The notes under the pieces are model-generated. The model was not told where the DNA came from. It saw only the letters and a list, made by a program, of their open reading frames with translations, and made no database searches. A stretch of 63,959 bases of DNA, the filler included, from Thermodesulfobacteriota bacterium (GTDB taxonomy: Bacteria > DASVDK01), in the NCBI GenBank assembly GCA_036381125.1. It is 5 parts of 5 records of this genome, joined end to end, with 100 filler letters (N's around TTAATTAATTAA, not from the genome) between each part and the next. Parts side by side here need not be neighbours in the genome. Positions count along the whole stretch, not along the records: positions 38,052 to 55,165 come from DASVDK010000029.1; 4 more parts are not named here. One strand, given 5' to 3'. Below are positions 1-63,959 of the stretch, one piece after another. The position numbers and the translations under genes were made by a program. Within the stretch, counting starts at the first letter, position 1. Each line of letters starts with the position of its first letter.

Positions 1-2
1 GT

Positions 3-737
3 ATGCGATCGCTCGATCTCCAGCCCGTCGATCTCCGGCCGGCCCCCCCGATGGCCGACAGGATCGCCGAGGCGCTCCGCGACGCGATCATCGCGGGCGC
101 GCTCGAGCCGGGGAGCCGCGTCAACGAATCGGAGATCGCCGCGCGCTACCGGATCAGCCGCTCGCCGGTGCGCGAGGCACTCCGCCTGCTGCAGCAGGAA
201 GGTCTCGTCGCCATGGAGCCGCGGCGGGGCGCGTTCGTGAAGCGCCTGACGCCGCAGGAAGTGGTAGACGTGTACGACGTGAAGAGCGTGCTCGAGGGGC
301 GAGCCACGGGGCTGGCCACGCGGCGCATGGCCGAGGTCGAACTCGACGGTCTGGCGGCGTGCGTCGCCCGGATGGAACGGGAGGTCGCGGCAGGCAACAT
401 GACGGCGTACGTCGACTCGACCCGGCAGTTCCACGAGATCATCGTGCGCGGCTCCGGCAACGCAACCCTCGCCGCCATCTACCAGGGCCTCGAGCGCAAG
501 ATCCACTGGCTGCGGACGCTGTCGCTGTCGCGGCCGGGGCGGGTCGAGGTGTCGCTCGCCGACCACCGCGCGATCCTCGACGCCATGCGGCAACGCGACG
601 CCCGCCGAGCCGAGGCGCTCGCCCACGCGCACATCGAGCAGGCGAGCCAGGACCTGCTGCCGCGCCTCGAGCGGCTGGCGGGCGACGCCCGACGCCTCGC
701 CCTCGACGTCACCAACCCCAACGTGAGGCCACGATGA
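3..737 (+). CDS. GntR/FadR family transcriptional regulator (FCD domain)
   Basis: N-terminal wHTH (ISRSPVREALRLL...GLV), FCD-type C-terminus (FHEII...EH/DHRAILDAM); ATGA overlap with the next gene. Confidence 0.92.
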   Translation: MRSLDLQPVDLRPAPPMADRIAEALRDAIIAGALEPGSRVNESEIAARYRISRSPVREALRLLQQEGLVAMEPRRGAFVKRLTPQEVVDVYDVKSVLEGRATGLATRRMAEVELDGLAACVARMEREVAAGNMTAYVDSTRQFHEIIVRGSGNATLAAIYQGLERKIHWLRTLSLSRPGRVEVSLADHRAILDAMRQRDARRAEALAHAHIEQASQDLLPRLERLAGDARRLALDVTNPNVRPR

Positions 738-2317
738 GTCTGACGAGAGAAGTCGCCCGGTTCGTCCACACCACTCGCCTCGCCGACATCCCGGCCGAGG
801 TCCAGACGCTCGCCAAGTCCTACATCCTCGATGGGCTCGGCGTCGCCCTCGCGGGCTCCACGGAGCCCTGCTGCAAGATCGCGCTCAAGCACTACCAGGC
901 GCAGGCGCCCAGGGGCCAGGCGTGGGTGATCGGCCAGCCGGTGCGGATGCCGGCGGAGACCGCGGCGTTCCTCAACGGCATGGCGGCGCACGCCATGGAC
1001 TACGACGACACCCAGTTGTCGACGTCGAAGGATGCCGTGTACGGCCTCCTCACGCACCCGACGACGCCGGTCCTCAACGCCGCCTGGGCGGCCGCCGAGG
1101 TGGCGGGCAAGGGGGGCAAGGAGCTGCTCGAGGCGTACATCCTCGGGGTCGAGATCGAGTGCCGGCTCTCCGACGCCATGAGCCCCAAGCACTACCAGAA
1201 CGGCTTCCACTCCACCGGCACCGTGGGGCACCTCGGCGCCGCCATGGCGGCCGGCAAGCTCCTCGACTGCACCGAGGACGAGCTGGTCCACGCGCTCGGG
1301 CTCGCGGCGAGCATGGCGGCCGGGCTTCGCGAGAACTTCGGGACGATGACCAAGCCGTTCCACGCCGGCCGGGCCGCCGGCAACGGCCTGCTCGCGGTCC
1401 TCCTCACGAAGCGCGGCTTCACCTCCACGGACGTGATCCTCGAGGCGCGCCGCGGCTTCTTCCACGCCTTCGGCCAGGGCAACCCGTACGAGGCCTCCAA
1501 GGTCGAGGGGCGGTTCGGCAGGCCGTACTTCTTCATCGAGCCGGGCATCGCGATCAAGCCGTACCCGTCGGGCTCGCTCTCGCACCCGGCCCAGGACGTG
1601 ATCCTCGAGCTGGTGAAGACGCACGACATCAAGCCGGACCAGGTCGAGAAGATCGACGTCGGCACCAACTCGAACATCCCCAACGCCCTCATCTACCCGA
1701 TGCCGACCACGGAGCTGGAGGGGAAGTTCTCCATCCCCTTCTGCATGGCCATCGCCGTCGTGGAGCGCAAGGCCGGCATCGCGCAGTTCACCACGGAGAA
1801 GGTGCGCGACCCGAGGGTCGTCGAGATCATGAAGCGCACCACCCTCTACGTGGATCCGGAGATGGAGCGGCTCGGCTTCGACCTGGCCCGCTCGGTCGTC
1901 AAGGTGCGCCTCACGGACGGCCGCGTCATCGAGGGGCGGGCCGACCGCGCGCACGGCACGCCGCCGGACCTGCTCTCCTTCGACCAGCTCGCCGAGAAGT
2001 TCCGCGACTGCGCGCGCCTCGCCGTGGCGAAGGAGCAGACGGAGCGGGCCGTCGAGGCGGTGCGCCACATCGAGACGGTCGGCCGGATCTCGGCCTTCCT
2101 GGGCGGGCTGGCCGGCAGGGCCGCCGCGCGGGCGGCCAGACCGGCGCGGTCCGCGGCCCGGAAGGCCGGCGCGAAGACGGCTGCGGCACGGAAGACCGCG
2201 AAGAAGGCCGCCCCGAAGAAGGCCGCCGCGAAGAGGGCCGCCCCGAAGAGGGCGCCGGCTCGAAAGGCCGCCGCGCGCAGGCCCGCCCGCCGCTCCGCGG
2301 CGTCGCGGAGCCGGTAG
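734..2317 (+). CDS. MmgE/PrpD family protein with Lys/Ala/Arg-rich histone-H1-like C-terminal tail
   Basis: ATG at 734 overlaps the GntR stop; AHAMDYDD, GFHSTG, KPFHAG, KPYPSG, KFS motifs; tail KKAAPKKAAAKRAAPKR. Confidence 0.9.
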   Translation: MSLTREVARFVHTTRLADIPAEVQTLAKSYILDGLGVALAGSTEPCCKIALKHYQAQAPRGQAWVIGQPVRMPAETAAFLNGMAAHAMDYDDTQLSTSKDAVYGLLTHPTTPVLNAAWAAAEVAGKGGKELLEAYILGVEIECRLSDAMSPKHYQNGFHSTGTVGHLGAAMAAGKLLDCTEDELVHALGLAASMAAGLRENFGTMTKPFHAGRAAGNGLLAVLLTKRGFTSTDVILEARRGFFHAFGQGNPYEASKVEGRFGRPYFFIEPGIAIKPYPSGSLSHPAQDVILELVKTHDIKPDQVEKIDVGTNSNIPNALIYPMPTTELEGKFSIPFCMAIAVVERKAGIAQFTTEKVRDPRVVEIMKRTTLYVDPEMERLGFDLARSVVKVRLTDGRVIEGRADRAHGTPPDLLSFDQLAEKFRDCARLAVAKEQTERAVEAVRHIETVGRISAFLGGLAGRAAARAARPARSAARKAGAKTAAARKTAKKAAPKKAAAKRAAPKRAPARKAAARRPARRSAASRSR

Positions 2318-2329
2318 GACGGGGGCCGC

Positions 2330-3700
2330 ATGCCGACCGCGTCCGAGCGACTGGCCGCGTTCGCCGCCGGACTCAGCCTCGACCGGGTGCCCCCGGAGGT
2401 CGCCGACAAGGCGCGCCTGGTCATGCTCGACACGGTCGGCATCGCGCTCGCGGCCTCGACGCGCGACTCCGGGCCGATGGCCATCGCGCTGGCCCGCCGG
2501 CTCGGGGGCAAGCCCGAGAGCCAGGTCATCGGCGCGCCCTTCAAGGTGTCGGCCGCGAACGCCGTGCTCGCCAACGGCACCACGGCTCACGGCCTCGACT
2601 ACGACGACACCCTCGAGGAGGGGATCATCCACGCCGGCTGCTGCGCCGCGACGACGGCGCTCGCGGTCGGCGAGGCGGTCGGCGCGTCGGGGCGCGCCGT
2701 CCTCGAGGCGGCGATCGCCGGCATCGAGGTCATGGGGACGCTCGGCGTCGTGGCGCCCGGCCGCTTCCACGCGCGCGGGTTCCACCCGACGTCGGTCACC
2801 TCCGCCTTCGGGGCGACGGCCGTCGCCGGGCGCCTCTACGGCCTCACGTCGGAGCAGCTCGTCCACGCCTTCGGCATCGCGGCCAGCCAGGCCAGCGGGA
2901 TCATCGAGTACCTCGCGGACGGCTCCTGGACCAAGCAGTTCCACCCCGGCTGGGGCGCGCACGGGGGGATCGTGGCGACGCTCCTCGCCCGGGAGGGGTT
3001 CAGGGCGCCGCGGACGGCCATCGACGGCGCGCGCGGCTTCTTCGCCGTCTTCGCGGGGAAGGAGGGGGTCGACCTGTCGCGGATCGAGGGGATCGGACGC
3101 GACTGGCTCCTGCCGAGGTTCGTCTTCAAGAGCTACCCGTGCGGCTCGATCTCGCACCCCTACATGGACTGCGCCCTGCGCATCCGGCAGCGTCACGCGC
3201 CGCGCCCCGCGGACATCGCCGAGGTCGTCTGCCGGACCCACGAGGGGCCGGTGCCCCGGCTCTGGGAACCGCTGGCCGACAAGCACCGCCCGGTGACCCC
3301 GTACGCCGCGAAGTTCAGCCTGCCGTACAGCATCGCCACCATCCTCGTGCGCGGCAGGGCGGGCATCGCCGAGTTCGAGGAGCCGGCCATCCGCGACCCC
3401 GAGGTGCTCGGGGTGGCGGGCCGGGTCCGGTACGTCGTCGACAACACCCTCGAATATCCGAAGCACTTTTCCGGTCACGTACGGGTGATCCTTCGGGACG
3501 GCCGCGTCCTCGAGGAGAACCAGGCACACCCCCGTGGGGGGCTCGAGGACCCGATCCCTCGGGAGGAGATCGAAGCCAAGTTCCGGGCCAACGCGGTCCT
3601 CGCCGTTCCGGCGGCGGCCGCGGATGCGACCATCGACCGGATGGCCCGGCTCGAGTCGCTGCCGGATGTCGCCTCCCTCGCGTCCCTCTGGGCGCGATAG
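2330..3700 (+). CDS. MmgE/PrpD family protein
   Basis: AHGLDYDD, GFHPT, KQFHPG, KSYPCG, AKFSLPY motifs. Confidence 0.92.
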   Translation: MPTASERLAAFAAGLSLDRVPPEVADKARLVMLDTVGIALAASTRDSGPMAIALARRLGGKPESQVIGAPFKVSAANAVLANGTTAHGLDYDDTLEEGIIHAGCCAATTALAVGEAVGASGRAVLEAAIAGIEVMGTLGVVAPGRFHARGFHPTSVTSAFGATAVAGRLYGLTSEQLVHAFGIAASQASGIIEYLADGSWTKQFHPGWGAHGGIVATLLAREGFRAPRTAIDGARGFFAVFAGKEGVDLSRIEGIGRDWLLPRFVFKSYPCGSISHPYMDCALRIRQRHAPRPADIAEVVCRTHEGPVPRLWEPLADKHRPVTPYAAKFSLPYSIATILVRGRAGIAEFEEPAIRDPEVLGVAGRVRYVVDNTLEYPKHFSGHVRVILRDGRVLEENQAHPRGGLEDPIPREEIEAKFRANAVLAVPAAAADATIDRMARLESLPDVASLASLWAR

Positions 3701-3733
3701 GCGGCGGCGGACGCGGAACAGGAGGAAGGTGGT

Positions 3734-4699
3734 ATGCAGCGAATGACGAAGGCGGTCCTCGCCGCGGTCATCGGGGCGGCGCTTGCCGTCACCCCCCTGG
3801 CCTCGGCGCAGGAGAAGTACCCCTCGAAGCCGATCGTGCTGGTCACGCACTCGAGCCCGGGCGCCGGCGGCGACATCTTCCTGCGCCAGCTCGGCAAGCA
3901 CCTCGAGCCGATCCTCGGGCAGCCCATCGTGGTCGAGAACGTCAGGGGCGGCGCGTCGGCCAAGGCCGTCTCCTACGTCGCGACGTCGAAGCCGGACGGC
4001 TACACGCTGTACGGCTCCACGCCGACCATGCTCCAGACGCCGCTCCTCACCACCACGCAGCACTCGTACAAGGACCTCAAGCCGGTCGCCAACGTCTTCC
4101 TCGACCCGATGGTCCTGTACGTCAAGGCCGACAGCCCCTACAAGTCCCTCAAGGACGCGGTCGAGGACGCGCGCCGCAACCCCGGCAAGAAGAAGTGGGG
4201 GGCGGCCACGCCCGGCTCGGTCGAGCACATGCTCGTCCACAACATGGCGAAGACCGCGAAGATCAAGGTCACCCCGGTCACGTTCGAAGGGGGCGGCGAC
4301 CTGCTCGTCGCGGTCCTCGGCGGCGCGGTCGACCTCGGCATCGGCGAGCCGGGCGAGCTGGTCTCGCAGGTCGAGGGCAAGCAGGTGCGCGTCCTCGCGT
4401 CCTTCACCGACCAGCCGCTGCCCGGCGCCGACTACCCGACGGCCAAGCAGCAGGGCTTCGACATCGTGGTCGTGAAGTTCCGCGGCCTGCTCGGCCCGAA
4501 GGGGATGCCGGACCAGGCGGTTCGGACGATCGAGAACGCCGTCAAGAAGGCGCTCGAGTCGCCGGAGTACAAGCGGTACATCGAGCAGGTGAAGCTGATC
4601 CCCACGTTCATGAACTCGGAGGACTACCAGAAGTTCCTCGACGACATGAACCGGCAGCTCACCGAGTACCTGCAGGAGATCGGGGTCAAGAAGAGCTGA
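3734..4699 (+). CDS. tctC: Tripartite tricarboxylate transporter substrate-binding protein (TctC/Bug)
   Basis: Signal peptide; YPSKPI..., SPGAGGD, VVEN..GG, PDGYTL motifs; AGGAGG RBS. Confidence 0.9.
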   Translation: MQRMTKAVLAAVIGAALAVTPLASAQEKYPSKPIVLVTHSSPGAGGDIFLRQLGKHLEPILGQPIVVENVRGGASAKAVSYVATSKPDGYTLYGSTPTMLQTPLLTTTQHSYKDLKPVANVFLDPMVLYVKADSPYKSLKDAVEDARRNPGKKKWGAATPGSVEHMLVHNMAKTAKIKVTPVTFEGGGDLLVAVLGGAVDLGIGEPGELVSQVEGKQVRVLASFTDQPLPGADYPTAKQQGFDIVVVKFRGLLGPKGMPDQAVRTIENAVKKALESPEYKRYIEQVKLIPTFMNSEDYQKFLDDMNRQLTEYLQEIGVKKS

Positions 4700-4800
4700 C
4701 CCGATCCGGCGGCGGGACCGGCGGACGGCCGGCCCCGCCGCTCCTCTGCCAACGCGTTCTCGACCCGGCACGCACACCCGAGCACAGGAGCACGCCATCC

Positions 4801-5259
4801 ATGGCCCTCGTCGATCGCCTGACCGGTCTCCTCCTGGTGGCGCTCGCGGTCGGCTACTACCGTCTGGCCGGCGAGATCGAGGTCGGTCTCGCGAGTGACC
4901 TCCTCGGGCCGCAGTACTTCCCGAAGCTCCTCGCCGTGGCGCTCGGCCTGGCGAGCGCGTGGCTCGTCGTCCGGTCGTTCGGGCCGGCCGCGCGCCGCGC
5001 CGAGCCGGTGCGGGGCGAGGCCGAGCGGCTCGCCAACCTCTGGATCGCGCTCGGGCTCACCGTCGTCTACCTGATCCTGCTGCCGCGCGTGGGGTTCCTC
5101 CTCGTCACCCCGGTGCTCCTCGGAGCGTTCATCTGGGTGCTCGGCTACCGCCGGTGGGTCCCCCTCGTCGGCACGGCCGTCGGGGTGAGCGTGGCGCTGT
5201 GGGTCGTCTTCGCCTGGCTCCTCGGGGTCCGGCTGCCGCCGGGCCTCCTGGACGCCTAG
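4801..5259 (+). CDS. tctB: Tripartite tricarboxylate transporter TctB
   Basis: Four hydrophobic segments, GPQYFP and terminal LGVRLPPG motifs; lies between tctC and tctA. Confidence 0.88.
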   Translation: MALVDRLTGLLLVALAVGYYRLAGEIEVGLASDLLGPQYFPKLLAVALGLASAWLVVRSFGPAARRAEPVRGEAERLANLWIALGLTVVYLILLPRVGFLLVTPVLLGAFIWVLGYRRWVPLVGTAVGVSVALWVVFAWLLGVRLPPGLLDA

Positions 5260-5273
5260 GAGCCGGAGGCCTC

Positions 5274-6770
5274 GTGCTCGAGTTCTTCGCCATCGGATTC
5301 GCCGAGGCGCTGAAGCCGTACTCGCTCCTGGCGATGACGGCCGGCGTCACCTGGGGCATCATCGGCGGCGCGCTGCCCGGCATCTCGGGCTCGATCGCCA
5401 TGGCGCTCCTGCTGCCGTTCACCTTCGGCATGCCGTCCTCGGCGGCGCTCATGATGCTCGCCGGGGTCTACATCGGCGCCATGTACGGCGGGTCGATCAC
5501 CGCGATCCTCATCCGCACCCCCGGCACGCCCGGCGCGGCCATCACGATCATCGACGGCTACGAGCTGCAGCGGCGGGGCGAGGGGGCCAGGGCGCTCGGC
5601 GTCTCGCTCGTGACCGGCTTCTTCGGCGGCGTGGCGAGCGTCTTCATCCTCATCTTCCTGGCGATCCCGCTGTCGCGGGTGGCGCTCGCCTTCCAGGCGG
5701 CGGAGTACTTCGCGCTCGGCTTCTTCGGCCTCTGCCTCATCTCGAGCCTCGCCGGCAAGGAGCAGCTCAAGGGGCTCATCTCCGGCCTCATCGGGCTCAT
5801 GTTCGCGACGGTCGGGACCGACCCGTTCTCGGGCACCCCCCGCTTCACGCTCGGCAACATCAACCTCATCGGCGGCATCGAGCCGATCGTCGCCATCATC
5901 GGGCTCTTCGCCGTCTCCGAGATCTTCCAGCAGGTCACGGAGACCACGGCGTGGGAGAAGTTCAGGGGCAAGGCGCGCACGGCGCTGCCGACCTGGTCGG
6001 AACTCCGGCGCCTCACCCCGGCGATGGTCATCGGCACGATCGTCGGCACCCTCGAAGGGCTCCTGCCGGGCGGCGGCGGCTCGGTCGCGTCCTTCATCGC
6101 CTACAACGAGGCCCGGCGCTGGTCGAAGCACCCCGAGGAGTTCGGACAGGGCTCCATCGAGGGGGTCGCGGCGCCGGAGACGGCAAACAACGTCGTCACC
6201 GGGACCGCCCTGATCCCGCTCCTCACCTTCGGCATCCCGGGCTCGAACTCGGCGGCGATCTTCCTCGGCGCGATGATGCTCCACGAGCTCCTGCCGGGGC
6301 CGACGCTCTTCGAGAAGCGTCCGGAGGTGGTCTACGGGCTCTTCGCGAGCCTGCTCATCTCGAACGTCCTCATGCTCGTCATCGGCTACCTCGTCCTCAA
6401 GCCGTGCGTCCGGCTCGTGAACGTGCCCAAGCCGCTCCTGCTCAGCGGGATCCTCGGCCTCGTCCTGGTCGGCGCCTACTCGGTGACGAGCGACATCTTC
6501 AACGTCTGGCTCGTCCTCGGGATGGGGCTCCTCGGGTACCTCATGCGGCGCTACCACTTCAACGTCCTCGCGGCGGTCCTCGGGCTCGTGCTCGGCTTCA
6601 TGGTGGAGGTGAACTTCCGCCGGGCGCTGGTGCTGTCGGGCGGCGACTACCTGACGTTCGTCGAGCGCCCGATCAGCGCGGTCCTCCTCTTCTTCGCGTT
6701 CGTCACGCTGCTCTTGCCGCTCTGGCGGCGCTTCCGGGAGCTGAAGGAGCAGGCGGGCGAGGCGGCGTAG
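5274..6770 (+). CDS. tctA: Tripartite tricarboxylate transporter permease TctA
   Basis: GALPGIS, YGGSITAILIRTPGTP, APETANN, GIPGS motifs; GTG start after GGAGG. Confidence 0.93.
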   Translation: MLEFFAIGFAEALKPYSLLAMTAGVTWGIIGGALPGISGSIAMALLLPFTFGMPSSAALMMLAGVYIGAMYGGSITAILIRTPGTPGAAITIIDGYELQRRGEGARALGVSLVTGFFGGVASVFILIFLAIPLSRVALAFQAAEYFALGFFGLCLISSLAGKEQLKGLISGLIGLMFATVGTDPFSGTPRFTLGNINLIGGIEPIVAIIGLFAVSEIFQQVTETTAWEKFRGKARTALPTWSELRRLTPAMVIGTIVGTLEGLLPGGGGSVASFIAYNEARRWSKHPEEFGQGSIEGVAAPETANNVVTGTALIPLLTFGIPGSNSAAIFLGAMMLHELLPGPTLFEKRPEVVYGLFASLLISNVLMLVIGYLVLKPCVRLVNVPKPLLLSGILGLVLVGAYSVTSDIFNVWLVLGMGLLGYLMRRYHFNVLAAVLGLVLGFMVEVNFRRALVLSGGDYLTFVERPISAVLLFFAFVTLLLPLWRRFRELKEQAGEAA

Positions 6771-6772
6771 CG

Positions 6773-8179
6773 ATGAGCACCCTGGCCGAGCGTCTCGCCG
6801 CAGCCGCCGTCGGGACGCGGTGGGCGGACATCCCCGCGGAGGTCGTCGCGAAGGCGAAGCTCTGCACCCTGGACCAGCTCGGCGTCGTCCTGGCCGCCTG
6901 GCCCGAGGCGTCGACGCAGGCGCTCTGGGCGCACGTGCAGGAGATGGGGGTGGGGGAGCCGCAGGCGACGGTGATCGGCTCCGGGCGGCGCGCCTCGGTC
7001 GCGCACGCGACCCTCCTCAACGCCGCCATGGGCCACTCGCTCGAGCTCGAGGACCACCACAGCCACAGCCGATCGCTCAACCACCCCGGCGTCTGCTCCA
7101 TCCCGCCGGCGCTCGCCATGGGCGAGTGGCGGCGCGCGGCCGGCCGCGACGTGCTCCGGGCCATCGTCCTCGGCTACGAGGTGGGCAGCCGCCTCTCCCG
7201 CGCGATCCCGTACCCCGGCTTCTTCAACTTCGAGCGGGGCTTCCACGAGACCTCGGTGCTGGGGCCGTTCTCGGCCGCCACGGTGACCGCCGCGCTCGAC
7301 GGCCTCGACGCCGGCCGGCTCGCCCACGCCTTCGGGCTGGCCGGCTCGCTCGCGGCCGGGTCGACCGAGTTCAAGGCCAACGGCGCCTTCAGCAAGCGGC
7401 TCCAGGTCGGCGCCGCGGCGGAGCGAGGGGTCCTCGCGGCGCGACTCGCCGCCCGCGGGTTCACCGGGCCGCTCACGGTCTTCGAGGGGAAGCACGGCTT
7501 CTTCAACGCCTACGCGCTCGAGGGGAACTACGACCTCGGGCCGGTGCTCGCCCGGTGGGGGATCGACTGGGAGCTGCCGCACATCCAGTTCAAGCCGTTC
7601 GGCTGCGCGGGCGTCCTCCACTCGGCGGTCACGGCGGCGAGCCTCGCGTACGAGCGCTGCCGGCCGGCGCCGGAGGCGATCGCCGGCGTCACGGTGCACA
7701 CGAGCCGCAAGCTGATCGAGGAGTACGCCGAGCCGCTCGCGGCGAGGCGGCGCCCGCGGCACTCGGTCGAGGCGCAGTTCAGCCTCCCCTACTCGGTGGC
7801 GGTCATGCTCGTCACCGGCCGCGCCCTCGTGGAGGAGTTCACGCCGCGCTGGTTCGAGGACCCGGCCGTCCTCGGGGTCGCCGCGAAGGTCGACGTCGCC
7901 GTCGACCCGGAGATCGACCGCGACTGGCCGAAGAAGGACCCGACGCGCCTGACGCTCCGGCTGGTCGACGGCCGCGTGGTGGAGGTGCGCACCGAGCAGG
8001 CCAAGGGGGAGGCCGCCATGCCGGTGACCGAGGCCGAGGTCCTCGAGAAGTTCCGGCGCCTCGTCGAGCCGGCGCTCGGCCGCGAGGCTGCGCAGCGGGC
8101 CGTCGACCTCGTGTTGCGCCTCGAGACGCTTGCCGACCTCTCCGACCTCATGGCCCTCTTCCGTGGAGCTGCTCGATGA
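6773..8179 (+). CDS. MmgE/PrpD family protein
   Basis: HSLELEDHH...NHPG, GFHETS, FKPFGC, QFSLPY motifs. Confidence 0.88.
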   Translation: MSTLAERLAAAAVGTRWADIPAEVVAKAKLCTLDQLGVVLAAWPEASTQALWAHVQEMGVGEPQATVIGSGRRASVAHATLLNAAMGHSLELEDHHSHSRSLNHPGVCSIPPALAMGEWRRAAGRDVLRAIVLGYEVGSRLSRAIPYPGFFNFERGFHETSVLGPFSAATVTAALDGLDAGRLAHAFGLAGSLAAGSTEFKANGAFSKRLQVGAAAERGVLAARLAARGFTGPLTVFEGKHGFFNAYALEGNYDLGPVLARWGIDWELPHIQFKPFGCAGVLHSAVTAASLAYERCRPAPEAIAGVTVHTSRKLIEEYAEPLAARRRPRHSVEAQFSLPYSVAVMLVTGRALVEEFTPRWFEDPAVLGVAAKVDVAVDPEIDRDWPKKDPTRLTLRLVDGRVVEVRTEQAKGEAAMPVTEAEVLEKFRRLVEPALGREAAQRAVDLVLRLETLADLSDLMALFRGAAR

Positions 8180-10107
8180 CCCCCAGGACCCTCGTCCAGA
8201 AGATCCTCGCCACGCACGGAGCCGACCGCCCGCTCGAGCCGGGCGACGAGGTGACGATCTCGGTCGACCAGAGCCTGATCCACGACGGCACCGGCGTCGC
8301 GGTCGGGCTCCACCTCGAGTCGATGAACGTCGACCGCGTCCGCCCGCGGGTCGCCGTCTGCTACGTCGACCATCAGCTCGTCCAGATCGGCACGGAGAGC
8401 AACAACGACCACCGCTACCTCGAGTCGGTCTCGGCGCGCTTCGGCCTGCGCTACTCGCGCGCCGGCAACGGGATCTGCCACCAGGTCCACCTCGAACGCT
8501 TCGCGGTGCCGGGCGACGTCCTCGTGGGCGGTGACAGCCACACGCCGATGGGGGGCGGCATGGGGATGCTCTCGATCGGCGTGGGGAGCCTCGACACGGC
8601 CGTCGCCCTCGCGACGGGCCGCTACGTCCTGCCGGTGCCGCGGACCATCCGCATCACGCTCGAGGGGCGACTCGCGCCCTGGGTGTCGGCCAAGGACGTG
8701 GTCCTCGAGGTCCTCAGGCGGCTCACCGTGAAGGGCGGCGTCGGCGCGATCCTCGAGTACGGCGGTCCCGGCGTGGCGACCCTCTCGGTGCCCGAGCGCG
8801 GCACGATCGCCAACATGGCGGTGGAGCTCGGCGCGACGACCGCCATCTTCCCGAGCGACGAGCGGACGCGGGAGTTCCTCGCGGCGCAGGGCCGGGCCGC
8901 CGACTACCGCCCGCTCGAAGCCGACCCGGGGGCGCGCTACGACCAGGAGATCGTGATCGACCTCGGGGGGCTCGTGCCGCTCGTGGCGAAGCCGCCGTCG
9001 CCCGACGCGGTCGTGCCGGTGTCGGAGGTGGAGGGGACGCCGATCCAGCAGGTCGCGGTCGGCTCCTGCACCAACTCGTCGTACCGCGACCTGATGACCG
9101 TCGTGAGCGTGCTGAAGGGCCGCCGCATTGCCCCCTCGATCGACGTGGCGCTCGCCCCCGGCTCGCGGCAGGTGCTCCAGATGCTCGCCCGCAACGGCGG
9201 GCTCGCCGACCTCCTCGACGCCGGTGCGCGGATCCTCGAGAGCGGCTGCGGTCCCTGCCCGGGCATGGGGCAGGTGCCGGCGTCCGGCTCGGTGTCGCTG
9301 CGGACGTTCAACCGGAACTTCGCGGGGCGGTGCGGCTCTCACGAGGTCTCCGTCTACCTCGCCTCGCCGGAGACCGCGGTGGCGAGCGCGCTCGAAGGGG
9401 TCATCCGCGACCCCCGGCGGCTCGGCGAGCCGCCCCGGATCGCGGTCCCCGCGGCCTTCATCGTCGACGACTCGCACATCACGCCGCCGCCGGCCGACGG
9501 GCAGGGCGTGCCGCTCGTCCGAGGCGACAGCATCAAGCCGCTCCCGGTCACCCGTCCGGTGGAGGACACCCTGACCGGAGAGGTCCTCCTCAAGCTCCCG
9601 GACGACATCAACACCGACGACATCTCCCCCTCGGGCGCGCGCCTCATGCCCCTGCGCAGCAACATCCCGGCACTGTCGGAGTACACGTTCCGGTCCTTCG
9701 ACCCGACGTTCCCCGCTCGCGCCAGGGCGGCCGGCGGCGGCATCGTGGTGAGCGGGGCCAACTACGGCCAGGGGTCGAGCCGCGAGTCGGCCGCGCTGCA
9801 GACGCTCCACCTCGGCATCCGTGCGGTGATCGCGAAGAGCTTCGCGCGGATCCACCGGTCGAACCTGATCAACTTCGCAGTCGCGCCGCTCGTCTTCGGC
9901 GACGAGGCGGGGTACGACGCGGTGGCGCAGGGTGACCGCCTTCGGATCGACGGGCTGGCCGAGGCGCTGCGAGAGGGGCGCGAGACCGTCATGGTGGCGA
10001 ACGAGACGCGCGGCACCCGCTTCCCGGTGCGCCTGGCCTTCACGCCGCGCGAGCGGGGCGTGCTGGTTGCCGGCGGGCTCAGGGCCTACCTGGCGAGCGC
10101 GGCCTGA
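8176..10107 (+). CDS. Aconitase-family hydratase (fused large and swivel domains)
   Basis: GNGICHQVHLE, GDSHT, GSCTN, GCGPC, RTFNRNF, NYGQGSSRE, SFARIH motifs. Confidence 0.92.
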   Translation: MTPRTLVQKILATHGADRPLEPGDEVTISVDQSLIHDGTGVAVGLHLESMNVDRVRPRVAVCYVDHQLVQIGTESNNDHRYLESVSARFGLRYSRAGNGICHQVHLERFAVPGDVLVGGDSHTPMGGGMGMLSIGVGSLDTAVALATGRYVLPVPRTIRITLEGRLAPWVSAKDVVLEVLRRLTVKGGVGAILEYGGPGVATLSVPERGTIANMAVELGATTAIFPSDERTREFLAAQGRAADYRPLEADPGARYDQEIVIDLGGLVPLVAKPPSPDAVVPVSEVEGTPIQQVAVGSCTNSSYRDLMTVVSVLKGRRIAPSIDVALAPGSRQVLQMLARNGGLADLLDAGARILESGCGPCPGMGQVPASGSVSLRTFNRNFAGRCGSHEVSVYLASPETAVASALEGVIRDPRRLGEPPRIAVPAAFIVDDSHITPPPADGQGVPLVRGDSIKPLPVTRPVEDTLTGEVLLKLPDDINTDDISPSGARLMPLRSNIPALSEYTFRSFDPTFPARARAAGGGIVVSGANYGQGSSRESAALQTLHLGIRAVIAKSFARIHRSNLINFAVAPLVFGDEAGYDAVAQGDRLRIDGLAEALREGRETVMVANETRGTRFPVRLAFTPRERGVLVAGGLRAYLASAA

Positions 10108-10187
10108 CGCTCGCCCGGCGGCACGTCGTGAGCCGGGCCACCGTTCCGCGGACGCGGCGCGCTAGACTCGGGCTTCGAGGAGGAGCC

Positions 10188-10415
10188 ATGAAGGTCTCGA
10201 TCGCCTACTGCACCGAGTGAGACTACTACCCCGAGGCCAGCAGGCTGCAGGCCAGGATCAAGGACGAACTCGGCATCGACGCGTCGCTCGTGAAGTCGAG
10301 CGGCGGCGCCTTCGAGGTCACGGTCGACGGCGACCTCGTCTACTCGAAGCTGAAGACCGGCACCTTCCCGGAGGATGCCGAGATCGTCCGCATGCTCGAG
10401 GCGCGCCGGCGGTAG
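10188..10415 (+). CDS. Rdx (SelW/SelT/SelH-like) selenoprotein, CxxU, 75 aa with UGA read-through
   Basis: GAGGAGGAG RBS; MKVSIAYCTE-TGA(10218-10220)-DYYPEASRL...SSGGAFEVTVDGDLVYSKLKTGTFPEDAEI; Rdx motifs lie on both sides of the TGA. Confidence 0.88.
10235..10253 (+). promoter_or_regulatory. Putative bacterial SECIS hairpin for the Rdx selenoprotein
   Basis: GGCC-AG-[CAGG]-CT-gca-GGCC stem-loop starting 14 nt after the UGA. Confidence 0.55.
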
Positions 10416-10460
10416 CGGCGCCGCGGGTCGCCGGGGGGCGAGGGGCTCCCCGGCTCCGCA

Positions 10461-11055
10461 TCAGGAGGCCTCCTCCCGCGCCTGGGTCCGCAGGCGCGTC
10501 ACCCCTTCGATCAGCGTCTGAATCGTCTCGGCCGACGGCGTGAGCGCCACCGCCTGCTCGAGTTCGCGCAGGACCCCGTCGAGCGCCTCGTCGAACGCCT
10601 TGCGGGCGCCGAGCGCCCGGATCCACGCGGCCCAGGCGCGGTACTCGCCTTCCTCGGGACAGATCGCGATCGCCCGGGACATCGCCTCGGCGGCGGCGGC
10701 GAGGTCGCCCCGTTCGACCGCCGAGCGGCCCGCCTCGAAGGCCGACTCGGCCTCGAGGAGGCGCCGTGCGGCCGCCTCGGCCGCCGCGCGCTCGGCCGGG
10801 GAGGGAGCAGGGGGGGCCGGTTTCCTCGGCGCGGCCGGACGCGCCGGGGCCTTCGCCGGCTCGGGCGCGGGCGGCCGGGAGGCGGACGCCGGCGCGACGA
10901 TGCCGAGCGCGAGCAGCGCCCCGAGGAACGGCGCCGCCGCGTCGGCGCCGTGCGGGTGGCGGGCGAGCTGCGCCGAGACGGGAGCCGGCTCGAGGAGCGC
11001 CTCTAGGAAGCGCGCCTCCTCGGGCGAGGGGGAGAGCTGGGCCAGCGCGGCCGCG
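10461..11055 (-). CDS. TPR-containing protein, C-terminal part (truncated by contig end)
   Basis: Open frame from the gap: Pro/Ala linker, then AESAFEAGRSAVERGDLAAAAEAMSRAIAICPEEGEY TPR-like helices. Confidence 0.6.
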
Positions 11056-11155
11056 NNNNNNNNNNNNNNNNNNNNNNNNNNNNNNNNNNNNNNNNNNNNT
11101 TAATTAATTAANNNNNNNNNNNNNNNNNNNNNNNNNNNNNNNNNNNNNNNNNNNN
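11056..11155. other. Artificial contig linker
   Basis: N44-TTAATTAATTAA-N44 (stops in all six frames), identical at four sites. Confidence 0.98.
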
Positions 11156-12174
11156 GGAGAAGGCGGCATCGCCGCGGGCGCCTCGCCGCGGCCCACCGAC
11201 TCCGCGGTCGTCGCGAGGGCGGCGATCGGCGCCGCCACCCGGCGAGCGAGGAGGAGCGCCAGGCCCACGCCGGCCCCGCCGAGGACGATCCCGGCCGCCA
11301 CGACCGCCAGGAGCGACCGTTCCGCCGGGGTGTCCACGAGCGAGGCCGGGACGGCGATGGCGACCGTCCAGTCGGCAAAGGCCGACCGGCTGTAGGCGAG
11401 GTACGTCGGGCGGCCGGCCCCGTCGTTGCCGCGGATCCAGCCCTCGCTCTCCACGGCGCGGCGAATCAGCGGTCCGGGCGGCTCCCCGACGAAGCGATCG
11501 GCCGCGCCCGTCGTCGCGAGCGTCACCCCCTGCCGGTCGAGGACGAGGCCGGTCCAGGCGGGCGGCAGCCCCTGCTGGGCGAGGAAGGCATTCAGGGCGC
11601 CGAGGTCGAGATCGGTGCCCACCACGAAGCGGAGCGTGCCGGCCCGCATGACCGGGACCACGACCGCCATGGCCCCGCGCCCGGTGCCCGGCTCCACGAG
11701 GTAGCCGGAGAACGCCGGGCGCCGCCGGCGCACCGCCTGGCGGAAGTACGGCCGGTCGCCGATCGAGACGTGCAGCGGCCGCTGCCCGGGCGGGTCCGGG
11801 CCGAAGAGGCGCACGCCGTCGGGCCGGGTCACGAAGATGACGCGCCACCACGGCTGGGTGGGGCGGACGCGCTGGACGTACTCGTAGAGGCCGACGAGGT
11901 CGCCCCGGTCGAAGAGGGGGGAGGCGGCGATCGCCTCGAGCGACTTGATGGTGGTTGCCAGCTCGCGGTCGAGCGCCAGGGTGAGCGCTCGCGTCGTGTC
12001 CCGGAGCCCCCGCTCGAGCAAGGCGCGCTCCTGCCGGCCGAAGAGCCCCACCATGGTGGCCGCGAAGACGACGAGCGGCAGCACGGCCGCCAGCACGATC
12101 GCGACGAGGTGCCAGCGGAGAGCCGTCGCGCGCCGCGGGGAGGCCGCGCTCGTGTTGCCCGGCGCCCGTGCCAT
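11156..12174 (-). CDS. Membrane sensor with Cache and HAMP domains, N-terminal part (probable histidine kinase; truncated)
   Basis: TM helix, periplasmic dCache-like region (DRPYFRQA), second TM, then HAMP start (PIAALATTA). Confidence 0.8.
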
Positions 12175-12274
12175 CGGCCTCGACGGTAGCAAGGTGCCGG
12201 CCTTCGGGCCACCACCGCTCGCGGCCGCCCGGCGAGAGCCCTACAATCCGGCGGACGACCTCGAGGAGGGGCGA

Positions 12275-14068
12275 ATGGCCGGGCGCGACCGCATCGTCAT
12301 CGCCAACAGCGGGGGGTTCTGGGGAGACGATCCGACGGCCGCCGCACGCCAGGTGCGCGGGGGACCGATCGACTACCTGGTCATGGACTACCTTGCGGAA
12401 GTCACCATGGCCATCCTCCAGAAGCAGCGGCAGCGCGACCCGAGGGCCGGTTACGCCCGGGACTTCCTCGTCCAGCTCCGCGAGGTGCTCGCCCCCTGCG
12501 TCGAGCGCGGCGTCCGGATCATCACGAACGCCGGCGGCGTCAACCCGCTGGCCTGCCGCGACGCGGTGGAGGCGCTCGCGCGCGATCTCGGGCTCGCCGA
12601 CCGCGTGCGGGTCGGCGTGGTGCTGGGCGACGACATCGCGGGCGACCTCGACCGGCTCATCGCCGCCGGCGAGCCGCTCGCCCACGTGGAGACCGGTCGG
12701 CCGCTCGCGGAGGTGCGGCCGCGCGTGCTCTCGGCCAACGTCTACCTCGGCGCCGCGCCGATCGTCGCCGCCCTCGAGCTGGGGGCGAACGTCGTCGTGG
12801 CCGGGCGTGTCACCGACACGGCGGTGACGCTCGCGCCGATGATCCACGAGTTCGGCTGGGCGGCGGACGACTGGGACCGGCTCGCGGCGGGGATCATCGC
12901 CGGCCACCTCATCGAGTGCGGGACGCAGTGCACCGGGGGCAACTTCACCGACTGGCAGACGGTCCCGACCTTCGCCGACCTCGGCTACCCGCTCGTCGAG
13001 GCGTACGCCGACGGGACCTTCGTCGTGACGAAGCATCCCGGGACCGGCGGCCTGGTGTCGGTGCGCACCGTGAGCGAGCAGCTCCTCTACGAGATGGGCG
13101 CGCCGGCGTACGTCTCGCCCGACTGCGTCGCCCACTTCGACTCCGCGCGCCTCGCCCCGGACGGCCCGGACCGGGTGCGGGTGAGCGGCGTGCGGGGCGG
13201 CCCGGCGCCCGAGCGGCTGAAGGTCTCGATCGGCTACGCTCGGGGCTACCGCGCCTTCGGGCGCCTCATGATCTCGGGCCCCGACGCGCTGGCCAAGGCG
13301 CGCAAGACGGCCGAGATCTTCTGGGCGGCGGCGGGGGGGGAGGGGCTGTACGAGGAGGCCGTCACCCAGTACGTCGGCTGGGACGCCTGCCACCCGCCGC
13401 TCGCGGGCGAGCCGCCGGGCGAGGTCCTGCTGCAGGTGGCCGTGCGGGACCGCGACGAGCGGAAGATCGAGCGGCATTTCTCGCCGCAGCTCGTGCCGCG
13501 CGTCCTCGGCGCGGTGCCGGGCATCACCTACCTGGCCGACCAGGGCCGGCCGCGCGCCTCCGAGGTGGTCGGCTACTGGCCCGCCCTCGTCGCGCGCAAC
13601 CAGGTCCGGATGCGCGCCCTCGTCGGCGATCGCGAGGTCGAGGCCGCGCACCCGCCGCGCACGCCGGGCCGGCCCTTCCGGGCCGAGCCGGCGCCCGAGG
13701 CGGCATGGCGGCCGTCCGGACGGACCCTGACCGTGCCGCTCGGTCGGCTCTGCCTCGCGCGTTCGGGGGACAAGGGCGACACCGCGAACGTGGGGGTGAT
13801 CGCCCGCTCGCCGGCGGTCTTCGCCTGGATGCGCGACCGTCTGACCCCGGCCTTCGTGAAGGCCCGCTTCGGGGAGGTCTGCCGCGGCGACGTCGAGCGG
13901 CACGAGGTGCCGAACCTCCTCGCCCTCAACTTCCTCCTCCACGAAAGCCTCGGGGGCGGCGGCACCGCCTCGCTGCTCCTCGACGCCCAGGGCAAGACGT
14001 ACGCGCAGTACCTCCTCGCGGCGCCGGTCGAGGTCGACGAGGGGCTCCTCGCGACGGTGACGGGCTAG
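12275..14068 (+). CDS. Acyclic terpene utilization AtuA family protein (N- and C-domains fused)
   Basis: GGFWGD, DYLAEVTM, GHLIECGTQCTGGN, ARSGDKGD, DAQGK motifs. Confidence 0.9.
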   Translation: MAGRDRIVIANSGGFWGDDPTAAARQVRGGPIDYLVMDYLAEVTMAILQKQRQRDPRAGYARDFLVQLREVLAPCVERGVRIITNAGGVNPLACRDAVEALARDLGLADRVRVGVVLGDDIAGDLDRLIAAGEPLAHVETGRPLAEVRPRVLSANVYLGAAPIVAALELGANVVVAGRVTDTAVTLAPMIHEFGWAADDWDRLAAGIIAGHLIECGTQCTGGNFTDWQTVPTFADLGYPLVEAYADGTFVVTKHPGTGGLVSVRTVSEQLLYEMGAPAYVSPDCVAHFDSARLAPDGPDRVRVSGVRGGPAPERLKVSIGYARGYRAFGRLMISGPDALAKARKTAEIFWAAAGGEGLYEEAVTQYVGWDACHPPLAGEPPGEVLLQVAVRDRDERKIERHFSPQLVPRVLGAVPGITYLADQGRPRASEVVGYWPALVARNQVRMRALVGDREVEAAHPPRTPGRPFRAEPAPEAAWRPSGRTLTVPLGRLCLARSGDKGDTANVGVIARSPAVFAWMRDRLTPAFVKARFGEVCRGDVERHEVPNLLALNFLLHESLGGGGTASLLLDAQGKTYAQYLLAAPVEVDEGLLATVTG

Positions 14069-14116
14069 TCGGCCCGGACCGGGGAGGCCCGGAACGGGCG
14101 TCGTGCGGCCGACGGA

Positions 14117-15433
14117 TCAGCTCTCGATCGCGGGGTCGGGCGCCGACTCGAGCAGGGCCGCGACCGCGGCGCCTCCGGAGAGCAGCGCCGCCTCGGCGCC
14201 GGGGGGTGCCGCGAGCATGACGGCCACCGGCAACCCGGTTGCGTCGGTGCCCACGGGGATCACCGCGAGCGGCCCGCCGAGGAGCGTCCAGGGCGTGACG
14301 AAGGTCGGATCCCCGGTCGAGCCGAGACCGGCCGGCGCCGGGGCGGCCACCGGCGGGGCGAGGAGGAGGTCGTGGCCGCCGAAGGTCCGCCAGGCGGCGG
14401 CGGCGGCCTCGTCCATGGCGCGGCGGGCCGCCTCGTAGCGGTCGGTCGTGATCGCGAGTCCGCGCTCGACGAAGGCGCGCAGGCGCGGCCCTATCAGATC
14501 CCCGGCCGCGCGGACCGTCGCGGCGTGGGCGGCCGCGGTCTCGTACGCCATGACCGTGTCGTGGATGTCGATGAGGTCCTCGAAGCGCGTCGGCGGGCGC
14601 GCCGGCTCGAGCCGGTGGCCGGCCGCGGCGAGGCGGGCACACGCCGCGTCCATGACCCCCCGGACCGTTCCGGTGGCCCGATCGTAGAGCGGGTCGACGA
14701 CCACGCCGATGCGCAGCGGGCCGCCGGCGGCGCGTCCGGCCGGGGGTGCGCCGGCCAGCGCCGCGTAGCCGGCGGCGGCGTCGCCGAGCGTGCGGCCGTA
14801 CACCCCGACCGTGTCGAAGCTGGCCGCGAGCGGGACGACGCCATCGGCCGGAAGGCTCCGCGAGGTCGGCTTCACCGCAGCGACGCCGCAGTAGGCGGCG
14901 GGACGACACACGGAGGCGTTGGTCTGCGTGCCGAGGGCGAGCGGCACCATGCCGGCTGCCACGGCGGCGCCGGACCCGCTGCTCGAGCCGCCGGGCGTGT
15001 GCCCGAGGCGGTGCGGGTTCCGGGTCGGCGCCGGGTCGAAGAAGGCGAACTCCGTCGTGTGGGTCTTGCCGAGGACGATGGCGCCGGCGGCGCGCAGGCG
15101 CGCCACCACGGGTGCGTCGGCCGCGGCCGGCGGGGCGCCGTCGCACGCCCGGCTGCCCGCGCGGGTCGGCAGACCGGCGACGTCGATGACGTCCTTGACG
15201 CCGACCGGGATCCCGTGGAGCGGCCCGCGGATGCGCCCCGCCCGGGCCTCCTCCGTGAGGGCCGCCGCGGCCGCTCGTGCCCCCTCGGCGTCGACGAGTC
15301 GCCACGCCTGGACGCGCGCCTCCACCTCGCCGATCCGCGCGAGGCAGCGCTCCACGAGCGCGCTCGGCGTGAGCGCCAGCGATCCGATCTCCTGCGCCAA
15401 CCTCGTGATGGTCGGGCGGTCCTGCTCCGGCAT
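14117..15433 (-). CDS. Amidase signature family protein
   Basis: GPLHGIPVGVKD, GKTHTTEFA, TPGGSSSGS, GTQTNASVCRPA. Confidence 0.92.
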   Translation of the reverse strand: MPEQDRPTITRLAQEIGSLALTPSALVERCLARIGEVEARVQAWRLVDAEGARAAAAALTEEARAGRIRGPLHGIPVGVKDVIDVAGLPTRAGSRACDGAPPAAADAPVVARLRAAGAIVLGKTHTTEFAFFDPAPTRNPHRLGHTPGGSSSGSGAAVAAGMVPLALGTQTNASVCRPAAYCGVAAVKPTSRSLPADGVVPLAASFDTVGVYGRTLGDAAAGYAALAGAPPAGRAAGGPLRIGVVVDPLYDRATGTVRGVMDAACARLAAAGHRLEPARPPTRFEDLIDIHDTVMAYETAAAHAATVRAAGDLIGPRLRAFVERGLAITTDRYEAARRAMDEAAAAAWRTFGGHDLLLAPPVAAPAPAGLGSTGDPTFVTPWTLLGGPLAVIPVGTDATGLPVAVMLAAPPGAEAALLSGGAAVAALLESAPDPAIES

Positions 15434-15567
15434 GCGCGTCTCCTCGCGACAACGGGTTGCTCGGGGCGTAAAACTGCATTATAGTTCGTCGTACCCATTC
15501 TTCGTTTCCGAGCGCAGACGTCGCCCGTTCCCGATGCAGCCCGCCACCGTCAGCCGGGAGGTTCGAC

Positions 15568-16821
15568 ATGCGTGATCCGAAGGGTAGCCCCGCCTCGCCC
15601 GTCACCCGACGGGACGTCCTCAAGCTCGGTGCGGCGGGCGCCGCCGCGACGGCCGCCGGCCTCGGCGCCCCGGCCATCCTGCGAGCGCAGCCGAGGGAGG
15701 TCGTCATGCTCGGCCTCGTGCCGCTCACCGGCCCGTACGCCGACGTCGGCCCGGTCTTCGAGAACGGCATGAAGCTGGCCCTCGAAGAGCGCGGGATGAC
15801 GGTGCAGGGCCGGGCCATCAGGTACATCAATCGCGACTCGGAGACCAAGGCCGGCGCCGCCACCCGGCGCACGGAGGAGGCGGTGGACACCGAGGGGGCC
15901 CGGTACGTCGTCGGCCCCTGGTCCTCCGGCGTGGCGCTCGCCGTCTCGGAGGTGGCCAAGCGCAAGAAGGTCCTCCACTACTTCAGCGGCGGCACGGAGG
16001 ACATCTCCGGCTCCCGCTGCCACCGGTACTCGTTCCAGTGGGCGGCGAGCCCGTACACGGCCGCCAGGACGGTCGTCGACGCCTTCATGAAGGCGAACCC
16101 GAAGGCGAAGCGCTGGTACCTGCTCATCGCCGACTACGCCTTCGGCTGGTCGCTCGAGAAGTACCTCAAGGAGGTCGGCAAGACCCACGGCATCGAGTTC
16201 GTGGGGTCCGACCGCCACCCGCTCGGCGAGCGGGAGTTCTCGAACTACGTGACCAAGGCGGCAGGCTATCGGCCCGACGCGGTCGCCATGGTGAACTTCG
16301 GCACCGACGCCGTCACCGCCGCGCGCCAGATCTACAACTTCGGGCTCACGCCGAGAGTGCCCCTCATCATGACCTGGTCCTCGGGCGTGGAGGAGCTGAT
16401 CCAGCTTGCGCCGGAGATCCGGGAGAACCTCTGGGTCGGCTCGAACTTCTACTACACGGCCGACACCCCGGTGGCTCGCGCGTTCGTGAAGAGCTACCAG
16501 GCGAAGCACGGCACCCCGCCCGGGTACGCCCCCTCGGCCGCCTACAGCATGACGCGCCTCATCCTCGCCGCGATGGACAAGGCGAAGTCCACGGAGGTGC
16601 CCGACGTCATCAAGGCCCTCGAGGGGCTCGAGGTGGACGGCCTCGCCGGGACGATGCGGGTCGACCCGAAGACCCACCAGACGCTTCGGCCCTACTTCTT
16701 CCTGCGGTGCAAGAAGCAGGGGGACATGAAGCACGAGCTGGACTTCGCCGACATCATCGCCACCGGCTCGGCCCCGCTGCCTGCCGAGTACGCGACCTGC
16801 AAGGACATCGGATCGCTGTAG
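15568..16821 (+). CDS. Branched-chain amino acid-type ABC substrate-binding protein, Tat signal
   Basis: TRRDVLK twin-arginine signal; PLTGPYA, DYAFG motifs. Confidence 0.9.
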   Translation: MRDPKGSPASPVTRRDVLKLGAAGAAATAAGLGAPAILRAQPREVVMLGLVPLTGPYADVGPVFENGMKLALEERGMTVQGRAIRYINRDSETKAGAATRRTEEAVDTEGARYVVGPWSSGVALAVSEVAKRKKVLHYFSGGTEDISGSRCHRYSFQWAASPYTAARTVVDAFMKANPKAKRWYLLIADYAFGWSLEKYLKEVGKTHGIEFVGSDRHPLGEREFSNYVTKAAGYRPDAVAMVNFGTDAVTAARQIYNFGLTPRVPLIMTWSSGVEELIQLAPEIRENLWVGSNFYYTADTPVARAFVKSYQAKHGTPPGYAPSAAYSMTRLILAAMDKAKSTEVPDVIKALEGLEVDGLAGTMRVDPKTHQTLRPYFFLRCKKQGDMKHELDFADIIATGSAPLPAEYATCKDIGSL

Positions 16822-16835
16822 GCGATTCCATCGCC

Positions 16836-16865
16836 GCCCGGGCGGGCGAGGCCGCCCGCCCGGGC
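16836..16865 (+). terminator. 13-bp perfect hairpin after the SBP gene (mRNA stabiliser or partial terminator)
   Basis: GCCCGGGCGGGCG-AGGC-CGCCCGCCCGGGC; no U-tract. Confidence 0.5.
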
Positions 16866-16876
16866 CGACGGGACCC

Positions 16877-17740
16877 GTGAACACAAGCCTCCTGCTCAGC
16901 CAGGTCCTGAACGGGATCGTGACGGGGATGCTCTACGCCCTCATGGGGCTCGGGCTCTCGATGATCACCGGCGTCCTCAACATCCCCAACTTCGCGCACG
17001 GGGCGATGTTCGCGCTCGGCGCGTACCTGACCGTGGCGGCGATCCACCTCATCGGCAACTTCTGGATCGCACTGGCCCTGGCGCCGCTCGGCGTGGCGCT
17101 CCTCGGCGTGCTGATCGAGGTCGCCGGCATCCGCCGCCTCTACGCCGCCGGCCACGACTACCAGCTGCTCCTCACCTTCGGCCTGGCGCTCGTCATCCCC
17201 GAGCTGATCATCATCGTCTGGGGACCGGTCGGGATGAGCCAGCTGCCGCCGCCCGGGCTGGGCGGGGCGATCGACCTCGGGATCACCTTCTACCCGAAGT
17301 ACCGGCTCTTCGCGATGATCATGGCGGGGCTCCTCGTGCTCGGCGCCTGGCTCGTCCTCGAGAAGACCCGCTACGGCGCGATCATGCGGGCCGGCATCGA
17401 GGACCGCGAGACGGTTGCCCTCCTCGGCATCGACATCAACCGTCTCTTCACCGCGGCCTTCGCCATCGGCGCCTACCTCGCGGGGCTCGCCGGCGCGCTG
17501 ACCGCGCCGATACGCGGCCTGTCGCCCACCATGGGAGTCGACATGCTCGGGATCGCGTTCGTCGTGGTCGCCCTCGGCGGGCTCGGCAACCTCCTCGGAG
17601 CCATCGGCGCGGGGCTCCTCATCGGGCTCACCCAGAGCCTCGTCGCCCTCGTGTGGCCCGAAGCGTCGGTGGCCGGCATCTTCGCCGTCATGGCGGTGGT
17701 CCTCATCGCCCGGCCCCAGGGGCTCTTCGGCATCCGATGA
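16877..17740 (+). CDS. Branched-chain amino acid ABC permease (LivH-like)
   Basis: NFAHG, VALGGLG, RPQGLFG motifs. Confidence 0.9.
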   Translation: MNTSLLLSQVLNGIVTGMLYALMGLGLSMITGVLNIPNFAHGAMFALGAYLTVAAIHLIGNFWIALALAPLGVALLGVLIEVAGIRRLYAAGHDYQLLLTFGLALVIPELIIIVWGPVGMSQLPPPGLGGAIDLGITFYPKYRLFAMIMAGLLVLGAWLVLEKTRYGAIMRAGIEDRETVALLGIDINRLFTAAFAIGAYLAGLAGALTAPIRGLSPTMGVDMLGIAFVVVALGGLGNLLGAIGAGLLIGLTQSLVALVWPEASVAGIFAVMAVVLIARPQGLFGIR

Positions 17741-18681
17741 GCCGCCTCCCCCTCGCCGCCGTCCTGATCGCCGTCGTCGGGCTGCCGCTCGTCGTCCGCG
17801 AGGCGATCGCGACCGAGATCTGGATCTTCGCCATCTTCGGCCTCGGGCTGAACCTCCTCCTCGGGTACACGGGGCTGCTCTCCTTCGGGCAGGCGACCTT
17901 CTTCGGCACCGCCGCCTACGTGGCCGGCTACCTCCTCAAGCACCACGACGTGAACCTGGCGCTCGTGCTCGTGCTCGGGGTGGTCGTGGGCGCGGCGACG
18001 GCGCTGGCGGTCGGCGCGGTCTGCGTCCGGCGCTCGGGCCTCTACTTCATCATGCTCACGTTCGCCCTGAACCAGATGTTCTACTTCATCGCGTACCAGT
18101 GGACGACGGTGACCGGCGGGGAGGACGGCATGCCCGGGGTGCCACGGCCCTCGGTCTTCGGGCTCGACCTCGGCGCCCCGATGGCCTACTACGCCTTCGT
18201 CGCCGCCCTCTTCCTGGCCTCGCTCTGGATCATGCGGCGCATCGTCGGCTCGCCGCTCGGCACGATCCTCCAGGCGATCCGGGAGAACGACCTCCGGGCC
18301 GGCGCGATCGGCTACGACACCGCCAGGATGAAGCTCCTCGCGTTCGTGATCGCCGGCGCCTTCTCCGGCCTGGCCGGCGTCCTCTACTCGATGCTCTTCG
18401 GCATCGTGCCGCTCGAGGCGATCGGGTTCGTCTTCTCCGGGAACGTCGTCTTCGCCACGCTCATCGGCGGCGCCGGCTCGCTCTACGGCCCCGTCATCGG
18501 CTCGGTGATCTTCATCTGGCTCTCGGAGTCGGTCAGCGTCATGTGGGCCCGGTGGCCGCTCCTCCTCGGCGTGGCCTTCATGGTGGTGGTGCTCTTCCTC
18601 CGAGGCGGCGTCGTGGAGGCCTCGGCCCGACTGGCGCACTGGCTGCGCGATCGCCAGGCCCGACACCCGGTGAAGCGATGA
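17737..18681 (+). CDS. Branched-chain amino acid ABC permease (LivM-like)
   Basis: GYTGLLSFGQ, TGGEDG, AIREN motifs; ATGA overlap. Confidence 0.9.
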   Translation: MSRLPLAAVLIAVVGLPLVVREAIATEIWIFAIFGLGLNLLLGYTGLLSFGQATFFGTAAYVAGYLLKHHDVNLALVLVLGVVVGAATALAVGAVCVRRSGLYFIMLTFALNQMFYFIAYQWTTVTGGEDGMPGVPRPSVFGLDLGAPMAYYAFVAALFLASLWIMRRIVGSPLGTILQAIRENDLRAGAIGYDTARMKLLAFVIAGAFSGLAGVLYSMLFGIVPLEAIGFVFSGNVVFATLIGGAGSLYGPVIGSVIFIWLSESVSVMWARWPLLLGVAFMVVVLFLRGGVVEASARLAHWLRDRQARHPVKR

Positions 18682-19430
18682 GCGTCCTCAGGGCCGAGCG
18701 GCTGGTGAAGAGCTTCGGCGCCCTCACCGCGGTGAACGGCGTCTCGCTCGAGGTCGGGGCCGGTACGCTCCACTCGGTCATCGGGCCGAACGGCGCCGGA
18801 AAGACGACGCTCTTCAACCTCCTGACCGGGCAGTTCCCGCCGACGTCGGGGCGGATCGTCTTCGACGGACGGGACATCACCGGCACGCCGGCCCATCGCG
18901 TGGCGCACCTCGGGATCGCCCGCTCCTTCCAGCGCACGAGCCTCTTCCCGGCCCTGTCGATCCTCGACAACGTCTGGCTCGCCGCCTTCGCCCGGGCGGA
19001 GTCGTGGCGCGGGCTCCTCTGGCGACCCACGACGCGCTATCCGGCCCTGCGCGAGCAGGCGTTGCGGGCGCTCGGCGAGGTGGGCCTCGAGGCGAAGGCC
19101 GGCATGCCGGCGCGGGCGCTCTCCCACGGCGAGCAGCGGCAGCTCGAGCTGGCCATCGCGCTGGCCGCCTCGCCGCGCCTCCTCCTCCTCGACGAGCCGG
19201 CGGCCGGGCTCTCGGCGGACGAGACGCGCAAGATGGTCACCCTCGTCCGGGCGCTCAAGGGCCGGTACACGATCGTCCTCATCGAGCACAAGATGGACGT
19301 GATCATGACGATCTCGGACCGGATCACCGTCATGCACTTCGGCGCCGTCATCGCCGAGGGGACGCCGGCCGAGATCCAGGGGAACGCGGACGTGCGGCGC
19401 GCCTATCTGGGGGGGATCGCGGCGGGATGA
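18678..19430 (+). CDS. ABC ATP-binding protein (LivG-like)
   Basis: GPNGAGKT, LSHGE, LLLDEP, IEH. Confidence 0.92.
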   Translation: MSVLRAERLVKSFGALTAVNGVSLEVGAGTLHSVIGPNGAGKTTLFNLLTGQFPPTSGRIVFDGRDITGTPAHRVAHLGIARSFQRTSLFPALSILDNVWLAAFARAESWRGLLWRPTTRYPALREQALRALGEVGLEAKAGMPARALSHGEQRQLELAIALAASPRLLLLDEPAAGLSADETRKMVTLVRALKGRYTIVLIEHKMDVIMTISDRITVMHFGAVIAEGTPAEIQGNADVRRAYLGGIAAG

Positions 19431-20125
19431 TCCTCGAGGTCCAGGGCATCGACACCTTCTACGGCCAGGCACACATCCTCCACGGGCTGTCGCTGTCCGT
19501 GGGGGAGGGGGAGGTCGTCGCCCTCCTCGGCCGCAACGGCGCCGGCAAGACGACCACGCTCCGGTCGGTCACCGGGCTCACCCCGCCCCGCCGTGGCCGG
19601 ATCCTCTACCGGGGCGTCGACATCGCCGGCCGTCCCGCGCACCGGATCTCGAAGGACGGCATCGCCCTCGTGCCGGAGACCCGCGGCGTCTTCTCCTACC
19701 TGACGGCGCGCGAGAACCTCGACATCGCCAGGCGTCCCGGGTCCCGTTGGCAGGTGGAGACGGTGCTCGAGCGCTTCCCGAAGCTCCGGGAGGTGCTCGA
19801 CCGGAAGGGGCGCCTCCTGTCCGGGGGCGAGCAGGAGATGCTCGCCATCGCCCGGGCGCTGGTGACCGGCCCCGACCTCCTGCTCCTCGACGAGCCGTCG
19901 CAGGGGCTCGCGCCGATCGTCGTCGAGGCGGTCATGGCGACGATCCGCGAGCTGCGCCGGGAGCGGGTGAGCATGCTCCTCGTGGAGCAGAACGCCGAGA
20001 TGGCGCTGCAGTTGGCCGACCGCGTCTACGTCATCGACCAGGGCACGATCGTCTTCGAGGGCACGCCCGCCGCGCTGCGCGCCGACCGCGGGGTGACCGC
20101 GACCTACCTCGGCGTCGGGGGGTAA
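19427..20125 (+). CDS. ABC ATP-binding protein (LivF-like)
   Basis: GRNGAGKT, LSGGE, LLLDEPSQGLAP, VEQN. Confidence 0.92.
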   Translation: MILEVQGIDTFYGQAHILHGLSLSVGEGEVVALLGRNGAGKTTTLRSVTGLTPPRRGRILYRGVDIAGRPAHRISKDGIALVPETRGVFSYLTARENLDIARRPGSRWQVETVLERFPKLREVLDRKGRLLSGGEQEMLAIARALVTGPDLLLLDEPSQGLAPIVVEAVMATIRELRRERVSMLLVEQNAEMALQLADRVYVIDQGTIVFEGTPAALRADRGVTATYLGVGG

Positions 20126-20175
20126 GCCGGGACCGCGCCGCGCCGGCCACTCGCCGCTTGACGGCGGCCCGCCCG

Positions 20176-20215
20176 TTGCCGTAACGTGGCAACAGATATT
20201 ACCGGTATGATCTGT
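20176..20215. promoter_or_regulatory. Adjacent palindromes upstream of gntR (putative operator)
   Basis: TTGCC-N7-GGCAA (20176-20192) and ACAGAT-at-TACCGGTA-tg-ATCTGT (20192-20215) in an AT-richer patch. Confidence 0.5.
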
Positions 20216-20235
20216 CTGACTGTCGAGGGGGCTCC

Positions 20236-21006
20236 GTGGCGCTCGAGCAGCTCCGGATCGACTGGACCAGGCACCGCCGACAGACCATCCGGGAGGCGGT
20301 CTACGAGACCATCAAGACCGCCATCCTCACCGGTGTGCTCGCCTTCGGGCAGGAGCTCACCGAGGACGAGCTGGCCGACAGCCTCCGCGTGAGCCGCACC
20401 CCCATCCGCGAGGCGTTCCACGCCCTCCAGCTGGACGGCTTCCTCGAGGTCCACCCCGGCCGAGGGCTGCAGGTGACGAGCCTCGACGCCAAGGAGGTCC
20501 TCGCGCAATGCGACCTGCGCGCCCTCCTCGAGGGGTATGCGGCCCGCATGGCGGCCTCCCGGATCGAGCCGGACACCCTCATGCGCATGCAGTGGGCGAC
20601 CGAGCGGATGGGCCGCGCCCACGCGGCCGACGAGCGCGAGGTCGCCTCGTCCGCGAACCTCGAGTTCCACGCGCTCCTGATCGAGGCGGCCGGTGTGCCG
20701 GTCCTGGTCCGCCTCGCCTCCCTGCTCTGGAAGAGCGACTCGATCATCGTCCGCCACCGCGCCTATCGCAAGCACCCCGGGCAGGGGGTCAGGGACCACC
20801 GGGCCATCATCGCCGCGCTGCGCACGGGAGACGCCGCAGCCGCGGAGGCCGCGGTCCACGAGCACATCGGCCACCGGAAGGAGCGGCTCATCGAATTCCT
20901 GCGCGAGATCGAGTCGGCGCCGAGGACGGCAGGCGGGGAGGCGGATCCGGCGAGGGCCCGCGCCCCGGCGGCTCGGCGCGGCCGAAAGGCACGTCACCCG
21001 ATGTGA
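20236..21006 (+). CDS. GntR/FCD family transcriptional regulator
   Basis: VSRTPIREAF HTH; NLEFHALL and DHRAII FCD motifs. Confidence 0.9.
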   Translation: MALEQLRIDWTRHRRQTIREAVYETIKTAILTGVLAFGQELTEDELADSLRVSRTPIREAFHALQLDGFLEVHPGRGLQVTSLDAKEVLAQCDLRALLEGYAARMAASRIEPDTLMRMQWATERMGRAHAADEREVASSANLEFHALLIEAAGVPVLVRLASLLWKSDSIIVRHRAYRKHPGQGVRDHRAIIAALRTGDAAAAEAAVHEHIGHRKERLIEFLREIESAPRTAGGEADPARARAPAARRGRKARHPM

Positions 21007-21080
21007 GGACGAGTCGCGCCCACGGCCGCCCTCGAGGAGGATCGGCCGCGGCCCGAGGCTCGGTTCCGGGAGGATGCGAG

Positions 21081-22703
21081 ATGTCGAGCCAGAGGCTCTA
21101 TCGGCGTACCGCGCGGCGCGTCCTTCTTCTCGTCGCCGCGCTCGCGCTGGCGGCGGTCCCCGCACGGCCCGACGAGGCGACGGCCGCGCCCGCGCCGAAG
21201 CCGGGCGGCACGCTCATCATGGTGATCGGCGCCGACCCGCCGACCTTGAACCCCGCCATCACCACCGGCACCCCCGACCTGTACACCGCCTGCAAGATCT
21301 TCGAGGGGCTGGTGCGGCTCGACCGCGATCTCGAGCCGCAGCCCGTCCTGGCCGAGTCGTGGACGGTGCAGCCCGACGGCCTCACGTACACGTTCGCGCT
21401 CCGCAAGGGCGTGACCTGGCACGACGGGAAGCCGTTCACGAGCAAGGACGTCGAGTGGACGTTCGAGAACGTGACGGCGAAGTTCGGGCCGCGCACGAAG
21501 GGGCCCTTCCAGGCCGTCAAGGCCGTGACCACGCCCGACGACCACACCGTCGTGCTCGAGATGAAGGAGGCCTACGGCCCGCTCCTCTCGCTCCTCACCT
21601 GCTCGAGCGCCGCGATCCTCCCGGCGCACGTCTACTCGAACGGCGACATCCTGAGCCACCCGCGCAATCTCGACCCGGTCGGCACGGGGCCCTTCCGGTT
21701 CAAGAGCTGGGCGCGGGGCGACCACATTCGGCTCGAGCGGAACCCGACCTACTGGCAGCGCGGCCAGGGGATGCCGTACCTCGACGAGATCGTGATGAAG
21801 ATCATCACCGACCCGAAGGCCGCGGCGCTGGCGCTCGAGGCCGGCGAGGTCGACTACATCCCGGACTACTTCGTCGACAAGGCGGAGTACCTCCGGCTCA
21901 AGGACCACGAGGGGATCGTCGGCCAGCAGGACACGAACGTCCCGACGAACAACGTCCTGATCTTCAACGTCCGGAAGGCGCCCCTCGACAGGGCCGAGGT
22001 CCGGCGGGCGATCTTCCACGCCATCGATCGCGCGTTCATCGTCGAGAAGGCGCAGTTCGGTCTCGGCGGGCCCGGGAAGAGCGCGATCGACTCCCGCCTC
22101 GGCTGGGCGTACGACCGCGCCGTCGACTTCAACCGGCTCTACCCCTACGATCCGGCGAAAGCCAACGCGCTCCTCGACAAGGCCGGCCTCCGGCGCAACG
22201 CGCAGGGGGTCCGGTTCGAGGTGACCCTGCCGTACGAGAGCGGCAAGGCGGACTTCAACGAGGAGGCCCAGATCATCCGGGAGAACCTCAAGGCGGTCGG
22301 CATCGCCGTCGATCTCATGTCGCTCGAGCGGTCCCTGATGCTCGACAAGGTCTTCAAGCAGTGGGACTTCGACCTCACCCTGCAGCGCTACACGACCTCG
22401 GGCGACGTGGCCGTCGGGGTGCAGCGGTTGTACGTCACGAGCGCGATCGACCGGCGCCCGTTCACGAACCCGTCCGGCTACTCGAACCCGGAGGTGGACG
22501 CCCTGTTCGAGAAGGGCGCGAAGTCCCCATCCCCCAGGACCCGTGCGCCGCACTACCACAAGGTCCAGGAGATCCTCGCGCGCGACGTCCCCGTCATCGT
22601 CCTGACGGAGAACCCCTCCGTCGACCTCGCGAGCACGAAGTTCGGCGGGCTGTGGAAGGGGCCTGATCCCTACGACTGGTGGGAGCACGTCTACCAGAAG
22701 TAG
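21081..22703 (+). CDS. ABC substrate-binding protein, family 5 (peptide/nickel type)
   Basis: Signal peptide; GGTL, LAESW, LRKGVTWHDG, VGTGPF, GYSNPEVD. Confidence 0.92.
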   Translation: MSSQRLYRRTARRVLLLVAALALAAVPARPDEATAAPAPKPGGTLIMVIGADPPTLNPAITTGTPDLYTACKIFEGLVRLDRDLEPQPVLAESWTVQPDGLTYTFALRKGVTWHDGKPFTSKDVEWTFENVTAKFGPRTKGPFQAVKAVTTPDDHTVVLEMKEAYGPLLSLLTCSSAAILPAHVYSNGDILSHPRNLDPVGTGPFRFKSWARGDHIRLERNPTYWQRGQGMPYLDEIVMKIITDPKAAALALEAGEVDYIPDYFVDKAEYLRLKDHEGIVGQQDTNVPTNNVLIFNVRKAPLDRAEVRRAIFHAIDRAFIVEKAQFGLGGPGKSAIDSRLGWAYDRAVDFNRLYPYDPAKANALLDKAGLRRNAQGVRFEVTLPYESGKADFNEEAQIIRENLKAVGIAVDLMSLERSLMLDKVFKQWDFDLTLQRYTTSGDVAVGVQRLYVTSAIDRRPFTNPSGYSNPEVDALFEKGAKSPSPRTRAPHYHKVQEILARDVPVIVLTENPSVDLASTKFGGLWKGPDPYDWWEHVYQK

Positions 22704-22726
22704 ACAGGCCTGCGAGGGACCCGCCG

Positions 22727-23173
22727 ATGTCACCGGCCCTGGTGGAGGTCCTGGCGGCGCGGCTGTCGGCGCTTCGCCTCGAGGACCTGCCCCCCGCGGT
22801 CGTGCACAGGGCCACGCTGGCCGTGCTCGACACCATGGGGGCGATGCTCGCGGGCAGCCGGACCGAGGAAGGCCTGGCCGTCGCCGGCGCCCTGGTCGAG
22901 CTGGACGGTCTCGGCACGTCGAGCGTCTTCGGCTCGGACGTCCGGCTCTCCCCGAGCAATGCCGCCATGGCCAACGGCACCAGCGCGCACGCCCGCGAGC
23001 TGGACGACTTCGGAGGGTGCGGTCACTCGGGCGCGGTCGTCGTCCCGGCGGTTCTCGCGGCCGCCGAGGCGGCCCGCGCCCCCGGGGGTCGCGTCATCGA
23101 GGCGATCGTCGCCGGGTACGAGGCGGCCGCCCGCGTCACCGAGGCGGCCGGTGGGTACCGGGCGCACAACGAC
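22727..23173 (+). CDS. MmgE/PrpD family protein, N-terminal part (truncated by contig end)
   Basis: ANGTSAHARELDD...HSGAVVVPA. Confidence 0.85.
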
Positions 23174-23273
23174 NNNNNNNNNNNNNNNNNNNNNNNNNNN
23201 NNNNNNNNNNNNNNNNNTTAATTAATTAANNNNNNNNNNNNNNNNNNNNNNNNNNNNNNNNNNNNNNNNNNNN
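23174..23273. other. Artificial contig linker
   Basis: N44-TTAATTAATTAA-N44. Confidence 0.98.
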
Positions 23274-23414
23274 GTCGGGCTCGCGCTCGTCACCGCGTGG
23301 CGGCGGGGCCGGTGGACGCCGGGGGACTGAGGCGCTTCACCGGGTCTGGGCATGGCGCGTGACTCCCGGTCCGCCGGCCTGCGCGGGACGCGCGAGACAG
23401 GCGGAGGAGAGACG

Positions 23415-24014
23415 ATGACCAGAGAAGCGACGAGGCGAATGGCGGACCGACAGACGAATCGAGCGGAGCCGATGACCCAGCAGCGCGCGAAGGAGGTTCA
23501 GGCCTACGGGACGATCGTGCGGGCGCCGATCGCCCTCGACGAGCGCGCGATCGCGGCCAGCGTCGGCCTGCTCAACCAGGTCCTCGCCGACACGATGACG
23601 CTGCGGGACCTCTACAAGAAGCACCACTGGCAGGTCGCCGGGCCGACCTTCTACCAGCTCCATCTCCTCTACGACAAGCACTTCGACGAGCAGGTCGCGC
23701 TGGTGGACGCCATCGGCGAGCGCATCCAGCTCCTGGGGGGGATCAGCATCGCCATGGCGGCGGACGTGGCCGAGACGACCCGCATCCCGCGCCCGCCGCG
23801 AGGCCGCGAGGACGTGCCGACCCAGCTCTCGCGGCTCCTCGAGGCGCACGAGATCGTGATCCGCGAGGTTCGGGAGGGGGCCCGCAAGGCGGACGAGGCC
23901 GGCGACGACGGGACCAACGACCTCCTCGTCAGCCAGGTGCTCCGCACGAACGAGTTGCAGGCCTGGTTCATCGGGGAGCACCTGATGGACGTGCCGCTGG
24001 TCCGCAGCGAGTGA
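23415..24014 (+). CDS. dps: Dps (DNA starvation/stationary-phase protection) protein
   Basis: KKHHWQVAGPTFYQLHLLYD, ERIQLLGG, DDGTNDLL, ELQAWF; GGAGGAG RBS (start could be 23439 or 23472). Confidence 0.92.
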   Translation: MTREATRRMADRQTNRAEPMTQQRAKEVQAYGTIVRAPIALDERAIAASVGLLNQVLADTMTLRDLYKKHHWQVAGPTFYQLHLLYDKHFDEQVALVDAIGERIQLLGGISIAMAADVAETTRIPRPPRGREDVPTQLSRLLEAHEIVIREVREGARKADEAGDDGTNDLLVSQVLRTNELQAWFIGEHLMDVPLVRSE

Positions 24015-24059
24015 CGCGCCGGCCGCGAGCGGCCGCGCCGGGGGGCGACCGAGGGGCGG

Positions 24060-27059
<3,000 letters not shown>

Positions 27060-27147
27060 CGTGACCTCCCCGATCGGTTCGAGCGGCACGTCACGGCCTG
27101 GCCCCGCGCGCGTGCCAGGTGGTGGATAGCCATCCGACGGCGCGAGG

Positions 27148-28005
27148 TCAAGGGAAAAGCGGGGGGGCCGATGGGAATCCGCGCGCCTCGGCCGCGAACT
27201 GCGCGAGTTCCCGGTCGAAGCGCTCCGGCGCCTCGAGGAACGGCGCATGGCCGACCCCCTCGTACCAGGAGGCGCGCGCCGACCGGCAGTGCGCCGTGAT
27301 GTAGTCGGCCATCGCCGGCAGCGTCAGCGTGTCGGCGCGGCCGTGGGACACCAGGACGGGGACCGTGAGGCGCGCGAGGACCGGCGCGAAGTCCACCGCT
27401 CGCTGCAGCAGGAAGGCCCGTACCTGCGGCTGCACGACCATGTTGGAGGCGAGCGCGACCTCGAAGTCGTCCTGCGACATCGGCGCGGCGGTGCAGGCCC
27501 GCAGGAACCTCCGGATCGCCGCGATGCTCGTCGCGAGGTCCGCGTCGCAGGCCCCGGGCGCGTGGTCGAGGAAGCCGGGGCCGATGAGCGAGCCGAAGGC
27601 GCCCGGGCCGAGGACCACCGCGCCGCCGACGAAGTCGACGCCGGCGATCGCGTGCTGCCCGTGCTTCCGGAGGTAGTCGCAGACGACGAGGCCGCCGTAC
27701 GACCAGGCGACGAGGATCGGCCGGTCGAGGCCGAGTCGGTCGATGATCGCCGCGAGGTCGTCGGCCCACCGGTCGCCGTCGACGTACTGCGCGGCCTCGA
27801 GCGGCGCGTCCGAGCCGCCGTGACCGCGAAGGTCGGGCGCCACGAGCCGGAACTCCTCCGCGAGCGGGCCGGTGTACTGCTTCGTCCAGCAGAGGTGGCT
27901 CTGCGACCAGCCGTGGACGAACAGGATCGGCGCGCCCGTGGGCCTGCCCCACTCGTGGACGCGAAGGTCGACGCCCCCGGCGCCTCGGACCGTATGCGCT
28001 CCCAT
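27148..28005 (-). CDS. Alpha/beta hydrolase
   Basis: HGWSQ, DLRGHG, AWSYGG nucleophile elbow, GHAPF; AAGGAGG RBS. Confidence 0.9.
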   Translation of the reverse strand: MGAHTVRGAGGVDLRVHEWGRPTGAPILFVHGWSQSHLCWTKQYTGPLAEEFRLVAPDLRGHGGSDAPLEAAQYVDGDRWADDLAAIIDRLGLDRPILVAWSYGGLVVCDYLRKHGQHAIAGVDFVGGAVVLGPGAFGSLIGPGFLDHAPGACDADLATSIAAIRRFLRACTAAPMSQDDFEVALASNMVVQPQVRAFLLQRAVDFAPVLARLTVPVLVSHGRADTLTLPAMADYITAHCRSARASWYEGVGHAPFLEAPERFDRELAQFAAEARGFPSAPPLFP

Positions 28006-28043
28006 CGGCGCACCTCCTTGCCGGCTCCTCGGCCGGAGCGCTC

Positions 28044-28427
28044 CTACGGCTCGCCGCCGGGCCAGGCGAGCCAGGCGAGGGCCGCCGCGGCAAGGAGCCA
28101 GAGCACGATGACGAGGGCGGCGCCGGCTCGGCTCACCGGCCGCTCTCGCTCGGCCGCGACGGCGCGGTGCTCGGCGAGGATCTCGGGCGGGATGAGGCGG
28201 ATCACGAGCCAGATGCCGAGCGGGACGAGGAGGACGTCGTCCAGATAGCCGAGGACCGGCACGAAGTCGGGGACGAGGTCGATCGGGCTCAGCGCGTAGG
28301 CGGCCACGCAGAGCGCTGCCGACTTCGCGTACCACGGAACCCTGGGGTCCCGCGCCGCCAGGTAGAGGGCGTGCACGTCCCGCTCGAGCCCGCGTGCCCA
28401 GGACCGCAGCCCCCGGGACCACGACAT
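28044..28427 (-). CDS. YkvA/DUF1232 family membrane protein
   Basis: YALSPIDLVPDFVPVLGYLDD. Confidence 0.9.
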   Translation of the reverse strand: MSWSRGLRSWARGLERDVHALYLAARDPRVPWYAKSAALCVAAYALSPIDLVPDFVPVLGYLDDVLLVPLGIWLVIRLIPPEILAEHRAVAAERERPVSRAGAALVIVLWLLAAAALAWLAWPGGEP

Positions 28428-28440
28428 GCCGGCCTCCCTC

Positions 28441-28782
28441 CTAGGAGAGGTCGCGCTTGAGCGTCTCGAACTCCTCGCGCGTGATCTCGCCCGACGCGTG
28501 CCGGCGCCTGGCGATGTCGAGGGGCGTCTCGCGGTGCGGGGCGCGGCCCTGGGCCGCGAGCCAGCGGATCCCGTAGATCAGCGCCGCGATCACGACGATC
28601 CAGAAGAGGAGCATCACGAGGCCCATCCCGATGCCCCACATGCCCCACATGCCTGGCATGCCCCAGGGCCCGTCGGCGTAGGGACCGTAGTTCGGCTGGG
28701 CGGCGGCGGCGGCCGGCATCAGGCCGCCGATCCCGCCGAGAATCGCTCCGGCCGCTGACCCGGTTCGACGCATCCCGATCAT
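28441..28782 (-). CDS. SHOCT-domain membrane protein with Met/Gly/Trp-rich segment
   Basis: WGMPGMWGMWGIGMG, TM helix, ETPLDIARRRHASGEITREEFE. Confidence 0.82.
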   Translation of the reverse strand: MIGMRRTGSAAGAILGGIGGLMPAAAAAQPNYGPYADGPWGMPGMWGMWGIGMGLVMLLFWIVVIAALIYGIRWLAAQGRAPHRETPLDIARRRHASGEITREEFETLKRDLS

Positions 28783-29082
28783 GGCTCATTGTGACATTGC
28801 CGGGTCGGTTCTGGAACCGTAGCCGGACCCGGGAGCGGCTCCCTGGCAACCGGCTCCTTGCCCCGACCGGTCGAGGTCAGGGCCTTGCTGTCCACCCGGC
28901 TCGGCGGGACCGTGTCGACGGCTGCCCGGCGCCGGCGAGCGGCGGTATGCCCGGGCGTTCGACCCCGGTTCGAGGCGGCCTCGAGCCCGGAGGGGCCGCC
29001 GAAGCTCCGGCCGGCCCGCACGGCGGGAACCACGCGGCGCTCCCTGTTACCATGACGGCCGGTCACACGAGGAGGGCAGGGA

Positions 29083-29592
29083 GTGACTCGCATCGGAAAG
29101 TCGCGGCGCGGCCGCGGGCGCACGTCGGGCGCCAGCCGGCGCCGGCTCCTCATCGCGGGCGCCGGGCTCGTCGCCGGGGGCGGGCTCGTCGCCGGCCTCT
29201 GGCCCTGGGAACCCGCCCGGACGTCGCACGCCTACACGCTCGCGCCGGAGTCGGTGCTCGACGCGCGGATCCGCCGCGCCCCGGCCAGGGTCCGCGAGGC
29301 CTACCGGTTCGCGGTGGCCAACCGCGAGCTGCTCAACAAGTTCCCCTGCTTCTGCGGCTGCTTCGAGCAGGACGGCCATCGCGGCAACGCCGACTGCTAC
29401 GTCGAGGACATCCGTCCCGACGGCTCGGTCGTGTTCGACTACATGAGCCTCGGCTGAGGGATCTGCATCGACATCACGCGTGACGTGATGCGCCTCCTCG
29501 ACAAAGGGACCCCGCTCAGGGAGATCCGGGCGTACATCGACGGCCGGTACGGGAGCTACGGCCCCTCGACGCCCACGCCGCCCGTCGAGTAA
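29083..29592 (+). CDS. PCYCGC-motif family protein with in-frame UGA (putative selenoprotein, UxxC), 169 aa
   Basis: FPCFCGC...GHRGNADCY...FDYMSLG-TGA(29455-29457)-GICIDITRDVMRLLDKGTPLREIRAYIDGRYGSYGPSTPTPPVE-TAA; family-typical C-terminus continues past the TGA. Confidence 0.82.
29472..29490 (+). promoter_or_regulatory. Putative bacterial SECIS hairpin
   Basis: Perfect stem CATCACG-[CGTGA]-CGTGATG starting 14 nt after the UGA. Confidence 0.68.
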
Positions 29593-29619
29593 CGGCCCTC
29601 GGGCCGCCCGGGCCCTCCC

Positions 29620-29733
29620 GGCCATCCTGCGGCACGACTCGGCGCAGCGCCGGCAGGTGTCCGCGCAGACGCGGCCGTGCAGCGCCGACCCGCGCAGCAT
29701 GAAGTCGGTGCTCGTCAGCCAGATCTGTGCACA
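29620..29733 (-). pseudogene. Four-helix-bundle copper-storage (Csp/DUF326-like) gene remnant
   Basis: CAQIWLTSTDFMLRGSALHGRVCADTCRRCAESCRRMA; no start codon and shorter than the family. Confidence 0.65.
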
Positions 29734-29961
29734 GAGTCGTCCTCCTGCGGTGAGCGGCGCCGGGTGGTAGGCGCCGCCCCCACGGCGCTGCACCGCGCGG
29801 GCCCCGATGTCGATTCCGGAGGGACCCGATCGACGTGACGGTAGAGGCGCCCCGCGCGGTCCGGACGGTGAACGCGCAGGGCTCGCGGAGCCGAGGCACG
29901 TCCACTCGGGCCGATCGTGCGATCGGCCCAGGCGATATGAGCGATCCGCAATGGAGGCACC

Positions 29962-30456
29962 GTGACGGCGACGAAGGCCACGTCGAGGATCTACACGCAT
30001 CTGTGGTACGCGAAGGAGGCCGAGGAGGCGGCGGCGTTCTACGCGTCGATCTTCCCGGATTCGCGGGTCGACCGGGTCTGGGCCCTGCCGGTCGACACGC
30101 CGAGCGGACCGGCCGGCTCCGTGAAGGTCGTCGACTTCACGCTCCTCGGCCAGCGCTTCCAGGCCATCACGGCCGGGCCCCATCACGAGTTCAACGACGC
30201 CGTCTCGCTCGTGGTGCCGTGCAAGGATCAGGCGGAGCTCGATCGGTACTGGAACGCGCTCCTCGAGGGGGGCGGCACGCCGCAGGCCTGCGGGTGGCTG
30301 ATCGACCGCTTCGGTCTGAGGTGGCAGATCGTCCCGGCCGTTCTGGACGAGATGCTGCGCGACGGCGACCCCGCCCGGTCGCGCCGGGTTGCCGAGGCGA
30401 TGCTGAAGATGGTGAAGCTCGACGTCGCCGCGATCGAGGCGGCGTACCGGTCGTGA
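29962..30456 (+). CDS. VOC/PhnB (3-demethylubiquinone methyltransferase-like) family protein
   Basis: HLWY..EAEEAAAFY, DQAELDRYW, CGWLIDRFGLRWQIVP, MLKMVKLD. Confidence 0.92.
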   Translation: MTATKATSRIYTHLWYAKEAEEAAAFYASIFPDSRVDRVWALPVDTPSGPAGSVKVVDFTLLGQRFQAITAGPHHEFNDAVSLVVPCKDQAELDRYWNALLEGGGTPQACGWLIDRFGLRWQIVPAVLDEMLRDGDPARSRRVAEAMLKMVKLDVAAIEAAYRS

Positions 30457-30505
30457 CCGCGGCGCTCGACGGATAAGGTGGCGCTGGTCGCCGGCGCCAC
30501 GCCGC
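30453..30505 (+). pseudogene. SDR oxidoreductase N-terminal remnant
   Basis: VTAALDG / (frameshift) KVALVAGAT Rossmann start overlapping the previous stop, then lost. Confidence 0.45.
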
Positions 30506-30625
30506 GGTTCGTCGGACGTGCCGCCGCCGCGCTTGCCGCCGATCCCGACCGGGCGCGGTGGAACGGCTCGCGCCCCGATGCGTGGCGCTGCGCCGTCGAG
30601 GTGCAGGACGCGGGCAAGCCGGCGG

Positions 30626-31024
30626 ATGCCACGGGATACCGATAGGGGCGGCTCCGCCGGCGCGAGGCGCCCCGCATACGGGATCGTCCTGATGACCCTC
30701 GCCATGCTCACGATCCCGTCCGGACGCTCGCCTTTCAGTGCGTCCTCGGCGTCGCGCTCCCGACGCCGCCGGGCGTCGCGAGGTGGCGCGTTCTCGGCGC
30801 TCGGCCACGTGCTGTCGATCGCCGCGTTCGGGTTGGCCGACGCGTCGACCCTTGCGCCGCTCGTCTACGTCGAGCTGGTGGGGGCGGCGGTCGTCGGCTA
30901 CGTCGCGTTCGACGAGGTCCCGAGCCCGACGACCATCGTGGGCGGCGCGTTCATCGTCGTGGCCGGCCTGGTCCTCCTGGCGGCGCAGCGGCGGGTGGGG
31001 GGAGGACGCGGCCGCGAGCACTGA
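30626..31024 (+). pseudogene. DMT/EamA transporter, internally deleted
   Basis: N-terminal GIVLMTLAMLTIP joined to C-terminal ADASTLAPLVYVELV...FDEVPSPTTIVGGAFIV. Confidence 0.7.
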
Positions 31025-31040
31025 CGCCGGGAGCCGCCGC

Positions 31041-31313
31041 TCAGTCGCCCTCGTCGACGTCGACGATCCGGCCGTCGGCGGTTACCTCGACCTCGTGCCG
31101 CCTGCCGTCCGCGTCGACCTTCACCTCGTAGCGCTGGTGGTCGTCCTCCCGCTCCGCCGACAGGAGGCGCGCGTTCGGAAAGCGGCCTTCGATGGCCCTG
31201 GTCACCGCCTCGGGCAGGTCGTCCAGCGCAACCGATTCGTCGGCGGCACCGATGTCGTGCAGGCCGAGGATCGCCGCGGCGGGCAGGGCGAGCCATACGG
31301 GGCGAAGACGCAT
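31041..31313 (-). CDS. Secreted PepSY-like domain protein
   Basis: Signal peptide; DLPEAVTRAI..RFP...YEVKV...EVEVTADGRIV; GAGGAGG RBS. Confidence 0.75.
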   Translation of the reverse strand: MRLRPVWLALPAAAILGLHDIGAADESVALDDLPEAVTRAIEGRFPNARLLSAEREDDHQRYEVKVDADGRRHEVEVTADGRIVDVDEGD

Positions 31314-31631
31314 GGGGCACCTCCTCGGCGGTCCCGGGTGCAGCAGACACGCCGAACCGGACCAAAGGGCCGGGCGCCCGGCCGCCGTCGTCCGAGCCTG
31401 CACGGCCTCCTGCGCGTTCTGCCACGGCACCTCGCATCACGGCCGACCGGTTCTTCTCGTCACCCTGCCCAGCTCGAACGGCGCCGGGCCGCTCTGCACC
31501 TCACGTGTCGGCTCGACGGACGCCTGCCGGCGAAGCCCGAGCGGGGCTCCACGCGTGTCGCCCGAACGTCGGTTGCCGGGAGCGCTTCGGGGCGGCCCCC
31601 GACGAGCCGGCGCCGGAATCAGGAGGCGCGA

Positions 31632-32207
31632 ATGCGAACGATTCCACTCCTGGCAGGGGCGCTCGTCAGCTCGATGCTCGTCGCCGCGATGTCGGCCGCG
31701 GTGGAGGCGGCGCCCAGTAAGGACCGGGTGAGGGGGAATGCACACGGCCTCGGGACACGTTCGCTCGGGCTTCCGCCCATCACCATGTTCGACCTGCGCG
31801 CGCAGGCGCAGAGCGGAGCGACGGGCGAGAAGCCCAAGGGGCACGTCTTCCTCGAGGTGTCGCAGAAGCAATCGGCCGATTCCGAAGAGGTGCCGATCCT
31901 CGACGTGCGCATGCGCGTGAGCTGTCTGCGCGTGGCGAGCGACCCCTTCAGGCCCGAGGACCGACTTGCCACCGTCGCCGGCGTCATCACGCGATCGAGG
32001 ACGTCCGGGGTCGTCAAGGGGGACGGACTCCTGATCCTCGTGCTCGATTCCGATGACCCGGCGAGCCTCCAGGGGATCGCCTACTTCCTGACGCCGTTCC
32101 CGGCCGAGTGTCCGCATCCGCTGGACGTTCTCCCGAGCGTGCTCGGGAGTAGCCGGTTCCTCGCGCTGACCGACGGCGACGTCAGGGTGGAGGACGCCGA
32201 GCCGTAA
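31632..32207 (+). CDS. Hypothetical secreted protein
   Basis: AGGAGG RBS, signal peptide, two Cys; no family recognised. Confidence 0.65.
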   Translation: MRTIPLLAGALVSSMLVAAMSAAVEAAPSKDRVRGNAHGLGTRSLGLPPITMFDLRAQAQSGATGEKPKGHVFLEVSQKQSADSEEVPILDVRMRVSCLRVASDPFRPEDRLATVAGVITRSRTSGVVKGDGLLILVLDSDDPASLQGIAYFLTPFPAECPHPLDVLPSVLGSSRFLALTDGDVRVEDAEP

Positions 32208-32302
32208 GCCGCCCATGGGCGATCCGCGCCGCGCCGTGGTCGCGTGAGACGCACTCCGATCGAGGAGGTCGCGGCGTCGGCACCGTTGCGATCGCGGACG
32301 GC

Positions 32303-32322
32303 CTAGACGACCGGTCTACTCG
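32303..32322. promoter_or_regulatory. TetR (NemR-like) operator, copy 1
   Basis: CTAGACGACCGGTCTACTCG containing TAGAC-N5-GTCTA; identical copy at 32789. Confidence 0.75.
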
Positions 32323-32340
32323 GTGCCGGGATGCGGCCCC

Positions 32341-32744
32341 ATGAACGCCAGCAGGGCGACCGGCGTCCGCAGGCACATTCTCGACGTGGCGCAGCCGCTG
32401 CTCCTGCGCAAGGGCTTCACCGCGGTCGGCCTGGCCGAGGTGCTCGCGGCGGCCCAGGTGCCGAAGGGCTCCTTCTATCACTACTTCGGTTCCAAGGAGG
32501 CCTTCGGCGAGGCGATGCTCGAGGCCTACTTCGCCGACTACCTGGCGCGAATGGACGCGCTGCTGGCCCGGCCGGGCACGGCCGCCGAGCGGTTGATGGG
32601 CTACTTCCGTGACTGGCTCGACTCGCAGACCGGCGGCGAGACGCAGAGCCGTTGCCTCGCGGTCAAGCTCGGCGCGACCGCGCGCCCCTGGACACCGCGA
32701 TGGCCAGCACGCGGCGGCTACTCGGCCTGACCCAGGACGCCTGA
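32341..32744 (+). pseudogene. TetR (NemR-like) regulator, internally deleted and frameshifted
   Basis: HTH KGFTAVGLAEVLAAAQVPKGSFYHYFGSKE to CLAVKLGA; C-terminal PLDTAMASTRRLLGL in another frame. Confidence 0.78.
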
Positions 32745-32788
32745 GGCGGAACGAGCGCGTCCGTTCCCGCTTCCCTTGCACCCTGCTT

Positions 32789-32808
32789 CTAGACGACCGG
32801 TCTACTCG
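32789..32808. promoter_or_regulatory. TetR (NemR-like) operator, copy 2
   Basis: Same 20-mer, upstream of the oxidoreductase and just after TTGCAC. Confidence 0.75.
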
Positions 32809-32912
32809 CAGCGTCGTCCGGCGCTCTGCCCGTCCCGCGCTCGCCCTTGCCCGCCCGCGCGCAAAGGCGGTCCGGCCGAATCTCCCGCACTGACATCACA
32901 GGAGCCAAGCGC

Positions 32913-33671
32913 ATGCCGCAACGTGACACCGTCAACCGCCGCATCGTCCTCGCCGCGCGCCCGCACGGTCTGCCGACGCCGCGCGATTTTCGCCTCGAGG
33001 AAGCCGCGATGCCGACGCCGGGCGAGGGGCAGGTGCTGCTGCGCACGCTGTACCTGTCGCTCGATCCGTACATGCGCAACCTGATGGACGAAACCGGGCC
33101 GGCCTACGCGCCGTCGGTGAAGCTCGGCGAGATGGAGCGGCCGTCCCTGGCGCCGGGCGGGCTCGGCATACCCGCGTTCACCGCCTACGTCGGCCTGCCC
33201 GACATCGGCCGGCCCGAACCGGGCGAGACCGTGGTCGTGGCCGCGGCGACCGGAGCGGTCGGCGCGGTGGTCGGGCAGATCGCCAGGCTCAAGGGGGCGC
33301 GCGTGGTCGGCATCGCCGGCGGCGCCGAGAAGTGCCGCTACGCGGTCGAGGCGCTCGGCTTCGACGCCTGTCTCGACCGCCGCGATCCGCAACTCGCCGA
33401 GCGCCTCGCCGCCGCCTGTCCGGACGGCATCGACGTCTACTTCGAGAACGTCGGCGGCCCGGTGCTCGACGCGGTGCTCCCGCTGCTCAACGTCGGCGTG
33501 CGCGTGCCGGTGTGCGGCTTCATCTTCGACGCCTTCCGCCGCGACATGGGCGAGTGGATCGCCGCCGTCGATCCCGGCGCCGGACGCCGGGGGCCTCGAG
33601 GATCAGGCCGGGTCGGCCCGCCCGCCAACCGGGCGGCGACCGGACCGACCTCCTCGGCGAGGAGTACGTGA
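32913..33671 (+). pseudogene. NADP-dependent oxidoreductase (CurA/YncB/PTGR-like) with internal deletions
   Basis: YLSLDPYMR, AAATGAVG, GIDVYFENVGG, RVPVCGFI present; segments missing after KLGEM and after CGFI; C-terminus lost. Confidence 0.8.
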
Positions 33672-33801
33672 CCCTGTAAACGCCGTCCGTCACCTCCCCC
33701 TTGCGGCCGAGAGCCTGCTCGATGGTCTGCCAGTGGCCCTCGTCTGCGCTCCACGCGGCGGTGGCCAACGCCGCCGTGACCACGCCGGCGAGCGTGGACA
33801 T
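33661..33801 (-). pseudogene. DUF1259/LppY-like secreted protein, N-terminal remnant
   Basis: Signal-like segment then WQTIEQALGRKGEVTDGVYRVT; collides with the oxidoreductase remnant. Confidence 0.5.
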
Positions 33802-33838
33802 CGCGCTTTGCCATCACAGTGACGCCCCTTCCGTGGTA

Positions 33839-33874
33839 CTGTAACGAAAAATCCTGACGATCTGATTGTTACAG
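33839..33874. promoter_or_regulatory. Inverted repeat upstream of chrB (putative operator)
   Basis: CTGTAAC-N22-GTTACAG in an AT-rich patch. Confidence 0.5.
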
Positions 33875-33938
33875 AACGCGTGCGCGTTGCCGGTCAGGTC
33901 GTCGGGGCCAGGCAGCCGGGGTGCCGCCGGAGGACGGA

Positions 33939-34940
33939 GTGCCGCCGAATACCGCGCGCTGGCTCCTGCTGATCGCCTCGCTCCCGCCGACCCCGTCGCG
34001 GCACCGGGTGCGCGTCTGGCGCATGCTCAGAAAGTGGGGCGCGCTCGGCCTGCGCAAGTCGGTGTACGTGCTGCCCTACAGCAAGGACCACTACGAGTCC
34101 TTCCAGTGGATCGCCCAGGAGATCCAGAGCGTCGGGGGCGAGGCGACCTTCCTCAAGGTCGCCAAGGTGGAGAACCTCCCCGACGAGGCGCTGATTCGCC
34201 TGTTCCGGGACGCGCGGCGCGAAGACTACGGAGCCCTGGCTGCCGAGGTGCGCGAGGCACTCGACGACCTCGACAAGACGCCGCCGGCCCGTCCCGGGGC
34301 TCGCGTGGAACCGGCGAACGCCCGGCTGGCCGAGCTGACGGCGCGCTTCGAGGCCATCGCCGAGATCGACTTCTTCGACGCACCGGGGCGCGCCGCCGTG
34401 GTGAGGGCGCTCGACCGGCTCCGCCGGCGGCTCGTCGCGCTCGGCGTCGCCGGCGGCGGCGAGGAGGCGACTGCGTTACGGTTGAACCGGACGGACTACC
34501 AGGGGCAGACGTGGGTGACACGCGAACGCCCCTTCGTCGACCGGCTGGCCTCGGCGTGGCTCATCCGTCGCTTCATCGACCCCGCCGCACGGTTCGGCTT
34601 CATCGGCTCCGACGAGCAGCCGCCAGCCGGGGCGATCCCCTTCGATGTCCACGGCGCCGCGCTCGGCCACCGCGGCGAGGACTGCACCTTCGAAACGCTC
34701 GTCAAGGCATTCGGCCTGGAGGCCGACGTGCGGCTCCGCTACCTCGCGGAACTGGTGCACGAGGCCGACCTCAAGGACGAGAAATTCGCGCATGCCGAGA
34801 CGCGGGGGCTCGTCTTCGTGCTCACGGCGCTGCGGCGCACGATCGCCGACGATCACCAGCTGCTCGAAGAGGGCATGACCCTCTTCGAGCGGCTCTACGA
34901 GTCCCTCGAAGACGCTCGCCCGACGGCTCGGGGCGAGTGA
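33939..34940 (+). CDS. chrB: Chromate resistance regulator ChrB
   Basis: WLLLIASLP...RVRVWR, IDFF, WVTRERPFVDRLASAWLIRRFID, HRGEDCTFE; start 33921 or 33939. Confidence 0.88.
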   Translation: MPPNTARWLLLIASLPPTPSRHRVRVWRMLRKWGALGLRKSVYVLPYSKDHYESFQWIAQEIQSVGGEATFLKVAKVENLPDEALIRLFRDARREDYGALAAEVREALDDLDKTPPARPGARVEPANARLAELTARFEAIAEIDFFDAPGRAAVVRALDRLRRRLVALGVAGGGEEATALRLNRTDYQGQTWVTRERPFVDRLASAWLIRRFIDPAARFGFIGSDEQPPAGAIPFDVHGAALGHRGEDCTFETLVKAFGLEADVRLRYLAELVHEADLKDEKFAHAETRGLVFVLTALRRTIADDHQLLEEGMTLFERLYESLEDARPTARGE

Positions 34941-34952
34941 GGAGGCACGCCC

Positions 34953-35375
34953 ATGAAGTGGGTGACCCGGATGCGGCCGAAGGTCGACCGCGTGGCATGT
35001 CCCTGGCTCATTCGCCGCTTCGTCGACCCCGAGGCGGAGTTCCTCTACGTCCCGCCCGACGAGGTCACGGCGGTGGCGGCGCGGGAAGGGGCCATCCCGT
35101 TCGACGTGCCGGGTGTCGAGCTCGGCCACCACGGTGACCGGTGCAGCTTCGACGCGATCATCGAGAAGTATGCCCTCACCGAGCCGGCCCTCGAACGGCT
35201 GGCCCAGATCGTCCGGGGCGCTGACACCGACGCGCGACATCTCGCGCCCGAGGCGGCGGGGCTCGAGGCGATCGCCGAGGGATTCCGCCTCGTCTACCAG
35301 GACGACCACGAGCTGCTCGAGCGTGAGCTGACGGTCTACGACGCGCTCTACGCGTACTGCCGGGCGGCGCGATGA
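34953..35375 (+). CDS. Stand-alone ChrB C-terminal domain protein (ChrF-like)
   Basis: MKWVTRMRPKVDRVACPWLIRRFVDPEAEF...HHGDRCSFD. Confidence 0.88.
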   Translation: MKWVTRMRPKVDRVACPWLIRRFVDPEAEFLYVPPDEVTAVAAREGAIPFDVPGVELGHHGDRCSFDAIIEKYALTEPALERLAQIVRGADTDARHLAPEAAGLEAIAEGFRLVYQDDHELLERELTVYDALYAYCRAAR

Positions 35376-36338
35376 GCGCGGTCAGGACGATCCTGTTCCT
35401 CTGCCCGGAATGGGGCTCGCGTTCATCCTGCCCTCGTTCCTCATGGTGGTCGCCCCGTCCTGGCTTTACGTGCGGTTCGGCGGCCTGTGGTGAATGCAGG
35501 CGCTCTTCTACGGCATCGGCGCGGGCGTCATTGGCATCGTCGCGATCGCCGCGTACAGGCTCGCCCGGCCGACCAATCGACGTGATCCGTTGCTCTGGGG
35601 CATCTTCGTGGCACTCGCCGTCATCACGGTCCGGGCAGAGGCAGAGTTGGGCGAGTTCTTCATCCTCGCCGGGCTCATCGTCCTTCTCGCCCGGGCCACG
35701 CCGTCCTGGGTCAAGCGGTTGGCGACCTTCCGCGTGATATTGCCGGCCCCGCTCGCGTTGACCCTTGCGCCGGCCGCGCCGACCGGCGCCGTTCCGACGG
35801 AGGGCCTCCTGCTCCAGATCCTGCTCTTCTTGGCCGAGGCCGGCGCCTTCGTCTTCGGCAGCGGCCCGCCATCGTCGCCTTCCTCCATCAGGGCGTCGTG
35901 CAGCAGTACGGGTGGCTCACCGAGCACCAGTTCCTCGATGCCGTCGCGGTCGCCATGATCGCGCCGGGGCCTGTCGTCATAACGGTCGCCTTCATCGGCT
36001 ACCTCGTCGCCGGTCTCACCGGGTCGGTCGTTGCCGCGCTCGGGATCTTCTCGCCGGTCTGCCTGTTCACGGTCGTCTCGGCCCCCTGGTTCCGGCGGCG
36101 TCGCGACAGCCCGCAACTCAAGGCGTTCGTCCAGGGGGCCACCGCGGCGACGACGGGCGCGATCAGCGGGGCGGTGATCATCCTCGCCGGTCGCGCGATC
36201 ATCGACCTTCCGACCGCGGCGATCGCGCTCGGTAGCTTGGCGCTGCTGTGGCGGCTCAAGGTGCCTGAGCCGCTCCTGGTCCAGGCGGCGGGCGCGGCCG
36301 GACTGGTGCTGTGGCCGCTGATACACGGAGCCGGGTAG
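35372..36338 (+). pseudogene. chrA: Chromate transporter ChrA pseudogene fused to an ArsC/LMWP-like 5' fragment
   Basis: MSAVRTILFLCP, then AFILPSF...GGLW*MQALFYG, AGAFVFGSG (frameshift), QFLDAVAVAMIAPGPVVITVAFIGY. Confidence 0.8.
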
Positions 36339-36453
36339 CACGACCAGGGTGCGGCCGGGTACTACCGCGCGGCAAGGCGTTCGGCCCGGCGTCAAGGCGC
36401 TCGGCTCAACCGCCGGGAGGCGGCTTCAGTCACGAACGAAGGGAAGAGAAGCG

Positions 36454-37125
36454 ATGCGGCCAGTCTCTGCAGCAGTAGTCCTCGTCTTCGCAATCGTCGC
36501 CGGACCGGCCACGGCACGGACGCCGCAGGGCGGCGGGTCGACCGCGGTTTGGAACTTCGACGCCGACCGCGCGGGCGCCCCGCCAGCCGGGTTCACCCTG
36601 GCGAAAACCGACGGCGGCACCGAGCCCCGATGGGTCATCCGGGCCGAGACGGATGCGGCCAGCCACCCCAACGTGCTCGCACAACTCGACGCCGATCGAA
36701 CCAGCGGCCGGTTTCCCGTCGCCGTCGCACATGCGCCCACGCTGCGCGATCTCCGCCTCTCCGTCCGGTGCAAGCCCGTCTCGGGACGGGTCGACCAGGC
36801 GTGCGGCCTCGTCTTCCGGTATCGGGACGCGAACAACTACTACGTCACGCGCGCCAACGCGCTCGAGGACAACGTCCGGCTGTACTACGTCAGGGACGGT
36901 CGCCGGCGGGAGATCGCGAGCTGGAATGGGAAGGTCGGGGCCAACGTCTGGCACGAGTTGCGTGCCGAGGCCAGGGGCGACCGCTTCGAGGTCTACTGGG
37001 ACGGAGAGAAGGTGCTCGACGCGCAGGACCGCACCTTCCCAGATGCGGGTCGGGTCGGCGTCTGGACCAAGGCCGATTCGGTCACCTACTTCGACGACCT
37101 CAAGGTCGAACCGCTCGGTTCGTGA
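36454..37125 (+). CDS. Secreted DUF1080/concanavalin-like beta-sandwich protein
   Basis: Signal peptide; GLVFRYRDANNYYVTRANALEDN, GRVGVWTKADSVTYFDD. Confidence 0.78.
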   Translation: MRPVSAAVVLVFAIVAGPATARTPQGGGSTAVWNFDADRAGAPPAGFTLAKTDGGTEPRWVIRAETDAASHPNVLAQLDADRTSGRFPVAVAHAPTLRDLRLSVRCKPVSGRVDQACGLVFRYRDANNYYVTRANALEDNVRLYYVRDGRRREIASWNGKVGANVWHELRAEARGDRFEVYWDGEKVLDAQDRTFPDAGRVGVWTKADSVTYFDDLKVEPLGS

Positions 37126-37188
37126 GGGCGGTTCGGTATCTCCGAGGCGCGCTATGTACCACGCCCCGGAGATCAACCCGTACCGCTC

Positions 37189-37556
37189 CTTGCCTGTGAA
37201 GTTCGCCGCCAGGCAGCGCCCTTCCGACGTGAAGAAGACATAGAGCGTCTCCTTCGACTTGTCGGCCGCGCGTGCTTGCTCGAACGCGGCGACCCACTCT
37301 GTGCGGCGGCCCTTGAACGGTTTCTGCTCGACCGTCCCGACGGCGACGTCCTTCCACGAGGCGTCGACCTTGCCGTCCGCGATCAGCTTGTCGCGTGCCG
37401 CCGCCGCCCGCCGCTTGATCTGCCAAGGGCTCGCATCGTGCGCATGCGTGCCTGGTCCGTGCCCGTGCCCCCGGCTGCCCGAGCCGCGAGCGCGAGGTGC
37501 GGGAGCGTGGCCGGCGTGGCAAGCGCGAGCACCAACGCGCGTCCCCCGCAAGACAT
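37189..37556 (-). pseudogene. DUF6488-like His-rich secreted protein, frameshifted, stop lost
   Basis: HGHGPGTHAH...GKVDASW...EWVAAF...KETLYVFFTSEGRCLAANFTGK; signal peptide in a different frame. Confidence 0.6.
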
Positions 37557-37599
37557 GCAGCGGGCCTGGAGATTGTCATGTCCGCTCTGACGGCCGGCT

Positions 37600-37722
37600 G
37601 GCTCCTTTCGTGGGCGCGCTGGTGGGCCTCGGAACTCATCCCGAACTCGAAGGGATGGGCCCCGTGGAGGTAGCCGTGCATCTGCATCAGTCAGGGCATA
37701 CGGGAGTCGTTTCAACGCTCGC
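37600..37722 (-). pseudogene. His-rich C-terminal remnant (possibly HupE/UreJ-like) cut by IS5
   Basis: MQMHGYLHGAHPFEFGMSSEAHQRAHE directly against the IS end. Confidence 0.35.
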
Positions 37723-37725
37723 TTA

Positions 37726-37951
37726 GAGCCGGTCCCAAAACCGGTGACCGTGATGGGGTATGGGGGCTGCACGATGGGGGCGCGTCATGGACGCCAAGTT
37801 TGCCGAGATCCCCGACCGCCTCTGGCGCCGGGTCGCCCCCCTGCTGCCGCCCGAGCCGCCGAAGCCCCACGGCGGCCGGCCGCGGGTCCCCGACCGCACG
37901 ATCCTCGCCGGCATCCTCTACCGCTTGCGTACCGGCTGCCAATGGAAAGCC
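37726..37951 (+). mobile_element. IS5-family element, left end and transposase N-terminus (DUF4096; ATG 37787), truncated by contig end
   Basis: IPDRLWRRVAPLLP...GGRPRVPDRTILAGILYRLRTGCQWKA; TTA|GAGCCGGTCCCAAAA candidate target and terminal repeat. Confidence 0.85.
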
Positions 37952-38051
37952 NNNNNNNNNNNNNNNNNNNNNNNNNNNNNNNNNNNNNNNNNNNNTTAAT
38001 TAATTAANNNNNNNNNNNNNNNNNNNNNNNNNNNNNNNNNNNNNNNNNNNN
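37952..38051. other. Artificial contig linker
   Basis: N44-TTAATTAATTAA-N44. Confidence 0.98.
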
Positions 38052-38321
38052 GGCCCGGCTTCCGAGCCGACGCTCGCCCGCGGCCCTGCCGGCGCCGATC
38101 GACACGCCCGTGCCGTGCCGTGCCGCTCCGGGAGGGGTAGGGGAGCCTGTCGGCTCGTCTCGCGTTGGCGCACACGTTGCTCCGTCCCTGGCGGCGCGCG
38201 AGCCCCCGTTCGCGCGGGCGCGCGCCGAAATCGCGAACTCACCGGTCGCTACGCCGCGAGGAGCGGCGACGACGCCGGCGGCCGGGCCGGACGTCGACAC
38301 GCCTCACAAGGAGAGGACCTC

Positions 38322-39167
38322 ATGGGCACGATCACCACCACGGACGGCACGCAGATCTACTACAAGGACTGGGGCAAGGGCCAGCCGGTCGTCTTCAGCC
38401 ACGGCTGGCCGCTTTCGGCCGACGCCTGGGACGATCAGATGCTCTTTCTCGCCGAGCGGGGCTACCGAACGATCGCGCACGACCGTCGCGGCCACGGCCG
38501 CTCGAGCCAGCCGTGGACCGGCAACGACATGGACACCTACGCCGACGACCTCGCGGCCCTGATCGAGGCGCTCGACCTGAAGGACGCGGTGCTGGTCGGG
38601 CACTCCACGGGCGGCGGCGAGGTCGCCCGCTACATCGGCCGCCACGGGACGAAGCGGGTGGCCGGGGCGGTCCTCGTCGCCGCCGTGCCGCCGATCATGC
38701 TGAGGTCCGCGGCCAACCCCGAGGGCTTGCCGATGGAGGTGTTCGACGACATGCGGAGCAGAATCACCAGGGACCGCTCGCAGTTCTACAAGGACCTCGC
38801 GCCGATGTTCTACGGCGCCAACAGGCCCGGCGCCACGGTCTCGCAGGGGACGCTCGACCAGTTCTGGCTCTGGAGCATGCAGGCCGGCCTCAAGAACGCC
38901 TACGACAGCATCAAGGCGTTCTCCGAGACCGATTTCACCGCGGACCTCAAGGCGTTCGACGTCCCGACCCTGGTCATGCACGGCGAGGACGACCAGATCG
39001 TTCCCGTCAAGGACTCGGCGAGGAAATCGGCGAGGCTGATCCAGGGCGCGAAGGAGGTCTACTATCCCGGCCAGCCGCACGGTCTGACCGCCACCCACAA
39101 GGAGCAGGTCAACGCCGACCTGCTCGCGTTCCTCGGGGGACGGGCGAGGGCACGCGGCGCCGCCTGA
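38322..39167 (+). CDS. cpo: Non-heme chloroperoxidase-type alpha/beta hydrolase
   Basis: [46 protein letters not shown]. Confidence 0.92.
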
Positions 39168-39193
39168 GGGTCGGAACGGGGCGCTCGATCGAG

Positions 39194-40225
39194 CTAGACG
39201 ATCGCGATCGGCGCCCCCGGCGACCCGGTGGCGCCCTTGAGCTTGAGCGGGACGAACATCAGGAGGAACTCCCGCACGTCGTTGGCGATCAGCACCTCGG
39301 TGGCGCAGTTCTCGTGGTTGTAGATGCCGTTGCGGGTGATGAACTCCTGGTGCACCGGGAAGACGAGCTTCGGGTTAGGGTTCGGCACCACCTCGATGCC
39401 CCACTGGTCCGCGCCGCACATGACGATCTGCTGCGACACGAACCACTTCGCCGCGTCCATGCCGATGCCGGGCTCGCCGGCGGTGAAGGCGGCGTTGTCC
39501 TTCATCCAGAGTGAGCCCCAGCCGGTGTGGATGTAGACCACGTCGCCCGGCGTGATCTGGAGCTTCGCCTTCTGCAGGGTCGCCTCGAGGTCCGCGACGC
39601 TGATCTCGTACTTCGGCGGCAGCATCTTCATCCCCTTGGCCGCCGCCACGTCGAGGAGGAGGCCGCGGGTGACGATGGGCCCCACGTTGTGCACGCCGAG
39701 CCGCCTGAAGCCGTCGCTGCCGCCCGCGCCGTTCGGGTCCCACATGTCCGAGAGCGTGATGCCGTTGTAGAACCGGTCGCCGATGCCGATGTGGGCGAGG
39801 CCGTCGAACTGCGTGCCGACCTGGCTGATCTGCGTGAAGAGGATGTCGTCGTTGTACACGAGCTTGTTGTCGCCCAGGGGGCCGGCGGGCGACGGGGAGT
39901 GCAGGGCGTACGTGCGGTTGCCGAAGATCGGCATCCCCTTCTCGTAGGTCCGGCCGAACTCGAGCACCTTGCCCTGCTTCACCAGGCCGACGGCCTCGAG
40001 GACTTTGGTCGGCGTGATCCGATTCGCCGCGCCCCGCTCGTCGTCGGGGCCGAAGGGGCTGCGCAGCGATTCCTGCGCCTCGGCCGCGGCCGCGTCGAGC
40101 AGCACGGGCGCCGCCGCGGCCGCCGCGGCGGCAAGGCCGATGCTCGCGAGGAACTCGCGCCGCGAATGGCCCTCGTGCAGCTCGAACAGCGATCTGGCAC
40201 CCTCGCCACCCTCGACATCGCGCAT
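39194..40225 (-). CDS. Cyclase (kynurenine formamidase-like) family metal hydrolase with Tat signal
   Basis: SRREFL signal; QVGTQFDGLAH, VTRGLLLD, HTGW, EPGIG, GATGSPG. Confidence 0.88.
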   Translation of the reverse strand: MRDVEGGEGARSLFELHEGHSRREFLASIGLAAAAAAAAPVLLDAAAAEAQESLRSPFGPDDERGAANRITPTKVLEAVGLVKQGKVLEFGRTYEKGMPIFGNRTYALHSPSPAGPLGDNKLVYNDDILFTQISQVGTQFDGLAHIGIGDRFYNGITLSDMWDPNGAGGSDGFRRLGVHNVGPIVTRGLLLDVAAAKGMKMLPPKYEISVADLEATLQKAKLQITPGDVVYIHTGWGSLWMKDNAAFTAGEPGIGMDAAKWFVSQQIVMCGADQWGIEVVPNPNPKLVFPVHQEFITRNGIYNHENCATEVLIANDVREFLLMFVPLKLKGATGSPGAPIAIV

Positions 40226-40470
40226 CGGCGGTCACCTCCCCGGCGGACGTCGAAAGGCTCTCGCGCCGCCGGCCCTGCTGTCAATCGCTGCGACGAGGTC
40301 GCAGGACGAAGCGCCGCCCCCGGAGCGGTCGGGTCTCGCGGGCTCGATGTAAGGGCTCGATCCGACAGGGATTTTCGCGCCATTCCCGGGGCCCGGTGCG
40401 CTGGCTTCGCCCGCGCGCCTCTGCTACGCTTCCACCTCGCACGTCGACACGCGAGGAGTCGAAAGCCGCC

Positions 40471-41934
40471 ATGCCGCTCACCGAGCCCGCGCATCCCGTC
40501 GTCCCGGACCGCTTCTTCGAGTCGCGCTTCGGCCTCTCGCCCGACCGCGTCGGGCAGACGCTCGGCGGGACGCTGCGCGCGGCCGTCGACTACGCCGATC
40601 TCTTCGTGGAGCACACCATCCGGGAGTCGATCGCGCTCGAGGAGGGGATCGTCAAGAAGGCCTCGCGCGCCATCGAGCAGGGCGCCGGCGTCCGCGTCCT
40701 GGCGGGCGAGAAGACCGGCTACGCCCACACCGACGACCTCTCGACGAAGGCGCTCCGCGCCGCGGCCGAGGCGGCGAGGGCCATTGCCGAGGGCGGGGGG
40801 GCGAAGGGCGCCTCGGTCGCCGTCATGCCGATCAGCCGGCCCCAGCACGACCTGTACCCGGCCGTCGAGCCGGCGGCCGACCGGCCGATCGCCGACAAGG
40901 TGCAGCTCCTCGAGCGGATCGACCGGCTCGCGCGCGCCATCGATCCGAGGGTGACGAAGGTCGTCGCCGGCTTTGCCGCGGAGCACAAGGTGGTCCTCGT
41001 GGCCGGCTCCGACGGCCGCATGGTGGGCGACGTGCAGCCGCTCGTTCGCCTGACGGTCCAGGTGATCGTCAAGGACGGCGAGAACCGCCAGGTCGGCACC
41101 TACGGCGGCGGCGGCCGGTACCCCTTCGGGTGGTTCCTCGAGGAGGGCCGATGGGAGCGCTTCACGCGCGAGGCGGTCCGCATCGCCCTGGTGAACCTCG
41201 ACGCGGTCGACGCGCCGGCGGGCGAGATGACGGTCGTGCTCGGGCCGGGCTGGCCCGGCATCCTCCTGCACGAGGCGGTGGGGCACGGCCTCGAGGGGGA
41301 CTTCAACCGCAAGAAGCTGTCGGCCTTCTCGGGCCGGATCGGCCAGCGCGTCGCCTCGGACCTCGTCACGGTCGTCGACGACGGCACCATCCCGGGCCGC
41401 CGCGGCTCCCTCAACGTCGACGACGAGGGGGTGCCCACCTCGCGCACGGTCCTCATCGAGAAGGGGGTCCTCAAGGGGTACCTGCAGGACCGGTTGAACG
41501 CGCGCCTCATGGGCATGGCGCCGACCGGCAACGGCCGCCGGGAGTCCTATCGCCACGTCGTCATGCCGCGCATGACCAACACGTTCATGCTCGCCGGGGC
41601 CGACGACCCGGCCGACATCCTGCGCGGCGTCCGGCGCGGGCTCTACGCCGTGAACTTCGGCGGCGGTCAGGTGGACATCACCAACGGCAAGTTCGTCTTC
41701 TCGGCGTCCGAGGCGTACCTGGTGGAGGACGGCCGGCCGACGCGGCCCGTGAAGGGCGCCACCCTCATCGGCAACGGCCCGGACGTGCTCACGCGCGTCT
41801 CGGCCGTGGGGCACGACCTCATGCTCGACGAGGGGGTCGGCACCTGCGGCAAGGACGGCCAGTCGGTGCCGGTCGGGGTTGGGCTGCCGACGATCCGGAT
41901 CGACGGGCTCACCGTCGGCGGCACGAAGGGTTAG
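40471..41934 (+). CDS. tldD: Metalloprotease TldD
   Basis: LLHEAVGHGLEGD (HExxxH), MPRMTNT, CGKDGQSVPVG. Confidence 0.95.
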   Translation: MPLTEPAHPVVPDRFFESRFGLSPDRVGQTLGGTLRAAVDYADLFVEHTIRESIALEEGIVKKASRAIEQGAGVRVLAGEKTGYAHTDDLSTKALRAAAEAARAIAEGGGAKGASVAVMPISRPQHDLYPAVEPAADRPIADKVQLLERIDRLARAIDPRVTKVVAGFAAEHKVVLVAGSDGRMVGDVQPLVRLTVQVIVKDGENRQVGTYGGGGRYPFGWFLEEGRWERFTREAVRIALVNLDAVDAPAGEMTVVLGPGWPGILLHEAVGHGLEGDFNRKKLSAFSGRIGQRVASDLVTVVDDGTIPGRRGSLNVDDEGVPTSRTVLIEKGVLKGYLQDRLNARLMGMAPTGNGRRESYRHVVMPRMTNTFMLAGADDPADILRGVRRGLYAVNFGGGQVDITNGKFVFSASEAYLVEDGRPTRPVKGATLIGNGPDVLTRVSAVGHDLMLDEGVGTCGKDGQSVPVGVGLPTIRIDGLTVGGTKG

Positions 41935-41937
41935 GGC

Positions 41938-43311
41938 ATGCGCGGCAACGGCTTCGGCGAGGACCAGGCGCGCGACCTCCTGCACGCCGCCCGCAAGGCG
42001 GGCGCCACGGCGGGCGACGTCGTCTACGTGGAGGCCGATCGCTTCGCCGGCGTCGTCCGCCTGCGCGAGGTGGACCGGGTGAAGCAGGCGCGCGAGCGGA
42101 CGCTGGGGCTGCGCCTGTTCGTGGGGCGCCGCTCGGCCACCACCTCCACGGCCGACCTGTCGAAGGAGAGCCTCGCGCGGCTCGTGGCCGACACGGTGGC
42201 CATGGCGCGCGCCACGGCGGAGGACCCGGCCGCGGGGCTTCCGGAGGACGACGGCGCGCCGGGCGCCGACGAGGGCCTGGGGCTCCGGGACGACCGGATC
42301 GAGGCCCTGCCGGTGGGCGACCGGCTCGCCCTCGCGCGCGACGCCGAGGCCGCCGCCCTGGCGGCCGATCCGCGCGTCGTCAACTCCGAGGGGGCCGGCT
42401 TCGACAGCCACGCCTCGACGGTCGTCTACGCCAACACCGCCGGCTTCTCCGGCTCCTATCGCGCGACGGCGGCCACCCTCTGGGTCTCGCCCATCGCGGC
42501 CGATCCGGCGGCGCCCGAGCTCGGCATGCAGCGCGACGGCTGGTACACCTCGGCGCGGGCGCTCGCCCGCCTCGAGGCGCCGGCCGACGTGGGGCGCACG
42601 GCCGCGCTGCGGGCGGTGCGGCGGCTCGGCGCCCGCAAGGTGGCGACCTGCGAGGTGCCGGTCGTCTTCGACCCCGAGTCGGCGGCAAGCCTCCTGCGCG
42701 CCCTCGCGCAGGCGGTGAACGGCCAGTCGATCTACCGCGGCGGATCGTTCCTCGCGGGCAGGCTCGGCGAGCGAGTCGCGTCGGACCTCGTGACGGTGGT
42801 GGACGACGGGCGCCTGGTGGCCGGCCTCGGCAGCCGACCCTTCGACGCCGAGGGGCTCTCCACGCGCCGCACCGTGGTGCTCGACCGGGGCGTCCTGCGC
42901 TCCTACCTCCTCGACGCCTACAGCGCGAGGAAGCTCGGCCTCGAGCCGACCGGCAACGCCAGCCGGTCGCCGGGCGAGGCGCCCGTACCGGCGCCGACGA
43001 ACTTCATGCTGGTGCCGCCGGCCGACGCACCGGCGCCCGAGGCGATCATCCGCCAGACGAGGCGCGGCCTCTACGTCACCGACATGATCGGTTTCGGCGT
43101 GAACGTCGTGACGGGCGACTACTCCCGTGGGGCCAGCGGCTTCTGGATCGAGAACGGGGAGCTGGCCTATCCGGTCGAGGAGATCACCGTCGCGGGCAAC
43201 CTCGCGCGCATGCTGGCCGACGTCGACGCCGTCGGTCGAGACCTCGACCTGCGCGCCTCGGTTGCGGCGCCCACCGTCCGGGTGGCCCGGATGACCGTGG
43301 CGGGTCGTTAG
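41938..43311 (+). CDS. pmbA: TldE/PmbA protein
   Basis: PFDAEG, TGNASR, TGDYSRGASGFWIENGE, EITVAGNL. Confidence 0.93.
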   Translation: MRGNGFGEDQARDLLHAARKAGATAGDVVYVEADRFAGVVRLREVDRVKQARERTLGLRLFVGRRSATTSTADLSKESLARLVADTVAMARATAEDPAAGLPEDDGAPGADEGLGLRDDRIEALPVGDRLALARDAEAAALAADPRVVNSEGAGFDSHASTVVYANTAGFSGSYRATAATLWVSPIAADPAAPELGMQRDGWYTSARALARLEAPADVGRTAALRAVRRLGARKVATCEVPVVFDPESAASLLRALAQAVNGQSIYRGGSFLAGRLGERVASDLVTVVDDGRLVAGLGSRPFDAEGLSTRRTVVLDRGVLRSYLLDAYSARKLGLEPTGNASRSPGEAPVPAPTNFMLVPPADAPAPEAIIRQTRRGLYVTDMIGFGVNVVTGDYSRGASGFWIENGELAYPVEEITVAGNLARMLADVDAVGRDLDLRASVAAPTVRVARMTVAGR

Positions 43312-43318
43312 AGGGCCG

Positions 43319-43810
43319 TTGCCGGTGGCGGCGCTGGCGTTGATCGGTCTCCATCTGACGCCGCCGGTCCGCGGCCTCACGCGGGACGCGGTGGCCGTCG
43401 AGGCGCGCACCCTCGCACGGGCGAGCCGCCTCGTCCTCAAGCCGCTGCCGCGGATGGCGGCGGGCGGGCCCATCGGCCGCGCCGCGCTCGGCTTCGCCGC
43501 CATGCCCGACGGCGACGCGCCGGGCGAGGCGCTGCCCCGCCTGCGGCGTCTCGTGGTCGGCCTCGCCCGGCTCCGCGCGGTCGAGTCGGTCTCCATCCTC
43601 GTCCGCCCGGGTGCCGGCGGGACCGGCGGCGATCCGGCGCCGGCCGCCGGGCTCCCCTCCGTCGAGGTCCCCGCGGGCGCCTTCGAGTCGGCCGGCGAGC
43701 AGGGGCTCCTGCCCGATCGCGTGTACGTGGTGTCGGTCGAGGACGACGAGGAGGAGCGGCCCGCGCCGCGGCGGGCCTCGCGCGCCCTCACGGCCGGCGA
43801 CCCGGAGTAG
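43319..43810 (+). CDS. Hypothetical protein
   Basis: Fills the gap between pmbA and polX on the same strand; no motif recognised. Confidence 0.45.
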   Translation: MPVAALALIGLHLTPPVRGLTRDAVAVEARTLARASRLVLKPLPRMAAGGPIGRAALGFAAMPDGDAPGEALPRLRRLVVGLARLRAVESVSILVRPGAGGTGGDPAPAAGLPSVEVPAGAFESAGEQGLLPDRVYVVSVEDDEEERPAPRRASRALTAGDPE

Positions 43811-43815
43811 GCGCG

Positions 43816-45489
43816 GTGCGCGTCTCGCGTGAGGAGATCGCCAGGGTCCTCGACGAGATCGCCGTCCTGCTCGAGATCAAGGGGGAGAACCCGTTCAAGA
43901 CGCGCGCGTACGCCAACGGCGCGCGAGCCATCGAGGCCTTCCCCGGCGACCTCGAGGCGATGGTGCGCGAGGGGCGGCTCCAGGAGATCCCCGGCATCGG
44001 CAAGGCGCTGGCCGACAAGGTGACCGAGCTCGCGACGACCGGCCGCCTCGGCTTCTACGATCGGCTGATCGCCGAGGTGCCGCGCGCCCTGGTCGAGCTG
44101 GCCGCCGTGCCGGGGCTCGGGCCGAAGAAGGCGCGCGCCGTCTACGAAGGGCTCGGGATCACGACCCCCGGCGAGCTGGAGTACGCGATCCACGAGAACC
44201 GCCTCGTGACCCTTCCCGGCTTCGGGGCGAAGACGCAGGCGCGGATCGCCGCGGGGCTCGAGCGGATGAAGGCCGGGCGGGGGCGGGTGCTGCTCGACGA
44301 GGCCGACCGGCTCGTCGGCGGGCTCGTCGGGCAGGCGCGCGCCGCCGGCCTCACCGCCGTGGCGGCCGGCGAGTGGCGCCGCCGGCTCGAGGTCGTGGGG
44401 GAGGTGCCCGTTCTGGTCGTCGATGCCGACGGGGCCGCCCTCGAGCGACTCCCCGCGCTGGAGGCGGTCAGGGCGCGCGGGCTCCGCGTGACGGTCGAGC
44501 CGGTCGCACCGGGGGCCCTCGGCGCGGCGCTTGCCCTCGCCACCGGCCCCGACGGCTTCGTGTTCGGCCTGATCGAGCGGGCGCGCGCGCGGGGGCTCGA
44601 CCTCACGCCGGCGGGGCTGCTCGAGGGGGGCGAGCCGCTCCCCACGCCGGACGAGGCGGCCCTCTTCGCCGCGCTGGACCTCGTCGAGGTGCCGCCCGAG
44701 TGGCGCGACGCGCCGGAGGCGCTCGCCGCCGCGGCCTCCGGGCAGGTGCCCCGCCTGGTCGAGCCGTCCGACATCACCGGCGTCTTCCACGTGCACACCA
44801 CCTACTCGGACGGCTCGGCGAGCGTCGCCGACATGGTTGCGGCGGCGGCCGCCAGGGGATACACATACGTCGGGATCTCGGACCACAGCCCGGCCGCCTT
44901 CTACGCCAACGGCGTGACGCGCGAGCGCCTCGCCCTGCAGCACGCGGAGATCGAGGCGGCCGAGCGCGCGCACCCGGGGATCCGGGTGCTCAAGGGGACC
45001 GAGGCCGACATCCTGGCCGACGGCTCGATCGACTACGATGCCGAGACGCTGGCGCGCTTCGACTTCGTCATCGCGTCGGTCCACTCGCGGTTCCAGATGG
45101 ACCGGGCGACGATGACCGCCCGCATCGTGAAGGCGCTCGCGCATCCGCGCGTCACCATCCTCGGCCACCCGACGGGCCGCCTGCTCCTCGCGCGCGACCC
45201 CTATGCGGTGGACGTGGACGCCGTCCTCGAGGCGGCGGCGCGGCACGGCGTCGTCGTCGAGGTGAACGCCAGCCCGCACCGCCTCGACCTCGACTGGCGG
45301 TTCCTCGCGCGGGCGAGGGCGCTCGGCGTCGTCGTGAGCGTGAACCCCGACGCGCACGCGGTGGCCGAGTACGACTACGTCGGCTACGGTGTGGGGGTGG
45401 CCCGCAAGGGCGGCCTCACCGCCGCCGACGTCTTCAACGCGCGACCACGCGAGGCCGTGCTCGCGCACCTCGCGGCGCGTCGGGTCTAG
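43816..45489 (+). CDS. polX: PolX-PHP family protein with degenerate polymerase site (non-canonical PolX)
   Basis: GENPFKTRAY and HhH motifs; palm reads AGEWRRRLEVVGEVPVLV (no DxD); intact PHP motifs HVHTTYSDG, SDHS, GHPTGR, NPDAH. Confidence 0.9.
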   Translation: MRVSREEIARVLDEIAVLLEIKGENPFKTRAYANGARAIEAFPGDLEAMVREGRLQEIPGIGKALADKVTELATTGRLGFYDRLIAEVPRALVELAAVPGLGPKKARAVYEGLGITTPGELEYAIHENRLVTLPGFGAKTQARIAAGLERMKAGRGRVLLDEADRLVGGLVGQARAAGLTAVAAGEWRRRLEVVGEVPVLVVDADGAALERLPALEAVRARGLRVTVEPVAPGALGAALALATGPDGFVFGLIERARARGLDLTPAGLLEGGEPLPTPDEAALFAALDLVEVPPEWRDAPEALAAAASGQVPRLVEPSDITGVFHVHTTYSDGSASVADMVAAAAARGYTYVGISDHSPAAFYANGVTRERLALQHAEIEAAERAHPGIRVLKGTEADILADGSIDYDAETLARFDFVIASVHSRFQMDRATMTARIVKALAHPRVTILGHPTGRLLLARDPYAVDVDAVLEAAARHGVVVEVNASPHRLDLDWRFLARARALGVVVSVNPDAHAVAEYDYVGYGVGVARKGGLTAADVFNARPREAVLAHLAARRV

Positions 45490-45506
45490 AGTCAGGGGAG
45501 GAGGAC

Positions 45507-46739
45507 ATGGCGCCACGCGAGGCTCCTGCGCTCCGGGTCGCCGAGGCCCAGGAGACCGTCCTCAACGCCGTCCGGCCCATCGGGACCGAGACGATCGACC
45601 TCGTCTCCGCGCTCTGGCGCGTGCTCGCCGAGGACGTCGTCGCGATCCGCTCGATCCCCCCTGCCGACAACTCGGCCATGGACGGCTATGCGGTCCGCAT
45701 CGCGGACGTCGCCGCGGCGACGCCCGAGCGCCCCGTGATCCTGCCGGTGTCGGAGGTGGTCCCGGCCGGCAAGCGGGCGCGCGCGCCGCTCGAGCCGGGG
45801 CATGCCGTCAAGATCATGACCGGCGCCCCCATGCCGGAGGGGGCCGACACGGTGGTACGGGTCGAGCACACCGACGGCGGCACCGAGCGGGTGACGATCG
45901 AGCGCGCCCCCGAGCCCGGCGAGAACGTCCGCCGGGCCGGGGAGGACATCGAGGCCGGCGACGTGGTGCTTGCCGCCGGGACGCTCCTGCGGCCCGCGGA
46001 GCTCGGCCTGCTCGCCTCGGTGAACCGGCCGCGCGTGCTCGTGACCGTCCGCCCCCGCGTCGCGATCCTCGCGACCGGCGACGAGGTGGCCGACCTCGGC
46101 CACCCCGATGCGGCGCTCGAGGACCGCGTCCTCGACGCCAACTCCTACTCGCTCGCCGGGCAGGTGCTCGAGGCGGGCGGGGTGCCGCTCCTCCTCGGCG
46201 TGGCGCGGGACGACCGCCGCGTCATCGGCGAGCGGATCGAGGCGGGCCTGCGAGCCGACGTGCTCGTGACGTCCGGCGGCGTCTCCGTCGGCGACTACGA
46301 CTACGTCAGGGAGGTGCTCGACCGGCTCGGGCTCGAGCGGCTCTTCTGGAAGGTGATGATCCGGCCGGGCGGGCCGCTCGCCTTCGGACTGCTCGGCGGC
46401 CGCCCGGTCTTCTGCCTCCCGGGCAATCCGGTCGCCTCCATGGTGACCGCGGAGCTCTTCCTGCGGCCGGCCCTGCGCAAGATGCTCGGCCACCCGAACG
46501 TGGCGCGCGAGACGGTCGTCGCCACCCTCACCGAGCCGATCTCCGCCCGGAAGGGCTACCGGACCTTCGTGCGCGCCGTGCTGCGGCGCGAGCGCGGCGA
46601 GCGGATCGTCTCGTCGACCGGTCCCCAGGGCTCGGGCATCCTCCGCTCCATGAGCCGCGCCAACGCCCTGATCGTCGTCCCGGAGGACGTCGAGCGCTAC
46701 GAGGCGGGGGCGCGCGTGGAGGTGATGCGGCTCGAATGA
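45507..46739 (+). CDS. moeA: Molybdopterin molybdotransferase MoeA
   Basis: NSAMDGYA, IMTGAP, TGDE, SGGVSVGDYD, LPGNPV, QGSG. Confidence 0.95.
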   Translation: MAPREAPALRVAEAQETVLNAVRPIGTETIDLVSALWRVLAEDVVAIRSIPPADNSAMDGYAVRIADVAAATPERPVILPVSEVVPAGKRARAPLEPGHAVKIMTGAPMPEGADTVVRVEHTDGGTERVTIERAPEPGENVRRAGEDIEAGDVVLAAGTLLRPAELGLLASVNRPRVLVTVRPRVAILATGDEVADLGHPDAALEDRVLDANSYSLAGQVLEAGGVPLLLGVARDDRRVIGERIEAGLRADVLVTSGGVSVGDYDYVREVLDRLGLERLFWKVMIRPGGPLAFGLLGGRPVFCLPGNPVASMVTAELFLRPALRKMLGHPNVARETVVATLTEPISARKGYRTFVRAVLRRERGERIVSSTGPQGSGILRSMSRANALIVVPEDVERYEAGARVEVMRLE

Positions 46740-47164
46740 TCCGGATCCGGGAGATCGACCACCTGGTGCTGCGCGTCCGGGACCTCGACCGGATGCTCGC
46801 CTTCTACCGCGACATCCTCGGCTGCACCGTCGAGCGGCGGCAGGACGAGATCGGGCTCGTCCAGCTTCGCGCCGGCCGCTCGCTCATCGACCTGGTCCCG
46901 GTGGACGGCGTGCTCGGGCGGAGGGGTGGGGCGCCCCCGGGGCGCGAGGGCCGCAACCTCGATCACCTCTGTCTCAAGGTCGAGCCGTTCGACGCCGAGG
47001 CGATCCGGACGTACCTTGCCGCGCGCGGCGTCGCGGCGGGGGAGGTCGCGTCCCGGTACGGCGCCGAGGGCGAAGGCCCGTCGATCTACGTCGCCGACCC
47101 CGAGGGCAACACGGTCGAGCTGAAGGGGCCGCCCTGGCCGGCCGGGGCGACTCCGTCGGACTAG
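46736..47164 (+). CDS. VOC/glyoxalase family protein
   Basis: IDHLVLRV, NLDHLCL, YGAEG, DPEGNTVELK. Confidence 0.9.
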   Translation: MIRIREIDHLVLRVRDLDRMLAFYRDILGCTVERRQDEIGLVQLRAGRSLIDLVPVDGVLGRRGGAPPGREGRNLDHLCLKVEPFDAEAIRTYLAARGVAAGEVASRYGAEGEGPSIYVADPEGNTVELKGPPWPAGATPSD

Positions 47165-47301
47165 CTCGAGCACTCCGCCAGGACCCGGCAGCCCCCCGGG
47201 GCGGTCCCGGTCCGCCGTCCTCCTCTCCGCTTGACATCTCGGTCGATCTCGTCGATAAGCGCCGTCAAACGTGGCCGTTGGCCCAGGCGCGAGGAACCGG
47301 T

Positions 47302-47808
47302 ATGAGAATGGCGGCTCTGGCTCTGATCGTCGCGGCGGCGGTGTCGCTTCCGCCGAGCCTCCACGCGGCCGAACCGCTCACGGCCGCGAAGGGTGAGGAC
47401 ATCCGCAGGCTGCTGCAGGCCACGGGTGCGCTGAGCGTCGCGCAGTTGATGTCAGAGGCCGTCGTGAGCCAGATGTCGGCCGCCCTGAAGCGGGCCCGGC
47501 CGGATCTCCCGGCCCATGTGTTCGACGTCCTCGCCGAGACCGTGAACGAGGTCATCGCGGAGGAGATGGTCGCCAGGGGCGGCTTCGTCGACGCGATGAT
47601 CCTGCTGTACCACCGGCATTTCACGCACGAGGAGATCCGGGGGCTGGTCGCCTTCTACGAGACGCCCCTCGGCCGGAAGGCGGGCTCGCTCGCCCCCATC
47701 ATGAGCCAGGAGGGCCTTCGGATCGGCCAGCAATGGGGCGAGAGCCTCGGTCCGAAGATCGCGGAGCGGGTCAAGGCGCGGCTCAAGCAGGAAGGCATCG
47801 AGCTCTAG
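47302..47808 (+). CDS. DUF2059 domain secreted protein
   Basis: Signal peptide; LYHRHFTHEEIRGLVAFYETPLGRK; TTGACA at 47231 upstream. Confidence 0.85.
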   Translation: MRMAALALIVAAAVSLPPSLHAAEPLTAAKGEDIRRLLQATGALSVAQLMSEAVVSQMSAALKRARPDLPAHVFDVLAETVNEVIAEEMVARGGFVDAMILLYHRHFTHEEIRGLVAFYETPLGRKAGSLAPIMSQEGLRIGQQWGESLGPKIAERVKARLKQEGIEL

Positions 47809-47848
47809 GGCCAATGCCTGCGCCTGGGGTCGGCATCTGTCTTGGGTG

Positions 47849-48142
47849 TCAAGGCCGAGAGCGGACCGGCTGCCAGGGGCGGCCGGTCTTGACCATGGCA
47901 TTGAGGATGATGACGAACGTGCGCACGCAGGCGGTCAGGGCGACCTTCGTGCGCTTCCCCGCCGCCCGCAGGCGCTGGTAGAGGGCCACGCGGTGGCGGC
48001 GCAGCTGGGCGACGAGGTCGGCCAGGCCGGCCTCGGTGTAGGGGACCCGCCAGGGGCGACCGCCCCCCGGGTGCACGTCGATGTCGAGATGCGCCCGGGC
48101 GATGTCGATCCCGGCGACGACGGCCGCAGCGGCGTTGGACAT
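47849..48142 (-). pseudogene. IS110 recombinase with in-frame internal deletion (97 aa)
   Basis: N-terminal VAGIDIARAHLDI joined to C-terminal YQRLRAAGKRTKVALTACVRTFVIILNAMVKTGRPW. Confidence 0.88.
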
Positions 48143-48177
48143 GGATGATGAGGCCTCCGAAGGGGGTGCCGAGGCCT

Positions 48178-48322
48178 CTCCCCGGCCCCGCCTTGCGGGA
48201 TGCGACCTCGGCGGGTCGCGCATCTGTGCGGGCTCGGCGGGAGGCCCACGCCCGGCGATCCTGGCTGACCCACGGGCTCACGGCCCCAAGGTCTGACGGT
48301 CTACCGGGCTCGGCTCGTTGAC
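48178..48322 (-). ncRNA. Putative IS110 bridge RNA
   Basis: Target loop: GCCCGG/CCGGGC stem, guides GTCAGACCT (48297-48289) and GGGTCAG (48271-48265) around a GGGC/GCCC hairpin. Donor loop: guides ACAGATGC (48227-48220) and GCAAG (48196-48192) around a GCGACC/GGTCGC hairpin. Confidence 0.8.
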
Positions 48323-48338
48323 GCCCCCAAGATACAAG

Positions 48339-48382
48339 GTCTTTCCGTTTTCCAATCTGGAAAATGGATAGACCTGACCCCA
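48339..48382. repeat. REP-like palindrome, interrupted by IS110 (rest of left arm at 47825-47833)
   Basis: Reconstructed empty site TGGGGTCAGGTCT-TTCCGTTTTCCA-ATC-TGGAAAATGGAT-AGACCTGACCCCA. Confidence 0.82.
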
Positions 48383-48399
48383 TGGAACGGTCTCGCGCC

Positions 48400-48961
48400 T
48401 CCGCCGCCTCGCCGCCAGCCGACCCGCAGCAGCCACGTGCGAGCGCCGGCGACGACGCCACGCGCCGCCGGCGCGGCCGACGAGCACGGGTCCATGCCAC
48501 GGAAGTCCGGCCGGTGCTTCCTCACGTTCTCGAGCACGTAGACGAGCGCGTGGTGTACTTCGCGGGGTGTCGCGAGGTCGCGGCGATGGTAGCGGTCCCC
48601 CCAGACCCTGCCCCGTCGCCTCGACGAGCAGGTGGACGTGATTGCTCTGGACGGAGAAGTGGCAGATGCGGAAGGCGCGCCCGCGCTGCGCGAGGCGAAT
48701 CGCCTCGCGCAGGGCACCAAAGGCGCGCATGCCACGAAGGCTGGGGAGCCCGGGACGCGCCCGAAGCGTGATGTGCGAGGGGTGCCGGGCGTCGTGATAG
48801 GGCCGGGTTCGGTGCGCGACGTTCGGGCGTTGGCCCTGGCGCTTGCGCCCGGCGCCCGGACGCCGGCCGCCCCAGGTGATGGGGAGCGACAAGGCGAGTT
48901 GCCGCCGGTCGACACGGCGTGGCCGGCGGCGACTCGCCGGCAGGGTGGCGAGTTGCCGCAT
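48400..48961 (-). pseudogene. REP-associated tyrosine transposase (RAYT-like Y1 HUH), deleted and frameshifted
   Basis: WGGRRPGAGRK, HITLR, FSVQSNHVHLLVEA (HUH); second frame GRVWGDRYH...LVYVLEN (catalytic Tyr region); intervening helix missing. Confidence 0.8.
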
Positions 48962-49291
48962 GAACGACCTTCTCGCGAAGCGGGATCACGTAAACGCGTG
49001 GGAAAGCCGACCGAAGACAGGAGGGGAGAGCCGGGCAGGGCGCGTCGCTTGATTGAGCACTATTCTATCGTAAGTCGATAGGGCAGGCAAGAGGTGATCA
49101 GGCGGGTCCGGTCCGGACGCATCGGTAACAGGTCAGAGCGAGAGAGCCAGGCCACGCAGGACCGGGTCGTCCGGAGACATGGGTGCCGCTCGGGGGGCAT
49201 GGACGTGAACGCCGTGCGCTGGAGGGAGATATCGCCGCCGAGGGATGACCAGGAGACCGGCTTTAGGTTGGTCGCGTGGCCTCGTCGGCGC

Positions 49292-49365
49292 GGGGTCAGG
49301 TCTCGACCCTGGCGAAGGTGGAAACCTGACCCCAACCGGTTGGAAAACGTCGAGGCCTGACCCCG
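49292..49365. repeat. REP-like palindrome plus an extra arm
   Basis: GGGGTCAGGTCTCGACC-N8-GGTGGAAACCTGACCCC, then GTCGAGGCCTGACCCCG. Confidence 0.78.
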
Positions 49366-49374
49366 TTGGTGCGC

Positions 49375-49490
49375 TCGTCGCCGATGACGGAGCCGCCGTT
49401 ACAGGGCGGCTGGTCGAACTCGTGGAGCGGCTACGCATCGGCGGTCGCCAGGTCCATGACGCGAACGTCGTGGCGACCATGCTGGCGCAT
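49375..49490 (+). pseudogene. PIN-domain (VapC-like) toxin C-terminal remnant
   Basis: LVELVERLRIGGRQVHDANVVATMLAH. Confidence 0.6.
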
Positions 49491-49750
49491 CCGCGCCAAC
49501 GCCCTGATCGTCGTCCCGGAGGACGTCGAGCGCTACGAGGCGGGGGCGCGCGTGGAGGTGATGCGGCTCGAATGATCCGGATCCGGGAGATCGACCACCT
49601 GGTGCCGCTCGCTCATCGACCTGGTCCCGGTGGACGGCGCGCTCGGGCGGAGGAGTGAGGCGCCGCCGGGGCGCGAGGGCCGCAACCTCGATCACCTCTG
49701 TCTCGAGGTCGAGCCGTTCGACGCCGAGGCGATCCGGACGTACCTCGCCG
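49491..49750 (+). repeat. Diverged partial duplicate of moeA 3' end and VOC 5' part (46655-47021) with a 107-nt deletion
   Basis: 49491-49605 = 46655-46769; 49606-49750 matches 46877-47021 with about 6 substitutions. Confidence 0.92.
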
Positions 49751-49952
49751 GCCCCGAGGCCCACGACCCGTCGAGGATCGGGGGGCGTACGTCGGCAACG
49801 AAAGCGCGGTGCCGGTGCTCGAGATCACGCGGTCGGACCTCAGGGGGTGGTGGATCGACGAGATCTGGCGCTGGTGCCGTCGCGTGGGCCGCATGGGAGC
49901 GGCGCCGCCGAGCGGCGTCGTCGGCCGCGCCAGGTTCGCGATGACGGGACGA

Positions 49953-49992
49953 GGGCCGGGTCTCGACCTTCGACAGGGTCGAGACCCGGCCC
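49953..49992. repeat. REP-like palindrome variant downstream of the AKR gene
   Basis: GGGCCGGGTCTCGACC-TTCGACAG-GGTCGAGACCCGGCCC, perfect 16-bp stem. Confidence 0.78.
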
Positions 49993-50007
49993 CGTTGGGG
50001 ATACGGT

Positions 50008-51051
50008 CTAGGCGTTGCCGGCGACGGCCTTCTCGCTCTCGGTGGCCCCGCTCATGTAGGGCCCGGCTGGCGAGGGGACGACGTCGAAGTTCCGCTCGTA
50101 GAGGGCGGCGATCTCGGCGAGCTCGGCCGGGGTGAGGTCGGGCACGTCGGTGGCCGCCGCGAACTCGTCGAGCTGCTCGGCGTTGTAGATGTTCGGCAGC
50201 GCCGACACGATCGGGTCCTGCGCGAGGACGAAGCGGAGCGCCGCCTGCGCGAGCGTCCGCCCCTTGCCCTCGGTCAGGAAGGCGAGACGCTCCACCTTCT
50301 TGAGCCCGTCGACGAGCCACTCCTTCCTGCGGTGGTTGCGGTGGTCGCCGGGCGCGAAGGTGGTGTCCTTCGTGTACTTCCCCTCGAGCATGCCGGACGA
50401 GTGCGGGACGCGGACGATGATGCCGACCTGCTTCTCGCGGGCGAGCGGGAAGAAGGTGCGCCCCGGGTCCTGCTCGAGGAGGTTGTAGATGATCTGGAGC
50501 GTCGTGAGCGGCCTGGCGGCCATGACCTCGTTGCCGTGCTCCGTGCCGCCGATGGCCGGCCCCAGGGCGGCGCCGTAGGCGCGGATCTTCCCCTCGCGCT
50601 TCAGGTCCTCGAGCGTGGCGAAGAGGTCGTCGCGGCGGACGGCGTCCATGCGGGGGTTGTGGAGCTGGTAGAGGTCGATCCGGTCGGTCCCGAGCCGGCG
50701 CAGGCTCTCCTCGCAGGCCTTGCGGCAGTAGGCGGGGGACCAGTCCTGCGGGATCTCCTGCTGCCCCTTGCGCTCGCCCGCGTAGTTGTAGAAGTCGTAG
50801 CCGAACTTGGTGGCGATCTGTAGCTGGTTGCGCTTCGGCCCGAGCGCCTTGCGGAGGAGTTCCTCGCCGTAGCCGTTTCCGTAGGTGTCCGCCGTGTCGT
50901 AGAAGGTGATGCCGCGGTCGAAGGCGCGCCTGAGCAGCGCCAGGCCGGTCGCCTCGTCCTTGATGCCCCACCAGCTCGTCCCGACCGTCCAGACGCCGAA
51001 GCCGATTTCGGAAACGGCGATGTCCGTGCCGGGCAAGGTCCGTGTACGCAT
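50008..51051 (-). CDS. Aldo/keto reductase
   Basis: [41 protein letters not shown]. Confidence 0.94.
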
Positions 51052-51079
51052 GTATTCCTCCCTGATTTGCCGGCGCCGG

Positions 51080-51625
51080 TCAGTCCTGCGGCACCAGATC
51101 TCCGAGCGACCCGCCCAGATCGCGCAGACGGGCGACCAGGTCGCGCGCCTCCTCGCACAGCGCCGCGGCCGCCCGCCCCGCTCGGCCCGCCCGCGAGAGG
51201 TCCACGGCGACCGGCTCGAACCGGGCGCGCACGCCGAGCGAGTCGAGCGTCGTCTCCTCGAGGGCCAGCGTGAGCCGTCCGCAGCCCGCCTCGCCGGCGC
51301 GTGCGAAGCCGAGCGTGCCGGCGACCCCGGGTACCACCCCGCTGCCGCCGCGCCCCTCGTAGGCGAGGGTGCCGATGAGCCGGCCGCGGCTCGTCACCTC
51401 GTCGGGCGTGAAGCTGAAGGCGACCGTCTCGCCCCCGTCGCCGAGGCGGCGGGTGAAGAAGACCGTCCGCCCCTGCACCAGGTCGGCGAGGCGGGGGACC
51501 GCCTCGGCCGCCACCAGCCGGGGAACGGACGCCTCGTCGGCACTGCCGGCCGTCGCGGCGCACCCGCTGCTGGCTGCGGCGAGCAGCGTGGCGGCAAGGA
51601 CGAGGGCAAGGGAGCCGTGCGACAT
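51080..51625 (-). CDS. Hypothetical lipoprotein
   Basis: Hydrophobic signal ending in SSGC lipobox-like motif. Confidence 0.55.
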
Positions 51626-51713
51626 GCCCCAAGAGTAACGCACGAGAGGCCGAACTGCCCGCCCCGGCGCCGCGGCCGTGCGCTAGGCTGTCGAACATGG
51701 CAGGAGGGAGCCG

Positions 51714-52184
51714 ATGCCGACCGTTGAGGAGCACCTCGCGACCCTGGGGAAGACGCCCGACGACCTGGCACGCCTGATCGAGGGGGCCTCGGAGGCCCGG
51801 TTGACGACCCGCCCGGCGCCGGACGCCTGGGCCCCGACCGAGGTCCTCTGCCACCTCCGCGACACGGAGGAGTCGTTCTCGACGCGGCTCTCCCTGACGC
51901 TCGACAACGACGACCCCCGCTGGCCCCCCGGTGGAGACGCCGATCGCTGGGCGAGCGAGCGCCAGTACCTGCGCTGCGACGGCCGGCTCGCGCTGGCCGC
52001 GTTCGCCCGCCGGCGCGCCGAGTCGCTCGCGCGCCTCGGGGCGCTCGCGCCCGAGCAGTGGTCGCGGACCGGGACGCACCCGAAGCGGGGGAAGATGACC
52101 CTCCGCGACCTGGTCGAGTTCTGGGCCTGGCACGACGGCAACCACGTGGCCCAGCTCGCCAGGGCCCTGCGCGGAGAGCCGTAG
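51714..52184 (+). CDS. DinB family protein
   Basis: WAPTEVLCHLRD, GTHPKRG, HDGNHVAQL. Confidence 0.88.
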   Translation: MPTVEEHLATLGKTPDDLARLIEGASEARLTTRPAPDAWAPTEVLCHLRDTEESFSTRLSLTLDNDDPRWPPGGDADRWASERQYLRCDGRLALAAFARRRAESLARLGALAPEQWSRTGTHPKRGKMTLRDLVEFWAWHDGNHVAQLARALRGEP

Positions 52185-52254
52185 GGGCCGGTCCCCGCGC
52201 GCCGGTTGTCCCGCCGCCCCGGGGAGGCGTACGATGACCTCGGGAGACCGGGAC

Positions 52255-53061
52255 ATGACGGATCGACCTGCCGAGACGTGGTCCGGCGCGGACGCCTACG
52301 AGCGGTACGTGGGGCGCTGGAGCCGGCTCGTGGCCGCGGACTTCGTCGCGTGGCTCGGTCGGCCGCCCGGCGCCGCCTGGCTCGACGTGGGGTGCGGGAC
52401 CGGCGCCCTCGGCGAGACCGTCCTTGCCCTCGCCGCGCCGGCGCGCGTGGAGGGGGTCGACCGCTCGGCGGCGTACGTCGCCCACGCGCGGGCCCGTCTC
52501 GGGGGCCCCAGGGCGGCATTCGCCGAAGCGGACGCCGAGCGCCTCCCGCACGCGGACGGGACGTTCGACGTCGTCGTCTCGGGCCTGATGCTGAACTTCG
52601 TCGCGCGCCCCGAGGTCGCCCTGACCGAGATGGCGCGGGTCGTCCGGCCGGGCGGCGTCGTCGGGGCGTACGTCTGGGACTACGCGGGGGGGATGGAGTG
52701 CATGCGCCGCTTCTGGGACGCCGCGGCGGCGCTCGACCGGGAGGCCGCGGAGCTCGACGAGGGGCGCCGCTTCCCGCTCTGCCGACCCGAGGCGCTCGAG
52801 GCGCTGTTCCGAGGCGCGGGTCTGGCCGAGGTCGCGTCGCGGGCGATCGACGTGCCGACGCGGTTCCGCGACTTCGACGACTACTGGTCGCCCTTCCTCG
52901 GCGACCAGGGCCCGGCGCCGGGCTACGCCGCGAGGCTCGACGAGGCGCGGCGGGCGAGGCTTCGCGAGCGACTGCGCGCGGCGCTGCCGACCGGCGCCGA
53001 CGGCGCCATCGACCTCGTCGCCCGCGCATGGGCCGTCCGCGGGGTGAGGCCGGGCGCGTAG
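52255..53061 (+). CDS. Class I SAM-dependent methyltransferase
   Basis: AYERYVGRWS, WLDVGCGTG, RVVRPGG, YVWDY (start 52234 or 52255). Confidence 0.9.
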   Translation: MTDRPAETWSGADAYERYVGRWSRLVAADFVAWLGRPPGAAWLDVGCGTGALGETVLALAAPARVEGVDRSAAYVAHARARLGGPRAAFAEADAERLPHADGTFDVVVSGLMLNFVARPEVALTEMARVVRPGGVVGAYVWDYAGGMECMRRFWDAAAALDREAAELDEGRRFPLCRPEALEALFRGAGLAEVASRAIDVPTRFRDFDDYWSPFLGDQGPAPGYAARLDEARRARLRERLRAALPTGADGAIDLVARAWAVRGVRPGA

Positions 53062-53111
53062 CGCGACCGGGCCGGCGGGCGAAGCGCGGCCGTTTCGGGT
53101 AGCCTCTGGCC

Positions 53112-53321
53112 ATGGCCAGGCGGCGGATCGTCGGCTTCCATCAGGACGAGGAGCGCCACTGGGTGGCCGACCTCGAGTGCGGCCACGGGCAGCACGTTCG
53201 CCACAGGCCGCCGTGGCAGGTGCGGCCGTGGGTGACCACGCCCGAGGGGCGCGCGCGCATGCTCGGCGCCCGGCTCGAGTGCGTGCGATGCGAGGGCGCG
53301 TCGTCGGACGCCGTGACGTAG
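53112..53321 (+). CDS. DUF3565 domain protein
   Basis: IVGFHQDEERHWVADLECGHGQHVRHRPPWQVRPWV...CVRC. Confidence 0.85.
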   Translation: MARRRIVGFHQDEERHWVADLECGHGQHVRHRPPWQVRPWVTTPEGRARMLGARLECVRCEGASSDAVT

Positions 53322-53336
53322 CCGGGGCAGGCGCGT

Positions 53337-53669
53337 CTACCTGGGGCTCGCCGAGGGCGATGCGGCCGGCGTCCCGTCGGAGCCTCTCCAGGCGCCCGAC
53401 TGGCCGGTCGTCGTCCCCGACCCGCCGGCCGCCGGCTGACCGGCCTGACCCGCTTGCCCGGTCGTTGCCGGCTGGCCGGTCGCGCCCGGCGGCCTCCCGG
53501 AGCCTTCCGACAGGATCTGCTCGGCGGTCGGGAACTGGCTCGGCACCTCCGTCGGGCTCGGGCCGTAGCCGCCGGTTGCGGCCTGACCGAACGCGGGGGC
53601 GGCCCCGAGGAGCGTGGCGCCGACGACCGCCAGGGCTGGTGCCGATCTCATCGCGTCGTCCTCCGTCAT
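53337..53669 (-). CDS. Hypothetical secreted low-complexity protein
   Basis: Signal peptide (APAFG-Q) followed by a G/Q/T/P-rich region. Confidence 0.45.
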   Translation of the reverse strand: MTEDDAMRSAPALAVVGATLLGAAPAFGQAATGGYGPSPTEVPSQFPTAEQILSEGSGRPPGATGQPATTGQAGQAGQPAAGGSGTTTGQSGAWRGSDGTPAASPSASPR

Positions 53670-53805
53670 GCCTCGAGGCGCCTCGACCGGGAGCCGCGCG
53701 CACGTGCGCCGTGGCGCGTCGCAGGCGGTGCGCCCCGGCGTCGTCAGCCTCGACGGGGCCGAGGGCTCGTTTGCCGCGCCGGGGCCGGGCGGTTAGGATG
53801 AGCAC

Positions 53806-54735
53806 ATGCGCATCGTCTCCCTCCTGCCCAGCGCGACGGAGATCCTGTTCCTGCTCGGCCTCGGCGACCAGGTCGTCGGGGTGAGTCACGAGTGCGACTA
53901 CCCGGCGGAAGCCGCCAGCCGCCCGGCGCTCGTCCGCCCGGCCGTCGATCCCACGCTCCCCAGCGCCGAGATCGACCGCCAGGTGTCGGCCAGGCTGGCC
54001 GCCGGGCAGGGTCTGTACCTGCTCGACGAGGCGCGCCTGGCCGACCTCGCGCCCGATCTCGTCGTCACGCAGGCCCTCTGCGACGTCTGCGCGGTCAGGC
54101 ACGACGAGGTGCTCGAGGCGGCGGCGCGGCTGCCGTCGCGTCCCGCCGTGGTCTCGCTCCTGCCGTCGAATCTCGCCGACGTGATGGGCGACATCCGGCG
54201 CGTTGCGGAGGCCACGGGACGGGTGCGAGAGGCCGCGCGCGTGGTGGCCGACCTCGAGGCGCGGATCGATGCCGTGCGGCAACGGGTGGCGGGGGCCGAC
54301 CGTCCGGTCACGGCCGCGATCGAGTGGCTCGACCCGATCATGATCGGCGGCCACTGGGTGCCCGAGCAGGTGAGCATCGCCGGCGGGACCGATCCGCTCG
54401 GCCGGGCGGGGGTGCCGTCGGCGAAGGTCGAGTGGCAGGCGGTGGTCGACGCGCGGCCCGAGGCGCTCGTCCTCATGCCGTGCGGCTTCGACCGGGAGCG
54501 CACGACGCGCGAGGCGCCGGCGGTCTCGCGCCGGCCGGGGTTCGCCGACCTGCCCGCGGTCCGGGCGGGCCGCGTCTTCGCGGTGAACGGCCACGCGTAC
54601 TTCAACCGGCCGGGACCCCGACTGGTCGACGGGATCGAGCTGCTCGCGCACCTCCTCCACCCGGAGCTGGTCTCCTGGCCCGCGGGGCTTCCGGCGTCGG
54701 CCGGCGGCCCGCTCGCCGCGCGGAGCGGTTCGTGA
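53806..54735 (+). CDS. Cobalamin/Fe-siderophore-type (BtuF-like) binding protein
   Basis: MRIVSLLPSATE, VSHECDYP, TQALCDVCAV, MPCGF, FNRPGPRL. Confidence 0.88.
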   Translation: MRIVSLLPSATEILFLLGLGDQVVGVSHECDYPAEAASRPALVRPAVDPTLPSAEIDRQVSARLAAGQGLYLLDEARLADLAPDLVVTQALCDVCAVRHDEVLEAAARLPSRPAVVSLLPSNLADVMGDIRRVAEATGRVREAARVVADLEARIDAVRQRVAGADRPVTAAIEWLDPIMIGGHWVPEQVSIAGGTDPLGRAGVPSAKVEWQAVVDARPEALVLMPCGFDRERTTREAPAVSRRPGFADLPAVRAGRVFAVNGHAYFNRPGPRLVDGIELLAHLLHPELVSWPAGLPASAGGPLAARSGS

Positions 54736-55165
54736 CGCGCGGCAACCCGGACCTCCTCTGGACGCCCGAGACGCTCGCGGCCCGCATGGAGGCCGACCCG
54801 CGGCTCCTCGTGCTCGACACCCGCTTCCCCGAGCAGTTCGCGATGGGGCACCTCCCCGGCGCCACGGCGTGCGACGTCTGGGCCATCTCGTTCCACGACA
54901 CGCGGCCCGGCTGCGCGGAGGCGTTCCTCTACACGCTCCAGCACTACCTGGAGATCCGGGGGGTCACGCTCGACCGTCCGGTCTGCTGGTACTCCGACTT
55001 CACGGACCTCAAGGCGGCGCGCGGCTTCTGGATCCTCGACTACTTCGGGCACGACGACGTGCACGTCCTCGACGGCGGCTACAACGCCTGGGTCGCGGCC
55101 GGCATGCCGGTCACCCGCGACGCCGTGCCGCCGACGGCGGCGGTCCTCACGCCGAGGCCGAGGCG
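54732..55165 (+). CDS. Rhodanese/sulfurtransferase, N-terminal part (truncated)
   Basis: LDTR, GHLPGA, ARGFWILDYFGH, VLDGGYNAW. Confidence 0.85.
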
Positions 55166-55265
55166 NNNNNNNNNNNNNNNNNNNNNNNNNNNNNNNNNNN
55201 NNNNNNNNNTTAATTAATTAANNNNNNNNNNNNNNNNNNNNNNNNNNNNNNNNNNNNNNNNNNNN
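55166..55265. other. Artificial contig linker
   Basis: N44-TTAATTAATTAA-N44. Confidence 0.98.
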
Positions 55266-56315
55266 CGGGTGCTCCTCGTCAACCTCGACGCCATGGGGAC
55301 GGTCCTCAGGACGACCTCGCTCCTGCCGGCGATCCGCAGGAAGTACCCGGACGCCCACGTGACCTGGGTCACGGCGAAGGCCTGCCTGCCGCTCCTCGAG
55401 GGCAACCCGTTCGTCGACCGCGCGGTGCCGTTCGACCCGGTCATGGTCGACTGGCTCGCCGCGCAGCGGTTCGACGTGGTCCTCTCGTGCGACAAGTCGC
55501 GGGCCGCCGCCTCGCTCGCCATGCGGGTCGAGGCGCCGAGCAAGCTCGGCTACGGCATCGACCGGTCGGGCGCCATCGTCCCGCTCAACGCCGAGGCCGA
55601 GGAGCACTACGGCCTGGGGCTCGACGACCAGGCGAAGTTCTTCGCGAACCGCAAGACCGAGCAGCAGCTCCTCACCGAGGCGCTCGGCCTCCCCTTCGCG
55701 CGCGACGAGTACGTGCTCGTCCTCTCCGACGAGGAGCGGCGGTTCGTCGACGAGGCGCGGCGCCGCCTCGGGCTCGAGGGGCCGGACCCGGTCGTCGCGC
55801 TCAACACCGGCTGCTCCGACCTCTTCCCCTACAAGAAGCTGCCGGTGGCGCAGCAGGCCGAGATCGCCGACCGGGTGCACGCGGAGTTCCCGGGCGTGCG
55901 GGTGGCGCTCCTCGGCGGGCGGGAGGACACCGAGCGCAACGCCGAGATCGCCAGGCTCGCGAAGACCGGCGACCGCATCGTGCAGACGCCGACCACCGAG
56001 GGGCTCCGCAGGGGGATCCTCTACACCGACCTGGCCGACCTCGTCGTCTCGGGCGACAGCCTCGGCATGCACATGGCGATCGCCCTGCGCAAGCCGGTCG
56101 TCGCCTGGTTCGGCATCTCCTGCGAGCAGGAGATCGACCTCTTCGATCGCGGCGAGAAGCTCGTGGCGCACGTGCCCTGCCGCCCCTGCTGGAAGCGGGC
56201 CTGCGAGCTCGAGCCGAAGTGCTACGACCGGGTCTCGACGGACGAGGTGGTCGCCGCGGTGGGCCGCCTGCTGCCGGCGGCGCGCGAGGCGGCGTCGAGG
56301 CGCCGAACGAGATGA
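55266..56315 (+). CDS. Glycosyltransferase family 9 (heptosyltransferase-like), 5'-truncated
   Basis: LDAMGTVLRTT, VSGDSLGMHMAIAL, CRPC. Confidence 0.87.
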   Translation, partial: RVLLVNLDAMGTVLRTTSLLPAIRRKYPDAHVTWVTAKACLPLLEGNPFVDRAVPFDPVMVDWLAAQRFDVVLSCDKSRAAASLAMRVEAPSKLGYGIDRSGAIVPLNAEAEEHYGLGLDDQAKFFANRKTEQQLLTEALGLPFARDEYVLVLSDEERRFVDEARRRLGLEGPDPVVALNTGCSDLFPYKKLPVAQQAEIADRVHAEFPGVRVALLGGREDTERNAEIARLAKTGDRIVQTPTTEGLRRGILYTDLADLVVSGDSLGMHMAIALRKPVVAWFGISCEQEIDLFDRGEKLVAHVPCRPCWKRACELEPKCYDRVSTDEVVAAVGRLLPAAREAASRRRTR

Positions 56316-57328
56316 GCGACGGCAAGGCCCTCGTCATTCGCCTCGGCGCCCTGGGCGACGTGCTGCACACGACGCCGACGGTGCGGGCGCTCGCGGCGGC
56401 CGGGTACGCGGTGGACTACCTGACCGGCCCGGGCGCGGCGCCGCTCGTGGAGGGGCAGCCGGACATCCGCCGCGTCCTCCGCTACGATCACCGGCGGGCC
56501 GACCGGGGCGTCGCCGGGTTCCTGCGCCTGGCGCGCCGCATCAGGGCCGAGCGCTACGACGTCGTCGCCGATCTGCAGGGCAACACCCGGTCGTGGCTGA
56601 TCGCGCTGGCGGCGGGGGCCCCGAAGCGGGTGCGGTACCGGAAGGACCGGCCCGGGACGCCGCGCCACGCCGTGCAGAACTTCGCGGCGACGCTCGCCCC
56701 CCTGGGACTCGCGGCGGAGCCGGGCGCGCCGCGCTTCGTGCCGCCCCCACCGGCGCGCGCCGCGGCGGAGGCCGCGCTCGCCGACGCGGGCGGCGTGCCG
56801 GCCGGCCGCGCGCTGGTGGCGCTCCACATCGGCGCCTCGCAGCCGCTCAAGACCTGGGCGCCGGCGCGATTCGGGCGGCTCGCGGCGCTCCTCGCCGCCG
56901 AGCCCGGCCTCTCGGTCGCGCTCACGAGCGCGCCGGCCGATCGCGCGGCGGTCGACGAGGCGCTCGCGGCCGCCCGGGACGCCGGCGTCGGTCCCGGCCG
57001 CCTCCTCGACCTCGGCGGCCGCCTCGACCTGGCGGCGCTCGGCGCCTGCTACGCGCGCGCGGCCGCCGTGGTCGTGGCCGACACCGGCCCGCTCCACCTG
57101 GCGGCGGCGGCCGGCGCGCGGGCGGTGGGGCTCTTCGGTCCGACCGATCCGGTGCGCACCGGTCCCTACGGTCCGGGGCACCGGGTGGTGCAGACGGCGC
57201 TCGACTGCGTCCCCTGCCGGGCGAAACGGTGCCGCAGGTTCGACCGGCCGCGCGCGTGCCTCGAGGAGATGTCGCCGGAGACGGTTTGCGAGGCCGTCCT
57301 CGCGGTCATCGGGAGGGAGCGACTGTGA
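56312..57328 (+). CDS. Glycosyltransferase family 9 (LPS heptosyltransferase)
   Basis: RLGALGDV, DLQG, DTGPLHLAAA, LFGPT, CVPC. Confidence 0.9.
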   Translation: MSDGKALVIRLGALGDVLHTTPTVRALAAAGYAVDYLTGPGAAPLVEGQPDIRRVLRYDHRRADRGVAGFLRLARRIRAERYDVVADLQGNTRSWLIALAAGAPKRVRYRKDRPGTPRHAVQNFAATLAPLGLAAEPGAPRFVPPPPARAAAEAALADAGGVPAGRALVALHIGASQPLKTWAPARFGRLAALLAAEPGLSVALTSAPADRAAVDEALAAARDAGVGPGRLLDLGGRLDLAALGACYARAAAVVVADTGPLHLAAAAGARAVGLFGPTDPVRTGPYGPGHRVVQTALDCVPCRAKRCRRFDRPRACLEEMSPETVCEAVLAVIGRERL

Positions 57329-58368
57329 CGGAGCCGACGCCCGGCCTCGTGGCCGCGATCGACCGCTTCGCCGGCGTGCGCGTGCTCGTCGTCGGCGACG
57401 TCATGCTCGACCTCTACATCCGCGGCCAGGTGAACCGGATCAGCCCGGAGGCGCCGGTCCCGGTGGTGGAGGTCTGGGACGGGGGGCGGGGCGAGCAGTA
57501 CTGCCTCGGCGGCGCCGCCAACGTCGCGCGCAACGTCGCGGCGCTCGGGGGGCGCGCCGTGCTCGCGTCGGTCGTCGGCGGCGCCACCGGCTCGGCGCGC
57601 GAGGCGGCCGAGCGGATCGTCGGGGCCTGCACCGACGCGCGGGACGACGAGGGGCGGCCGCTCCTGGGCCGCATCGTCCCGGAACTCGAGGTCGACCCCG
57701 CACGGCCGACGACGGTCAAGACGCGCATCGTCGCCCACGAGCAGCACGTGGTCCGCTTCGACCGGGAGTCCAGGGCGCCCTTGCCGGCCGACGTCGAGGC
57801 GCGGCTCGCGGGCCGGCTCGACCGCGTGCTGGCGGACGCGGACGTGGTCCTGGTGTCGGACTACGCGAAGGGGGTCGTCACCCCGTCCCTCTTCGCCGCG
57901 CTCGCCCGCGCGGCGCGGGCGGCCGGGGTGCCGCTCCTGGTCGACCCGAAGGGGCCGGGCTTCGCCTTCTACCGTGGGGCGCGGCTGATGACCCCCAACA
58001 AGAAGGAGGCGTTCGAGGCGGTGGACGCCGCCACGGCCGCCACCGGCGACCTCGACCGCGTGGCGGCCGCCATGCGCGCCCGCTACGAGGTCGAGGCGGT
58101 GCTCGTCACGCGAGGGGCGGAGGGGATGAGCCTCTACGACGCCGACCGGCCCCGCATCGACATCCGCGCCACCGCGCGACAGGTGTACGACGTGACCGGC
58201 GCCGGCGACACCGTCGCGGCGACCATCGCGCTGGCCCTCGGCGCGGGCGTGCCGCTCGCCGACGCGGCGCGGCTCGCCAACGCCGCCGCCGGCGTCGTGG
58301 TCGGCCGGCTCGGCACGGCCGCGGTGACGCCGGCGGAGCTGGCGGCGACCCTCGCCGAGCGGACGTAG
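57325..58368 (+). CDS. rfaE1: D-glycero-beta-D-manno-heptose-7-phosphate kinase
   Basis: VGDVMLD, RISPEAPVPV, GGAANV, SDYAKG, DVTGAGD. Confidence 0.93.
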   Translation: MTEPTPGLVAAIDRFAGVRVLVVGDVMLDLYIRGQVNRISPEAPVPVVEVWDGGRGEQYCLGGAANVARNVAALGGRAVLASVVGGATGSAREAAERIVGACTDARDDEGRPLLGRIVPELEVDPARPTTVKTRIVAHEQHVVRFDRESRAPLPADVEARLAGRLDRVLADADVVLVSDYAKGVVTPSLFAALARAARAAGVPLLVDPKGPGFAFYRGARLMTPNKKEAFEAVDAATAATGDLDRVAAAMRARYEVEAVLVTRGAEGMSLYDADRPRIDIRATARQVYDVTGAGDTVAATIALALGAGVPLADAARLANAAAGVVVGRLGTAAVTPAELAATLAERT

Positions 58369-58506
58369 GGAGCCGGGCCGCCCGGCATGCGCGATCGATC
58401 CGGCCGCGCGGAACTGTCCGGGAAGCGGGATCGAGCGGGCTGACGGCGGTCCGATGGCCGATTGGCGGCTCAAGAAGTTCGGTCACCGCGGTACCGTGAG
58501 ACGATC

Positions 58507-59403
58507 ATGGCGTTGCGGAGCATGACAGGCTTCGGGCGGGGAGAGGCGACGGCGCCGGGCGGCCGGGTGGTGGTCGAGGCGCGGTCGGTGAACCACCGCT
58601 TCTGCGAGGTGGGGCTCAGGCTGCCGGCCCGCTACGGGCCGATGGAGGCCCGGCTCCGCAAGCTCGTGACCGAGCGGGTGGCGCGCGGCCGGGTCGACCT
58701 CACCGTGACGGTGCAGGCCGACGGGGGAAGCCTCCGCGCGCCGGCGATCGACTGGGAGGTGGCCGAGGGGCTCCGGGCGCGCCTCGCGGAGCTGAAGTCC
58801 CGGCTGGGCCTGCCGGGCGAGGTCGACCTGGCGCTCCTGGCGGCACAACGGGGCGTCTTCGCGGCCGAGGAGCCGATGCCCGAGCCGGCGTGGGAGCCGC
58901 TCGCCCAGGCGACCGGCACGGCCCTCGACGCCCTCTCGGCCATGCGGGCGGAAGAGGGGCTCGCCCTGACGGTCGACTTCCGGAGCCGCCTCGACTGCAT
59001 GCGGGCGCTGGTGGAGGAGCTGGCGGCGCGGGCGCCGAGCGTGCCGGCCGAGTACCGGGAGCGCCTGGCGGCCCGCCTGCGGACCCTGCTGGGGGACGGC
59101 GGATCGGGCCAGGCGGCCCCGGTTCTGGACCCCGGGCGGCTCGAGTTCGAGGTCGCGCTCCTGGCCGATCGCGCCGACGTGACCGAGGAGATCACGCGGC
59201 TGCGCAGCCACCTGGGCCAGATCGGGCAGCTCCTCGACGCCGGCGACCCGGTGGGGCGCCGGCTCGAGTTCCTCCTCCAGGAGGTCCACCGGGAAGTGAA
59301 CACGATCGGCTCCAAGTCGACGGACATGGCGATCACGCAGGCCGTCCTGTCGCTCAAGGCCGAGCTCGAGCGCCTGCGCGAGCAGGTCGCCAACGTCGAG
59401 TGA
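58507..59403 (+). CDS. yicC: YicC/YloC family endoribonuclease
   Basis: SMTGFG, SVNHR, DVTEEITRL, REVNTIGSK, REQVANVE. Confidence 0.94.
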   Translation: MALRSMTGFGRGEATAPGGRVVVEARSVNHRFCEVGLRLPARYGPMEARLRKLVTERVARGRVDLTVTVQADGGSLRAPAIDWEVAEGLRARLAELKSRLGLPGEVDLALLAAQRGVFAAEEPMPEPAWEPLAQATGTALDALSAMRAEEGLALTVDFRSRLDCMRALVEELAARAPSVPAEYRERLAARLRTLLGDGGSGQAAPVLDPGRLEFEVALLADRADVTEEITRLRSHLGQIGQLLDAGDPVGRRLEFLLQEVHREVNTIGSKSTDMAITQAVLSLKAELERLREQVANVE

Positions 59404-59425
59404 TGGCCGGGCGGGACGGCGTGGC

Positions 59426-60124
59426 ATGACCGGCCGGGTGGGAGCGCCCGGCGCGTCCGGGGGGGCGGACCGAGCGCTCGAGCCGCGCAGCTCGGGTCTC
59501 CTCTTCGTCCTGTCGGCACCCTCCGGGGCGGGCAAGACCACGATCTGCAAGGCAATCCTTGATTTTTTCACAGATATTCGGCAAAGTGTGTCACACACGA
59601 CCCGGTCCCCGCGAGCCGGGGAGCAGGACGGCGTCGACTACCACTTCGTCTCCCCGGAGCGGTTCCAGGAGATGATCGACGCCGGGGCCTTCGTGGAGTG
59701 GGCCGAGGTCTACGGCAACCGGTACGGCACCTCCTGGGCGAGCCTCGAGGGCATTCGGGCCCAGGGGTTCGACGTGATCCTCGACGTTGACACCCAGGGG
59801 GCTTCCAGCATCCGGCGGCGGTTTCCGAGCGCCATCTCCGTCTTCGTGCTCCCGCCGTCGCTCGACGCCCTGGCCGAGCGCTTGCGGGGACGCGGGACCG
59901 AGCAGGGTCGCGTGCTCGAGCATCGGCTCGCCAAGGCCCGGTCGGTCATTCCCGAGGCGGCGTCGTTCGATTACATCATCGTCAACGACGACGTTTCGAA
60001 AGCCGTCACGGAGCTGCGCGCCATCATCCAGGCCGAGCGAGCGCGGACCCGTGTCCGGCTGCCCCAGGTCATGCACCGGTACCCCGTGGCCTGGGCCACG
60101 GGGCGCCAGGACAGGAAGGAGTAA
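59426..60124 (+). CDS. gmk: Guanylate kinase
   Basis: SAPSGAGKT, SHTTR, DGVDYHF, YGT. Confidence 0.95.
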   Translation: MTGRVGAPGASGGADRALEPRSSGLLFVLSAPSGAGKTTICKAILDFFTDIRQSVSHTTRSPRAGEQDGVDYHFVSPERFQEMIDAGAFVEWAEVYGNRYGTSWASLEGIRAQGFDVILDVDTQGASSIRRRFPSAISVFVLPPSLDALAERLRGRGTEQGRVLEHRLAKARSVIPEAASFDYIIVNDDVSKAVTELRAIIQAERARTRVRLPQVMHRYPVAWATGRQDRKE

Positions 60125-60127
60125 CCG

Positions 60128-60340
60128 ATGGCTCGCGTCACCGTCGAAGACTGCCTCGAGAAGGTCGAGAACCGCTTCGCGCTCGTGCTCCTGGCCGCTC
60201 GCCGCACGAAGCAGCTCCTCAAGGGCTCGCAGCCCCTGATCGAGAAGACCGACAACAAGCCGATCGTGACCGCGCTCCGCGAGATCGCGGCCGGAAAGGT
60301 TGCCTATCAGGACTCGCAGAAGGCCGTTCGCGAGGGGTGA
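60128..60340 (+). CDS. rpoZ: RNA polymerase omega subunit
   Basis: [10 protein letters not shown]...NRFALV...ALREIA. Confidence 0.95.
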
Positions 60341-60395
60341 GGCGCCGCCCGGGCGCCCGGCTCCCCGCGCCGGCCCCCGGGAGCAGGACCGCGGC

Positions 60396-62543
60396 ATGAT
60401 CCGCCTCAACGACATCCTCGACAAGGTCACGGCCTACAACCCCAAGGCCGACCTCGACGTCATCAACAAGGCCTACGTCTTCTCCGCGAAGGTCCACCAG
60501 GGTCAGATCCGCCGCTCGGGCGAGCCGTACCTCTCGCACCCGCTCGAGGTCACGGCCATCCTCTGCGACCTCAAGCTCGACGTCGCCTCCATCGCGACGG
60601 GGCTCTTGCACGACACGGTCGAGGACACCTACGCCACGCTGGACCAGGTGCGCGACCTCTTCGGCGACGAGATCGCCGAGCTGGTCGACGGCGTGACGAA
60701 GATCAGCAAGATCAGCTTCCAGACGGCCGAGGAGCAGCAGGCCGAGAACTTCCGGAAGATGCTCCTCGCGATGGCGAAGGACATCCGCGTCATCCTCGTG
60801 AAGCTCGCCGACCGGCTTCACAACATGCGCACGCTCGACTACATGCCGGCGGTCAAGCAGGCGCGCATCGCGCAGGAGACGCTCGACATCTACGCCCCGC
60901 TCGCCAATCGGCTCGGCATCGCCTGGGTGAAGAGCGAGCTGGAGGACCTCTCGCTCCGGTACATCAAGCCGGACATCTACTACGAGCTGGTCACGAAGGT
61001 CGCCAAGACCAAGCGCGAGCGGCGCCGCTACATCGACGAGGTGAAGGGGATCATCTCCGACAAGCTCACCGAGTTCGGCATCGTCGCCGACGTGACGGGC
61101 CGGCCGAAGCACTTCTTCTCGATCTACGAGAAGATGCGCCAGCAGAACCTCGACTTCGAGCAGATCTACGACCTCGTCGCCTTCCGGTGCATCGTCGGCT
61201 CGGTCAAGGCGTGCTACGAGGCCCTCGGCATCATCCACGCCCTCTGGAAGCCGGTCCCGGGCCGCTTCAAGGACTACATCGCGATGCCGAAGGCGAACGG
61301 CTACCAGTCGCTCCACACGACGGTCATCGGCCCCTACGGCGAGCGGGTCGAGGTGCAGATCCGCACCGAGGAGATGCACCGGGTCGCCGAGGAGGGGATC
61401 GCCGCGCACTGGCGCTACAAGGAGGGCAAGGCCGACGGGCTGTCGAAGGCCGACCAGCAGTTCGCCTGGCTGCGCCAGCTCCTCGAGTACCAGCAGGAGG
61501 TGCGCGACCCCAAGGAGTTCCTCGACACCGTCAAGCTGGACCTCTTCTCGGACGAGGTCTACGTCTTCACCCCCAAGGGGGACGTGAAGGCGTTCCCCCG
61601 TGGGGCGACGCCGATCGACTTCGCCTTCGCCGTCCACACCGACGTGGGGCTGCACACCATCGGCGCCCGCGTGTCGGGCCGGCTCGTGCCGCTCAAGTAC
61701 GAGCTGCAGAACGGCGACATCGTCGAGATCATCACGTCGAGCCAGGGGCACCCGTCCGCCGACTGGCTCAAGCTCGTGAAGACCTCGCGCGCCCGCTCGA
61801 AGATCCGGCAGTGGATCAAGGTGGAGCAGCGCGATCGCTCCATCCTGCTCGGCCGCGAGCTGCTCGAGAAGGAGTTCAAGAAGTACGACGCCGACTTCGG
61901 CAAGCTCTCGAAGGGCAAGGAGATGGACGCCGCGCTCGAGGCGCTCGGCGTGCCGGACCTCGAGGCGCTCCTGGCCACGGTCGGCTACGGGCGGATCTCC
62001 CCCTACCAGGTGGCGAGCAAGCTCCTGCCGCCGGAGGTCGTGCGGGAGCCGAAGGGGCAGGGGATCCTCGCCAAGGCGCTCCGGCGGCCGTCTCGTCGGG
62101 TCAGGAGCGCCATCCGGATCAAGGACATCGAGGACGTGCTGGTTCGCTTCGGCAAGTGCTGCAATCCGGTGCCGGGCGACCCGATCATCGGCTACATCTC
62201 CCGCGGCCGGGGCGTGTCGGTGCACCTGACCTCGTGCCCGACGACGCTCGGGTGGGATCCGGAGCGGCGCATCGAGGTCCAGTGGGACCACGACCTCAAG
62301 GAGGCGCGCCCCGTCAGGATTCAGGTTGTCGGCACCGACAAGAAGGGCCTCCTCGCCGAGGAGAGCGCCGCCATCAGCGCGAGCGAGGCCACGATCTCGA
62401 GCGCGCAGATCACGACCACGCCCGATCGCAAGGCAATCAACACGTTCGAGATCCTCGTGAGCGATCTCGACCACCTGCGGACGGTCATCAAGGCGCTCGA
62501 GCGCGTGAAGGGCGTGATCAAGGTGGAACGGGTGACCGCGTAG
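60396..62543 (+). CDS. rel: Bifunctional (p)ppGpp synthetase/hydrolase (RelA/SpoT homologue)
   Basis: Intact HD hydrolase (LLHDTVED), RFKD synthetase, YQSLHT, TGS, CC and ACT domains. Confidence 0.96.
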   Translation: MIRLNDILDKVTAYNPKADLDVINKAYVFSAKVHQGQIRRSGEPYLSHPLEVTAILCDLKLDVASIATGLLHDTVEDTYATLDQVRDLFGDEIAELVDGVTKISKISFQTAEEQQAENFRKMLLAMAKDIRVILVKLADRLHNMRTLDYMPAVKQARIAQETLDIYAPLANRLGIAWVKSELEDLSLRYIKPDIYYELVTKVAKTKRERRRYIDEVKGIISDKLTEFGIVADVTGRPKHFFSIYEKMRQQNLDFEQIYDLVAFRCIVGSVKACYEALGIIHALWKPVPGRFKDYIAMPKANGYQSLHTTVIGPYGERVEVQIRTEEMHRVAEEGIAAHWRYKEGKADGLSKADQQFAWLRQLLEYQQEVRDPKEFLDTVKLDLFSDEVYVFTPKGDVKAFPRGATPIDFAFAVHTDVGLHTIGARVSGRLVPLKYELQNGDIVEIITSSQGHPSADWLKLVKTSRARSKIRQWIKVEQRDRSILLGRELLEKEFKKYDADFGKLSKGKEMDAALEALGVPDLEALLATVGYGRISPYQVASKLLPPEVVREPKGQGILAKALRRPSRRVRSAIRIKDIEDVLVRFGKCCNPVPGDPIIGYISRGRGVSVHLTSCPTTLGWDPERRIEVQWDHDLKEARPVRIQVVGTDKKGLLAEESAAISASEATISSAQITTTPDRKAINTFEILVSDLDHLRTVIKALERVKGVIKVERVTA

Positions 62544-62664
62544 CGGCGACGTTCGGGGGGTGGAGAGGGGCCGGGCGCCGCCCGGCCGACCAATGAGCCC
62601 GGGAGGCCGTTGGGGAGGGGGTGCGGAGCGTCGTGACGTGCCGCGCGGAGTCCCCCTCCAGGCG

Positions 62665-62853
62665 CTATGCCTTCTGGACGAACCCGGACCGGATGCAGCG
62701 GGTGCAGGCGTTGATCCGCCGCACCGTGCCCGCGACGACCGACTTCACGCGCTGGATGTTCGGCCGCCAGAGCCGCTTGGTGGCGTTGTTGGCGTGGCTG
62801 CGGGAGTTGCCGACGCGCGGGCGCTTGCCGCAGACGGCACAGACCTGGGACAC
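62665..62853 (-). CDS. rpmB: 50S ribosomal protein L28
   Basis: GGAGG RBS, GTG start; SQVCAVCGK...[20 protein letters not shown]...CTRC. Confidence 0.93.
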
Positions 62854-62880
62854 GACTGACCTCCGGATGCCTGGGGAGCA

Positions 62881-63531
62881 GTGGACGAAACCAAGCAGAC
62901 CTGTATAGCACCCGGACGCCTCCCGCGCAACATCCCCCGGTTCCTCGCCGGCGGGCTCCTCGCGGCGGTGGTCCTGTCGGGCGCGCTCCTCGCCCTGTAC
63001 AGCGACTTCGTGGCCGCGTTCGATCGGCCGGCGGCCGAGGCGCCGCCCGAGGTGGACCTCATCGTCGTCCTCTCCGGGGGAGCCGGGCGCCTCGACGAGG
63101 GGTTGCGGCTCCTCGAGGAGGGGCGGGCGCCGCTCCTCTACCTCGTGGGGTTCCAGTCGGGGGCCGTGGCGAGCCGGCTCGCCGCCGACCCGGTGGCCTC
63201 CGGCCTCGCCAGGGCCGGGCGGATCCTCGTCGAGCCTCGCTCGGGGAGCACGCTCGAGGACGCCGAGCGGACGCGGGTCGCCGTGGCGCGGCACCGGGCG
63301 CGCGCGATCCTGCTGATCACGTCCGTGTACCACCTGCAGCGGGCGGAGTTGACCTTCCGGACGATCCTGCCGCCGTCCGTGGCGGTGTACGGCCGGCCCG
63401 TCCGCTCGGCGGCGTTCCGGGGGCACGGCTGGCGCGAGGACGAGCCGAGCCGGCGCCTCGTCGTCGGCGAGTTCCTCAAGTACCTCTTCTATCGCGTGCG
63501 CCTTTCCCTCTACACCCCTGCCGAACCGTAG
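62881..63531 (+). CDS. YdcF/DUF218 (ElyC/SanA-like) family protein
   Basis: TM helix, [33 protein letters not shown]; start uncertain. Confidence 0.85.
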
Positions 63532-63554
63532 CGGAGGGGACCCGGCTCCTGCGC

Positions 63555-63708
63555 TCACGTGCCGCCCACGCGCCGGCGTCCCGGCGCTCCGGCCTTCGGC
63601 CGGGGGCCGCTGACGCGGGGGTGACGACCGGCGCCTGTCATCACGTGCCTCCCGGGCACCGCTCTGCCGGCGCTCCGGCCTTCGGCCGGGCCCCCGCTTC
63701 GCGGGGGC
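63555..63708. repeat. Two degenerate direct repeats (86-nt period) with hairpins
   Basis: TCACGTGCC at 63555 and 63641; CCGGCGCTCCGGCCTTCGGCCGGG at 63581 and 63667; GCCCCCGC-TTC-GCGGGGGC at 63690. Confidence 0.7.
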
Positions 63709-63812
63709 GCATTCTCGCTACTTGCCAGCGGGGAACCGGGGTGTGCCGGGGTGGGTTAGTCTCCCGAGGGTTCCAGCGGGCCCGCCTTTCGGAGGAGTGA
63801 GGGGGACCGACC

Positions 63813-63959
63813 ATGTCCGCTTGCGTTCGCGCGGCCGCCGTTGCCGCGCTCGTCGCGCCCGTCCTGCTCGCGACGTCGCTCGCCGCGGCAGCAACCAGTC
63901 GCTCCATCCACGTGAAGCTCGAGGGCGAGCAGGAGGTCCCGGTCATCTCGACCGGCGCC
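63813..63959 (+). CDS. Secreted CHRD-domain protein, N-terminal part (runs off the window)
   Basis: Signal peptide, then KLEGEQEVPVISTGA. Confidence 0.7.
   Translation, partial: MSACVRAAAVAALVAPVLLATSLAAAATSRSIHVKLEGEQEVPVISTGA

Follow-up and report, generated by a model that had tools for sequence, protein, structure and literature searches.

A probable selenocysteine codon in a PCYCGC-family gene of a soil bacterium

Whether an in-frame TGA ends a gene or is decoded within it is the question raised by a short reading frame in a 63,959-nucleotide stretch of DNA (the window, filler included) assigned to a Thermodesulfobacteriota bacterium (GCA_036381125.1). The frame opens with GTG at 29083, runs for 124 codons and is closed by TGA at 29455-29457; beyond this codon the same frame stays open for 44 further codons (GICIDITRDVM...PTPPVE) until TAA at 29590-29592. 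A first-pass annotation made from the sequence alone had described this arrangement and proposed a candidate UxxC selenoprotein, and the sequence bears out its coordinates. Comparison of the locus with its relatives makes it very probable that 29083-29592 is one intact, 169-residue selenoprotein gene of the PCYCGC family in which UGA is decoded as selenocysteine (Sec). The homologues P0002 and P0003 start at the position equivalent to GTG 29083. The features of the gene, as predicted under this reading, are the following.

29070-29075, plus strand: AGGAGG, Shine-Dalgarno-like, 7 nt 5' of the GTG start, read off the sequence.
29083-29592, plus strand: full putative selenoprotein coding sequence (PF13798/PCYCGC), 169 codons plus TAA, with UGA-Sec as codon 125.
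29134-29208, plus strand: twin-arginine-like segment, S18-RRR-LL followed by a hydrophobic stretch to W42, assigned by motif only.
29344-29361, plus strand: PCFCGC (P88, C89, C91, G92, C93), the motif that marks the family, unchanged in all 39 aligned sequences.
29455-29457, plus strand: UGA as putative selenocysteine U125, first residue of U-G-I-C (29455-29466), from the comparison of TGA and Cys at this column.
29458-29589, plus strand: the 44 post-Sec codons, with C128 and modelled helices 126-140 and 145-159; GC3 0.95, pLDDT 94-98, I131 and G160 invariant.
29472-29490, plus strand: upper hairpin of the predicted SECIS, within the codons for D-I-T-R-D-V-M; 7-bp stem, 5-nt loop CGUGA.
29590-29592, plus strand: TAA, the likely true stop, where the ends of homologues coincide.

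The composition of the frame is informative in a window whose overall G+C is 72%. GC3 is 0.96 before the TGA, 0.95 from TGA to TAA and 0.61 past the TAA. Twenty-eight coding-like frames in the window are closed by TGA, and an in-frame coding signal continues past this codon at 29455 and 34938 only; at TGA 34938 the downstream signal is that of the next gene, which begins four codons on.

The read-through product matches PF13798 (PCYCGC) with 100.3 bits against a cut-off of 25 (E 1.2e-28). The match covers residues 58-166 and profile positions 42-151 of 153, and therefore spans the TGA. The Cys set of the family is present: PCFCGC, with an F for Y that several homologues share, then C105, C128 and, where the family has a Cys, U125. 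A second model, NCBIfam NF041379 (OS_HP4_CYCXC, CYCXC family (seleno)protein), is matched over positions 12-89 of 90 with 59.3 bits, below its cut-off of 90, and the protein is therefore filed under the wider PF13798 and not under the equivalog; this cut-off was reached in none of the 43 related genomes, the best score being 76. Selenocysteine in this family has been predicted before. A 2026 review lists the PF13798 CYCXC family protein/OS_HP4, with the motif UxxC, as a predicted selenoprotein (PMC13188914), and a 2022 review places 'Hypothetical protein OS_HP4', also UxxC, among predicted families (PMC9312934). In the main text of the 2007 Olavius-symbiont study only OS_HP1-3 are named, OS_HP4 presumably being in the supplements. 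The published UxxC must correspond to columns 125 and 128, because no other invariant Cys pair has i,i+3 spacing. The novelty implied by the first-pass annotation, which did not count the protein among known families, thus does not stand: PF13798/OS_HP4 appears in two reviews, and NCBI holds a (seleno)protein model for a sister subfamily. Judged by these sequence comparisons, the window protein is a divergent new member of a catalogued family of predicted selenoproteins and represents a separate, longer subfamily. It shares with NF041379/OS_HP4 the Pfam domain, homology over nearly the whole model and the prediction of Sec, and differs from it in length (about 145-175 residues as against a 90-position model), in an N-terminal export or anchor segment, and in its soil and sludge origin as opposed to a marine symbiont. 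A full-text literature search found no functional study of PCYCGC/OS_HP4, and the PCYCGC papers that it returned draw no link to selenium.

The distribution of TGA and Cys codons among relatives bears most directly on the question. A scan of one genome per prokaryote species gave 43 related loci. At the column aligned with the window TGA, 14 of these carry TGA (L001, L003, L005, L007, L014, L017, L021, L022, L026, L028, L029, L030, L034, L035) and 27 carry Cys (TGC or TGT); two gave no call, L025 having no family motif in frame and L043 having a broken frame. Record titles assign the TGA forms to Chloroflexota, Binatia, Rokubacteria, Eisenbacteria, Gemmatimonadota, Acidoferrum and a MAG labelled Thermodesulfobacteriota. 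All TGA forms conserve, at the protein level, the approximately 44 codons 3' of the TGA, and their ends match those of the Cys forms. Among 43 homologues from the protein database, whose classes at the Sec column were counted by eye, 25 have as their last residue the one immediately preceding this column (...MSLG, ...MSYG, ...HALG), 15 have Cys there and three have W, R or G (P0017, P0019, P0042). The W and G could be TGA translated under an alternative code by the gene caller. In P0042 the N-terminal part is also out of frame. The proposal that TGA occupies the first Cys of a second CxxC, and that Cys and TGA would alternate at this column, is therefore corroborated both by the 43 loci and by the 43 database proteins. 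A search of the 43 genomes with an HMM allowing read-through of stops returned 16 matches with exactly one internal TGA, including extra paralogues in G009, G040 and G043.

About four changes of the Sec label (bootstrap range 3-5) are required on a maximum-likelihood tree built from 39 sequences, and well-supported branches force only one of them. The window gene clusters with L003 and L007 (support 97/72). The tree leaves out L001 (cut by a contig end), L013 (a duplicate of L011), L034 (a captured piece without a start codon), and L025 and L043, which were unscored at the Sec column.

The same 39 sequences show which residues are constant in the family. The invariant columns are E72, A73, Y74, F76, A77, A79, P88, C89, C91, G92 and C93, and further H99, C105, U/C125, C128, I131 and G160; they include six Cys/Sec (C89, C91, C93, C105, U/C125, C128) and one His (H99). 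An AlphaFold2 model of the window protein built from this alignment has a mean pLDDT of 86, with values above 90 over residues 50-169. It places helices at 126-140 and 145-159 after the Sec, with U125 directly before the first of them. According to this model, a product ending at residue 124 would lose the invariant C128 and two helices.

If the UGA is decoded as Sec, a signal in the RNA is expected nearby. The sequence CATCACG (29472-29478), a loop CGTGA (29479-29483) and CGTGATG (29484-29490) form the perfect 7-bp hairpin that had been noticed at the outset, starting 14 nt past the TGA and with G at loop position 2. The published bSECIS model has a loop of 3-9 nt and a stem of 4-16 bp (PMC13188914, Fig. 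2 legend), a G among the first two loop nucleotides, in most cases with G or U after it (PMC13188914), a distance of 16-37 nt from UGA to loop, and a minimum free energy no higher than -7.5 kcal/mol (PMC13188914). The window hairpin agrees with all four published criteria: its 7-bp stem carries a loop of 5 nt in which the G at position 2 precedes a U, the spacing is 21 nt, and the hairpin alone has -8.8 kcal/mol. Rfam at gathering thresholds gave no match anywhere in the window. Taken singly the sequence folds no better than chance, 126 of 200 shuffles folding at least as well (z = 0.42), and because of this the case for Sec rests on the relatives.

Among these the hairpin is found at the same offset in all 14 assessable TGA forms (L001 being too short for hairpin scoring), with seven pairs in 13 and six in one, and with the loop CGUGA or CGGGA; a contiguous 7-pair stem occurs in 6 of 27 Cys forms. 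The suggestion of a bacterial SECIS just 3' of the UGA thus gains from both the published model and the comparison. In the TGA forms (n = 14), 99.0% of cells are in a standard pair, a value reached by 1 of 500 shuffles, as against 77.2% in the Cys forms (n = 27), reached by 328 of 500 shuffles with a shuffle mean of 77.3%; with the 3' arm slid, the best pairing value is 65% for TGA forms and 51.9% for Cys forms, all of this among sequences that are mutually related. In L030 two stem pairs are changed on both sides (AUCGUG...CACGAU), so that ITRDVM becomes IVRDTM and the stem is kept; both compensatory pairs in the comparison come from this locus alone. Some Cys forms fold because I-T-x-D-V-M itself encodes AUCAC/GUGAU, and the stem is thus partly forced by the amino-acid motif ITxDVM. 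A SECIS lying within ITRDVM, with pairing maintained in L030 despite a Thr/Val swap, would clearly exemplify codons that serve RNA and protein constraints at once. The IVRDTM variant is seen as well in two Cys-form proteins, P0004 and P0012 (CGICIDIVRDTM), which suggests either a recent Sec-to-Cys conversion or a hairpin kept after conversion. Many other contigs match the window in short pieces that accumulate on 29455-29496, as would fit a UGA and SECIS segment conserved at the nucleotide level in other organisms.

Decoding of UGA 29455-29457 would be carried out by SelB and tRNA-Sec, directed by the hairpin at 29472-29490, and would require an organism equipped for it. Of the 43 related genomes, 35 have a SelB (TIGR00475) above the curated cut-off: 11 of 14 with the TGA form, 22 of 27 with the Cys form and both of those whose locus was unscored. 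The TGA-form genomes without a clean SelB are G005 (a split match), G009 and G010 (none). In these three and in G001, tRNA-Sec scores 68.8-72.6 bits (the gathering score being 47), ARAGORN reports a tRNA-SeC with anticodon TCA, SelA is above its cut-off, and SelD is above its cut-off with one in-frame TGA; selenophosphate synthetase is therefore itself a selenoprotein in these lineages. The expectation that TGA would be confined to genomes with the Sec machinery holds in part: the machinery is present in TGA-form genomes, but its presence does not separate the two forms, because 22 of 27 Cys-form genomes have SelB too. Within the window no tRNA was found, and no Sec genes were seen among its annotated genes. 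The Sec competence of the window's organism would rest on G001, a relative that matches the window in four syntenic pieces at 92-93% DNA identity and has tRNA-Sec, SelA, SelB and SelD; in its copy of the gene the TGA and the first part of the hairpin are preserved, up to the point where the contig ends.

Several other explanations of the TGA must be weighed against decoding as Sec. The first-pass annotation had itself named a nonsense mutation as a real alternative, in which TGC or TGT changed to TGA and left a 124-residue truncation in a decaying neighbourhood. Decay is indeed evident nearby, with a DUF326 fragment directly 3' of the gene on the other strand and, 6 kb away, a fragment of a chromate transporter, and within the family L043 and P0042 look like broken copies; however, the decay does not reach the selenoprotein gene. 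The TGA recurs in 14 of 43 loci, marks the point where 25 of the 43 proteins from the database stop, is always accompanied by the hairpin and is kept in the 92%-identical relative, while the 44 codons 3' of it retain a GC3 of 0.95, are conserved and are needed for the modelled fold. On these comparative data a pseudogene is very unlikely. A sequencing or assembly error hiding a true TGC or TGT is conceivable in a metagenome-type assembly that contains eight 44-base runs of N, but its probability is practically negligible. The window stretch occurs in soil and sludge metagenomes, and contigs from three studies (X1, record 1; X2, records 11 and 12; X3, record 19) span 29455-29457 with no other letter at these positions among the differences listed, although nearby synonymous differences are present; X1 may be the window's source sample. 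These assemblies, to which G001 adds an independent TGA, speak against the possibility that raw data would restore a Cys codon.

Sec insertion in bacteria competes with termination, and it could be argued that the UGA acts mainly as a stop, the 124-residue product being functional and read-through rare or conditional on selenium. Gene callers and GenBank do annotate the 124-residue form, for example P0002. Against this, the shorter form would be deprived of C128, which is invariant, and of two helices from a domain that is compact and modelled with confidence, and the codons after the TGA are under clear coding constraint; termination as the main outcome has only a slim prospect. Under the preferred reading, decoding of UGA as Sec, the gene has been mis-called as a 124-residue protein both here and in public records (P0002 is entered at 124 aa). 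Reading the UGA as Sec restores the 169-residue protein and indicates selenocysteine use by a soil organism. This is an annotation fix, not a discovery, and the picture of bacterial Sec decoding is unchanged by it.

The role of the protein is approached through its neighbours. In relatives the PCYCGC gene heads a same-strand operon, in which the following genes occur.

Downstream, same strand, 28 loci: cupredoxin of about 155 residues, with Cx3Cx3Hx2M (CuA ligand motif) in 26 of 28.
Downstream, same strand, 26 loci: Fer4_5/NapH-MauN-like membrane polyferredoxin of about 460 residues.
Downstream, same strand: cupredoxin-cytochrome c fusion, with the CuA motif in 21 of 21 and CxxCH in 19 of 21.
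Downstream, same strand, often: DUF1573 protein, NCBIfam OS_HP2 family (seleno)protein, 71 bits against a cut-off of 100.
L009 4743-5342, L008 6944-7441 and other Chloroflexota loci: DUF1573/OS_HP2-like genes in the PCYCGC operon.

In addition, P0017 is a natural fusion of cytochrome c and PCYCGC. This linkage to CuA and cytochrome genes points to a role in thiol/selenol redox or Cu(I) handling in the maturation of envelope copper and haem proteins, and the likely function of the family is that of an envelope thiol/selenol redox or copper-handling factor. In such a scheme the protein would be exported or membrane-anchored by its twin-arginine-like N-terminus, the six Cys/Sec and His99 would form a site for thiol/selenol redox or for handling a metal, probably copper, and U125-x-x-C128 would lie within that site at the N-terminus of a helix; the protein would then most likely help to mature or protect envelope metalloproteins. 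A role specifically in copper or CuA maturation is plausible, though we hold it with less than even confidence. Nearly evenly poised is the possibility of a selenoprotein with another task, such as Fe-S or zinc binding, general envelope thiol-disulfide reduction, or metal(loid) detoxification. The CuA operon is absent beside the window gene, L003, L007 and L034. The window gene has as neighbours genes for SHOCT, DUF1232, the DUF326 fragment, a ferritin-like protein, two ChrB and the chromate-transporter fragment; L003 has SHOCT and LMWPc, and L007 has a chromate transporter, PadR, cation efflux, glyoxalase and LMWPc, the last of which we take to be of arsenate-reductase type. The neighbours in the window's subclade (chromate transporter, PadR, cation efflux, LMWPc, ChrB, SHOCT) are thus not CuA genes. 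A twin-arginine-type signal would moreover suit a cofactor loaded in the cytoplasm, the best, insignificant PDB matches are small ferredoxins and CcmH, of which CcmH recurs in fold searches, and a Bacillales PCYCGC lipoprotein, left without an assigned function in the lipoproteome paper that lists it, adjoins an Fe3+-binding protein (PMC13068155). On the other side, every PDB and fold match is below significance, and the strongest and most widely conserved linkage is with CuA-motif cupredoxins. In the case of the window copy, a CuA-specific role and a wider one in metal stress are about equally likely.

The known CuA assembly factors Sco/SenC, TlpA and PCuAC are Cys-based proteins of the envelope, encoded near CuA genes, which reduce the CuA cysteines and deliver copper. 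By functional analogy only, PCYCGC proteins, whose gene in relatives heads an operon with two CuA-motif cupredoxins, might be the missing factor that assembles CuA centres, and perhaps c-type haem sites, in the envelope of Chloroflexota and of several phyla from soil: a Cys6-His protein whose U/CxxC would reduce apo-protein cysteines or hand over Cu(I), with the Tat-type subclade redeployed into metal-stress islands. This fuller proposal is speculative and, on balance, unlikely. In contrast to the likeness in operon context, the profile and fold matches of the window protein include no sequence or fold relation to Sco/SenC, TlpA or PCuAC, and the window copy has no adjacent CuA gene. If the proposal were true, PCYCGC would be the first selenocysteine-using maturation factor for a copper centre, equivalent to Sco, TlpA or PCuAC with an unrelated fold. 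The linkage with CuA cupredoxin, NapH/MauN-type polyferredoxin, cytochrome c and OS_HP2/DUF1573 provides a testable hypothesis for the function of the family.

DUF1573/OS_HP2 (PF07610, NF041425) is itself an orphan family of predicted selenoproteins from the same 2007 Olavius-symbiont study. Because an OS_HP2-like gene shares the operon with the OS_HP4-like PCYCGC gene in several Chloroflexota loci, two orphan predicted selenoprotein families are genetically linked. The two differ in that DUF1573 has an unrelated Ig-like fold and is absent from the window. No TGA forms occur among the DUF1573 neighbours of these loci, all copies being Cys forms (TCGCT/SCGCT).

The N-terminus and the fold offer some further clues. 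The SRRRLL motif and hydrophobic segment described at the outset are present, as a motif only, and the stretch that follows SRRRLL consists of Gly, Ala, Leu and Val; similar motifs occur in the clade-mates L003 (TRRTFL) and L007 (NRRAFL). The TAT_signal HMM gave no match to the window protein at E<=0.01, and no cleavage site is obvious. Most homologues have an L-x-x-C lipoprotein signal; in the window protein there is no lipobox, no Cys preceding C89. Judged by its sequence, the N-terminus is either an export signal or a membrane anchor.

A PDB sequence search found no solved relative (best E 0.015), the insignificant matches being small ferredoxins (E 0.015-0.021) and CcmH (E 0.046). Foldseek against the PDB gave nothing at E<=0.001, and the best Z of a wide VIA fold search, 4.8, is well inside the range common for such matches. 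CcmH is the recurring weak lead: besides its profile match (E 0.046) it is ranked first by Foldseek (E 1.6) and is matched by VIA with Z 4.7 and an rmsd of 3.6 over 75 residues at 21% identity. CcmH (2hl7, 2kw0), a periplasmic protein of cytochrome c maturation, is like the window protein small, helical and, as predicted for the latter, extracytoplasmic, and has a CxxC; in the model of the window protein the U/CxxC lies just before a helix. Unlike the window protein, CcmH has neither the PCYCGC motif nor the additional Cys and His, and with all matches below significance no membership is claimed.

Some further features of the window were noted in passing. The DUF326 fragment (29596-29778, minus strand) is the C-terminal part of a Cys-rich four-helix-bundle protein of copper-binding type and converges on the selenoprotein gene; its weak Pfam match of 21 bits, with no intact N-terminal portion seen in the frame, suggests the remnant of a gene. 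The chromate-transporter fragment (35494-35955 and 35898-36338, plus strand; Pfam 21.6 bits, profile positions 104-162 only) follows two ChrB-domain genes (33921-34937 and 34953-35372), and the ChrA gene is possibly frameshifted or decayed. The 44-base runs of N, which are masked or withheld sequence, form four pairs with 12 bases between the members of each, at the regular-looking sites 11056-11155, 23174-23273, 37952-38051 and 55166-55265. Both in the window (28444-28782, minus strand) and in L003 (5589-5957, plus strand), the gene directly upstream of the selenoprotein gene encodes a small membrane protein with a SHOCT domain, and the SHOCT protein may be a recurrent partner in the twin-arginine subclade.

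Follow-up and report, generated by a model that had tools for sequence, protein, structure and literature searches.

The insertion sequences IS621 and ISCro4 are the closest described systems to the element addressed here. In IS621, the left guides of the bridge RNA pair with the bottom DNA strand (they therefore read as the top strand), the right guides with the top strand, the core taking part in each pairing (PMC11208160). The IS621 residues D11, E60, D102, D105 and S241 are each essential (PMC11208158). The use of REP sequences as targets is known for IS621, ISPpu9 and ISPpu10 (PMC11208160; PMC12288879; bioRxiv 10.64898/2026.03.19.712850).

Deletion derivatives of IS110 elements are already known, as are units that depend on an enzyme supplied from elsewhere. 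MITEPpu9, a satellite of ISPpu9, is non-autonomous, bears IS110-family ends and occupies REP sites, and its authors propose that the transposase acts in trans; it is multicopy, with eight copies in KT2440, carries the small RNA Ssr9 (PMC12288879), and is not an internal deletion of the transposase gene. The split-donor cassette of ISPpu10, arranged as LE-cargo-RE, is a laboratory construct with both ends, no working recombinase between them and a REP target with a stem-loop, and is served by a helper recombinase and a bridge RNA from a plasmid (bioRxiv 10.64898/2026.03.19.712850). Additionally, IS110 insertion variants with an incomplete recombinase, namely truncated-recombinase loci and deletion derivatives, have been described; they are reported as inactive in the assay used and were filtered out as remnants (bioRxiv 10.64898/2026.08.14.744561). 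Our literature search for non-autonomous or MITE-type IS110 elements with a bridge RNA found the ISPpu9 work and one review alone.

Here we describe a 503-bp IS110-family element in the genome of a Thermodesulfobacteriota bacterium (GCA_036381125.1), on the record DASVDK010000029.1. The window, meaning the whole stretch of DNA analysed, is 63,959 nucleotides long. The architecture of the element is that of IS621. The full-length relative P0001 is homologous to the IS621 and ISCro4 enzymes along its entire length (E about 1e-41), the core is CT, and the RNA is placed in the left end before the coding sequence. Likewise shared are two internal loops, with left guides that equal the top strand and right guides that form its complement (compare PMC11208160), a putative sigma-70-type promoter rebuilt at the junction of the ends, and a REP-like target. 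The initial annotation had proposed this IS621-type layout, with a CT core, left and right target guides and left and right donor guides in two internal loops, and a circle-junction promoter; the proposal stands, and its strand logic fits that described in PMC11208160.

The differences are also clear. Unlike IS621 and ISCro4, the window element has a gutted recombinase, with 97 of about 317 amino acids and one of five catalytic residues. The right target guide in its family is 7 nt including the core, whereas that of IS621 is 4 nt, and longer in some orthologues (PMC11208160). The left guides in the family usually match the first core base alone, and promoter and target loop are separated by a segment of variable length that has no conserved 5' stem-loop. 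In contrast with the two characterized systems, the family is known here from sequence alone. Compared with MITEPpu9, the window element was seen in a single copy and bears its own guide RNA; compared with the ISPpu10 cassette, its arrangement is a natural one. With the truncated-recombinase loci and deletion derivatives of the preprint (bioRxiv 10.64898/2026.08.14.744561) it shares the incomplete recombinase, being a structural variant of an IS110 insertion of the same class, and it keeps an apparently intact bridge RNA and both ends. We consider the locus to be, very probably, an ordinary deletion derivative: an internally deleted, catalytically dead IS110-family copy that most likely persists as a fixed single-copy relic.

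Element boundaries, reading frame and deletion

The features of the locus are collected in Table 1. On the minus strand, the hairpin arm ending in AGAC is followed by the CT core, by TGTATCTT with the 196-nt leader, and by the ATG at 48142. The 97-codon ORF then runs to a TGA within TTGACA, after which come CCCAAGACAGATG (to 47834), the CC dinucleotide and GACCCC. Direct reading of this strand agrees with every coordinate that had been given for the element, including the right core copy reported as CC.

Table 1. Features of the IS110-family element and its target site (positions along the window)
Feature	Position	Strand	Basis or remark
IS110-family element, 503 bp between two core copies	47834..48336	-	left end, leader with bridge RNA, 97-aa remnant ORF, right end
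Left core dinucleotide CT	48337..48338	-	direct reading
Right core dinucleotide CC, not CT	47832..47833	-	direct reading
Left end TGTATCTT, directly after CT	48336-48329	-	equals family consensus, CT followed by TGTATCTT
Right end ACAGATG, then CC	47840-47834	-	direct reading
TTGACA, putative -35 half of junction promoter, overlapping the ORF stop TGA	47847..47852	-	conserved position in relatives
TATCTT, putative -10 half of junction promoter, in left end	48329..48334	-	conserved position in relatives
97-aa remnant ORF, in-frame fusion of recombinase N- and C-terminus	47849..48142	-	alignment, tblastn
Deletion junction GGCCCTC, a 7-nt stretch that in full-length relatives borders the missing 660 bp on either side	47981..47987	-	contig matches, tblastn overlap
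Bridge RNA region, covariance-model match	48182..48315	-	model R1, 75.8 bits, E 4.9e-15
Left target guide TCAGACCT, 5' side of target loop	48289..48296	-	last 6 bases AGACCT equal flank and core, 48342-48337
Right target guide GGGTCAG, 3' side of target loop	48265..48271	-	reverse complement of CT and GACCC
Left donor guide ACAGATGC	48220..48227	-	identical to right end and first core base, 47840-47833
Right donor guide region CAUCCCGCAAG	48192..48202	-	GCAAG (48196-48192) pairs with left-end CTTGT, one G-T wobble
Left part of interrupted REP-like hairpin	48339..48381	-	direct reading; rejoined fold
Right part of interrupted hairpin; GACCCC is the right target	47826..47831	-	direct reading; rejoined fold

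To define the ends of the family, 80 full-length relatives with 53-66% identity to P0001 were retrieved. Their left ends start with CT and TGTATCTT; an alignment of 60 leaders has T2, T3, T5, A6 and T7 invariant, the core T invariant and the core C at least 90% conserved. Their right ends carry TTGAC(A/T), five variable bases, AGACAGTTG and then CT, and the consensus of the 80 relatives is AAGACAGnTG before CT. The window element agrees with this consensus both at its right end, AAGACAGATG, and at its left end, CT with TGTATCTT, so that homologous elements share the boundaries at first assigned to it. It displays the family-specific ends and the repeated 2-nt core of an IS110 element, without terminal inverted repeats, the right core being one base off. 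No GC contrast was seen between the element and its flanks, with GC at about 0.69-0.73 across both. The full-length elements of the relatives measure 1135-1263 bp (median 1164). Since the window element is 503 bp long and has the two ends of the family, about 660 bp are missing from it.

The right core is CT in 55/55 tabulated relatives. The CC at 47832-47833 is seen in the window sequence alone, as the contigs of other runs do not reach it. It is best read as a later T-to-C change, the simplest reading, because all intact copies of the target motif carry a CT core, as does the symmetry of the hairpin. A heteroduplex origin of the CT/CC pair, through insertion into a target with a CC core, was set aside on these same two grounds.

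The ORF had been described as a fusion of the first and last parts of an IS110 recombinase, and both alignment and tblastn bear this out. Its 97 residues align with residues ~1-52 joined in frame to ~274-317 of 317-aa IS110 recombinases, leaving ~53-273 missing. Among 2354 longer candidate proteins, 203 matched the ORF at E <=0.001, and PF01548 and PF02371 were present in all of the best 120 of these 203. The best match, P0001 (317 aa), shares 88% identity over the N-terminal half of the 97-aa query. Searched back against the window with tblastn, P0001 recovers its residues 7-53 at 91% identity (segment 48121-47981) and 273-315 at 77% (47986-47858). Below E 0.8 there is no other match, so that no further recombinase homologue was found in the 64-kb window.

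Homology of P0001 to the transposases of IS621 (8wt6_A, E 1.4e-41) and ISCro4 (9t56_A, E 5.1e-42), both of solved structure, extends over the whole protein. Of the five residues essential in IS621 the ORF keeps one, the first aspartate, within GIDIA; the other three DEDD residues are gone, and so is the catalytic serine. Because this first aspartate alone remains of the five essential residues, the predicted 97-aa protein cannot be a recombinase. Pfam assigned no family to the ORF at E 0.01 and gave noise at E 10 (DUF6907, E 0.11), while the NCBIfam model transpos_IS110 reached 32.1 bits against a cut-off of 140. The complete recombinase of an autonomous IS110 member, with the PF01548 DEDD domain and the PF02371 catalytic serine, is absent from the element.

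The two tblastn segments of P0001 overlap by 6 nt at 47981-47986, consistent with the 7-nt repeat GGCCCTC. The 660-bp deletion looks like a slip or a microhomology-mediated event between these 7-nt direct repeats, which is its simplest origin. Contigs of four other public runs (X2-X5), all of low depth, were aligned on positions 47300-48900. X3 record 9, a contig of a different study with 252 nt and 0 differences, extends over 47841-48092 and so covers the deletion junction, with over 100 nt to either side of it. The left junction is bridged by X3 record 10 and by X4 record 17, both of which run on into the flank that the window has there. The same gutted locus is present in samples of other studies, in two other metagenomes. 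Since a contig from another study spans the deletion junction and two contigs bridge the left junction, the deletion is not an assembly artefact.

Further contigs of X2, X4 and X5 agree with the window only as far as 47987, or only from 47981/47982 onward, and then run into other sequence. The sequence past those loose ends is the missing middle of the recombinase, as hand translation reveals (VVLEATGGLE, VAARHNPVIR). Full-length relatives therefore exist, and they occur in the communities X2, X4 and X5 with about 92-96% identity over pieces of about 72 nt.

Bridge RNA, guides and target site

When the two ends are joined through one core copy, TTGACA is followed after 17 nt by TATCTT, as had been pointed out for this element. 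The hexamers are conserved among the relatives: TTGACA (24) or TTGACT (14) stands at an equal distance from the right end in 38/55, and TATCTT at the equivalent position also in 38/55. A scan of positions 47600-48700 yielded 0 sigma-70-like promoter sites in the integrated state. The putative sigma-70-type promoter would be rebuilt across the junction of the right and left ends, and would transcribe the RNA on the circle.

The left end holds the RNA, which falls after TATCTT (48334-48329) and before the coding sequence with its ATG at 48142. A covariance model, R1, was built from the leaders of 55 distinct full-length relatives with the window excluded, and has 135 positions and 26 pairs. Its match at 48315-48182 on the minus strand covers model positions 1-135/135 and is the sole significant match in the 64-kb window (Table 1); 23 of the 26 modelled pairs are standard in the window RNA according to the R1 alignment. 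A second R1 match at 24594-24696 (11.5 bits, E 0.34) was taken as chance. RNAalifold, applied to the 55 leaders, gives two stem-loops with large internal loops and 29 pairs, 19 of which show compensatory changes. In this family consensus the first stem-loop has a 13-bp outer and a 4-bp inner stem, and the second has stems of 5 bp and 4 bp.

The single-sequence fold of the window leader is no better than that of shuffles (z -0.84; 37/200 shuffles fold at least as well). It pairs the left with the right target guide over 5 bp, because the target holds GACC twice. Since the guides pair with each other in this fold, their single-strandedness in the window copy rests on the family consensus, and in the covariation-supported family structure the guide segments do fall in loops, as the first reading of the leader had supposed. 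Single-sequence folding is uninformative in such GC-rich DNA, and the family consensus was used instead. An Rfam scan of 47000-49500 with E up to 1 returned the irrelevant H19_2 alone (E 0.79).

Short guide matches taken alone are weak, and their significance comes from the comparison across the family. The window holds the 8-mer ACAGATGC, for instance, 3 times, where 0.93 would be expected, and 9/100 shuffles have it at least 3 times. For the guide test, 52/55 relatives were usable, and the removal of 2 duplicates left 50 with distinct target loops. In the relatives, the 7 nt after the GT of the inner stem are the reverse complement of CT and the first 5 flank bases. The right-target agreement is 5/5 in 34 of the 50, 4/5 in 12 and 3/5 in 4, with a mean of 4.6 against 1.56 for all non-self pairings. 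The left flank recurs on the 5' side of the loop, where the identity run averages 5.52, compared with 2.34 for non-self pairings in the same 50 relatives. None of 10,000 permutations of guides and flanks reached either observed mean; the guides thus covary with their flanking sites across homologues.

The guides of the window element sit, by alignment, exactly at the positions that covary with flanks in the 50 relatives. Its right flank GACCC (47831-47827) agrees with the right target guide at 5/5 positions, so that GGGTCAG at 48271-48265, proposed as the reverse complement of CT-GACCC, is upheld. The left-target run is 5, or 6 (AGACCT) when the second core base is counted. The initial annotation had drawn the left target guide as GTCAGACCT (48297-48289), matching the left flank at 7 of 9 positions; the count is correct, but the leading G (48297) is the invariant stem-closing G of the family and belongs to the stem, outside the guide, and the real match is AGACCT. 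Set against the 50 other flanks, the right guide of the window never reaches 5/5, and the left guide has a run of 4 in 2/50.

The donor guides behave likewise. In 53/55 relatives, the left donor guide opens with the same 7 bases that close the right end, and rare variants of the right end are tracked by the guide (ACAGTCG in 5, ACGGTTG in 4, ACAGGTG in 2 and ACAGCTG in 1). The window element bears a private variant, ACAGATG, in both the donor guide and the right end. The right ends of the relatives were located with the left donor guide of each element, which is partly circular; an independent pattern scan recovered the same right ends and variants for most loci. In the right donor guide, AT and CAAG are invariant or nearly so in the 55 relatives, and most have GCAAG opposite CTTGT. 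The donor loop assigned at first, with a guide identical to 47840-47833 and a GCAAG-CTTGT pairing, is therefore confirmed, and its single G-T wobble is the family norm. The leader has, in sum, the left-end location, the two covariation-supported loops, the target guides and the donor guides of a bridge RNA, and by analogy with the biochemistry of IS621 it would function as one.

The target site is itself structured. Rejoined in silico, the flanks form a long hairpin, with a folding energy of -40.9 kcal/mol if the core is CT and of -36.2 kcal/mol if it is CC. The uninterrupted motif AGACCTGACCC is found exactly at 48370-48380 on the plus strand, where it forms the other arm of the hairpin, and at 49293-49303 on the minus strand, with one mismatch each at 49322 and 49353. 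In total there are 5 matches to AGACCTGACCC against 1.37 expected, and no shuffle reaches 5. The gene flanked by these copies is split over two frames, and each of them gives a weak match to the model of a REP-associated tyrosine transposase (RAYT; E 0.005 and 0.008). From the motif copies and the RAYT-like frames, the target can thus be recognized as a REP-like repeat beside a broken RAYT-like gene; the hairpin is placed between this gene and a DUF2059 gene. Site-specific insertion, often into REP-like palindromes, is a trait of IS110 elements, and it is seen here.

Origin and present state of the locus

We propose that a REP-like hairpin received, in its 3' arm (AGAC-CT-GACCCC), a full-length element of about 1.16 kb whose bridge RNA guided the insertion. 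An in-frame deletion of 660 bp between the GGCCCTC repeats would then have removed the recombinase residues ~53-273. What would be left over are both recombination ends, the two halves of the junction promoter, and a bridge RNA gene whose four guides match the element's own ends and its site. Such an element could not move alone and would probably be a fixed single-copy relic; the degenerate right core CC is in keeping with this. The ORF is open and the RNA stems are intact (23/26 pairs), which fits a recent origin but also retention by selection or ongoing use.

The main alternative is that the 503-bp form is an active, non-autonomous, MITE-like element, which transposes into REP-like sites with the recombinase of a relative. 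We regard this as unlikely, although several points speak in its favour. The parts needed in cis (ends, split promoter and four guides) are all present and mutually consistent, other intact target sites are found nearby, ISPpu10 has been shown to mobilise an LE-cargo-RE cassette in trans (bioRxiv 10.64898/2026.03.19.712850), and MITEPpu9 is a described MITE-like satellite of an IS110 element (PMC12288879). Full-length relatives co-occur in other communities, and as these are about 92-96% identical over short stretches and share the same communities as the short form, a helper may exist. In principle, it is possible that with a cognate recombinase in trans the element would carry the cis parts needed for its mobilisation.

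The evidence on copy number and on the core points the other way. The 64-kb window holds one copy of the 503-bp form (one significant R1 match), and the contigs of the four other runs have the same left flank wherever a flank is seen, with no second context. No circle-junction or empty-site contig was found in X2-X5, whose low-depth contigs cannot show rare forms. No protein with the same fusion was present among 22 proteins of near length (53-170 aa), the largest query cover being 58%. A metagenome scan with the 97-aa protein found at least 9 loci, each with the C-terminal part alone (query residues 55-97 at most); among the metagenome matches listed, none covered the two halves of the fusion together, and neither another short copy nor a close full-length partner was present. 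In the genomes of five relatives, R1 made 31 matches, from which 30 loci were retrieved: 24 have a full-length gene, 5 a partial or shifted one, and 1 lies at a contig end. A fusion of N- and C-terminus occurs in 0/30 of these bridge-RNA loci. Several copies of the short form at different sites, which would mark a MITE, were thus not seen in the 64-kb window, the four runs, the protein collection and the metagenome matches listed, a coverage that makes this a weak negative. Additionally, the right core is CC, while IS621 strongly prefers matched CT cores (PMC11208160), and elements with a truncated recombinase are reported as inactive in the assay of a preprint (bioRxiv 10.64898/2026.08.14.744561). 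The suggestion in the initial annotation of a natural minimal cassette as a mobile unit is consequently not sustained, given one copy, a constant flank, no other fusion protein, no circle-junction or empty-site contig in X2-X5, a deletion that resembles a slip between direct repeats, a degenerate right core and no cognate recombinase in the window.

A retained or domesticated remnant is a further alternative, and a very improbable one. Here the RNA, as a decoy or an extra guide, or the fusion protein, as a poison of the tetramer, would act on related IS110 elements. The candidate poison protein has the RuvC N-terminus and the last helix. The open, in-frame ORF and the intact RNA structure speak for retention, as does a locus that is near-identical in samples of at least three studies. 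However, a deletion has a one-in-three chance of being in frame, and near-identity across samples indicates recency or one lineage rather than selection. The protein collection offers no other example of the fusion among its 22 near-length matches, and the integrated state has no sigma-70-like promoter (0 sites in the scanned region). Finally, a collapse or chimera across repeated IS copies in a metagenome bin would be a natural suspicion, as the source is of metagenome type and IS copies often break assemblies, but it is exceedingly improbable with X3 record 9 spanning the deletion junction without a difference and X3 record 10 and X4 record 17 bridging the left junction. The fixed, single-copy relic of an ordinary deletion remains the preferred reading.

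Meaning for the IS110 family

The locus is a clean natural example of what outlasts the loss of the enzyme gene of an IS110 element, namely the two ends, the split promoter and the guide RNA in its entirety. It adds a GC-rich, uncharacterised branch of IS621-like elements from soil and sludge, whose right target guide is 7 nt long and whose target is a REP-like hairpin. Additionally, the published covariation of guides and flanks is independently reproduced with a new family (55 relatives), and a working covariance model was obtained.

A natural self-guiding bridge-RNA MITE, which would make its own guide RNA once circularised and spread among REP-like hairpins with the enzyme of a 92-96% identical relative, is a doubtful prospect that we hold at low confidence. 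If true, it would represent the smallest natural unit of bridge recombination, with guide and enzyme separately inheritable in the wild. If movement were shown, the element would be a natural minimal donor-plus-guide cassette, of interest for the engineering of bridge recombinases.

Genomic surroundings of the IS110 remnant

The IS110 remnant, in which the recombinase gene is internally deleted while the ends and an apparently intact bridge RNA are kept, lies between the two copies of a direct repeat, together with a gene for a DUF2059 protein, a RAYT-like gene and a REP cluster. What is repeated is the 3' end of a moeA-like gene plus the beginning of the gene that follows it; the second copy, found about 2.8 kb downstream, is without about 107 bp. 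The interrupted hairpin ends 18 nt from the stop codon of the DUF2059 gene and may therefore have been the terminator of this gene prior to the IS110 insertion.

Features around the IS110 remnant in the window
Feature	Position	Strand	Remarks
Direct repeat	46655-47021 and 49491-49750		96-98% identity between copies
DUF2059 protein gene	47278-47808	+	Pfam E 1.6e-16
RAYT-like gene	48278-48961	-	two overlapping frames, each a weak match to NF047646
REP-like repeats	48339-48381 and 49290-49365		palindromic, GGGGTCAGG-type

NF047646 is the model of the REP-associated tyrosine transposase, and the frames of the RAYT-like gene score 16-17 bits each, where the cut-off is 80. Since the frames weakly match separate parts of the profile (positions 12-66 in one, 89-134 in the other), the gene looks frameshifted. 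The GGGGTCAGG-type palindromes stand on either side of it in the window, and gene and repeats together are a REPtron-like arrangement.

Strain-level differences in the bridge RNA

Contigs of other public sequencing runs were compared with the window. At 48228, immediately before the left donor guide, the runs X3 and X4 differ from the window and have the family-consensus base, and the run X2 differs at 48190; these differences are strain-level. The left donor guide itself is identical to the window in X3 record 10.

Relatives of the element

At five loci of relatives (L001, L012, L002, L060 and L070), the start of the left end is duplicated, or a second partial copy adjoins the element upstream or downstream; in one example, two CTTGTATCTT starts have a few tens of bases between them. 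At L001, the matching right target is located about 20 nt past the right end. The doubled starts and partial copies, together with this target position, suggest nested or tandem insertions.

A covariance model search of G005, the Dehalococcoidia genome from which relative L028 derives, gave 26 bridge-RNA matches (loci noted: L090, L095 and L097-L119) in at least three sequence classes, of 132, 124 and 110 bits. Nearly all of these matches have a complete recombinase gene after them, and the result points to a large expansion of the IS family of the IS110 remnant in this genome.

Follow-up and report, generated by a model that had tools for sequence, protein, structure and literature searches.

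A decayed IS110 element whose predicted bridge-RNA guides match its target, the head of a dispersed and probably TIRYT-type repeat

Based on our analysis, we propose that an IS621-type IS110 element landed in the head of a 24-nt dispersed repeat of the TIRYT type, that a Y1+HTH transposase is the likely enzyme of this repeat, and that the Y1 transposase pseudogene lying beside the insertion is a neighbour; taken as a whole, we consider this explanation probable. What is left of the element is a relic, with two thirds of its recombinase gene gone. Coordinates are those of the window, by which we mean the whole 64-kb stretch of DNA analysed; the element lies on the minus strand, and genome-wide counts of the repeat were taken from a related MAG, G001. 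The features are as follows.

47825..47831, plus strand: left stub of the interrupted repeat head, TGGGGTC, read directly.
47832..48336, minus strand: IS110-family element, internally deleted, 505 bp including one core copy; transposase gene lacking about 219 codons.
47832..47848, minus strand: right end of 17 nt, made up of ...ACAGATG and the degenerate core CC (47833-47832), read directly.
47852-47847, minus strand: -35 box TTGACA, overlapping the stop codon.
47849..48142, minus strand: 97-aa in-frame remnant ORF of the transposase, the N-terminal 54 residues fused to the C-terminal 45.
48143..48336, minus strand: left end, 194 nt, encoding the predicted bridge RNA; begins TGTATCTT; three contig ends of G001 match it over 123 nt at 93% identity.
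48192..48195, minus strand: CAAG, probable core-proximal part of the right donor guide by our assignment; reverse complement of CT-TG.
48220..48227, minus strand: ACAGAUGC, left donor guide, with the same sequence as the right end of the element.
48265..48271, minus strand: right target guide GGGUCAG, 7 nt, reverse complement of CT-GACCC.
48289..48297, minus strand: left target guide GUCAGACCU, its final 6 nt being the left half of the target plus the CT core.
48334-48329, minus strand: -10-like TATCTT, within the left end.
48337..48382, plus strand: remainder of the interrupted repeat pair, AGGTCT-TTCCGTTTTCCA, loop ATC, and the intact inverted unit TGGAAAATGGAT-AGACCTGACCCCA.
48403..48961, minus strand: Y1/HUH transposase pseudogene of a divergent PF01797 clade, with a 25-codon deletion and frameshift.
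49291..49365, plus strand: three clustered repeat units (one forward, two reverse) lying 5' of the Y1 remnant.
49953..49993, plus strand: degenerate member of the hairpin family (GGGCCGGGTCTCGACC...), behind an aldo-keto reductase gene.

Removal of the element joins TGGGGTC to 48337-48382 and restores the near-perfect 53-nt hairpin that the first-pass annotation had described; its folding energy, computed with DNA parameters, is -24.5 kcal/mol, compared with a mean of -4.2 kcal/mol (sd 1.9, best -13.4) for 500 mononucleotide shuffles. No empty site of this locus was seen in the contigs aligned to the window. The uninterrupted sequence GGGGTC-AGGTCT is present in 4 contigs of run X1, and the summed contig depth in that run reaches 358 in the bin 48365-48435 versus about 10 in the neighbouring bins. 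The position of insertion within the repeat head is the same in all 9 junctions examined (2 in the window and 7 in G001): the G001 junction fragments, 3/3 for the left end and 4/4 for the right end, lie at GGGGTC-AG-GCCT. The plus-strand AG, which is CT on the element's strand, is found at both types of G001 junction, the cores reading AGGC-CT-TGTATC at the left end and ACAGATG-CT-GACCCC at the right end, and this shared core dinucleotide is accompanied by neither terminal inverted repeats nor a target duplication beyond the core. The GGGGTC stub precedes the right end in all 4 right-end junctions of G001 and in one contig of run X4, a run that supplies one further right-end junction with a different flank at the same position. 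Since runs X2 and X3 share the same junction, they represent the same locus and not independent events. Among 60 relatives, DNA of the element was found in 1, G001 itself.

The left end carries two target guides in the expected order, AGACCU (48294-48289) and GGGUCAG (48271-48265), which jointly read AGAC-CT-GACCC, the head of the repeat unit GGGGTCAGGYCT-TTCCRTTTTCCA. The ordered pair arose in 5 of 20,000 dinucleotide shuffles, in agreement with the earlier claim that the bridge target guides spell the repeat motif; the left donor guide arose in 38 of 20,000. The guides occupy left-end positions 40-48, 66-72, 110-117 and 142-145, and a fold in which they are forced unpaired places them in two internal loops, each capped by a hairpin, the sides of the first loop matching the target and those of the second matching the element's own joined ends. 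This two-loop structure derives from the constrained fold together with a comparison of three sequences; without that constraint, the left end folds no better than its shuffles do (z = -0.78), and an Rfam search of the window gave no relevant match. Our naming of the guides and their assignment to strands agree with the part of the IS621 description given in section 7 of PMC11208160.

The guide varies together with its target. In the window AGACCU faces a repeat reading AGACCT, and in G001 the guide GUCAGGCCU matches that genome's own repeat variant AGGCCT, AGGCCU being paired there with repeats that mostly read AGGCCT. A relative at locus L281, 59% identical, has another palindrome as its site. 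Its right target guide, GCGGGAGAG, agrees with the right flank of that copy at 9/9 positions, its left target guide agrees with its flank at only 6/9, and its donor guide, which contains ACAGUUGC, follows its own right end, ACAGTTG. The guide match, the covariation and the 9 of 9 junctions therefore uphold the proposal that the IS110 is programmed against the repeat.

We suggest a plausible scheme for these parts. In the target-binding loop, the left guide ending in AGACCU and the right guide GGGUCAG would specify AGAC-CT-GACCC, with CT as the crossover core, and in the donor-binding loop ACAGAUGC and ...CAAG would specify the joined element ends ACAGATG-CT-TGTATC. Joining of the ends in the excised circle would create TTGACA-N17-TATCTT, a promoter from which both guide RNA and transposase could be expressed; we infer this promoter, and the expression of the RNA, from the arrangement of the two ends. 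After insertion, codons 55-272 of the transposase were lost in frame, and one copy of the core changed from CT to CC.

The family assignment of the first-pass annotation stands, but the "IS110" of the window is a 505-bp internally deleted relic with a 97-aa ORF and a right core CC, not a full element. Of a transposase of 317 aa, residues 1-54 and 273-317 are all that is left, with 88% identity (residues 3-53) and 77% identity (residues 273-315) to the 317-aa protein P0121. The family model NF033542 matches only the two ends of the relic protein (E 6.5e-8; 32 bits, cut-off 140), and a Pfam scan of the window copy found neither the DEDD domain (PF01548) nor the serine domain (PF02371) nor any other; the intact P0121 contains both, PF01548 at the N-terminus and PF02371 at the C-terminus, and scores 222 bits against the same cut-off of 140. 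Because it lacks these two domains, we file the window copy as a deletion derivative and not as a working member of the family. Its core reads CT at the left end and CC at the right end; the matching right end in G001 reads ACAGATG-CT, and we read the CC as later decay. The window copy is incapable of autonomous movement, and perhaps cannot be mobilised at all. Contigs of runs X2 and X4 diverge from the window at 47981 and 47986 and, from our reading of their loose ends, appear to run on into a full-length transposase. In a plasmid collection, the nearest named relatives were ISMno7-family transposases at about 52% identity. A search of 54 genomes with P0121 gave 4 matches, none within the motif, and hence no evidence that the element uses the repeat in other phyla.

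Two other readings of the insertion itself have to be weighed here. The relic might lie in a hairpin by chance, without any target preference, which would suit the single copy in the window; against this stand the 7/7 G001 junction fragments and the one in run X4 at the same repeat position, together with the rarity of the ordered target guides among shuffles, and we give this reading practically no credence. Alternatively, the repeat-like stretches in the left end could be a captured repeat, for example from imprecise excision, and not guides at all, the site being chosen by the protein or by hairpin structure. With a palindromic target, guide-like and repeat-like sequences look alike, and the unconstrained fold does pair the two stretches with each other. 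However, their order, spacing and strand sense are as described for IS621, L281 has other sequences in the corresponding positions, and these fit the target and end of L281 itself, and a single base covaries with the G001 repeat variant, so that we regard a captured repeat as very improbable.

The genome-wide enrichment of the motif expected by the first-pass annotation is seen in G001 (3.3 Mb), which contains 152 repeat heads versus 0 in the reversed control. At least 10 heads occur in 5 of 60 relatives, the motif-rich genomes being G001, G018, G045, G025 and G026, of which G001 and G018, both fragmented MAGs, are the richest. In the window, a second exact copy of the 12-mer lies at 49292-49303, and copies differing by one letter are found at 49322 and 49353, which confirms that the motif returns on the far side of the Y1 gene; the 2 exact and 2 one-mismatch matches of the whole 64 kb all lie between 48370 and 49364, and at up to 2 mismatches the 9 matches in the window are not enriched over the shuffle mean of 7.85. 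The end of the aldo-keto reductase gene, together with the degenerate hairpin behind it, has a counterpart of 90% identity over 147 nt in contig C243 of G001. Every unit in the window and in G001, as well as those at 118 hairpin loci, starts with GGGGTCAG, and hairpins of at least 118 species, drawn from many phyla, contain the near-invariant head of the family without a single changed letter. At these 118 loci, tblastn with the window Y1 frames and the element remnant gave nothing at E <= 1e-3, and clustering of ORFs within 1.5 kb of the hairpins revealed no common neighbour gene (largest cluster 6 loci, Y1 cluster 3). A search for the motif in the text of the literature gave only primer-like coincidences among the papers listed; the TIR sequences in Figure 9 or the additional files of Di Nocera et al. 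might contain the exact 12-mer.

Such an 11-nt address would offer a landing pad far beyond the present host, and because the guide RNA is complete and both ends are kept, the relic could serve as a non-autonomous "mini" element that full-length copies, hinted at in X2 and X4, move in trans. We put this forward as a speculation with a small chance of being right.

The repeat head GGGGTCAG fits GGGGWSAS, the inverted-repeat motif published for TIRYT/TIRtron elements (section 16 of PMC3733652; section 20 of PMC6006769). The TIRtrons/TIRYT of Di Nocera et al. 2013 (PMC3733652) are the TnpA-Y1 subclass 2.1 of Quentin et al. 2018 (PMC6006769), in which TIRYT is also equated with RAYT group 1 of Bertels et al. 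2017. In hairpin-bearing genomes, inverted copies of the motif bracket Y1+HTH genes of roughly 300 aa at 7/28 loci, and among relatives of G001 the motif or a one-mismatch variant lies at 10/32 Y1+HTH loci, in 5 cases as a bracketing pair. All 3 bracketed Y1 genes tested contain PF01797, 2 of them with a C-terminal HTH_23, and the 2 that were scanned score 74-89 bits against NF047646. By our own count, the 24-nt unit of G001 and the terminal repeat at L291 have 20/24 letters in common. A TIRYT gene was found neither in the 64-kb window nor in the fragmented, motif-richest MAGs G001 and G018, and the NF047646 search of G001 gave nothing; a TIRYT homologue at E <= 1e-20 is present in only 3 of the 5 motif-rich relatives versus 9 of the 55 others. 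We propose to place the repeat, with its GGGGWSAS head, among the terminal-inverted-repeat families of the TIRYT type, and that its likely enzyme would be a Y1+HTH transposase of roughly 300 aa.

The remaining question is the role of the Y1 pseudogene. Residues 2-97 of an intact homologue, P0002, align to 48904-48617 in one frame with 82% identity, and residues 123-208 align to 48621-48403 in another, residues 98-122 being missing; the start of the pseudogene carries 61 extra bases (48906-48966, overlapping the listed end). The hairpin abuts the 3' end of the remnant, in agreement with the earlier statement. Matches of NF047646 to the remnant are weak (E 0.0046 and 0.0079), and P0002 itself scores 48 bits against a cut-off of 80. 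The first-pass annotation took the repeat for the cognate REP of this WGGRRPGAGRK-type Y1, which would spread it and whose system the IS110 would parasitise. The local picture is suggestive: repeat clusters lie on both sides of the pseudogene, all close motif copies of the 64-kb window fall within about 400 bp of it, and on the gene's strand forward units lie upstream and a reverse unit downstream, an arrangement that resembles a bracketed Y1 gene. The closest homologue, P0001 (82%), moreover ends in WGQGPGQDLTP, which the repeat head could encode, judging from back-translation of the protein only.

However, the relatives of this Y1 do not carry the repeat. At 80 loci of the same type (WGGRRPGAGRK N-terminus, about 218 aa), the exact motif was present at none, a one-mismatch copy was present at 3, which is about chance by our own estimate, and no flanking inverted repeat longer than 12 nt was found. 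None of 400 relatives of G001 encodes this type of Y1 at E <= 1e-30, although G001, G018, G045, G025 and G026 are motif-rich, and the repeat-like tail occurs in only 1 among the 120 homologues listed. Elsewhere, the motif brackets a different Y1 clade. P0002 gave only 24-33% matches to other Y1 genes in 60 relatives, none with the motif, and a profile of the neighbour clade (A1) reached at most 50 bits in 50 hairpin genomes, its weak matches being TIRYT-type genes. The proposed REP-RAYT-IS110 trio is therefore retained in one part, the aiming of the IS110 at the repeat, and not supported in the other, the neighbouring Y1 as cognate enzyme, which we think unlikely. The pseudogene belongs to another Y1 clade and is probably a mere neighbour in a decaying, rearranged stretch; use of GGGGWSAS-type repeats by the WGGRRPGAGRK-type clade in this one lineage has a small chance of being right.

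With TIRtrons/TIRYT, the repeat described here shares the GGGGWSAS head, the occurrence singly, as dimers and in clusters, and the exact 12-mer that brackets Y1+HTH genes elsewhere; it differs in that no TIRYT gene was found in the window or in G001 and in that its units mostly form 25-nt tandem arrays. Quentin et al. (PMC6006769) report no REP-like structures near subclass 2.1 genes. A REPtron has a Y1 gene with repeat clusters on both sides and repeats dispersed in the same genome; here the flanking is seen in the window, and the dispersal only in the related G001 and as contig depth in run X1. REPtron palindromes carry at their 5' end a conserved foot of four nucleotides, of the GTAG type (PMC6006769 and PMC3733652); units here begin with GGGGTCAG and have no such foot, and the flanked Y1 belongs to a divergent clade whose relatives lack the repeat.

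The element resembles IS621 in its left-end guide RNA, with the left target guide 5' and the right target guide 3' of the first loop and the donor guides in the second loop, in its CT core, in its very short right end and in its insertion in a repeated extragenic palindrome. IS621 was reportedly also studied by Hiraizumi et al. 2024 (PMC11208158). It is an IS110-group element of Escherichia coli with a bridge RNA, as set out by Durrant et al. 2024 (PMC11208160); compared with it by description, not by sequence, the present element differs in its target, the head of a GGGGWSAS-type repeat, in its right target guide of 7 nt, and in the loss of two thirds of the recombinase gene from the window copy. 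ISPpu9 and ISPpu10 of Pseudomonas putida are IS110-family elements in REPs, according to PMC12288879, PMC8450116 and bioRxiv 10.64898/2026.03.19.712850. They too are non-enterobacterial IS110 elements, with many copies in one repeated intergenic palindrome, but belong to another host lineage and another repeat family, again in a comparison by description and not by sequence. The aiming of IS110 elements at REP-like repeats is thus already known from IS621, ISPpu9 and ISPpu10, and we found no title or abstract in the literature searched that describes a link between an IS110 and the TIRYT-type repeat family. The present case offers a natural example of bridge-RNA programming, in which guide and host repeat change in step at a single base, and the relative with other guides, sitting in another palindrome, adds a data point on target rules (7-nt right guide, CT core). 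Beside these known systems, our finding joins an IS110 to TIRYT-type repeats and leaves the understanding of how such elements work unchanged.

The IS110-family element of the window appears, on good support, to have been aimed by bridge-RNA guides at a dispersed repeat, as the first-pass annotation proposed, and this repeat is of a known family, though not the one proposed there. The observation behind the proposal is real: when the two parts of the repeat flanking the element are joined, a 53-nt hairpin is restored at −24.5 kcal/mol (DNA parameters), against a mean of −4.2 and a best of −13.4 in 500 shuffles. The features concerned are as follows.

47825-47831 (TGGGGTC) and 48337-48382: repeat pair around the IS110, the 53-nt hairpin once joined
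47832-48336, minus strand: IS110-family element, 505 bp
48142-47849, minus strand: sole ORF of the element, 97 aa
48961-48403, minus strand: Y1/HUH gene remnant, a pseudogene

Only the two ends of the 97-aa ORF match NF033542, the NCBIfam model of IS110 RNA-guided transposases (E 6.5e-8, 32 bits; cut-off 140 bits), whereas P0121, an intact 317-aa relative carrying PF01548 and PF02371, scores 222 bits. Since the ORF aligns only to the two ends of P0121 (residues 3-53 at 88% identity and 273-315 at 77%), about 219 transposase codons were lost in frame. The window copy is dead. Contigs from 2 other metagenome runs depart from the window sequence at 47981 and 47986; because their loose ends, when translated, enter the missing part of the transposase, full-length copies outside the window are hinted at.

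In G001, a related MAG rich in the repeat, contig ends are 87-93% identical to the two IS110 ends. The left-end junctions there all read ...GATACA-AG-GCCTTTCCATTTTCCA on the window plus strand (3 of 3) and the right-end junctions GGGGTC-AG-CATCTG (4 of 4, with a different outer flank in each); on the IS strand the target therefore reads AGRC-CT-GACCCC, its core being CT at either junction type. In the window copy the left-end core is CT, but the right-end core is CC. All seven G001 junctions thus lie at the repeat, as does one additional right-end junction, with another flank, in metagenome run X4, and the target matches the predicted guides, which supports the annotation's claim that the IS110 is programmed against the repeat. 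The pairing rules of Durrant et al. 2024 (PMC11208160) put the left target guide 5′ in the first loop and have the core included in both guides. The left end of the window element, folded with the guides kept unpaired, fits these IS621-type rules with the following predicted guides.

Left-end positions 40-48: left target guide, GUCAGACCU, its final six letters being AGAC-CT
Left-end positions 66-72: right target guide, GGGUCAG, reverse complement of CT-GACCC
Second loop: left donor guide, ACAGAUGC, equal to the right end ACAGATG plus C
Second loop: second donor stretch, ...CAAG, reverse complement of CT-TG

A small hairpin lies between the left and right target guides. When the left end was dinucleotide-shuffled 20000 times, the two target guides turned up in this order in 5 shuffles and the donor 8-mer in 38. 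Two points weaken the case: folded without constraints, the left end does no better than shuffles (z = −0.78), and an Rfam search with it returned no family. The guide function of these stretches is supported by covariation in G001 and by comparison with L281, a 59%-identical IS110 element at another palindrome in another genome. By our count, 9 of 123 left-end positions differ between the G001 and window copies, and one of these differences turns AGACCU into AGGCCU, corresponding to G001's prevailing repeat variant AGGCCT. At the corresponding place in L281, the right target guide GCGGGAGAG is complementary at 9 of 9 positions to its own right flank CT-CTCCCGC, and the donor guide ACAGUUGC tracks its own right end ACAGTTG; the left target guide matches at only 6 of 9 positions. 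L281 (contig C71 of genome G099, 114-1300) is full length, 59% identical to P0121, and inserted at CCCC-CT-CTCCCGC in the palindrome ...CTCTCCCGCTTGCGGGAGAGGG. Joining the right end of the element to its left end would place TTGACA, 17 nt and TATCTT in succession.

The repeat unit consists of GGGGTCAGGYCT followed by TTCCRTTTTCCA. Its 12-mer head is present in the window as two exact and two one-mismatch copies, all within 48370-49364. Genome-wide enrichment, which the annotation named as a check, is seen in the related G001, where the 12-mer has 152 copies against 0 for a reversed control, mostly directly behind genes and in tandem arrays of 25-nt period. Among 60 relatives of G001, five genomes hold at least 10 copies (152, 45, 15, 11 and 10) and the others 0-3. 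In metagenome run X1, probably the source run, the summed contig depth over the repeat unit is 358 versus about 10 nearby, and GGGGTC runs uninterrupted into AGGTCT in four contigs. The gapped hairpin pattern recurs at 118 or more loci in species-representative genomes, whose record titles span many phyla: the outer 12 bp (the GGGGTCAGGYCT stem) is constant, while the inner stem is lineage-specific and varies with matching changes. Several genomes carry multiple hairpins of identical inner stem, such as four in 8 kb at locus L097. One locus, L032, has an inner sequence identical to the window's; its genome is G001, a fragmented MAG of 3.3 Mb. Compared with the window, G001 is 68% identical in the moeA region and 90% identical at the aldo-keto reductase gene end with its hairpin, and to judge by such comparisons it is related to, yet distinct from, the window's genome. 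That hairpin, with a 16-bp stem, lies directly behind the aldo-keto reductase gene at 49953-49993; its counterpart on G001 contig C243 is kept together with the gene end (90% identity), and its head, GGGGTCGGGTCT, is one letter off the repeat head.

In hairpin-bearing genomes, weak Y1 matches turned out to be proteins of about 290-340 aa, starting with ...RPLRIE..YH.T.RGN and having the HUH motif NHYHL, PF01797 (3 of 3 tested) and a C-terminal HTH (2 of 3); two that were scanned with NF047646 scored 74-89 bits. GGGGTCAGGTCT and its inverse enclose the gene at 7 of 28 such loci and have 20-24 nt of repeat in common. Such a gene occurs in 12 of 60 relatives of G001, and at 10 of 32 loci in these relatives it adjoins the motif, either exact or as a one-mismatch variant with the identical change on each side; 5 of those 10 are bracketing pairs, including all 3 loci in genome G025. 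By our count, the 24-nt repeats at these loci, such as GGGGTCAGGTCT-TGACATTTGACA, agree with the G001 unit in 20 of 24 letters. At three loci, the head variants that bracket TIRYT genes carry matching changes on the two sides: GGGGTCTGGTCT / AGACCAGACCCC at L287, GGGGTCAGCCCT / AGGGCTGACCCC at L297 and GGGGTCAGACCT / AGGTCTGACCCC at L313. Di Nocera et al. 2013 (PMC3733652) describe Y1 genes flanked by terminal inverted repeats with GGGGWSAS in common, which form moderately abundant repeat families, and the classification in Quentin et al. 2018 (PMC6006769) places them in subclass 2.1, with HTH C-termini, equated with RAYT group 1. The bracketed genes thus show the published TIRtron/TIRYT arrangement, and the hairpins at L001-L118 resemble paired TIRYT terminal repeats with no gene between them. 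It speaks against assigning the repeat to this family that searches of the window, of G001 and of its motif-rich relative G018 found no TIRYT gene.

The annotation had instead assigned the repeat to the neighbouring Y1 remnant as its transposase, in a trio with the IS110 as parasite, and we regard this as unlikely. The remnant does have repeats to either side, and P0001, which is its closest homologue among the matches listed, ends in a peptide that the repeat head could encode: WGQGPGQDLTPSPEVRSR replaces the clade's usual GLI..E.PR tail, and WGQ and QDLTP in it correspond to two reading frames of the head and its inverse (back-translated from the protein alone). However, such a tail is found in only 1 of 120 listed homologues. 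The clade, with 1728 of 2665 candidate proteins at E ≤ 0.001, comprises proteins of about 218 aa with a WGGRRPGAGRK-type N-terminus and PF01797. At the best 80 of its 402 confirmed loci, on metagenome contigs and 46-62% identical to the 219-aa homologue P0002, the exact motif was found at none and a one-mismatch motif at 3, about chance by our estimate; the genes have no flanking inverted repeat above 12 nt, and DNA similarity to the window ends in or close to the coding region. The clade is also encoded in none of 400 relatives of G001 (E ≤ 1e-30), so the cognate pairing is not supported, and the TIRYT assignment is preferred.

The Y1 remnant is itself damaged: it is 82% identical to P0002 over residues 2-97, resumes in a second frame at 123-208 and lacks 98-122. 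In runs X1 and X3 the Y1 5′ region also exists as another, diverged copy without 61 bases (48906-48966) present at the start of the window copy, which seems to carry a small duplication there; by our reading of a loose contig end, the start of the diverged copy is intact and reads MRQLALSL. The moeA 3′ end and the start and middle of a glyoxalase gene recur as a partial second copy 2.8 kb further downstream (49491-49611 versus 46655-46775, 98% identity over 121 nt; 49604-49750 versus 46875-47021, 96% over 147 nt; about 99 nt missing between the pieces). The two copies bracket a DUF2059 gene, the IS relic, the repeats and the Y1 pseudogene. We read the IS/Y1 neighbourhood as a decaying stretch gathering insertions, a reading that the partial second copy also supports.

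Among the titles and abstracts found on TIRYT or RAYT with IS110, none tied an IS110 to a TIRYT-type repeat. An IS110 aimed at a repeated palindrome is in itself known behaviour: the window element behaves like IS621 in its insertion (Choi 2003, as cited in PMC11208160, and Durrant 2024) and like ISPpu9 and ISPpu10 in the REPs of Pseudomonas putida.
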